Position numbers and translations under genes: made by a program
Part shown: in pieces, positions 1 through 64,000 of the stretch
Numbering within the stretch: the first letter of the stretch is position 1
Layout: each line of letters starts with the position of its first letter
Source: Pocillopora damicornis
Taxonomy: Eukaryota
NCBI RefSeq assembly: GCF_003704095.1
Contig: NW_020844152.1
Location: forward strand, 310,001 to 374,000
DNA length: 64,000 bases
Direction: 5' to 3'
Notes under the pieces: model-generated
What the model was told of the DNA's origin: nothing
Databases searched by the model: none
Seen by the model: only the letters and a program-made list of their open reading frames with translations

Positions 1-429
1 TGTTTACATTGAGGTAAGTGAGTTTTGCCTTAAATTGCCCAAAATATATACTGATCAGCTCAGGTTGTAGAGCACCAATCACCCACCAAAAAGAAGTGAA
101 GAAAATCTCAATGAACCAATTTCAATTTCAGTTCACCTAAAAAAGGGGAAAAAACTTAAAAAAATACAAAGTAAACAAAAATAAACATTTGAACACTAAA
201 GAAAAACATAGGCACGGTATGCATGCAAGAGTTATTTTTTGGGGAAGGGTGAATTAATTGGAACGTTGTAAGTGATGTCTACATTTTTACAAAAGAAAAG
301 AAGAATATTAATGAAGAACAAAAATGTTAAATTAACTCACACACAGATATTTTGTGGTAGATTGTGTGTTGTGCGACTAACTGTAACCAAAAATAAACTT
401 TATTGGTGCCATGGATACTTGTTAGTACA

Positions 430-520
430 AAATACAGACTGCAGACTGGATACAAAATGTAGACCAGGTGCAAAATGTAGACTGCAGACTGCGGAGTAGG
501 TACAAAATCCAGACTGAGAA
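430..520. repeat. Short degenerate tandem repeat (GACTGCAGACTG / TACAAAATGTAGAC)
   Basis: Repeated gactgcagactg and acaaaatgtagac units are visible directly. Confidence 0.55.
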
Positions 521-838
521 TCTAAAGATTTTTTTCACCTGGTATGTGATAACATGTCATCTTACAACTTACTGAGTGTTATGCAATCCCTTTACCATGA
601 TCAGCTTTAACGATTATTTGCACTATTGTGTACAATTCCTGGCCCATTTCTTGATCAAAATTGATCTTAATATAATTTTAAGCCTTCATATAGTCTTCTC
701 ATTTTATGCATGAGTTGGTTGGTATGTCTGTACAGATTTTACCAATATAATAAAAGTAACAAAAGTAATAAAATGTAATAACATTATTTTGATAATATAT
801 TTTTATTACCAACATAATAAAAGTAATAAAAGTAGATG

Positions 839-1659
839 TATCATATTTACTCATGTATAAATTGACTTTTTAGGACCAAAAAATCAGCCCAAAAAATCAC
901 CCTCAACTTATACATGAGTCATACACATAGACCTGACCCAAGCAATCCAAGAAATTAGCATAACAATTGTCTGAAGTCCATAAGGAAAACTAATTTTATA
1001 AAACCAGTTCGAATTGTGTTCGAGTTTTATCACTTTTCAGCACATTCCTCGTCCACAAAAAAAATTTGAAATAATAAATTTTGAGTGGCTTAACACAAAA
1101 CTACTAGAACTGATTTATATTGTGTCTTCGGATTGTAGAACAGTCATTTTTTCTAACAGCTTGGCTGTTGTTTACAGTGCTGAACTTTTGATTTCATTGA
1201 ATGATTACAGTAACTTAGTAACCTGGCAAATGCCTTTGTCTCACATGGTCTTGCTTGTTACATGTGATCCTTCGAAGCTATTCAAGTGTTCCTTCACTTT
1301 ACTCAAATTAATCTCCTTTCAAACTCAACATTGAGATAAAGGTTTGTTAAATGCAAGAAGATTCCATTTTCAATGTGATTTACAAAATATGGTAAAATAC
1401 TTCTCCCATAAATCAAAGTGTCCTTGTGTGCTTAAATTGTGGTGATATAAACAAGTGCTGATAAACTTCAAAGCACTTGGTTGCATTTTGCTTTGCAGTT
1501 TTTTAATTCCCTGTGCTTTCAATACATTCCAAGAAATACGAGATTAACTTTTGGGAAATTTCTATCTATCTGAATTTTACTTCTTTGACTACAAATGATG
1601 AAAAACCCAATTTTTTAACTTAAAAACGGGGGTCAACTTATACACAAGTAAATACAGTA
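839..1659. mobile_element. Decayed non-autonomous pogo/Tc1-mariner-type DNA element
   Basis: Imperfect terminal inverted repeats tatttactcatgtataaattgac (~844-866) and gtcaacttatacacaagtaaatacagta (~1632-1659), plus an internal subterminal copy tcaacttatacatgagt (~903). No transposase ORF. Confidence 0.5.
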
Positions 1660-2864
1660 GATGCAAACAAGATGTCACTATTGAATATTTAACACATGTA
1701 TGCAGTATTCGAGAAACAATTGACAGCTTTGCACATATTATCATTTTAAGTGGTACCTGTTTATTTTGTTGACAAAAACGGGGACCAAGACCTAAACTGT
1801 TCCTTTGACTTTTCAATGTTAGTAGATTACATCATATTAACTTATCTCCATAACTCATTCATTCCAGATAACAAAATCAAATAAACATGTCAGTGATGGT
1901 ATCTGAATTTGTCCTTGGCCAAACACAAATGACTTCATAAGATCACTTTCTTCAGGCATCAAAAACATACACAAAATCATCCATAGTTAATTTTAATCAG
2001 ACATTCATCTAGAGATAGCACTGAGCAAACCATTTTTAATCCAGAAAAATATAATCAACACACTCAACAAATCATGAATCTTGCAACAAAGCTTGCCATT
2101 GAAGAATTACTCAAATCAAAATGTTTGGTGCAATTCATCAACACCTCAAGCAATAATTAATTCAAAATTTTTCCACTCACTCTTGTTTTGAAGGAACAAT
2201 AACCATGATCATGCTACAACACGCAGAACTCCATTTTCTCTTGAACAACTATCCACCATTTTCATAGCATGAGCAACACATTTACTATAGGTAATCTGAT
2301 ATCTTTCATCTGTCCAATAGTATCACATTTCTCATAAAGTGTGGTAAAATACACATTAAAAACACAAAAAAGCCAACATTTCTCCTTCTAAAAGATGACT
2401 CCGTTTTACGAACTGCTCTCTCCAAATCCCTTATTACTTAAAATCTTAACCAGCCATATTTGATCTGTGGATAAAGCTAGAGAACATGTTTATCTAAGTA
2501 GTTGCACCAATATTCAGAAGAGTTTCCAGGAAGAAGAATGAATGAATGGCATTCAGTATCACAAGTAATACAACAGAAACCACTTAGATGGAATCTGTTC
2601 TATGCCATCACAATTTAATACTTCTTGAAACATTTTCTGGAAAAATAATTTCAATTTAAGACATCTTGGTGACCTCGTGGAAAGAATTTCTCAAGAAAGC
2701 TTGACCTTTGGGCTTCAGCGGACTTGGTACACTTCAAATATCAGAAGTACAAATCAAGATCTTATTGTATTTCATCCGTTAAGACACCTTTAAGGTTTTC
2801 ATGTCGAACTAAAAATGGAATCCTACATCTCATGCATGAACGCTGCTAACGAAACCAGTATTAC

Positions 2865-3595
2865 CTCAGAGAAGCATTCCACGACCGGCTGAGGAATATT
2901 GCCTCCATCACAAGCAAGGATCAAACTTTCCATATTATCTTTGTACACGAATGCTCCGTCGGTTGAATAAATATTGAAAATAACTGCAAGGGAAAACAAG
3001 AGACAAAAAAACAAGACAAAAGATCACTAATCTTTGGCGGTGGATTATCAAACAGGATAAAAAGAGTAATGATTAATTCAACTGTTTGGGCATCAAACAT
3101 ATAACAAACTTACATTTTATCTTCTCTTCGCGTGTGCCCCGGGTTAGAAGCACAAGACCACAGAGCAAATCGCGAAATGTCATTCCCTTGTTTGTACCAC
3201 CAAACGCTGTGTAAATTTGCTGAAACACAAAAGGAAATGTTTTCTAGGGTTTAAGATTTAAGCTTAAGGTAAAGAAGAAATCCGATGTAAAGATGCAATT
3301 CCCTTACCTCAGCCACTTTGTTAGGTACACCATCACCAAGAACTTCACGGGTAAACACCGGTTGGGGCATAAACCCACTGACACCGGAACATCGTTTGAA
3401 GGCCAGTCTAAGTCGTTGCATTTCATCGTCTGTAACTGAAGGAGTTTCAAACAAACAAAACGAAAATCAGCTGGAACATGCATCGAAACTTACTTAACCT
3501 GGTGAACAGGTCTTTCAATCGTGACAAGAAAACTTACCTCTCTTCGTCGCTTCCTCATAAGGGAGGAAGCAAAGTTTTGACTCCCTAAGACCCAT
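2865..3595 (-). CDS. USP32: Ubiquitin carboxyl-terminal hydrolase 32, first four coding exons (gene continues toward/beyond the window start)
   Basis: GT-AG exons 3595-3538, 3435-3308, 3219-3114 and 2983-2865 splice in frame to MGLRESKLCFLPYEEATKRVTDDEMQRLRLAFKRCSGVSGFMPQPVFTREVLGDGVPNKVAEQIYTAFGGTNKGMTFRDLLCGLVLLTRGTREEKIKFIFNIYS...CFSE. This closely matches the USP32 N-terminus (MGAKESRIGFLSYEEALRRVTDVELKRLKDAFKR...EVLGDGVPPKVAE). Later exons were not located. Confidence 0.95.
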
Positions 3596-4041
3596 ATTGA
3601 AGTAGTGTATAAACTCCTACATTTTTCCGAGGTTGTCGTAGTCCCGATAAACAAAGTTACTAATAAACATAGCACCTTGCAAAGTCCTGATCCCGATAAA
3701 AACACTCACACACCTTCCTGATTCCTGCTCGTGACGTTCAAAGCCTCGCTTCGGCAACTGCTTCGTGTTTCTAAGCACTGTTGCACTGTGGGTAATATAA
3801 CTGCGCGGGAGATTTGTACTCTAAGAACTCAGGTTTGTCTCCCAAAATTTTTGGCGATTTTATGAAACAGTGTATGTATATCTCACCATCAAGGAAGTTT
3901 ATATTTTTTACCCTTCACTGCTCTTTTCCGATGCAACAAGTTTCCCTCCGAAGGGGTGGGACAATGAAAACACTGTGACTCCTTAGTTACATCATCTCTG
4001 TGTTTCCTTAACATCATGACAGTTTCAAGAGCAAATAGATA

Positions 4042-4049
4042 AAGGGGCA

Positions 4050-4088
<39 letters not shown>

Positions 4089-4242
4089 TATAGCAGGTAA
4101 TTTAGTGTTGGTTGACAACTGAGTTGAAAACGTAAATTAGCCACCGTAAAGGGTAAAAAAGCTGACGTTTCGAGCGTTAGCCCTTTGTCAGCGCTCGAAA
4201 CGTCAGCTTTTTTACCCTTTACGGTGGCTAATTTACGTTTTC
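4042..4242 (-). mobile_element. Penelope-like element terminal-repeat fragment in inverted arrangement, with a hammerhead-like core
   Basis: Perfect 51-bp inverted repeat (4126-4176 / 4192-4242). The minus strand reads CTGACAA-A-GGGCTAACGCTC-GAAAC-GTC-AGC. A related fragment lies at ~5414-5470. Confidence 0.65.
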
Positions 4243-5606
4243 GCAGGTCGGTAGAACAAAGGAAAGTCAACGCGACATCTGTAACGAAAAGTTTGGGTAG
4301 GTACATGTTCAAAAGACCGCAAAATAATTGACTATACACCGAATGCGCATATCGTTTTTTATTTAATCATTAGTGGCGCGCTCATTTTGATAGGTTCGGT
4401 TGCACGTGTCTATGTTCGCTACTTCTATACAGCCCAGTAATTTATGCCGGCATACTTCCAACAGTTCTTCGTCAAAACATCGAGACGGTAGAGTCCAAAA
4501 TGAAAGTCAAAGTGCCACCGTGGACAGCTGACTCCACCTGTTTGATTCTCGTAAGATTCTCGTGGGAACAGTGTCATGACAAGAATAAGAGTAAGAAGCG
4601 CAAGGGGCAATATTGTATACAAGTGATACCTAGTACTGTTTCTACATGAAGTTCACTTCAAAAAAGAGTTCTGATTTCAAGCAAGTTACGACTTCTAAAT
4701 TACAAGGAGATATGCGAAGGAAATTGCGGCTCATGTTTCCACCATTCAAGTGGGATCCAGGTATCCTTGATAAGAAGACTGAACATTAATGCATTGTTTT
4801 CTTTTTTTGAGGGGGGAAGAGGGTGGGGAAAGGAAAGGAAAGTGGTCCAAATAGAACACACTAAATGCTCACAAGAGAGATACAATCCCCCATAACACAC
4901 ACACACAAAATACACAAAAACATATAATAAGCATGTCACCATGATCCAGTCCTCAACCATATTTTGTCTATATTTTTGTGGGGCAGGGTCTTGTATGTCT
5001 TTATAAAAGACGCACTCTTACCGAAGAGAACACACTCTAACAACAAAAGAATGCATTCTAAAGAGAGAACGCACTTTAACTAGGTAAGAATGCATTCTAA
5101 CTGAGAAAGAACGTAAAAAGAGACAAGAAAGAAAAGAGGAATAACGGCCATATCCACATGTAGCGTTAAACTCAACCAAAGGGATGCTGTGGAAAATAAT
5201 TCCACAATTACAGAATTTGCTCTAATTCTACTTTAATATAGTAATGGGAAAACATCCCCATAAGAGTTGCTCGGGTGTCAGGGAAATTTGCTCATTATCT
5301 AACGAAGGTGTGTCACTGAGAAAGCCTGTTCCTTAATGTTCACTACAGGAGGCGGGTAGGGGCGGAATTAAGAATACCGTTTGTAATAGCTGTTTTGTAG
5401 TCTTAACTCTAGACGGTGGCCAATTTAAGTTACATGTATCAACCCAGTCGATAATACCAAACTACCTTGTTCCAATCTGGAATCACTGAGTCAACATTAT
5501 ATTTCTGTCTTTTTTTTCGCGTAAAAGTTTATTTACGAGTATTTTACGATCGCTATAATATTTAAATTAGTTGGGTCTCCACATCTGATGATTAGTAAGA
5601 GGCTGA

Positions 5607-8600
5607 TCAGAACTTGACAGAATCAAAATCATGAGAACCGACACTTTGCTGCAGGTATTCCCCATAGAGCCGATCCTGAAATTACAAGGACATTTCAGTA
5701 TTCAGTCAGGGAAACTAATTCTCTATGATGCACACAGGTCAAATAACGGTTTCTACTTTCGTGCCAGTTCTCTTAATAGAAAATAAAACGCTGTTAGTTA
5801 TCTTCCGCTATGTTTTCCCTGCTTTTTTTTCTAACCCACCTTGTGACCTTTGACATATCCTTGGACGTATGACCTTTGCTCCAATAACGTCTTCTTCTGT
5901 TTCCGTGAAAGTGTTGGTTTGAGTCTGGAGCAAAAGGAAGGGAGACAAACATAACTACACGTAAAGCACAAAATTACTTTAACATTTGAGTCATACACAC
6001 ATGCAGATAGAAATTTTTGGACAAGAAGTTGTCAGAAAACAGCCATCACTCCTGTTTGTTTCTCTCTCCAATTGACACGAGGTGGAGAGTAAAACAAAAC
6101 CAAATTGAAAACATGCCTGTTACAAATTAATTTAGTCTCATTATGTGCTTAGCACATTTGGTATAAGGAAGTCCCTTAATTCTAATACTCTAAACTTTCC
6201 TTTATGTCATAAAATATGAGATTCCTAACAGGTCTTCCACTTTCACAAGGGTTGCAGCAAGGAATAATCAACTCCAGCACTTCAGTAATTCAGTTTAAGT
6301 GAAGGTTTCAAATTAGGAAAGTCAACTGACACCCACCTGGATAAAAGCTTTGCAACAATCAGCAGCAAAACTGAGAACAAAAGCATTCCTATGAGGGTGT
6401 GGTTATGATGCTGAGCTGGGATTGACTGCCACATTTTTTCAACAGGTGCCTGAGAGTAAAGAGATTTCACACATCAGCCTTTTTCATAATTTTATTATGA
6501 CTTAGAGAAATGCTTTGACTTGGAGATCTCATTAATCTGTTGTTTTAGACAGTCTATACTGTGTGAACACATGAATTAAGGCCATTGCCTCTCCCCTAAT
6601 TTCAAAAAGAATAATTTCAAACTGTCTCCTTTTGTCCCTGACTTGCTCTTTTTTTATAATCTGTTACTACTCTTTATGCCCCTGTACTAAGCACACCAGG
6701 CCAAAGATGAATAAAGTAAAAAAAGGAGTTACTCTTTGCTACAAGGAGGAGCCAAGTGGATAAGAAAGAAAACCATAAAGTCGCTTAAGTCTCACTTGAA
6801 AATTACATGTAAACTACTGAGGCCAAGTCGACAAAAACAAAATACACAACACATCTTATAATTGAGGGAAAGTTCATACCCAGGCCCCCTAATTTTCCCA
6901 AGCTCAATATCTGTAAGTAACTTCTACAAAAAAAGAAACAGTACTCACAGTGTAAATAAAGAGTTTTTCTGCCCTTTCTTTTGCAACCAGTCCATACAGA
7001 GTTTCTCTTGCATTGCTACTTGCTAGGAAGTTAACCAATAAAACAAAAGGGAGAAGAACACCCAACAAACCAAAAAATATACCTTTCAATCTTGCCCAGA
7101 TATTATGCGAACAAGCCTCCCTGTAAAGAAAGATAACAAAGAAGAGTTTGCAACTTTTTATCTCGTGTTTTGTGAAAGGGTTGGTAATAATATATCTGAG
7201 AGCAGTCATTTTGGAGTGGATTGTGAACAAAACCAAAGAAATCACACCCACCAATCAGAACAAAAGAAAAAACTAGATGGCCTGTGATAATTCTAAGAAA
7301 AACCAAGCAAAATACACAAAGCACAGAAACATGTGAGTGACCATTAGTTGTGGTGGTTTTAATCTTTGTTAGTTTTTATCCTGGTTAAAAGGGTACCAAA
7401 AGTTTTTAAGATCAATTACAGAGCAAAGTAAAGCAAAATCAATGCACTCTTGGATCCCTCTAGACACTAAATTGAATATTATGCCCAGGTAGTAAATCTC
7501 TCTCTTAGAAGGAATACTAAATAGGGATCTGAATATCCAAAACAAAGCAAAAAATAAAGCAGGTCTTGTGGAAAGTACAAACAAAATTCTTTCTTTGCAT
7601 GTTGGTGGCAAAAGATAGCTATTGCTACTCACATATCAAGACTAAGTTTTTCATCCACCAAGTCCGCAATTTTCTCACAGTCTTTTTCCAGTGTGTTAAG
7701 GGTGTTTTGTATTGTTTGGTTAATTGTCTTTTCAATTTCTTTACAGACTTCTTCTATTTGATTGGCACATTTAGCTGGCTACAAAGGAATTAACAGAAAT
7801 AATAAAAAAGACCAAAGAAATTCAAGGCAAAAGGAGTACTATACTACTTCTTGCAAAATTCTAGGACTGAATTGTTGCATAGGTAGATACATATCTGCAA
7901 CATTTTGTTAGCATCCATACAAATACAAATACCAATACTTTGATAATAAGGTTTTGCTTCAGTGTCTGTATTGACTGGAATTTTGAAGAGTGAATTTTCA
8001 GTAATTCATAGAAGATATGGTAACATTTTAGCTAAAGAACTCTCTCCACTATGAAAATGTGGTCATAATACCCTAACATTTAGATTGACAAGATTGTTAC
8101 ACAGAGAATTGCACTAGATGCATTTTGTAGTCAATCAAAGTTGTAATGGTTCTTTCTCTTTCATTAAGAGACAAATTATTTAGTGATTTTTAAGGTGTGA
8201 ATTTAATACAAGTTTCCCATGGGAAATGCTAGGTTAACACTTAATATGTTAATTAATTCAGAGTTTGTCATAGAATATTTGTTTGCGCCTCACCTTGTCC
8301 AGTAGCGAGGGAATGTAAATAGTCGGCATCTCAAATCCTGCTTTGTTAAGTCCTGGCCTTTTACAAAGCTCCTGTGTTATCTGCATTAACACTTTCTACT
8401 CAAAAACAAAAGAAATTTAAAAAAAAAAGAAAAAAAAAAAAGTAGAATTAACCATCAATTCTCTCTATTAGATGCTGTACACTATTTTTTTCAGAACTTT
8501 AGTTTCAACAATCTGATGCTGAATCAAACAATAACCCCTGATTGGCATTTTTCTATCTTTTCATAACTTTTCTACCTGAAAACGTGTTGATATGGTGACG

Positions 8601-11247
8601 AGAAATCCCTTTTTGATCACTCCTGGGGGTGAATCTACAAGGAGGCTAATTTCTATGAAATAAAATCCTTATTGTACTGACTTTCCATGTTTCTTTGCAT
8701 AGCAATTTAAAAGCAACTCTTCAGTAAAATTTATTTCAAAACACAAGATAGCCTCCATATATTTTTTTGGATAATGCATGCATCATGGCATACCTGCCTG
8801 TCACTTTCATGTCCTGCAGTGTCTGCTTTGCTCAAGAAAAATCTGATTCGATCTCCTTGCTTCTCATTCATTTTTTCTACCATGAAACACAAGTCATTTA
8901 ATTATAAACAAAACTGAAGAGTAAAAATAGACATAGTAATGACTTAAATGTGGGTTTCTTACCAACTAAATTTAAAGTTCTCTTGCAAAGAGCTTGCCCA
9001 ATTGGATCAAAGAACACAAAAATCAGATCAGCCAGATCACCTGGAGAAAGACAAAATATGTACAGAGTCTTACTGCAAGGAAAAGGAAAATGTGGAGCAA
9101 ATACAAGGAAGGAAACTGTGTGTAAACCCTAATGACTCTATGTTTGATATTGCATGCTCTTGGTGAGTCTGTGATTTGCTTTCATGAGGAAAACCAGGTG
9201 GTAAAACTTTTTACCACTTGATCAAGAACAGAAATGACACTTTACTGTTTAGAACTTGATCTCTCTGGCCATTTTTTAATAGCTGCATAAAGCTCCTCTC
9301 AGGCCACTGAGATGTAATCTTTTTCTCTTCAATGCCATAGAAGAGGGAGGGCTGGACTGGACTTTAGCATATCGGATGATTTTGTCCTATTACATGTAAC
9401 TGCAGTGCTTTTTTTTTTTACCAAAGATGAAAAGATCGATAGATTTGTAAAGGCAAGTAACAAGAATATCTGAAAAATCTGCTAAAACACCTGGTGTTAA
9501 GATCTTAAAGTCGGCATGGATTCAAAACTCACCCAACCAAAGGATAGACTCATCCACATCAAATGCATACTTCATGTCCCCATCAACAAGGCCAGGAGTA
9601 TCAACAAAAGTCACGAGGCTAAATTTCTTCTGCTTTGACGTAGAAATTTCAGTTGTCAAGTAATCTACAACACCTGTTGAGAAAGATACCAATCAAAACA
9701 CAAGAAGTGAAGACTGTTTAACAAAAAGCTGATTGAAATGCATTATCTATTTTGAAAATTTTCAAATTAAGTTAATTTTTTTCTCCTTTTGAAATACTTC
9801 ATACGCAGGCATCATTTCTGAGCTTTAAACAAATTGCATACTCCTGACATCACTAATTATCATTTTCCTGGACAGAAAATTCTTCCATTCTACAACATCT
9901 CCTTTAATTTGAACTATTTTTTAAGCTCTCAAACTAAGCCATGTTTTCTCAAGGTAACAGAAATTAAAAATGTGTAGTCACTGATCAGAATAAATAAAAT
10001 GGTGTTGCACTATTACCTTCAAGATCCTGTAATGACTTGAAGTGAGGATACAGATGCAATGTGGCATTTCCCTGTTTATGACAAAAATATTGTACTTGAT
10101 TACAAAATTTATAAAGATAGACTGATACTTAAATAGAAACTAATGCATCAAATATTACATCAAAAACAAACTTAGCAACAGCAACAAAGAAACAATTTAA
10201 TTTGAAAAAGTCAACTTACTGTTAGTGATTCTCGTTTCTTTCCACTTGTAACAAAAGTAAATCCTTGGGTCTCTATTGCAACACCAGTCTTCTGCACATG
10301 CTCTTCTACGTACCTGGTTTTATGAACAAAATGAACCCTCCAAAAAATCTTAACTAGACCTTTCAATGTATCATTCAATCAATCAGCCAATCTTTCTGTA
10401 AGCACTATAACAAAGTTGTTGTTTTAAAGTTTTCTGCCTCATCTCTTTTCTATGTTTTTCAGCTGTCTTAATTATAAATTGAATGAAGTAATTGAGTTTG
10501 TTTTCATTTTGTGAGATTGAACATTACCCTTTGCAATCACTTGTTTAAGAAGCAAACATATAACCAAATGGCTGATAAGGGACTGAAATCTAACTTAATT
10601 TAATTAATTTCATTTTAGCATTACCCTTAATGGAGGTTGCCAGAATCAAGTTAAGAGTGAAAATGAATACAGATCGTCCAGGATCTCCACTTCTTTTCAA
10701 TGGAGACAGGAATTATCAAAAAGAGTTTCCCCTTGCGACATGAACACATTTATCTAGCAGAACGGTAATAAGAAGAAAAACCATCAGCTTTGCAACTGTT
10801 CGATTTTACACCAAATTTTTATGCTAAAATTATAAGACATGTATAGCAGACAGAGCAAGAATTGATACTTCAATCTTGAAATAAATTGCTGAGTTACGTA
10901 CCAATTGATAAAAGAACTTTTCCCTGCAGAATGGTTTCCAAGTAGCAAGATTGTAATCTTCTTTCTTGGAGCCAGTAAATTTAATCCCAAGCCACTCGCA
11001 ATAGTGATAAGACCTAAGAAACAGTAGTAACAAAAATCGTGACCATCGTTTCATGGGTTTCCTCGAAAATAAATTCCAGCTGGACTTGTCCACGTCGACA
11101 CCACAAACACTAGGCCACTTTGGCAGATACTTTACCCCTCTCCTTCTCCGTGTACAAATCATGGCATTCTTTCAGGATTTTTTCGTTCAACGTCACAGCA
11201 GATGTGTCAAGAGCATTCGCTGAAGTCCTTTGTCGTCCTGACGGCAT
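5607..11247 (-). CDS. Uncharacterised dynamin-superfamily (EHD/Dynamin_N-like) GTPase with two C-terminal hydrophobic segments; 13 exons, about 450 aa
   Basis: Exons 11247-11136, 11013-10902, 10313-10220, 10071-10017, 9673-9533, ~9040-8963, ~8876-8794, ~8395-8294, ~7778-7633, ~7120-6949, ~6449-6337, ~5924-5840 and ~5675-5607 splice in frame. Motifs: G1 GNHSAGKS, G2 TGVAIETQ, G3 FVDTPG, G4-like LSKAD, then a helical region, hydrophobic GIFFGLLGVLLPFVLLVNFLA and LIGMLLFSVLLLIVA, ending SVKF*. Confidence 0.88.
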
Positions 11248-11373
11248 TTTCCGTCTGGGAGATCAACGGTTCTCACTGCGCTGTGATCCTCAATTTCTCA
11301 AAATGTGCCGGTGTTCAGTCTCACCACTGCAGTGCATCATGGGTATTAAAATAGAGCACTTATCAGAAGACTT

Positions 11374-11523
11374 CTGGGCCCAGTTGTATAAAGGAGGATA
11401 ACGCTGTCCAACAGATAAATCGCTATCCGGTGGATAAGTGATAGCAAAACGTATAGCGTTATCGACCGGATAGAGTTTTATCTAGTGGATAGCGTTATCC
11501 AACCTTTGAACAACCGGGGCCTG
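11374..11523. mobile_element. Palindromic MITE
   Basis: Imperfect TIRs ctgggcccagttgtataaagg / cctttgaacaaccggggcctg, with internal ggata/tatcc repeats. Lies between the divergent GTPase and H1-like genes. Confidence 0.75.
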
Positions 11524-12149
11524 ATGTAAATTTCCGACAGCAATAAACTCTATTGTTTGAGTAATAATAACGTTAATGACGAGATTATGAAAATCAAGTA
11601 GAAAGCATGTTAAGTGTGATGAACTTCGCGGAAAACTGGAATTCACCATACTCATATCCGTCACACAGCAAATTACAAGTCATCTACATTCTTTCTTCTC
11701 AATGCCTTTCCCGATGCTAAAAATTAATAAAAAATTGTTCGTTAAGTCAGCCCTCTTGAACTTGCTTGACTTTCCATCTAGGGAAGTTTATTTTTAACAT
11801 TTAACGTCGATTAAGAATTGAAAATAACCACATTGATAGACAGGGTAGTGTACTGAAAATAAAAGTACTTGTACCAAAGTTAGTAATGTTGCTGTAGGAC
11901 TACTAATCGATGTGAAAGTACTGTAATCAAGTAACATGATTTTAGCAACTCATTAGATACTTGATCGATGAATAAAGACAGAATATAGAAAACAATTGAA
12001 GAGTGAGTGTCCCCACTAAATGAACAAACAATAACAATAATAATCCCAATTTGTCATAAATGAAACTGGCTTTCACTTCAGACATAATTTCGATGTTCAC
12101 CGTTATCTGAATTAGACAGTTATCCTAATCATCGACTAATTATCTAATG

Positions 12150-12272
12150 ATTTGCATAATTAATCACAATCAGTGCTCCTTATGCAAAATAAAACTATCA
12201 TAACCTGACGTCATTGAGATAAACGTCCTACGTCATATGACCAGCGCGCCATTCGAATTTGTAATGCACGTG
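12150..12272 (+). promoter_or_regulatory. Putative proximal promoter of the H1-like gene
   Basis: Octamer ATTTGCAT 12150-12157, CRE TGACGTCA 12206-12213 and E-box CACGTG 12267-12272, all within 135 bp of the ATG. Confidence 0.45.
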
Positions 12273-12282
12273 GTGTTCAGAC

Positions 12283-12972
12283 ATGTCGCCCACAACAAGA
12301 AAACACCAGAAAAATTATATCCCACACGTTCTCGAAGCCGTGAAAATGCTGCAAGGAAAGGATCATGGAGCCTCCACCAAGAATATTTTGAAATATCTAG
12401 AGGATAAGTTAAATGATGAAATGAATGGTGTGAAAATTTTGCCTTCACCAGCTGATGGAGTGGTGAAATCCGCCCTCAGGGAGGCTTTGAGTTCTGGTCT
12501 ACTTGTTCATTACAGTGGGGTTGGTTTAAACGGATCATTCGTATTACCACTGCACTCCAAAGGATTAAAAACAAAAGATATGGAAGACATGAAACAACAG
12601 GACAAGCAGAAATCTGTCATCACAAAAGAAGCAAAGTTGCGAACGATTTCTTCGCTGGCAAATAAACTTCAAGAAAGTGCTCGCCTTCAAAAGAAACCGG
12701 CCAAGGCGGACTCTGCCTCTAAACGTCGGCGGATAACCAAGCTTCAGTTGCCAGTTGGCGATCTTGAGTCAGACAAAGAAGATCAGTTTGACACTGGAGA
12801 GAATACAACAGCGTTAAAAACAATCTTGAAACTATCGCGTAAAAGAAAATTTACTGGTTCTAAAATCAAACGAAAGAAAGTTTCAAGAAGAGTCAAATTT
12901 CGTTCGCCACCCCGGGTAATTTTCATAACACCTTGCATTAAGAGACGATCCAAGCGCAAGAAGGCGGAGTGA
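12283..12972 (+). CDS. Linker histone H1/H5-like (H15 winged-helix) protein with basic tail; single exon, 229 aa
   Basis: YIPHVLEAVKML..GASTKNILKYL..VKSALREALSSGLLVHYSGVGLNGSFVL matches the H15 globular signature (GSS..I.KY; G.GA.GSF.L). K/R-rich C-terminus. Confidence 0.85.
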   Translation: MSPTTRKHQKNYIPHVLEAVKMLQGKDHGASTKNILKYLEDKLNDEMNGVKILPSPADGVVKSALREALSSGLLVHYSGVGLNGSFVLPLHSKGLKTKDMEDMKQQDKQKSVITKEAKLRTISSLANKLQESARLQKKPAKADSASKRRRITKLQLPVGDLESDKEDQFDTGENTTALKTILKLSRKRKFTGSKIKRKKVSRRVKFRSPPRVIFITPCIKRRSKRKKAE

Positions 12973-15900
12973 CATTAGCGGTAATCGTGGATATAAAGCT
13001 GGAGGGCAGATAAAGGTTTTAAGGCAAACTGTAACCGAAGTACAAAGTAACAAAGAGTAAACTTTAATACCAGGGCTGATATAGAAATGGCAGTTAAAAA
13101 CAAAGTAGCTCAAAGTATGTTCTGCTGTTTTGACAAATTATGTTCCATGTTGTGTACCAATGGCTACTTTCCTTTTCTTTGCATGAAGAGTAATTAATCG
13201 TAACAGTAGACCGAGTCAGCCCTTTTGATTCATGCTACATCATCTATGAGGGAAAGCTTACCTTTGATGGATACTTCATCCCCTCCCCTCTCCTCCTATC
13301 AAATCCATTCCTAAATTTACAAGTCTGTTCTCATTTGTGTCATGTTGGGTTTGTTCATTTAAAAAGTTCACCGTTTGAAAAGAAAGCTCAGCTTTTATTG
13401 GGATGATGAGAACTGAAAAATAAATTTTTCTAGTGGGGCCTTGAAGTCCACAAGTCTTAAACTTTACTCCAGATGTTCACCTTTTTCAAGTGATATTTTT
13501 ACAACTTTAGCCACTTGTCACAGGATTTGAACCATGACTTTGCAAGAGAGACTTCTGAAGATCAGATGTTTGTTTTTATTCCCATTATCACTGGATTTAA
13601 GCTTGTCAATGAGCTCTCTGACATGTGACATTTCAAAGCTTTGCCTACAGAACCACTCCTAAATTTAATAAATTATTCTTAATGTAACTTTTTATCCTAT
13701 ATGATACCAGTTTCCTAAAGTCCCTGAAATGTTAATAAAGAACCTCATTTTTGAATATGGCAATTTGTTGTACCACCTGATGCTGTGGTATTAACCATCA
13801 GATCAAATGTAGATGAGAGGCACAGAACTAATCAACAAATACATGACACAAGATATCAATTAAATGAACTGCAACAGTAATACTTCTATTTTCAGTTTTA
13901 TAGCATTTCCCTTCAGATAAAACTTGGTACAGGGTACAATTTGGCAAATTGACAAATGGTTTTACCATTGTTTGTATGGAGCTAAATAATAAATTTCTTT
14001 CAGGCCACTAGACATTCTACCATCAGTAATGTGAGCCTTGTCCTCCCTCCTTACTTAGAAAGTTAGAATGTTGATTGGTCTCAAAATTAATTAGAGTAAA
14101 TCTATAAATCTCAGAGGGATAAATATGTTAGTTTTGCCATGTTGAGAATCATAAAGTGATGACCAAGTCCCTTTTGATTGGCTTGATTTTCACTGCAATT
14201 GATTTTATTCCAAGTCAAAGAATAACACTTAGATAGTTATGCCTTAAACTTCATTTCATGGTTGCTCCCACAAAGGCATAAGGCTATCAGTAGTTTTGTC
14301 TCACTCTTATACTGTATTAGGTAAACCCTGATGTAAACTGAGAGCCTCTGAGCTCACACACTGCCTGAAAGTGATACTTGCATAAAGTGAAGCTGGATAA
14401 GAAAGTGAAGCCAGATAAGAAAGACGCAAAATAACTAGGGAAGACAAGAAGGAAATGTTTACTCCTCAGCCTTTCAATTAATTATATTTCACAACTATCT
14501 ATTCTTCAAGTATTTGTTCAATCAGGATATGGCAGGTTTCTGATCATTTTTCTAATTGTCCTTAAGTTTAATCTTATGGGCTCTTGTAATACCATGACAG
14601 AGCACATAAAAAACAATAAGTGCCCCTTTACAAACAATGTAATGGCTGTCTTTCTATCACATGAGGATATCATTTCTTTATTTTGGCTGAAAGGGGTTGT
14701 GAAGTTAAATAAGCCCAAGATAAATTTTCCGAAACAATTTACAAAATGACCATTTGAAAAAATAAAGTGTGTTTAAGGAAGCCAGTTACCAAAGTTAACT
14801 TATTCTATAAGAAAACGATTGAATCAATTTATGAAATGATGCATATTGAAAACAAATTTATGAAGATCTTTATTTCAATCAATCTTCTGTTGCACACATT
14901 TAGTAGAAAACATCAAGTGTTAACAATTGTACTGTAAAAATTACAGAGACAGAAAGATTCCAAAAGTGTGTTTCCTTATTAAAGATCTTATTAAAGATGA
15001 AACAAAGATTATAGAAACTAATAAAGGCACCACACCATAGAAGAACTGAAGATGTGGTCAAGGAAAGACGTACTTTCTGCTTATCCACACACCCTGAAAA
15101 ATTAAATTGTATGCTAACATTGTACCTCTAATTTCCCCTCTTGCCGCTCCTATCAATATGAAATATCAAAAATGATATGATAACTTAACTCTGTTACTCT
15201 TAGCCTGAGTGAGCAAGATTTATTCTGCACATAACTATCTGAAAAAGTCATCTTTTATTTAATGTTCAATTAAATTATTTAAGATGAATGAGCAGGGAAT
15301 CTTCATTCTTTATTGTAATTTCCATTTATATAATACACCTCTACAATTTAATTTGTTTAAGTATGTATAAAAAATTGAATATCAGAATATACAGTAAGGC
15401 AAGGAGACCATAACAAGAACATTTGCACAATGTCTCCTCAAAGAAATTCATTCCCACTCAAAATTTGTGTAACCAATGAATGTAATGTTCTGATAATGTC
15501 AGGACCAAGTTGTGTTTTGTCTAATACAAACCTCCATATAATGAAGCTTAGCCATATTAATAATAATCATGATAGCATGATTAAAGAACAATGATAACTG
15601 TAAAATTCTACCCAACCCCAACCTCTAAGCGAGGGCAGAATCAATGCACCTGACTTAATATAATAGGTTAACCATGATCATGGATCAACAATGTCAATTA
15701 CTAAATGACTTGTTTAGTAAACTATTCGTTGGCAATTTAGTCCAAGGTTTTAAACAAGCACTTAAAGAAGTGTTCATTTCTTTCCTACATTTGCTAGATC
15801 ATCTACTTACAAGAGAGGCAGAGAATGCTGCCCCTCATCACAAGAGAAAATTATCCATTCAGATTCTTTCATGAATTCATAGAAAGTAAAGAATCAGCTA

Positions 15901-16002
15901 AAATGTTCTCTTTAGCAAGAAATAAAACTGTGGGGTTATTTTGTACTCTTTCTCAAAATTAACCTTAACCTGAACTTCCACAGTACACAAGTCCACAACC
16001 AT

Positions 16003-19000
16003 TCATCTCTGATCATCAGCCAGGGTTGTGTTGTAGAATGTTGAAGAAGAATCCTTGTTTAGTATAACATAGCAGCTGTCACACACAGGATGCCACTTTG
16101 ATGCTTTACTTCCCATCACAGACTTGGACAAACACTGTTCACAGAATATTTTACCACAATGATGGCAGTTTTGCTGGGTTAGAAAAATAAAAAACATTAT
16201 AATAAATAAGCAAAGTATATTTTATTGAATAATGTGATAGTTTTTTCACAAGAAATGTTTTGGTCTGTATGCAAAGAACTATTTGTCAGACAGCCTGAAT
16301 TACAAACAAGGCCACCTTTCCCAAAAGGAAAACTCTTTGTCTAAAAACTATATCTTTCTTGAACTGATTGTCAACAAGAGTGAAACAGCAGTTCATTTAT
16401 ACTTTCACCCACCTTATCTTTGTTTGCTTTCAATACTTTTTGGCAACTTTTACATTCTTTAATGTCATCAGGATACTGCCAGCGAACATCTGTTTCTGAT
16501 TCATGAATTTGAGCAATTTGCATCTAAAAAATTAATCAAAAACAATTTCTCTCATCATTGATAAAGATATTAACACAACTGAATGGAATATGATGCAATG
16601 GTTGATCCTGAGGGAGGCACTGGAAAAACAAAAACACGCTACAGGGTATAACAAGAAATCAGCTGAGCATCAAAACCATTGCTCTTTATTAACTGTAATT
16701 TGACCAATCACCTGTAAAGACTGGGATAAACGCACAAAGTCTCTCTGAACGGTCTCACTTTGGTTTAGTTGTTCAGTCATTGCCTGTAATTGGTTTCTCA
16801 ATTGTTTGCTTTCCTCTTCTGCCCTAGTCTGCAATAAAAAATGGGTGACATTTTCTTCACTAAGATGATAACAAGTTAACCAGAAGTTAGTATCACAATT
16901 ATTGTATTCGATTGAATTTACTTTAATACAGCTACTTGGGTTTTTTTTTATGTGGAAATGCCCAACACCTGTTTTGGTCTTTTCAACTCCATACAAAACA
17001 CCAAAAGTTTGCATTTAAGTTGATGAAGCAATTCATTGGGTAAAGCTGGAATTAATTTTCAGCATGATGGAGATGTCATGCAACAATGACTTCGTGATAA
17101 AATGCTCTGAGCGCTGCATGAAAAAAAAAAATGCTTCAGACATTCTTAAGAGCTGGGACAAGATGCTATACTACAAGTTGCAATTTCCTTATGCAATGAT
17201 TTGCATACTGCCTTAATGATGGAGCACACACAATCAGCAAGGAATTATGATGGAAAGAACACTTGGAAAAGGATGATAAAACTAAATTAAAATTTTAATA
17301 CCTTTTCTGCATTAACTTCATCCAGTTGTCCTCTAAGAGCAATGATGACTTGTTTAGATTTGTCTTCTGTGTTCCTTATGGACTGACCAGACATGTTAAG
17401 CCTGGCCTGTGCCTGTGTATCACACCAACATAATTTTAGCACCCTAACTAGGCAGTCATTTTAGATCCCAGTTGATCAAGTTGTATAGCATCTGTCTAGA
17501 CTGGTGGTTATTTTAATAAAATCTCAAGGGTCTATCAGTCGAAACCTAGTGACTTAAAGTTGACAGTAACACTAAAATGTGAACCTTACAACTTTTTGGT
17601 GTTCATGTCTGTATGAACTATGTTGATTAACTTACACATCTTTTACATGAAAAAAGTACATAGCTATAAAAACCTATTCAAAATTAATAATGTTACACAA
17701 AAAACACATCTGTACTTTCTGACAAATACCTCTTCCCTGGCTTTTTTTTCCTTATCACACTCTCCTCTTAGTCTCTCTAAAAATAAAGCAAAAACTTCAC
17801 TTCCAATTGAAGGTAACAATTTTTGGAAGGGGGAATAGGTTGAAGTTTTATCAATGGTGGATAATCATATGTACATCTCAATGGTTTCTTTTTTTTTTCT
17901 TTTTTTTTCCAGAAAGAAGGGAGGGAAGAAATGAAATTGTAAATAAATTCTTGCGGTGCAATTGAAGCTCTAAAATGGGAAATAAGAGTAGTTCCAAAGG
18001 ATAAATTTACACACACTTCTTAAATACAATTAGGTTCTCATATTAAAAAACAAAAACTGTTCCATTTGCTCCCATGAGCATTAAAGAATCCAGACAGAAT
18101 AACATTTTCATTTACAATTGATGAAAGACTCACTCTTACCAAGTTCAACCCTTGTGTTATCCACATCCCCTTGAAGCATTGCTTCTAGACTGTCCTTTGC
18201 AACTTGTTCTGCCATCACACGATCCTTCAGGAAAGCCACCTTAAAATAATACAAAACAGTTCATACACAAGAGTAGACAGGGAATCCCTTTTCTAGCACC
18301 ACTCAAACTGCTACACATCAGCACACATTTGAATTTTAAGAAAATATATCCACTCCAGGGATGGTTTGCTCCACCAACATGGTGAAGTCTTCATCATTTC
18401 ATGGGATCATCATGGCAAGCATAACATCACATGAACATTACTTTACAAAACAAGCTCATTTGTTGTTGATTTCTTCTCACCTCACTTCTTAGCTTTTCCT
18501 CTGTGACCTCAGAAGCTGCTCTAATCTGCATCAACTGCTCATGCATTTCAGCCAGCCTGGCATCAGAGTCCATATGAGTCAGTTGCTGAATAGCATTGTC
18601 TTGCAGTGCAGCATATTCTGTTCTAAGCTGCGAAAGCTATAAATGTGCAAATCCCATCAAATTATAAACATGCACAAAAATATTCCAACAATGACATGTG
18701 TTGTAGTGTATAGTGTTTAACAACTTGAAGCAAAGGGATAAATAATTAACAGCAATAGAGATACATAAATAAATATAATTAAAAAACACTAGACAAAGCA
18801 AAACAGCTTGTACAATTTATCAAATGTGTAAATTGGACAAAGTCGTTGCCAGGGTTACCTCCTGCATCAACTGATCCCTTGAGGTTACAAGCTTTGCCTA
18901 CAGAGGAAATAAGCAAATTTGTTCATCATGTTCAGTATCACTTTCAAACAACTGGTAAAGCCAACAAAATTGTCTGCAAAGACTTTCATTTAACTGTGTT

Positions 19001-22000
19001 AGACTAAAAACTTTAAACAACCTTGAAAAAAGTTGATGATTATGCAATCCTTACAATTTGAGTTTGGGTGCCATGTTTAGTTGCCTCAAAGTTCTCCCTT
19101 AGCCCAGCAATCAATTTTTCCAACTTATTGTTTGTCATTGCATGATTGTTGATTTGCATCTGTGCATCCTCTGCAGCACTTGACACACTCTCCTCCAACT
19201 TGCTTCTCATCTTTTGTTCTTTAAACAATTCCTTCTATTAAAAAAAAAAGTAAGTTTTGGGAATATGTAATTGAAAGGAGGAATAAAATTATAGCCCTAA
19301 AACAGAACTGTCTGGGTGTTTCTACCACTTTGACTTCTTGCCATTTATCTTTATTTTCCAGGCTTTTCCAAAGAGAAAGATATTTTTGGTAGTTCATAGA
19401 TACCAATGAACACGTAAAATTAACCATAACTAATTTCTGATCAGACTAACTAATTGAGTTCAAGTAAAACAGCAAGAATTATTACAATTTGCAGCACATT
19501 TTTAATTAAATTAATAAGCAACTTTTTAACATTTGGTAGAGATTGTACCTTTTCTTGATCCAGAGCCACTTGTAAATTAGATGCCAAGTTTTGAAACTTC
19601 TGATTTTCATCCTGCATCTTTTGAAGCTGCTTTTCATAGTTAACACACATGGCACAAGATCTGTTCAAGCTGCTTTCATGGGAAACTTTTACCTGCAGAA
19701 TGCACATATAAATGTATATGATTGAACTCTGATAAACAGTTCATTGTGTCTCAGTTAAGACATGTTTTGAAAGAGAGAGTAGCTATGCAACTAGGAATCT
19801 CTTGCAACAGTGAGAAAAATTCCAAGAAAAACAGTTACAAAATAGTTTAAAGTAACCAAATGAATGTTTCTTCAATTGTTCTAATAGCAAATCATGGTCA
19901 TGTGTAGTTTAAACAACTTTATTAGATTGTAATGGAGGGAGGATATATAGAATAGTACTGCTATATAAGAATTAGGGTCAGTAATGTTTGACAGTAGAGA
20001 GCTTGATAGATACATCACTAAGATACAAATGGATTTATAGCCATACATTTAGAATTGAATGCAAAGGATCAGATAAAATGATAAATGTTAAGCTCTCATC
20101 ACTTCATCAATACACTTTTAACATCTCAGACAAACTCACAGCTTCCTGGAAATTCTTCCAGTCAACTTTGGCCCCAGATCGTTTAGAGGATAATGGAGGT
20201 CTGGAAGGGAGGGAACTGGGTCCATCAGCTGGAGGTACATTAGACAAGGCACCTGATGATAGCTCTGGATTTAGCTCCTCTTCAGAATGTGCTCTGGAAA
20301 CCTCACTATTGTTATCTGAAATCACAGTTATTCAAAGCCTTCAAAATAAAGTTGTTGTAGACAGAAAAGAGTTCCCAACCATGATATGTATTGTAAAAAG
20401 CAGGACCAGTTATGACTTGGTTAGCCAATCAATTTTGAGGATCAAGATCCCCTCTCACAGAAGTGCTACAGAGAAAATAAAAAAAAGATATTTATAATAT
20501 GTAGGTCTAGCTTATCACATTTAACATTACAATCAGGTCAATTCATGAAAGTAATTTAATAGTCACAGCTCACTCTCACGACTCCATGTTACGTCAGATG
20601 CTGAGTGTACTCTCTTTAGTCTTCCTCCATTGTCTTCCTCTTTTGTTGTTCCAGGAAGATTATTAATTTCAGATGAAACCTCATTTGTGCAAGGAACAGT
20701 AGGAATGCTGTCCCATATTGAACCAGATTCTCCGGGCACTTGTGGAGATAAAGGCACATGGCTAGGCTACAAGGACAGACATGAATAACAAGTCATTGAA
20801 ACACAATCAAAAATTGATCAAGGAGAAGGAATACATTGAAGAATTTGATCAAGCCAATTCCATATCATGATGAAGAACATGCTATGATAAATCTACACTA
20901 AAGGTTCAGTGAGAGAGTGGTAACATGATGCCATCATGTGCTATACTGTCATTACAACTAGATGGGTGACCTGGCTTCCACCATGGCTGGCATGAAAAAG
21001 TAAACTGAAGGTAACTGAGCATATTTAAATTATTTTAAATAGGTTTAATTAGTAAGTATTTTATTTGCTCAAGGTTTATCCTGATACGATAAAAATTGAA
21101 ACAAAGAAAAGTACACTTACTATGCAACCCTTTAACACTGGATACAAGTCCAAATTAGAGACTTATTAGTCAGGGAAAAGTTTGGTGACTGCACTTCAAT
21201 TGATTTTTATCAAATATGTTTACCTGTTCATTAGTTGGCTGTGGGGATGTCTGTGGACTCTGCAGATCAATAAGTTGGCCAACCTGTGGTTGTTGTTTTT
21301 GTCCCTGGTGCTCTTCCTGTTGCTGCCCCTGTTTTTTCTGAACAGCAGCTTGCTGAGCAGGTGTCAAGACATTCCATACTCTGGTGAAAGCTTCACTCTG
21401 TACCTTAAGATTCTCTACAAACTGTACATTTGCCATCTCCCATGTCTGCTTTAAATCATTGTGTGACATTTTTTCTTGCTCTAACAGTCTACAGACTGAA
21501 GGAAATATGAAAATTTTTAATCGGTACCATTTGACAACAACTGACTCCATTTGCAGTATAAAAGAAAAAAAAATGACTATTTACCTACTTAGAAAAGCTA
21601 TAATGGGGATTAGTGGGTTGCTGATGACAACTGACATTTGAACATATTGTTATCTTCAAACTTACCATTGTGAAGCTCTTTTCTTAATTTCTCAGAGTCT
21701 TCTTGCAAAACCCCTACAGAATCAATCACAACTTTCAAGTTAACTTTGTTAGCACAATTTCATAATCAGAAATTTGCAGATAATACAGACATGCTACAGA
21801 CATGGAACAGACATAGGAAGGACATGCTACAGACATGCTACAGACATGCTACAGACATGCCTCAGACATGGTGCGGACATGGTAGGGACACGGCGCAGAC
21901 ATGGTATGGACATGGTGCAGACATTGTGCAGAAATGGTGCGGACATAGTTCAGACACGCTACAAACATGTTATAGATATGGTGCAGACATGCTACAGACA

Positions 22001-24799
22001 CGGTACAAACATGCTACATACATGTAATAGACATGCTACAGATATGCTACAGACATGCTATAGACATGTTATTGATACGTTACAAACATGATACAGACAT
22101 GTTACAGAATGGTACAGACATGGTACAGACATGTTATAGAGATGGTACAGACATGCTACAGACACACAGTGCAGACATGTTGTAGATATGGTACAGACAT
22201 GCTACGGACATGCTATAGATATGGTACAGACATGTTATAGATATGGTACAGACATGCTACAGACATGTTATAGATATGGTACAGACATAGTACAGACATG
22301 GTCACAACATGCTCAGACATGTTATAGATATGGTACAGACATGCTACAGACATGCTACAGACATGGTACAGACATGGTAAAGACATATTATAGACATGGT
22401 ACAGACATGGTACGGACATGGTACAGACATACTACAGATGAAAGTGAAAGTAAAAACTGACCCTTTTGAGTATTCAAGACAGCCACATACATCTCTAGAT
22501 CTGTGCGTGATGACCGCTCAGCCTCTAGATATTGGTTAAGTTCTTTTACCTTCAACCAAATAAAAAAAATGCATTTGAAAAACCTTATAAAATGAGCTCT
22601 TTTTTGATCAACTTCCTTCAGAAATAATGTTATTTCTATAAGATTGGAACTGATCTGAGTTATTTTAATCTCTTGATCTAGTAATTTCTTTCTTTTTCAA
22701 TGTTCGTAAATACCTTTTCTTGCAGCTCTTCAAACCTTTCCCTTGAGAAAGTTTCTCCACCATCTGATTTTTTGTCATTTTTTTTATTTTCTCCTTCCTG
22801 ATGACCAAAAATGACAGTAAAAAGACAATGTTTGAATAATATGGGAACACAATTGAAAAATTGGAACTTTTTAATTGTGCTAGTCAAAAAAATACCCATA
22901 CCCATACACATACCCATACCCCTGTACTAGTGCAGTGTTTTTAATCTGACCCCTGTCCCACTCTTCTAAAGATCTCATTTATAAATCCTATTTTCTTTAT
23001 GCATTTGTGACAAGTTTCCAGCAGCACTCTGTCAGGGTTGGTATGGATATCATTTGGAGCTACAAATGCTATTACTAACAACACAACAACACACCTTAAG
23101 CTTGGCCTCTGCAATTTGCAACTTTTCTTGTAAATCTTTTAATTTTGCTTTCGTGAAGGATAATTCCTAATAAAAAATGTCATAAACAGGAAGGTTAACA
23201 AAAGTACCTATTTACAAGATGACCAATTATTGATGAACATTAACAAATTCCTTTTTTGAAATAATAATATAGTTCAAAATACAGCAAGATAAAATGTATT
23301 GGATAATTTAAAAATTAAACTTTGTCCCTTAAAAAGCTGAGTGTTAAGTTGCTATGATATATAAAGAATTGTCTTGTTAACTGGTATATAAAATTTTTAA
23401 TGGTTCATGGTACAAACAAACATACAAAGAAATCAAGATTTTCTGTTAAGTATATCAAAATAACAACAACAAAAAATGGTTACCTCCTCTAAAGGCATAA
23501 CAATTGATCTCCAGGCTTCTGCATCCTCTTGGGCCTTTAAAAAAGATGGAAAAAAGTTTTTTTTATAATATCTGAGGGTAAAACTATAAGCTGTCTGCAA
23601 TTTCACTTCTTTTCTTTTTAAAACTCTCCAGGAACTGTATCAGCCTCCTCTTATGAAGGGGGCTCATGGCCATGTTCTGTTAACAAAATCACTATCATGA
23701 CAGAATGTTTCAAAAACCAGTGTCATTGGTTTGTTAATGATACCAAGTTTTCATCATCATCATCTTCTTCTAATGTAGAGTTGAAATGTGGAGTGGGTCA
23801 ACTGGTTATTTAATAAATTGAGTTGTCTCATCTTAACTGTAAGTCGAATTTCTAATTATACCTGAACAACAAAAATTTCATTCTCAATAACAGTAAAAGT
23901 AGTAGGAGGCCACATGTAGGGAGGTTAACTACAAACTTGTGGCTATATAGCACAGTTAGTGGTAGTGCCCAATGATGTACTCAGGAGGCACAGGTTCACA
24001 TTTTATCACAGCCTCTATGTTTTTCCATGCTTCTTTTCTGCAATTACTCTGATTACAGATCACTTGTGAGAATATTTTTTTTCTTGTCAGTAACATTAAC
24101 TTGCATTTACCTTTTCCATGCTTTTCTCCAAAGATTTTCCATCAGGTGATACAGCCTCATCTTCAACACTAGAATTACCACTTGCTGTAGTGTTCCTTCT
24201 TATGACATTGACCACCGCATCAGAGATCCCTGACAACATTCTTGGTCTGTTGCTACTCTCCTCTTCCGTAGAAAGGAGGGACTTGAGGTTTGTTAATTCA
24301 TTTTCTAATTTTTTATTTCTGGCCAGAAGATTGTGCTTTTCTATTTCAAACTGTTCTGTAGAACTTTCCTTGGCCTCCCGCACAGACTCTGCAATAATAA
24401 AATTTACACAATTTACACATTGAATATATTCTCAAGGATTTGCCCATTTCTACATATTATATGACAATATCTGCTGATTATGTATTATGATATTTAAAAC
24501 CTTTTTGGAGATGGTGAGCTTTGACTTTAATATCAAAACACAGAGGAAGTACTTCTTTGCTGTTTCCTCTTAATTAAGTCAATAATTTAACTTACCAGAC
24601 ATGATGTGTTGTAAAGACGCAATCTCTTCTTGGTATTTTGAGCGCATTGTTTCTAGTTCCTCTTTCTGAGATTTCTCTGCCAAAACTGCAGCAGCCCTAT
24701 ATCCATCACCCTCAGCTAGAACTTTCTGCAGTTCATTTCTAAGCTTCCTTGCTTCTCCCTGGATTGCCTGAAGCTTTGCCTTTTCTTTTTTAAGTTCCT
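16003..24799 (-). CDS. RABEP1: Rabaptin-5 (Rab GTPase-binding effector protein 1) with C-terminal FYVE-like zinc finger; 5' exons not seen (probably in the gap at 25109-25208)
   Basis: Many GT-AG exons give YQEEIASLQHIM, SMEKAQEDAEAWRSIVMPLEEE, VKELNQYLEAERSSRTDLEMYVAVLNTQK, CAMCVNYEKQLQ and SETVQRDFVRLSQSLQ, all diagnostic of RABEP1. The last exons (16523-16413, 16173-16003) encode an 8-Cys finger. Confidence 0.93.
21785..22440. repeat. 11-bp minisatellite, consensus ACAGACATG(C/G/T)T, about 60 degenerate units, in a RABEP1 intron
   Basis: Units such as acagacatgct, acagacatggt and atagatatggt repeat contiguously. Confidence 0.95.
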
Positions 24800-26523
24800 C
24801 TGAAAAGAAAATGACAAAATCCATTTTAGGGTCTATCACTCAGTACCAACAATCAAATTTGACCATAGCACCTACTGTCATTGGGTTGACACTTGATATT
24901 GCATACTCACCGGCACTGGGCATCATGTCAATTGATACCGCAAAATTATTTGCCTGAATGACACAATTCATAATATTTTTGGTTTTTAATTACTAGCTAA
25001 ACTGCTGTACTTTTATATTTCGAATTGTTTAGCAAAACCTTTTTGGCCTTTTGCACTGTAAGCATCTGCAAATGCAAAATCATATGAATTATAATCCTAA
25101 CAGTGTTGNNNNNNNNNNNNNNNNNNNNNNNNNNNNNNNNNNNNNNNNNNNNNNNNNNNNNNNNNNNNNNNNNNNNNNNNNNNNNNNNNNNNNNNNNNNN
25201 NNNNNNNNTTTTGGTTTTCGAAATGGTCTTGCTGATGACGCAGGTTACGAGCATTAACGAACAAAGACAGTTGGCAACAATTCAGAACAATCAGGATTCA
25301 CGATATGGCATTGTGAACTACAAACAATATCAAACACGCGAACCTGTGAACAATACTTTGCTCCGTTGGAGTCAAAATATTGCGGTAGGTAATATGAGTC
25401 TGCGTAATTGCTACAATTTTCCTGAAAAACAAGTGAAAGTTGTTCGCATTCCATGATCAGATAAAACTGGTTCTTTGTCTTAGACAAAAGTTATTGGAAA
25501 TTTGCTGACAACTGACGACAACTCCTTGATGTCTACCGATGAATAGCGACGTAAATTAGACGAAAATATCACCACAGTTCTCGTAGTGTATGCCAGTAAA
25601 GCTCTCGTATTACCTGACAAGTATTTTCCCCTCATGTATTATTATTTTGAAAAAGCTTGCAAGTGTGTGCATAGTAGAGCTTATATCTAAAAGTTTAATA
25701 ATTAATTTTAAATTGCTCTTATGAGTTTCTTGAAGTTTTACTTTGACTGTCATTAGTTATTGTTGAATCTATTACATTCCCAGAAGTCTTGAAAAGGAAG
25801 CTTGAATTAAAGTTTGTTTAATTCTAAGTAATATCATACTGCACAAATATAATAGTGGCTGACTGAATTATTTGAAGGAATAACATCCTGATTTTAGTTG
25901 TTGGTATGACTTTAAAAATTGAATATGTGTCGTTCAAAGTTTAATGAGTTAGTTTTTTTCGATATGAAATGTTCAATTTTGATTTTGATAATTGGAAGAA
26001 AAAAACAATTCATAAGTTATTAAACTGAACCCTTTTAACAAGTTTAAGCATTCATTACAACTGAATGAAAAAAATTCATGAAAAAAGAGAGATATCTGTA
26101 AAAAAAGGCTCAAAGATTTTTTATGGTGGACACTTTCTCGATTTGAATCTTTAACAAAAAACAAATTGTGATTAACTAGCCATGTAAGAAACATTTTTGC
26201 ACAACTTTGCAATGAAAATGCAAATAGAAACTTTAATAGAAACTTTAATTTTGATTAATTGCTGACAGAAAAATTTACATTTTGATCAGAAAAGACTGGA
26301 AATTATTTATAGACCTGTAGCATTCTAATGAATAATGTTTAGACTTGTAATTTCAATGGGGTCACTGACTTTTGATGTTTGAGAATTTTATTCATAATTT
26401 AACAAAAGCTATCACTACTTAAGAGCACACGCCTTTTACATCACCTCACAACACCAAATCTGACTGTGTATTTCAGAGCTAGAAGATTAAAGAAAGAAAA
26501 TTTGAAGGAGCAAGGACATCAAC

Positions 26524-39612: not shown

Positions 39613-42303
39613 CTAGGATCTTGCCATGGAGCCACCAGCCGGCATACGGAATGCAATTTCCTAATGAAGTAAATGAAAAAGAGTTAAACTAAGGCAACTC
39701 GAACATCCTTGAATAACAGAGAAAAATTAATTTTTACGCAAGAACAAATAGGCTCTCCACCCATCTCAGGTCGAACTACTTCACCCACCCACCCACCCCT
39801 CCTTACTGCGTCTGTCGGTCGCTGAAAGGAAATTAAGTTTAAGGTGTTCATTTTCTCCCTCAATTTTGTAAGGTATTCGATATCACCAGAGGATCTAGCT
39901 ACGAGACGAACTCTTCTTTATTAACCCCACTTTTTGGTGACCTTCACCCCCCCCTCACCCCCCTTCAAGCAGACCTGCGAGTGTTTAAGCTTACTGTTTA
40001 CTTCGCTCTACGAGTAAAGAAGGAAATTATTCGTCACTCTCTCAACCATCATATGAAACTGGCTAAAACCAATCAGGACTTGCTGTTGGGTCACCTGCCT
40101 TAGGCAGCTGGGTTGTTTTTACTTAAAGTTCTCTCGCGATCTCATTTGCTCTTAAAGGTATTTTCCTTTCTTCTGATCGTCCGTTGCATGTGGTTGCTTA
40201 GTTTTGGTTTAACGACATTCAATCGATAAGCGCTCCATCTTCTCTTGTACAGGACTGACTTTTTGGTTTTATATATGTTTGTGACGACAATGCAACTCAC
40301 CCTGGCTTCTTGAGCATATGAACACCCTTGGCAGCACAAGTGTAACAGGAAGTCGTTACAATACGAACCCTACGAATAAGATCCAAGTAAGTTTAAATAA
40401 ACACTTGGTGAGTAGTAGATTAGCAAAAACTTAATTTCAGCGTCGCGTATTTTCCACAAACTAACAGCCTGGTTACGAGCGCTAGCCCGGGAAGAGGACC
40501 GGCTCTGTAATATTCTTAAGATTCNNNNNNNNNNNNNNNNNNNNNNNNNNNNNNNNNNNNNNNNNNNNNNNNNNNNNNNNNNNNNNNNNNNNNNNNNNNN
40601 NNNNNNNNNNNNNNNNNNNNNNNNNNNNNNNNNNNNNNNNNNNNNNNNNNNNNNNNNNNNNNNNNNNNNNNNNNNNNNNTGGTGTATTAGATCAGGAAAT
40701 TAGCATGAAACAGATGGGTGCCTTTTTTAAAAATGGGCAAGATGTACATTACTTCTGCTAAATGTATAAAAGTTGCATTCAATGGAGAATCGAAATAACT
40801 TCGGAATGTTTCTTTGATTTTTTAATTGACAATTCCATAAAATTTGCTCTACGAATTCTCAATTTCCATTGACAGAAATGCCTCCACTCGAACGTTTTTT
40901 TCGCTTTTTCAGCATGGATGATTAAGCATACTACTCACGCTGTCAATTAACTAATTGCAAGTGGGTTATCATTTTCAAGATCATTCAATTTCACCTGCTG
41001 ATTTAAGTTATCAAAACAAATTTCCTTAAGTACCGAGTTCCTAAGGGAAATTTTAGTCTGAGGTTCATTAACTTGGAGGATAACTGTTAAATTAATTTCC
41101 GACCTACGAAAGAGACAACTTCACCTCACGCAAAGGGGTATTGAATACTGACTCCGTAATAAATTTGTATAATCTTCTATACAACACTGTAAATGTAATT
41201 GTCCTAAGACCTTATTTCCGTTTTCCCTTTCCTCTTTTCTCGTCTTCTTCCACTATTTAAGCTTTCATTTACACAGTCACTTCTACAATCTATTCCACTG
41301 TTTTATAATCTCCATACTGACGCGCGCCCCTCACTGACATGAACAATAAGCGAAATATCATTAGCATTTGCTTGTTTCTGATTGATCCTTTCCTTCCCTA
41401 ATCTGATTTATTTTCTTTTGCCAACGCTCCACACGCTTTGCCGGACATGGTCTGAGAATTATTCCGTTTCGATCGAAATTTAAGAGATTTTGAGGATTAA
41501 TTCGAATATTTTATAGATGTCTTGAATCCACGGCTTAGTGTTTCGTGATATATTCAAAGTTGTTTTAGACGTAGCTTTGTTTTCATAAAGTGATAATTAA
41601 TAATTGATTCAAGAACATTCACGCGAGTGAACTGCAATCATCTTTCGAAGTTTCCAGCGATCCTTTCACGCTATGTCTGCGCTATGTTTTCAAATTTTGT
41701 TTTTGATAATTTTTAGCTTTCCACCATAAAATGAAAGCAAAGCTTGTTAAAAAAAGTTCGCACGAACAAGATTTACAATAGGGTTCGTTAAATCGTTCGA
41801 TGCCCTGAAAACTATCTAGGCTATGTTCTCAAGATTGCGCACTTAGGTCAAGTAAATTCTTCAGACTGATCTTAGAAATTGCCAACATAAAGACGGTAAT
41901 ACTTGCAGGGAAATCCCGTGTACATGTAGCACACGATAGACTTCTCAAAGGGTCTATCTCTTTTGATTTCAGTAGTTCATTGAAAAGATTTAAACTATTG
42001 CTCATTGTCAACACATGATTCTGACATGATGCTGTACCCTGAACTTTTCATTAGGTCATGCACTTGATTAAGTCCAAAAGCCCAACATACCGGGATCTGA
42101 TACATCGCCCGAAGTTTTCCGCGGTTTTCCGCCCCGTTTAAGACTCCTGGCAACCATAATGTGGATGCGAAACAGTGCCAGAAGCAGCTTTCTCCAAGAG
42201 CTTCCCCAATTTCCCCTGCAACGATGCATGGGCAGAAAAACGCCTTGAAGCAGATTCCAACATTTTCGAAACAGCCACAGAGACCACTCGACCAGTCGGT
42301 CAT
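39613..42303 (-). CDS. PLAC8/cornifelin family cysteine-rich protein, copy A (109 aa, 3 exons)
   Basis: Exons 42303-42091, 40369-40301 and 39660-39613 give MTDWSSGLCGCFENVGICFKAFFCPCIVAG...NRGKLRAMYQIP|GSYCNDFLLHLCCQGCSYAQEAR|EIAFRMPAGGSMARS*. This has the PLAC8 W..GL..C, CPC and QE.RE motifs. Confidence 0.92.
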
Positions 42304-42482
42304 TCTTAAATTTTCCAATCACCGCTCAAAGGTTTCGACTTCCTCCCCAAACGTGATGGTGTTGTGCTTCGAGGCAACAAGCGGTTACAGGTTGAATATT
42401 GTTTATAACTTGTGTTGCCCCGCGACGGTACAAACAATATTTTCTATTGATTGGCCAGGATCTGCAGTTTGATTTCCCTTAG

Positions 42483-45400
42483 ACCATTTTGATATGCCTG
42501 AGCGAGATAGTCATGCTTCGAATAGCCGAGGAAAAATTCTACAACCAGGCGGCAGTTTTTACAACATCGCTAGCAAAAGTCGGTGAGTGGATATGTTAGT
42601 TCCACTAAATACATTTGTTGCGCAATTAAAAATGTAAATGGAACAACAGGACATTCGCCTCCTTGTGTTGACTTTTTGTGTACGATCTCCTGCGACAGTC
42701 GAAATGAACAGTCTCTGAATTTTGTTAATAAAACACTTGATAAGAACTGAACTTTTCTGAATGAAGTTTAAAAATAGGCTATAGTTTATTATCACGAACA
42801 TCATAAAACCAGGTTCCGTCCCAACTTTTTCTTCCCTTCTCTTTTGGCGTGCATTTTAAGGACAAGGTGTTTGAAATGTTTTTATTAAAAGCCTTACCCT
42901 TACGTGGGGTACGGAAGGAGAACTGCGTGCTTATGCAGGTATTTAGGCGCCTTTTGTCGGTAGTGCTAGGAAGACAGGACAGCACCTTATTATGTATGTG
43001 ATTTTGTGGACATTTTTTTCCTCAGGTTGTAAAGCAGTGGAGTTTTTACCGCATCTTTCCAAGCTGCTTTATCAACTTGCTGAGAGCGTGCTTTTGAGTG
43101 ATGGTAAGTACCTCAGGAGAAGTACCTCAATTCAGGAAGATTTCAATATCGTCTTATCAAAATAATACAGTGCTTACCATCACTATGTATTCTTTAAGTA
43201 AAGACGATATTGATAAATCTCTCTGACTTTATTATCTAAAAGTACACACTGAACAGACAAACTTCTTTAACCTGTGGCTTACGGAACTTGGTCGGAAACG
43301 CGGTAGCGGATCTAATGATTGTTTCTTCAAACCACTGGTGTCTGCTGTACTGACAAACATTCGCAACACGTATAATAGAACTGCTGTAGCGAACAAGTCG
43401 TGATTGGATTTAGCTTTGCATTTGATTGTTTGAGAGAGTGGCGTAAGGTCTCTGGACTAATCACATAGCGGTGTAAAGCAGTCTTGAATTACTTTCGGCA
43501 TCCAATTGAAAATTACTGTAATGTGAAAGTTCTTTTCCTTTGTTTTTCGGTTTTTTTTTTCTTTGTCTTTTTTCTTGTTATTATATTTACCACTGGCACT
43601 TTCAGTTTTTTTCTCCTTTCTTTCTCATTTGAGACGCACTTTGTGGAAGATGTCACCGATGCTGTGCCTGAGTTACCTACATTTGCGAGTTTTATCGTGT
43701 AAATAATAACAAGCGCTCCTGCCTTGCTGAGGCAATGATGTAGTTCAAATTGTCCTTGTAGTGAAAATTGAGTTCTGTCGTCCGATTCGTGATTTCTCTT
43801 TACAGTTTTTTGCGGGCACCGCTGCTCATTACATCATTGGCAGTCGCTTATGGTAAAAGTTGTTAAAACCTCTGTCACTACGTCAGTGATAATACTAACA
43901 GTGGAAACTCAGCATCGGGTTATAAAATTCTTTGCAACACTTTCAACACTCACAGCACAAATGACAATAATATTACTTATTCTTTTGCCTTTTTAGATCC
44001 TTCTTGTTGGAATTGAAAGAGCGGGTGTTGCCCAGAGCAATCGATGAAAACACTGACCAACAGGAAGCTGTTGTTTCACTTCTGGGAGCCCTTGGAGGTT
44101 TGAGATCGCCTATGTCTCCTGTTTAGATTCTCTTGCTAAAGGGTTGAACATTTAATGCAACGGGAAGTTCTTGAATGCTTGTCAATTTTCTTTACTTGAT
44201 CTAATGTAAGGCGTGCATTGGAAACGAATTAACGTTTTAATAATGTACATGGTTTCCATTCGTTACTTTGGAGCACTTTCTCCAACGCCCCATTCCCTCG
44301 CTGTCACCCCCTTCTCCTAATAGATAAGGGAAAATATTGTCCAGGATTTACGAGAGTAAAAACCAGAGAGCCCGACGCTAAAATTTATCATCAACTAAGC
44401 CCAAAGCTAGCAACGGGAGTCAGCCTAGTGAGCCACATTCTTTATCACCTTCAAATTTGTCCAAATTGATTGTCTTTAAGAGATCACCTACTAGGACATT
44501 GTTTGATGTTGAGGGGGAATGGGAAGAGAAATTTTCTGTGAGGCAGTTTTCTTTTCCCCCCGTCCTTCTCTTCAAACTTATGTGATATATGAAATGGTTT
44601 CATTTCTTTCTGTTCTTTATTTTATTTTTCGCAGGAAAGGCTGAGATAAACGTCATTAAGACTTGCGCTCTTCACGCTAGCGAACAGTTAAGAGCGTGTC
44701 CACGTGAGCNNNNNNNNNNNNNNNNNNNNNNNNNNNNNNNNNNNNNNNNNNNNNNNNNNNNNNNNNNNNNNNNNNNNNNNNNNNNNNNNNNNNNNNNNNN
44801 NNNNNNNNNTATCGGACTAAAAACTGTGCCTCTATCCCGAAAATAAAATTAAAATAGTGTTGAAGTTGTCACTTACCACCATCGAACATTTACATGCAGA
44901 ACTCCGCTATGCTAACATCTGTTGTGTGACCCGAAGACTCTCCGTAGGAATTATTAAAGCGCGTTGTTCGTGCTATCTTCTAGATAACAATTTCAGAATA
45001 ATCTGCAGATCTCTATGATTATTTACCTGTTTCGATTGTAACATTCTACTACTACATATAAATCTACATCTCTCTAGATCGAGTGTTGCCGGCGTTTAAT
45101 TGCGTGACTTGTAAAATTTTTAAATGAGAATGAGCCAGCAGTAATTTGACGAGTAGCCTTCCTGCAAATTTCCCTTGATGAAATCCGAAGACATAGCCAG
45201 TTGTTTTCGTGAGCAAAGACAATAAATATGAAAGAAAAGTGAGATGCAAATGTCTCTTTTTTTTAGCTTAATAGCAGCTGTACCCTCTCCTGCAGTCTTC
45301 GTCTAAATTTTGCAAGGTCCCTCCGTATCTTATGCCTTGTTCGGTCAGTTTCGAATTCTGAAGCTAGATCATTGGCATCGGCCTCTCCGTCCTCATTCAT

Positions 45401-46766
45401 ATTTACAGAGGGGGACCTCATCAATAAACCAATTTTTGTTACGGCAGATAAGCGGCTGAAGTATCGAGCGATTTGCTGCTGTATCAACCCGTCAGTCTTA
45501 GACAACATTTCTAGCTGGTGTCGTCTCTTAAACTCTCTCGATATTAGGGAAATCACATAAGAGGACGTTGCCTTACTAATTTTCTCCCTTGCCCAGCACA
45601 CGTCTAGGAGATAATTCTCTGCTTTCTGAGAAAAGGTGGCTGTTTTTTGTGTTTTCCAAAGAGCCCATCCAAAGTTCACTTGGCTAGTTGGGGATTGTTC
45701 GTCAGAATTTTTACCTGAGGTCCGACCTTGAACGTAGCCATCCCCTATAGAATGGCAAGCCGGTCTTAGTCCATTTCCTCTTGATCTTATCCGAGGCGTA
45801 ATTTTTTTGTCGGCTTCACTGTGTTTGTCTTTGTCAGGGTACATTTAGATGGCAGCCAATGACTGAAACGTCTTGATACATCCTTCTTTTAGCAAGAATA
45901 TCTCGCTTTCTTGTTCCGTCTATGACGGATTGGGTATAGTTCTCGCGATGACCCGCGTTCAGAAATCTGTGCAAGTTGCTGATAACCACCCGCTTCTAAG
46001 ATTAGTTTGCTGAAGGTTTCTAATGTGATGAGTCTAGTGAGACCCTGAGGTGCTTCAAACTGTGCCAGTTAGTCTACGCTATAAACTTGCCGCAGTTCTT
46101 AAGTCAGAGGGAGGATCGCNNNNNNNNNNNNNNNNNNNNNNNNNNNNNNNNNNNNNNNNNNNNNNNNNNNNNNNNNNNNNNNNNNNNNNNNNNNNNNNNN
46201 NNNNNNNNNNNNNNNNNNNTGTTATGGTTGTCGTTTTCTTTGTTGTTGTTTTGTTTGTTACTTTACCCTTCTTCGTCCATGTTAGGACTAGAGGAAGAAC
46301 ACCGCCTGAAATAGTCAGCCCCAGAGTTTTGTATAGAAAGGTTTTTCCCTTATTTCCTCGTTGAACATAAATCTTTGGGTTGTGAAAGTTGAAACTCGTT
46401 TGGAGCGTTTCAACAGATATGAGTCTCAATCAACGCATTGTTTTACAACACCATTTCACTTGGACGTTTTTTCAAAACACATAGCCGAGGATTTTAGATA
46501 ACACTTTTTGGAAAACAATTCAGCTTTACTAGTGAATTTGACAATTTATCCTGCAAGAAACATAAGTGGTAGTTGCCTGATAATATCGCAAGGATCTCGA
46601 CGTCTGAAGATGAGATATTTTTTTTCAGTTTCCACTGACAGCTAAATGATTAGTTGTCCATAACTTTACTTCTTGTTGCTGTTATTATTGTTTCTTTAAG
46701 AAGGACATTCAAGGTGCCCGTTCACAGGTCCAAACATTTCTCTCCAAGTTAGAGATTTTGACATAA
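42483..46766 (+). pseudogene. NCAPG2: Duplicated, decayed 3' fragment of NCAPG2
   Basis: No 5' exons. An ~0.8 kb deletion at ~43281 removes one exon and part of the next. In-frame TAA at 43700-43702, donor GT>GC at 43732, and an insertion into an exon at 44692. Confidence 0.88.
44692..46119 (-). mobile_element. Decayed DNA transposon insertion, possibly Sola3-like (both ends run into gaps)
   Basis: Departs from the NCAPG2 exon exactly after TTAA (44688-44691) and starts GAG. The inter-gap contig holds a degenerate ORF (45263-45844, -) with GWAL..FSQK...YL...QQIARYFSR, like the helix-turn-helix tail of invertebrate transposon-derived proteins. Family assignment is from memory. Confidence 0.5.
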
Positions 46767-47291
46767 AAGGCTAAAACAGAGGGCTAATGTAGCAGACTTT
46801 TTAAGTAGCCTGTCGTGTCAAAATTTGTATTTGACCTGTTTTTGTTATGGAGCATGTTATTTGAAAGGAAAGTGTCTTTTAACGTTCTTCGACTGTATAC
46901 ACGTGGCTCGTACCAGTTCTCTTGGAGGAAATTGCGATCTGAGCAACAACTTTAGTTAAGTTTTTGGCGCATTAGTTTGTCATGACGAACTCTAGACAAA
47001 TGTTGAAATTCTGTCATGAAATACTTTCAAACTGGACCGGTTTGCTACAAATAAAATAATGATTCTGTTTCTATTATCAGTTCCTCCCCTCATAGCTTCG
47101 GTTGGTTGAATTACTGACATTTCCGGGAAACATTTTTCATTTACGGCACGATTCTTCTTTGAATCCATTTTAGGCACATATACTCCATGCAGGATAAATT
47201 TAAAAACGCAACACCGTGATAGGACTGGTTATTTTTCGTCCTCATTACCGAGGCAGGAGCCCTTGATTGCATTCTTGGAAATGCGTCGACT

Positions 47292-47680
47292 AGCGTCCGA
47301 TTTTAGACACTTGCGTCCGGCTTTGGGCTATAGTGTTTGATTATAAACACCAGTGTCCGATGCGAGATACTTGTGTTCAGTTTTAGACACTATTGTCCGA
47401 TTTGGGATTTTAGATACCGATTGGATACAACCTAGTACTTTTCATAGAAAAACGGTACTCTCCAATCTGTCATACTTACAACTAAGCAGGATTTCCATCT
47501 CAAAATATTTAGACATAGAACTCAGACAATGCTCTCGAGTGAAATGATTAGTTTATTTGGGTAGTTTCATGCGACCTTAAAAAAGTCGAAACCGTCACAA
47601 TGTAACGGCTTCCTGGTCAGAAAATTCTGGTTACAACAAAAATCAAGTGAGCCGTGAAAGTGAAAGTGAGCCGTGAAAGT
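47292..47680. mobile_element. Segment present only in duplication unit 2, with gtccga/ttttagacac repeats (MITE-like)
   Basis: Absent from the paralogous position at ~38690-38700. Contains repeated gtccga and ttttagacac motifs. Confidence 0.5.
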
Positions 47681-48787
47681 GTGAACACGAGTTAACCCTT
47701 TAACTCCCATTAGTGATTAAGACAGAATTTCTCCTCACAATATCAATACAATATCAAGAAGACAAGTGACGAGAATAAAGAAACATCAATCAGGGAACTC
47801 TTAGTTGATCCAATGCCAAATTCTCTGAACCAACTTTTTGAGGATTGTATGGTAGATAATAGGGAGAATTACTAATGAAATCTTGGGAGTGAATGGGTTA
47901 ATAGACCCTCCTCAAAATGGCGACTGGAAACAAAGACCAATGATAAAAAATGCACTACGAGGTCAGTAAAAAAAACAACAACAACAAGAAAACAAAAACA
48001 GACAAAAGAAAAAAACAAACATAAAGAAAACTACTCCCTATGGAGTTATTTTAAAGAGATTTGTCAAAACAAATTGTTACTTCATCCAAGAAATCTTAAT
48101 TATAATTCAAACGATATGAAAAAAACAAACAAGAACAAAAGCACTCCCCATGGGATTACATTACGGAGATTTGTCAAAATAAATTTTTACTTTATCCAAG
48201 AAATTTTAATCCCAATTCAAACGATAAGAGACATGGAAGGAAAATGTCAAAAGATGTCCATACAGTGTAGTTGTCATGAATTTCCAGGCCCTTTTTCTCT
48301 TTATTTTTATTTTTTTTTTAATTTGACCTATACTTGAAATATCCCCCTATTCTGACTTAGACAACGCCTTAAGGTTACATTTTTTCCAAATTGTCATTCG
48401 TCGAGAGAGCTTCATCTTAAATCGTTAAATTCAATTTCGGTCCCTCTTTTGAAGAGGATCTATTTGAGTCAGATCTGGCATTTCAAGGTAATGAATCAGA
48501 AGCTTATCAGTTACACTATGTACTTGATATGTATGAACATGCCTAGGCGAATCCACAAGGCGAATCTGCCTATTCCTAAAGAAAAGACTAGGCGCTACAA
48601 CAGCCTTGCATCCTGTGACTAATATAAACTCAGTGTCATATCATCATTTAATAACTATAAAACAAAAACACTCGCGGCGAACCATACAAAGTTCTGTAAT
48701 ACCCAGATAATAGAGAATCAAGTTCCCCGGACACACTGATAGAAGATAACACACAGTTTTAACACACAGCCAACAGAAGCCTTGGTT

Positions 48788-51210
48788 CTAGGACCTTGCT
48801 ATGGAGCCACCAGCCGGCATACGGGATGCAATTTCCTAATGAAGTGAATGAAAAAGAGTTAAACTAAGGCAACTCGAACATCCTTGAATAACAGAGAAAA
48901 ATTAATTTTTGCGCAAGAAAAAATAGGCTCTCTACCCATCCACCCCTTCTTACTGCGTCTGTCGGTCGCTAAAAGGAAATTAAGTTTAGAGTGTTCATTT
49001 TTNNNNNNNNNNNNNNNNNNNNNNNNNNNNNNNNNNNNNNNNNNNNNNNNNNNNNNNNNNNNNNNNNNNNNNNNNNNNNNNNNNNNNNNNNNNNNNNNNN
49101 NNCCTCCCCCCGCCAAGGCAATAAATAGTCACTGGTCCCTTAGAATGCAGTGGTATTAGATCAGGAAATTAGCATGAAACAGATGGGTACATTTTTAAAA
49201 ATCGGCAAGATATACATTACTTCTGCTAAATGTATAAAAGTTGCATTTAATGGAGGATCGAAATACCTTTGAGATCTTTCTTTGAAATTTCAGTTGACAA
49301 ATGCTATAAAATTTGCTTTACGAATTCTCAATTTCCATTGACAGAAATACCTCTGAACGAAGGTTTTTTTTCGCTTTTTCATACTCCTTACAATGTCAAT
49401 GAACTAATCGCAAGTGGGTTATCATTTTCAATATCATTCAATTTCACCTGCTGATTTAAGTTATAAAAACAAATTTGCTTGAGTACCGGGTTCCTAAGTG
49501 AAATTTTAGTCTGGGGTTCATTAATTTGGAAGATAACTGTTAAATTAATTGCCGACCACCGACAAGACTTATTAAATATTCTAACAATGAAACGGTTCAA
49601 ACTTCCCGTTTGCCAAAATACCGCGGAAACCTCACGCAATATCTTAACACAAACTTGGGTGACGACGATTCAGTGCCGTATTTTGAATGACGCAAAATTA
49701 TTTACGTTAACAAGAGACGCGATGAAATAAAACAAGGATGTTGCTGTTGGTACATATTTCCTAGATGCATGTTTTTTTTTATTTAGAACAAACACAAAAA
49801 ATGTCTTTTTAAGCAAATAAAACTTTGAAATGTTTTAACAATGAGATTGACACCAAGTCTACAATGATCTTTCTCTCGTTCCTCATTTTATCGCTGTTTT
49901 ACAAGATTTTACATCTTTATGGTGAGTATTTCTCTTTTGTGCGCCAAAATTGAGGGACAAAATTGAAAATTTAAATTTATCGCCTCAACAAAATCTTCAT
50001 GAATGACTAATTTTCAATAGGAGGGGGGGGAGATATAGCTTCACCTCACACAGAGGGGTAATGAATACTGACTCCGTAATAAATTTGAATAATCTTCTGT
50101 ACAACACTGTAAATATAATTGTCCTAAGACCTTATTTCCGTTTTCCATTTCCTCTTTTCTCGTCTTCTTCCACTATTTAAGCTGTTATTTACCCAGTCAC
50201 GTCTGTAATCTACCCCACTGTTTTATAATCTCCATACTGACGCGCGCCCCTTACCAACATAAATAATTAGAGAAATATCATTAGCATTTGTCTCGTTTCT
50301 GATTGATCCTTTCCTTCCCTAATCTAATATATTTTCTTTAGCCAATGCTCCACTCGCTTTGCCAGACATGGTCTGACAATTTTTCCATTTTTAGAGGTTT
50401 TGAGGATAACTCGATTATTTTAGATGTCTTGAATCCACGGCTTAGTGTTTCGTGATATATTCAAAGTTGTTTTAGACGTAGCTTTGTTTTCATAAAGTGA
50501 TAATTAATAATTGATTCAAGAACATTCACGCGAGTGAATTGCAATCATCTTTTGAAGTGTCCAGCGATCCTTTCACGCTCTATACGCTATGTTTTCAAAT
50601 TTTGTTTTTGTTAATTTTAAGCTTTCCACCATAAAATGAAAACCAAAGCTTGTTAAAAAAAAGTTCGCACGAATATAATTTACAATAGTTCGTTAAATCG
50701 TTCGATGCCCTGAAAACTATCCAGGCTGTGTTCTTAAGTTTGCGCACTTAGATCGAGTAAATTCTTCAAACTGATCATATAAATTACCAGCATAAAGACG
50801 GGAATGCTTGCAGAGAAATCACGTGTACATGTAGCACGCGATAGACCTCTCAAAGGGTCTATCTCTTCTTATTTCAGCAGTTCATTAAAAAAATTAAACT
50901 ATTGCTCATTGTCAACACATGATTCTGACATGATGCTGTACCCTGAACTTTTCATTAGGTCACACACTTGATTAAGTCCAAAAAAAGGCCAACATACCGG
51001 AATCTGATACATCGCCCGGAGTTTTCCACGGTTTTGCGCCCCGCAGTATATTCCAATCGGCCCCATTAAGGAGCAGAAACCGTGGTAAAAGCAGCCTTCT
51101 CCAAGAGCTTCACCAACTTGCCCTGCAACGATGCATGGGCAGAAATACGCCTTGATGCAGATTCCAACATTTTCGAAACAGCCACAGAGACCACTCGACC
51201 AGTCGCTCAT
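48788..51210 (-). CDS. PLAC8/cornifelin family cysteine-rich protein, copy B (middle exon presumed inside the gap at 49003-49102)
   Basis: Exon 51210-50998 MSDWSSGLCGCFENVGICIKAYFCPC...NRGKLRAMYQIP and last exon 48835-48788 EIASRMPAGGSIARS*, both with intact splice sites. Confidence 0.85.
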
Positions 51211-53389
51211 TCTTAAATTTTCCGATCACCGCTCAAAGGTTTCGTTTTCCTCCCCAAACGTGATGGTGTTATGCTTCGAGGCAACAAGCGGTTACAGGTT
51301 GAATATTGTTTATAACTTGTGTTGCCCCGCGACAGCACAAACAATATTTCTCATTGGTTGGCCAAATGAACCAGATGACATGTTAATAAAACATAACGAT
51401 GACGACCTCTGGCAGAACTTTGTCGTGTTGATTTTCAAAACTGTATGTGACCAATAAATAATCAAAAAAGATAAACAAAGTGTTGGCGTCCCTGAAACAA
51501 AAAATCGGTTACTATCGACAAGTGGATCATGAAATTTTTGTTGACTGTCTCCAAGAACGTCCCAAGCTTTCCTTTTTTAATCATTGTCTTCATTGGGTCA
51601 GTTATCACTTTTCATGTTAATTTTTGAGGACCCTGCCTTCCGAGAAACTTTAAAATTCGAACAACAAAAATCAGATTTAATGAAATAAGCATGGAGAATC
51701 GAGGTTGCCTTTATTTATCTCCTAACGCGCTAAATCCGCATCGCTAATAAAAACTACCGTGAAGAAAGAAGTGTAAGCAAAAACTTTATAAATTGACAAC
51801 TCAATATAACGAAGAAAAAAAAGATGAATACTGGGTGAGATAATATAAAACAATAACAGAAAAAAGGAAAAACTTATTCGTTTGCATATTAAAACGGACA
51901 GTATGTCGAAGGAATACAGTTCCCCACTTAAAACTGTCCCGACCAATTTCCAATTACTTTGGGTGTTTTTATACCGCAGGAAATCGGCTTTCGCACTGAA
52001 GCGAAAGTAAGTGTCATGAAACCTAAACAAAAATAAGCACAAAGACCGAACAGCGAAAAAAAGAAGAAAAACAGATATATATTGTCTTCCCAAGGCAGAT
52101 GGAAATTAATAGCCCGAGTGTGGGAAAACGCTACTAACCTAGCTTTATTAATTTTCAGACAATCCGCTTGTTTGAATTCGTTTACTATCTTGATGTCAAA
52201 TTTCTTACATTGATTTCATGTTCCAATGGTTTGCGACATACATTTTTACCATGCTGCCAATGGGATCCCCTACGTTTCAACACTTTGAGAATCCTTCAGC
52301 TTTTTGCCAATGGAGCCTTAAATTTCAAAGTTAATAACTAGTTTTCGCCATTGTTTCTTGTAACAAAGAATTTTAATCATGTTTAGGTAGGGGTTCTGAA
52401 ATCTTGTCATAATGACATATTTTGTTTTGGCAGAATACGAGAATACATATAATTCGAATAGGATATACTCTTTCTGTTTTTGTTTTTTCTATCGGTCTAT
52501 TTAAGACTGAAAAAAATCAGAAGTGTTTGGGGTTACCGAAAAATCTATTAACGAATAAAAAAACAGCTATTTAGCGCTGAAATTTAGTGCAACCAAATTA
52601 GCCAATCAAAACTGAGCCAAGTAATCCACGTGGTGAACGCGTGCATCTTAACTAGTTATGTTTGGCGAAGAACTTGGGCTTCGACAATTGACGTATCACT
52701 TTACTTTCCAGCAGTTTTCCGTTTTCACAATTTGTAGCAACGCTTAGTGCATCATTGTTAGTAAAGGGCATCAGCAAGTAAAAGCATGTTCACGTTTACC
52801 TGAAGTCAGTAATATTTCTTGACGGATTATATTCAAATAGCTTTAGATCTGTACAGCGTAGTCTTAGGTTATGATTCGATAACGAAAATTTAAAGTGTAC
52901 AAACCATGTCGAGAGATGTTTTGCAAGCTAAAAAAAGCTATCTATTTTTCTAAGAATTAGTAATACTCTGCTTGTTATTCTACCTTCTCGAAGTTTCCAG
53001 TAAAGACAATTTGACCACGTGTTATGGCTTTCAAAGACTTTATTTACAGCCAAATGTTCTATCTCATTTTAGACGTTTATCACATCGTTTTTGATAGAGT
53101 TGGTCTCATGTCTCTCAATCGAAGACAACTATTACATGTGACTCAAAGTTAAGAAAGGTCTTTCAAGTGACGCATATATGGAACTCTTTTTAGTGTCCGC
53201 TCAACTTCAGGGTGTCCTAATTACCGAACTCTGGCTTGTGCCAAACTCTCAGTCACCTTAAACGAGCCAAAAAAAGAGCGTATGAACGGTTAGGGGAGTA
53301 AGGGTGGAGAGCTCGGGTTGCGCAGCCGTTTCCCTGACAACCGCAACCGCTGTTTCTCGTTCGATATGATAAAATAAAATATAAACTTG

Positions 53390-64000: not shown

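What the first reader, a model, noticed from the sequence alone, without database searches (positions are those of the whole stretch)
12820..12972. Linker-histone-like protein with a complete PP1-docking cassette in its tail
Seen: after the H15 winged-helix domain, the tail reads ALK-TILK(180-183)-LSRKRKFTGSKIKRKKVS-RRVKF(202-206)-RSPPR-VI(212-213)-FITPCIK-RR(221-222). Established: PP1 regulatory subunits bind through a [GS]IL[KR] (SILK) motif N-terminal to RVxF, a phi-phi pair 5-8 residues after RVxF, and an Arg 8-9 residues later. Canonical H1 tails are low-complexity K/A/P and lack such motifs. The spacing here fits all four elements (TILK is a variant), and phosphorylatable S/T-P sites (SP 208, TP 216) flank the RVxF. 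Inference: a nucleosome-binding PP1-targeting subunit built on a linker-histone fold. I do not recall such a protein being described.
Basis: partly seen in the sequence, partly recalled or inferred. Interest (0 to 1): 0.8.

Follow-up and report, generated by a model that had tools for sequence, protein, structure and literature searches.

The report
Coral H1-like protein with PP1-docking tail
A small, expressed coral gene encodes a linker-histone-like domain followed by a disordered tail, and across corals and sea anemones the tail's only unchanging residues spell the two best-known docking motifs for protein phosphatase 1, so it is probably an undescribed PP1 adaptor, though binding is untested.

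Summary
ORF 12283-12972 (+), 229 aa, has a Pfam H15 domain at aa 12-88. Its tail carries TILK 180-183, RVKF 203-206, SP 208, VI 212-213, TP 216 and RR 221-222.

In 49 relatives, down to 22% identity, the only invariant tail columns are L182, K183, V204 and F206. I181 and P217 are conserved at 90% or more. The linker between the motifs varies in length and sequence. Named members come from Pocillopora, Orbicella, Porites, Montipora and Acropora, plus a mis-annotated Nematostella ORF.

Controls support specificity:
- None of 83 other H15 representatives carries the motif pair.
- None of the 11 canonical H1 ORFs read in this genome carries either motif.
- Tail shuffles reproduce the full arrangement 5 times in 100,000.

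The gene is single-copy and intronless, appears in polyA RNA assemblies, and lacks the histone 3' stem-loop.

Caveats:
- PP1 binding is inferred, not shown.
- The Arg element is uninformative in a K/R-rich end.
- T at the first SILK position is not experimentally validated.
- The H15 domain has net charge 0, against +8 to +11 in canonical H1, so nucleosome binding is doubtful.

A conserved promoter module suggests late-cell-cycle expression. No paper linking H15 to PP1 was found, and the scan had not noted this before.

Verdict: a new variant of a known kind (RVxF/SILK-type PP1 interactor); interest about 0.6.

The parts
12206..12213 (+). TGACGTCA palindrome (CRE-like), 77 nt before the ATG
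   Evidence: TGACGT(CA) found 73-98 nt before the ATG in 4 of 8 family loci (window, L025, L024, L017). Function inferred.
12243..12257 (+). GC-rich block followed by TTCGAA (12252-12257), a CDE/CHR-like element at the 5' end of the RNA contigs
   Evidence: TTCGAA or TTTGAA lies 8-18 nt upstream of the CACGTG in 6 of 8 loci; TTCGAA occurs in 2.8% of background 100-nt windows. RNA contig X5 starts at 12255. PMC4176359 lists TTTGAA and TTCGAA among the commonest functional CHRs, located at the TSS.
12267..12272 (+). CACGTG E-box, 16 nt before the ATG
   Evidence: CACGTG lies 16-35 nt before the ATG in 8 of 8 family loci; background is 2.4% of 100-nt windows.
12283..12972 (+). Coding sequence, 229 aa plus stop, no intron
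   Evidence: ORF; unspliced polyA-library contigs cover 12255/12279 to 13594-14138, and 11604-12207 upstream has no depth in 3 of 4 runs; single copy in the genome.
12316..12546 (+). Divergent H15 (linker histone) winged-helix domain, aa 12-88, net charge 0
   Evidence: PF00538, 31.4 bits. AF2 helices at 13-23, 32-46, 57-70; generic winged-helix matches at Z 5-6, including H1.8 and H5; charge 0 against +8 to +11 in canonical H1.
12610..12660 (+). Conserved middle island, aa 110-126 (KEAKLRxISSLA type), function unknown
   Evidence: entropy 0.76 against 1.7-1.9 in the flanks; also present in clade P0082/P0084.
12814..12831 (+). LKTILK, aa 178-183: SILK-type PP1 docking motif (T variant)
   Evidence: entropy 0.14. 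L182 and K183 invariant, I181 at 90% or more in 19 sequences of 22-56% identity. The first residue varies S/T/A/G/P.
12832..12885 (+). Basic, unconserved linker, aa 184-201
   Evidence: entropy 1.43; the gap between the two motifs ranges from about 10 to 25 residues across the family.
12886..12900 (+). RRVKF, aa 202-206: RVxF-type PP1 docking motif
   Evidence: V204 and F206 invariant; 47 of 49 sequences fit [RK]-x(0,1)-[VI]-{P}-[FW], and 43 of 49 fit two stricter consensus forms.
12904..12909 (+). S208-P209, a proline-directed site (SPPR fits the full CDK consensus) between RVxF and the hydrophobic stretch
   Evidence: an S/T-P lies within 5 aa after the F in 44 of 49 sequences; [ST]P.[KR] in 29 of 49.
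12916..12927 (+). VIFI, aa 212-215: PhiPhi-type hydrophobic stretch 5 residues after RVxF; with R211 it also reads as a second RVxF-like RVIF
   Evidence: V/I at 212, aromatic or L at 214, I/F at 215 are conserved; second RVxF-like motif.
12928..12933 (+). T216-P217, second conserved proline-directed site
   Evidence: P217 invariant in A1 and A2; at 90% or more in A3; a second S/T-P in 46 of 49.
12937..12963 (+). Basic C-terminal end, aa 219-227 (IKRRSKRKK); holds the candidate Arg element and is a likely NLS or DNA-binding patch
   Evidence: I219, K220, R221, R222, S223 conserved at 90% or more within stony corals. This conservation does not hold in the deeper clades.
12973..13766 (+). 3' UTR with AATAAA at 13734-13739; no histone stem-loop
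   Evidence: contigs end at 13755 and 13766. AATAAA positions; no Rfam match at E<=1, whereas canonical H1 loci L002 and L003 carry RF00032.

Best explanation
The gene encodes a member of a family found in named stony corals and a sea anemone, plus unlabelled assemblies. Each member has a divergent H15 winged-helix domain followed by an intrinsically disordered basic tail. The tail's conserved core is a composite docking site for the protein phosphatase 1 catalytic subunit: a SILK-type motif ([S/T/A/G]-I-L-K), a variable linker, an RVxF motif ([R/K]-V-x-F), then a hydrophobic PhiPhi-type strand bracketed by two proline-directed Ser/Thr sites. The proposed mechanism has four steps. (1) The I/L and V/F side chains occupy the SILK and RVxF pockets on PP1, as they do in Inhibitor-2 and the engineered SILK-linker-RVxF-PhiPhi peptide (by recall, KNL1 too). 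(2) The H15 domain, the basic tail, or both place the holoenzyme on chromatin or another nuclear target. (3) Phosphorylation of the S/T-P sites inside the docking segment by CDK-type kinases switches PP1 binding off, as shown for RepoMan. (4) PP1 then acts on nearby chromatin substrates, on the protein itself, or on both. Shown here: gene structure, presence in polyA RNA assemblies, H15 membership by HMM, predicted disorder of the tail, and the pattern of invariance. Inferred: PP1 binding, phospho-regulation, chromatin targeting, and cell-cycle timing.
For: The motifs are present at the stated places. In 34 stony-coral sequences the entropy is 0.14 for LKTILK and 0.35 for RRVKF, against 1.43 in the linker between them and 1.66 in aa 126-176. 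In 19 sequences down to 22% identity the only invariant tail columns are L182, K183, V204 and F206, with I181 and P217 at 90% or more. 47 of 49 sequences fit the general RVxF consensus and 43 of 49 fit stricter forms. Three deep members carry canonical SILK. The linker varies in length and sequence, as expected for two separately docked motifs; PMC11536154 shows a SILK-linker-RVxF-PhiPhi peptide binding PP1 at 4 nM with a dynamic linker. AF2 predicts the tail as coil. Controls: 0 of the 11 canonical H1 ORFs read from this genome and 0 of 83 other H15 representatives carry the pair; the shuffle frequency is 5e-5. The family is monophyletic against canonical H1, support 100/100. It includes an uninterrupted Nematostella ORF with PILK, RRVHF, SP and VFWIS. 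Conserved S/T-P sites sit inside the docking segment; by analogy, Cdk1 phosphorylation of sites within RepoMan's PP1-interaction motif blocks PP1 binding (PMC5005033). PP1-type catalytic genes are present in the genome.
Against: There are no binding data, and no complex model could be made here. RVxF-like strings are common: 17% of shuffled tails contain one. T, A or P at the first SILK position lies outside the experimentally confirmed G/S-I/V-L-K definition (PMC9813921). Two anemone-like members have H or Y-H before V-x-F and fail even the general consensus. The Arg element is uninformative in a K/R-rich end, and in human PNUTS its mutation does not affect association (PMC10731240). The H15 domain is charge-neutral in this protein, so chromatin targeting through it is uncertain. 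The tail alone has no detectable similarity to solved PP1-regulator chains.
Confidence: 0.6

Rival explanations
1. The protein is a specialised replacement or germline-type linker-histone variant. Its conserved tail islands serve chromatin functions unrelated to PP1, such as a short beta-strand or hydrophobic contact with DNA, the nucleosome or another partner, or nuclear or nucleolar targeting. The resemblance to PP1 motifs is coincidental.
For: It carries an H15 domain, a strongly basic tail of +28, a polyadenylated transcript without the stem-loop, as in replacement H1 variants, and very uneven depth between samples: 1086 against 8-44. Male-enriched, polyadenylated H1 variants are known in cnidarians, for example Hydractinia H1.2 (PMC5011920). 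RVxF-like strings occur by chance in 17% of shuffles.
Against: The invariant residues are exactly the hydrophobic and Lys positions of two PP1 motifs, in the right order, while the basic residues expected to matter for DNA binding vary freely. No other H15 protein examined has the pair. The tail composition (K 16%, A 6%, P 4%) is unlike H1 tails.
Confidence: 0.2
2. The protein binds PP1 through these motifs but is chiefly a PP1 substrate or inhibitor rather than a targeting subunit. Docked PP1 would remove CDK phosphates from the protein's own S/T-P sites, or the protein would sequester PP1, and no nucleosome-directed activity would result.
For: Two conserved S/T-P sites lie directly next to the docking motifs. 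The H15 domain is neutral, which weakens the case for nucleosome targeting. SILK plus RVxF is also the motif set of Inhibitor-2 (PMC11536154).
Against: No helix or segment that could reach the PP1 active site is predicted C-terminal to the motifs; only about 15 residues remain. The H15 domain is retained under constraint across the family, which argues for a targeting or partner-binding role.
Confidence: 0.15
3. The ORF is a chance or annotation artefact, or a decaying histone pseudogene.
For: The H15 score is weak: 31-33 bits against 84-110 for canonical H1 in the same genome.
Against: Full-length orthologs exist in many genera with conserved length and motifs. A discrete unspliced RNA contig appears in polyA libraries from three studies. 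The promoter module is conserved.
Confidence: 0.02

Closest known systems
RepoMan (CDCA2) and Ki-67, chromatin-associated mitotic-exit PP1 adaptors
   Same: Both use an RVxF followed about 5-7 residues later by a PhiPhi pair within a disordered segment. Both have proline-directed Ser/Thr sites inside the docking segment; in RepoMan, Cdk1 phosphorylation of such sites blocks PP1 binding (PMC5005033). A chromatin context is proposed for both. The promoter carries a CHR-like element typical of late-cell-cycle genes.
   Different: The KiR-SLiM (FDxxLP(P/A)N(T/S)PL...) is absent. A SILK motif is present here, whereas none is described in the Ki-67/RepoMan PP1-interaction domain (PMC5005033). There is no sequence homology. 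This protein is 229 aa with an H15 domain, against 1023 and 3256 aa.
KNL1 N-terminus, Inhibitor-2, CSRNP and RIF1: PP1 interactors that combine SILK and RVxF
   Same: The SILK-type motif lies N-terminal to the RVxF, separated by a flexible, poorly conserved linker. That a SILK-linker-RVxF-PhiPhi string is sufficient for nanomolar PP1 binding was shown with an engineered peptide (PMC11536154).
   Different: The first SILK residue is T, A or P in most members here, whereas the confirmed definition is G/S (PMC9813921). The scaffold domain is different, and there is no homology outside the motifs. KNL1 and RIF1 details are recalled from memory and were not tested here.
PNUTS, spinophilin and NIPP1: the RVxF-PhiPhi-(F)-Arg string
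   Same: An RVxF is followed by a hydrophobic pair at the expected spacing, and a basic residue lies 8-9 positions later.
   Different: The Arg match is not informative here because the end is rich in K and R. No helical extension is predicted.
Linker histones H1/H5 and replacement H1 variants (PF00538)
   Same: The protein has an H15 winged-helix domain with the GxGxxGSF wing signature, a basic tail, and an intronless gene.
   Different: The globular domain has net charge 0, against +8 to +11. The tail is not K/A/P low-complexity. The mRNA is polyadenylated and has no 3' stem-loop. The tail's conserved residues are hydrophobic docking positions rather than S/TPKK repeats.

Membership tests
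Linker histone H1/H5 family (Pfam PF00538) | H15 winged-helix domain scoring above the family's gathering threshold | tested here: met
   31.4 bits against a cut-off of 22.4, aa 12-88; 32.6 bits in the six-frame genome scan. The AF2 model has three helices plus a wing. Structural matches at Z 5-6 are generic winged helix, with H1.8, H5, H1x and Hho1p among tied rows, so the fold search does not discriminate on its own.
Linker histone H1/H5 family (functional linker histone) | Strongly basic globular domain with the DNA-contact lysines and arginines of the wing and helix 3 | tested here: not met
   The domain has net charge 0, against +8 to +11 in the 11 canonical H1 ORFs read from the same genome. 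The HTKGVGASGSFKVAK-type wing reads HYSGVGLNGSFVLPL here. Family members range from -4 to +9, so deeper clades are more basic.
Linker histone H1/H5 family (functional linker histone) | Long K/A/P-rich low-complexity C-terminal tail | tested here: not met
   K 16%, A 6%, P 4%, against K 24-33%, A 7-23%, P 4-12% in canonical H1s of this genome.
PP1-interacting proteins (RIPPOs) of the RVxF type | RVxF motif ([K/R]-x(0,1)-[V/I/L]-{P}-[F/W]) in a disordered region | tested here: met
   RRVKF at 202-206. The tail is predicted as coil. Consensus as given in PMC10731240.
PP1-interacting proteins (RIPPOs) of the RVxF type | The motif is conserved in orthologs beyond its surroundings | tested here: met
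   V204 and F206 are invariant in 19 sequences down to 22% identity. 47 of 49 sequences fit the consensus.
PP1-interacting proteins with a SILK motif | G/S-I/V-L-K N-terminal to the RVxF | tested here: inconclusive
   I-L-K is invariant or nearly so, and the order is correct. The first residue is T here and S/T/A/G/P across the family; only P0082, P0084 and P0085 (SILK) fit the confirmed definition, and P0087 reads GLLK (PMC9813921).
PP1-interacting proteins with the RVxF-PhiPhi-Arg string | A hydrophobic pair 5-8 residues after RVxF and an Arg 8-9 residues further on | tested here: inconclusive
   V212-I213 lie 5 residues after F206 and are conserved as a hydrophobic stretch. R222 fits the Arg spacing, but the last 11 residues are mostly K/R, so any register would match.
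PP1-interacting proteins (any type) | Physical, motif-dependent binding to the PP1 catalytic subunit | not testable with these tools
   No multimer prediction or binding assay was available. The PP1c gene of this genome is multi-exon and its exons were not joined.
Ki-67/RepoMan PP1-binding domain | KiR-SLiM FDxxLP(P/A)N(T/S)PL(R/K)(R/K)Gx(T/S)P after the PhiPhi pair | tested here: not met
   The sequence after VIFI is TPCIKRRSKRKKAE. Motif as defined in PMC5005033.
Replication-dependent histone genes | 3' UTR stem-loop (Rfam RF00032) instead of polyadenylation | tested here: not met
   No Rfam match at E<=1 in 11500-14800. Canonical H1 loci L002 and L003 carry RF00032. Contigs from polyA libraries cover the gene.

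The most novel reading that the evidence does not exclude
A linker-histone fold was recruited in the ancestor of corals and sea anemones as the targeting module of a CDK-gated PP1 holoenzyme. The protein would be transcribed from a DREAM/CHR-type late-cell-cycle promoter and would act on chromatin at mitotic exit or in gametogenesis. That would make it a functional analogue of RepoMan/Ki-67 built on an H15 scaffold, and the first PP1 regulatory subunit derived from histone H1.
Probability: 0.3. Interest if true: 0.8.

Novelty: new variant of a known kind. Interest (0 to 1): 0.6.

Why it matters
PP1 gains its specificity from roughly 200 regulatory proteins, most of them defined in vertebrates and yeast. 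I am not aware of any that is built on a linker-histone domain, and full-text searches found no paper joining the two. If this family binds PP1, it would show a new way of bringing the phosphatase to chromatin. It would also provide a compact natural SILK-linker-RVxF-PhiPhi cassette with built-in proline-directed switches. Cnidarian cell-cycle and germline biology would gain a tractable 190-250 aa, single-exon gene that can be tested in Nematostella. The invariance pattern is also a clean example of short linear motifs being the only constrained residues in a disordered tail over a long evolutionary span. Finally, the result corrects a public Nematostella gene model that splices the tail away.

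Tried and rejected
- **Tail against PDB sequences:** only a chance match to ribosomal protein L38 (E 0.71); no PP1-regulator chain.
- **ESM Atlas:** the tail search gave no usable hit. The search with P0084 returned only generic H1 clusters with scores under 0.9, so it gave no taxon or function lead.
- **Foldseek against PDB:** nothing at E<=0.001, because the model is mostly disordered. VIA-wide gave only generic winged-helix matches.
- **Naming the taxa of the deep unlabelled clades (P0082/84, P0085/91, P0087 group):** cluster look-ups gave no names. Sample identifiers were not found in papers. Flanking genes were uninformative. Only the link from the P0087 group to Nematostella succeeded.
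- **Further promoter loci:** P0079 had no record and P0017 returned no DNA.
- **Literature:** 'linker histone'+RVxF+SILK+PP1 and 'H15 domain'+'protein phosphatase 1' returned no papers. 'histone H1'+RVxF+PP1-binding returned six papers, none with a title or abstract about an H15-PP1 protein.
- **Rejected readings:** KiR-SLiM membership (motif absent); a MyPhoNE-type motif, cyclin RxL, D-box or KEN explanations for the conserved islands (by eye, no fit); pseudogene or artefact.
- **Not done:** the PP1 catalytic gene of this genome is multi-exon. Its exons were not joined, so no complex or fusion model was attempted.

Full report
**What is there.** The finding lies at the 3' end of a single open reading frame, window 12283-12972 on the + strand, 229 aa. 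Base 12820 is the first base of the T180 codon. Residues 12-88 match Pfam PF00538 (linker histone H1/H5) at 31.4 bits, above the 22.4 cut-off. The best PDB sequence match is the H5 globular domain, and it is weak (E 0.2). An AlphaFold2 model built on 34 sequences gives three helices (13-23, 32-46, 57-70) and a wing, then coil to the end. Its overall confidence is low because most of the chain is disordered. Structure searches return generic winged-helix matches at Z 5-6, with H1.8, H5, H1x and Hho1p among tied rows. H15 membership therefore rests on the HMM and on the GxGxxGSF wing signature.

**The gene is real and is not a canonical histone gene.**
- It is single-copy in the assembly, which has 234 Mb in 4393 contigs.
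- Contigs from polyA RNA libraries of three studies cover it as one unspliced piece: 12279-13594, 12306-14138, 12255-13342 and 12289-13766. The 600 bases upstream have no depth in three of four runs. Contigs cannot show strand or expression level.
- AATAAA at 13734 precedes two contig ends at 13755 and 13766.
- No histone 3' stem-loop is found downstream at E<=1. Two canonical H1 loci of the same genome do carry RF00032.
- The nearest named protein, 98% identical, is annotated 'histone H1-delta-like / uncharacterized / H15 domain-containing' in Pocillopora verrucosa and P. meandrina. The window therefore comes from a Pocillopora genome. From memory, the assembly size and contig count fit P. 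damicornis.

- A word-indexed search found 33 full-length relatives of 42-98% identity. Named members are from Pocillopora, Orbicella and Porites, and later Montipora and Acropora. From memory, these genera span both major stony-coral lineages.
- In that alignment, after removing near-duplicates, column entropy is 0.14 for LKTILK and 0.35 for RRVKF. It is 1.43 for the 17 residues between them and 1.66 for aa 126-176.
- A profile search of 1.84 billion representatives added deeper members of about 30% identity. Three of them carry canonical SILK with KVRF or SVKF. Others carry GLLK, AILK or TILK with RVKF, HVKF or RVTF.
- One clade is tied to sea anemones. Its H15 domain is 51% identical to a 141-aa Nematostella 'predicted protein'. 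In the Nematostella scaffold the reading frame runs on without interruption past the annotated splice site and ends with PILK, RRVHF, SP and VFWIS. The deposited model is therefore mis-spliced and the cassette is present.
- In a 19-sequence alignment spanning all clades (22-56% identity to the window protein), the only invariant columns outside the H15 domain are L182, K183, V204 and F206. I181 and P217 are at 90% or more (one search is similar).
- Over all 49 sequences, 47 fit the general RVxF consensus and 43 fit two stricter forms recalled from the literature. The gap between the two motifs ranges from about 10 to 25 residues and is not conserved. An S/T-P follows the Phe within five residues in 44 sequences, and a second one follows in 46.
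- The family forms a clade apart from this genome's canonical H1s (support 100/100). It has four deep branches whose order is unresolved.

**Controls.**
- The 11 canonical H1 ORFs read from loci of the same genome have neither motif.
- Of 93 representatives returned by the profile search, only the 10 that belong to this family carry a SILK-like motif followed by an RVxF within 7-40 residues. None of the other 83 does.
- Shuffling the tail gives the ordered pair in 0.36% of trials and all four elements with the stated spacing in 0.005%.

**Reading.**
- The invariant residues are the positions that insert into PP1 pockets in solved complexes. In RVxF these are the second and fourth residues (PMC10731240). 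In SILK it is the Ile, which occupies a deep hydrophobic pocket (PMC9813921).
- An engineered peptide of the same architecture (SILK, flexible linker, RVxF, PhiPhi-x-F, Arg) binds PP1 at 4 nM. Its linker is dynamic in the crystal (PMC11536154). This matches the unconstrained linker seen here.
- The most economical explanation is therefore that the tail is a PP1 docking site.
- Two conserved proline-directed sites sit inside the docking segment. SPPR at 208 fits the full CDK consensus. In RepoMan, Cdk1 phosphorylation of sites within the PP1-interaction motif blocks PP1 binding until anaphase (PMC5005033). I infer a similar switch here. That is inference only.

- The H15 domain of this protein has net charge 0, against +8 to +11 for the canonical H1 globular domains of the same genome. 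The basic wing residues are replaced. Across the family the domain ranges from -4 to +9. Nucleosome binding through the globular domain is therefore doubtful for the coral protein. The +28 tail may supply DNA affinity instead.
- The Arg element cannot be evaluated in an end that is mostly K/R. Its mutation in human PNUTS does not affect association.
- T, A or P at the first SILK position is outside the experimentally confirmed definition.
- R211-V-I-F214 is itself RVxF-like and overlaps the PhiPhi pair.
- The two S/T-P sites bracket the hydrophobic stretch, not the RVxF.
- No binding evidence exists. The PP1 catalytic gene of this genome is multi-exon (PP1-type N-terminal domain hits).

**Unexpected extra: the promoter.**
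- Upstream of the conserved start codon, all eight family loci examined have CACGTG 16-35 nt before the ATG. The background is 2.4% of 100-nt windows.
- Six of the eight have TTCGAA or TTTGAA 8-18 nt further upstream. All six TTCGAA/TTTGAA loci but Nematostella have a GC-rich block in front of it.
- Four of the eight have TGACGTCA at -73 to -98.
- In the window these elements lie at 12267, 12252, 12243 and 12206. One RNA contig begins at 12255.
- TTTGAA and TTCGAA at the transcription start are the commonest functional CHR elements of DREAM/MuvB-controlled late-cell-cycle genes in mammals. A GC-rich CDE can sit four nucleotides upstream (PMC4176359).
- This suggests, but does not show, G2/M-type expression. 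That would fit a mitotic-exit role. The very uneven contig depth between samples (1086 against 8-44) would equally fit germline or proliferative bursts.

**Comparison with known systems.**
- It works like the SILK-plus-RVxF interactors (Inhibitor-2; by recall also KNL1, CSRNP and RIF1) and like the chromatin adaptors RepoMan and Ki-67.
- It is not a member of the Ki-67/RepoMan family because the KiR-SLiM is absent.
- It is an H15-domain protein by HMM, but it fails two functional hallmarks of linker histones: a basic globular domain and a K/A/P tail.
- Full-text searches found no paper joining an H15 domain or linker histone with an RVxF/SILK PP1-docking role. The cnidarian histone survey read here describes only ordinary H1 variants.
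- The scan's own notes hold nothing on it.

**Verdict.** The PP1-docking inference is well supported by evolutionary evidence but untested biochemically (confidence about 0.6). The nucleosome-binding part is uncertain. Novelty: a new variant of a known kind, namely a PP1-interacting protein on an H15 scaffold. It is found in named stony corals and a sea anemone, and in further unlabelled assemblies.

Noticed in passing
window 12206-12272; also L001, L014, L015, L017, L020, L024, L025 upstream of their start codons: A promoter module is conserved across the family. CACGTG lies 16-35 nt before the ATG in 8 of 8 loci. TTCGAA or TTTGAA (CHR-like, preceded by a GC-rich block in all six but Nematostella) lies upstream of it in 6 of 8. 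TGACGTCA lies at -73 to -98 in 4 of 8. This resembles CDE/CHR late-cell-cycle promoters (PMC4176359).
   Followed up: partly
L020:3001-3579 (Nematostella vectensis GCA_000209225.1, DS469543.1): The deposited 141-aa gene model (P0094) introduces a splice that removes the tail. The genomic ORF is uninterrupted (193 aa) and ends with PILK, RRVHF, SP and VFWIS.
   Followed up: yes
window 12610-12660 (aa 110-126): A third conserved island, of the KEAKLRxISSLA type, is shared by stony corals and clade P0082/P0084 but absent from the anemone-like clade. It contains an R-x-x-S basophilic-kinase-like site. Its function is unknown.
   Followed up: no
window 12913-12924 (aa 211-214): RVIF is a second RVxF-like string that overlaps the PhiPhi pair. 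It is present as [RK]-V/I-x-[FW] in many members but not all.
   Followed up: partly
window 12889-12891: One RNA contig (run X5, 95-99% alike, probably another Pocillopora lineage) reads GTC instead of AGA. This changes R203 to V, giving RVVKF, which still fits the RVxF consensus.
   Followed up: no
window 12279-13594: Contig word-depth for this gene is 1086 in run X1 but 8-44 in X2, X5 and X6, while the neighbouring gene at 14860+ stays at 44-100. Expression appears strongly sample-dependent. Contig depth is a poor measure, so this is only a hint.
   Followed up: no
window 11414-11526: This is a short stretch where many RNA contigs from all four runs align only partly and continue into unrelated sequence (loose ends). 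It is probably a dispersed repeat between the upstream gene and this one.
   Followed up: no
G000:C2193:585484-585648, C3240:203144-203302, C290:104670-104828: Three further weak H15 matches (28-40 bits, profile positions 7-61) occur in the same genome. They are neither canonical H1 nor this family.
   Followed up: no
G000:C787:53904-54023: A PP1-type catalytic-subunit N-terminal domain (PF16891, 68 bits) lies on the same contig, about 256 kb from the gene. No linkage significance is claimed.
   Followed up: no
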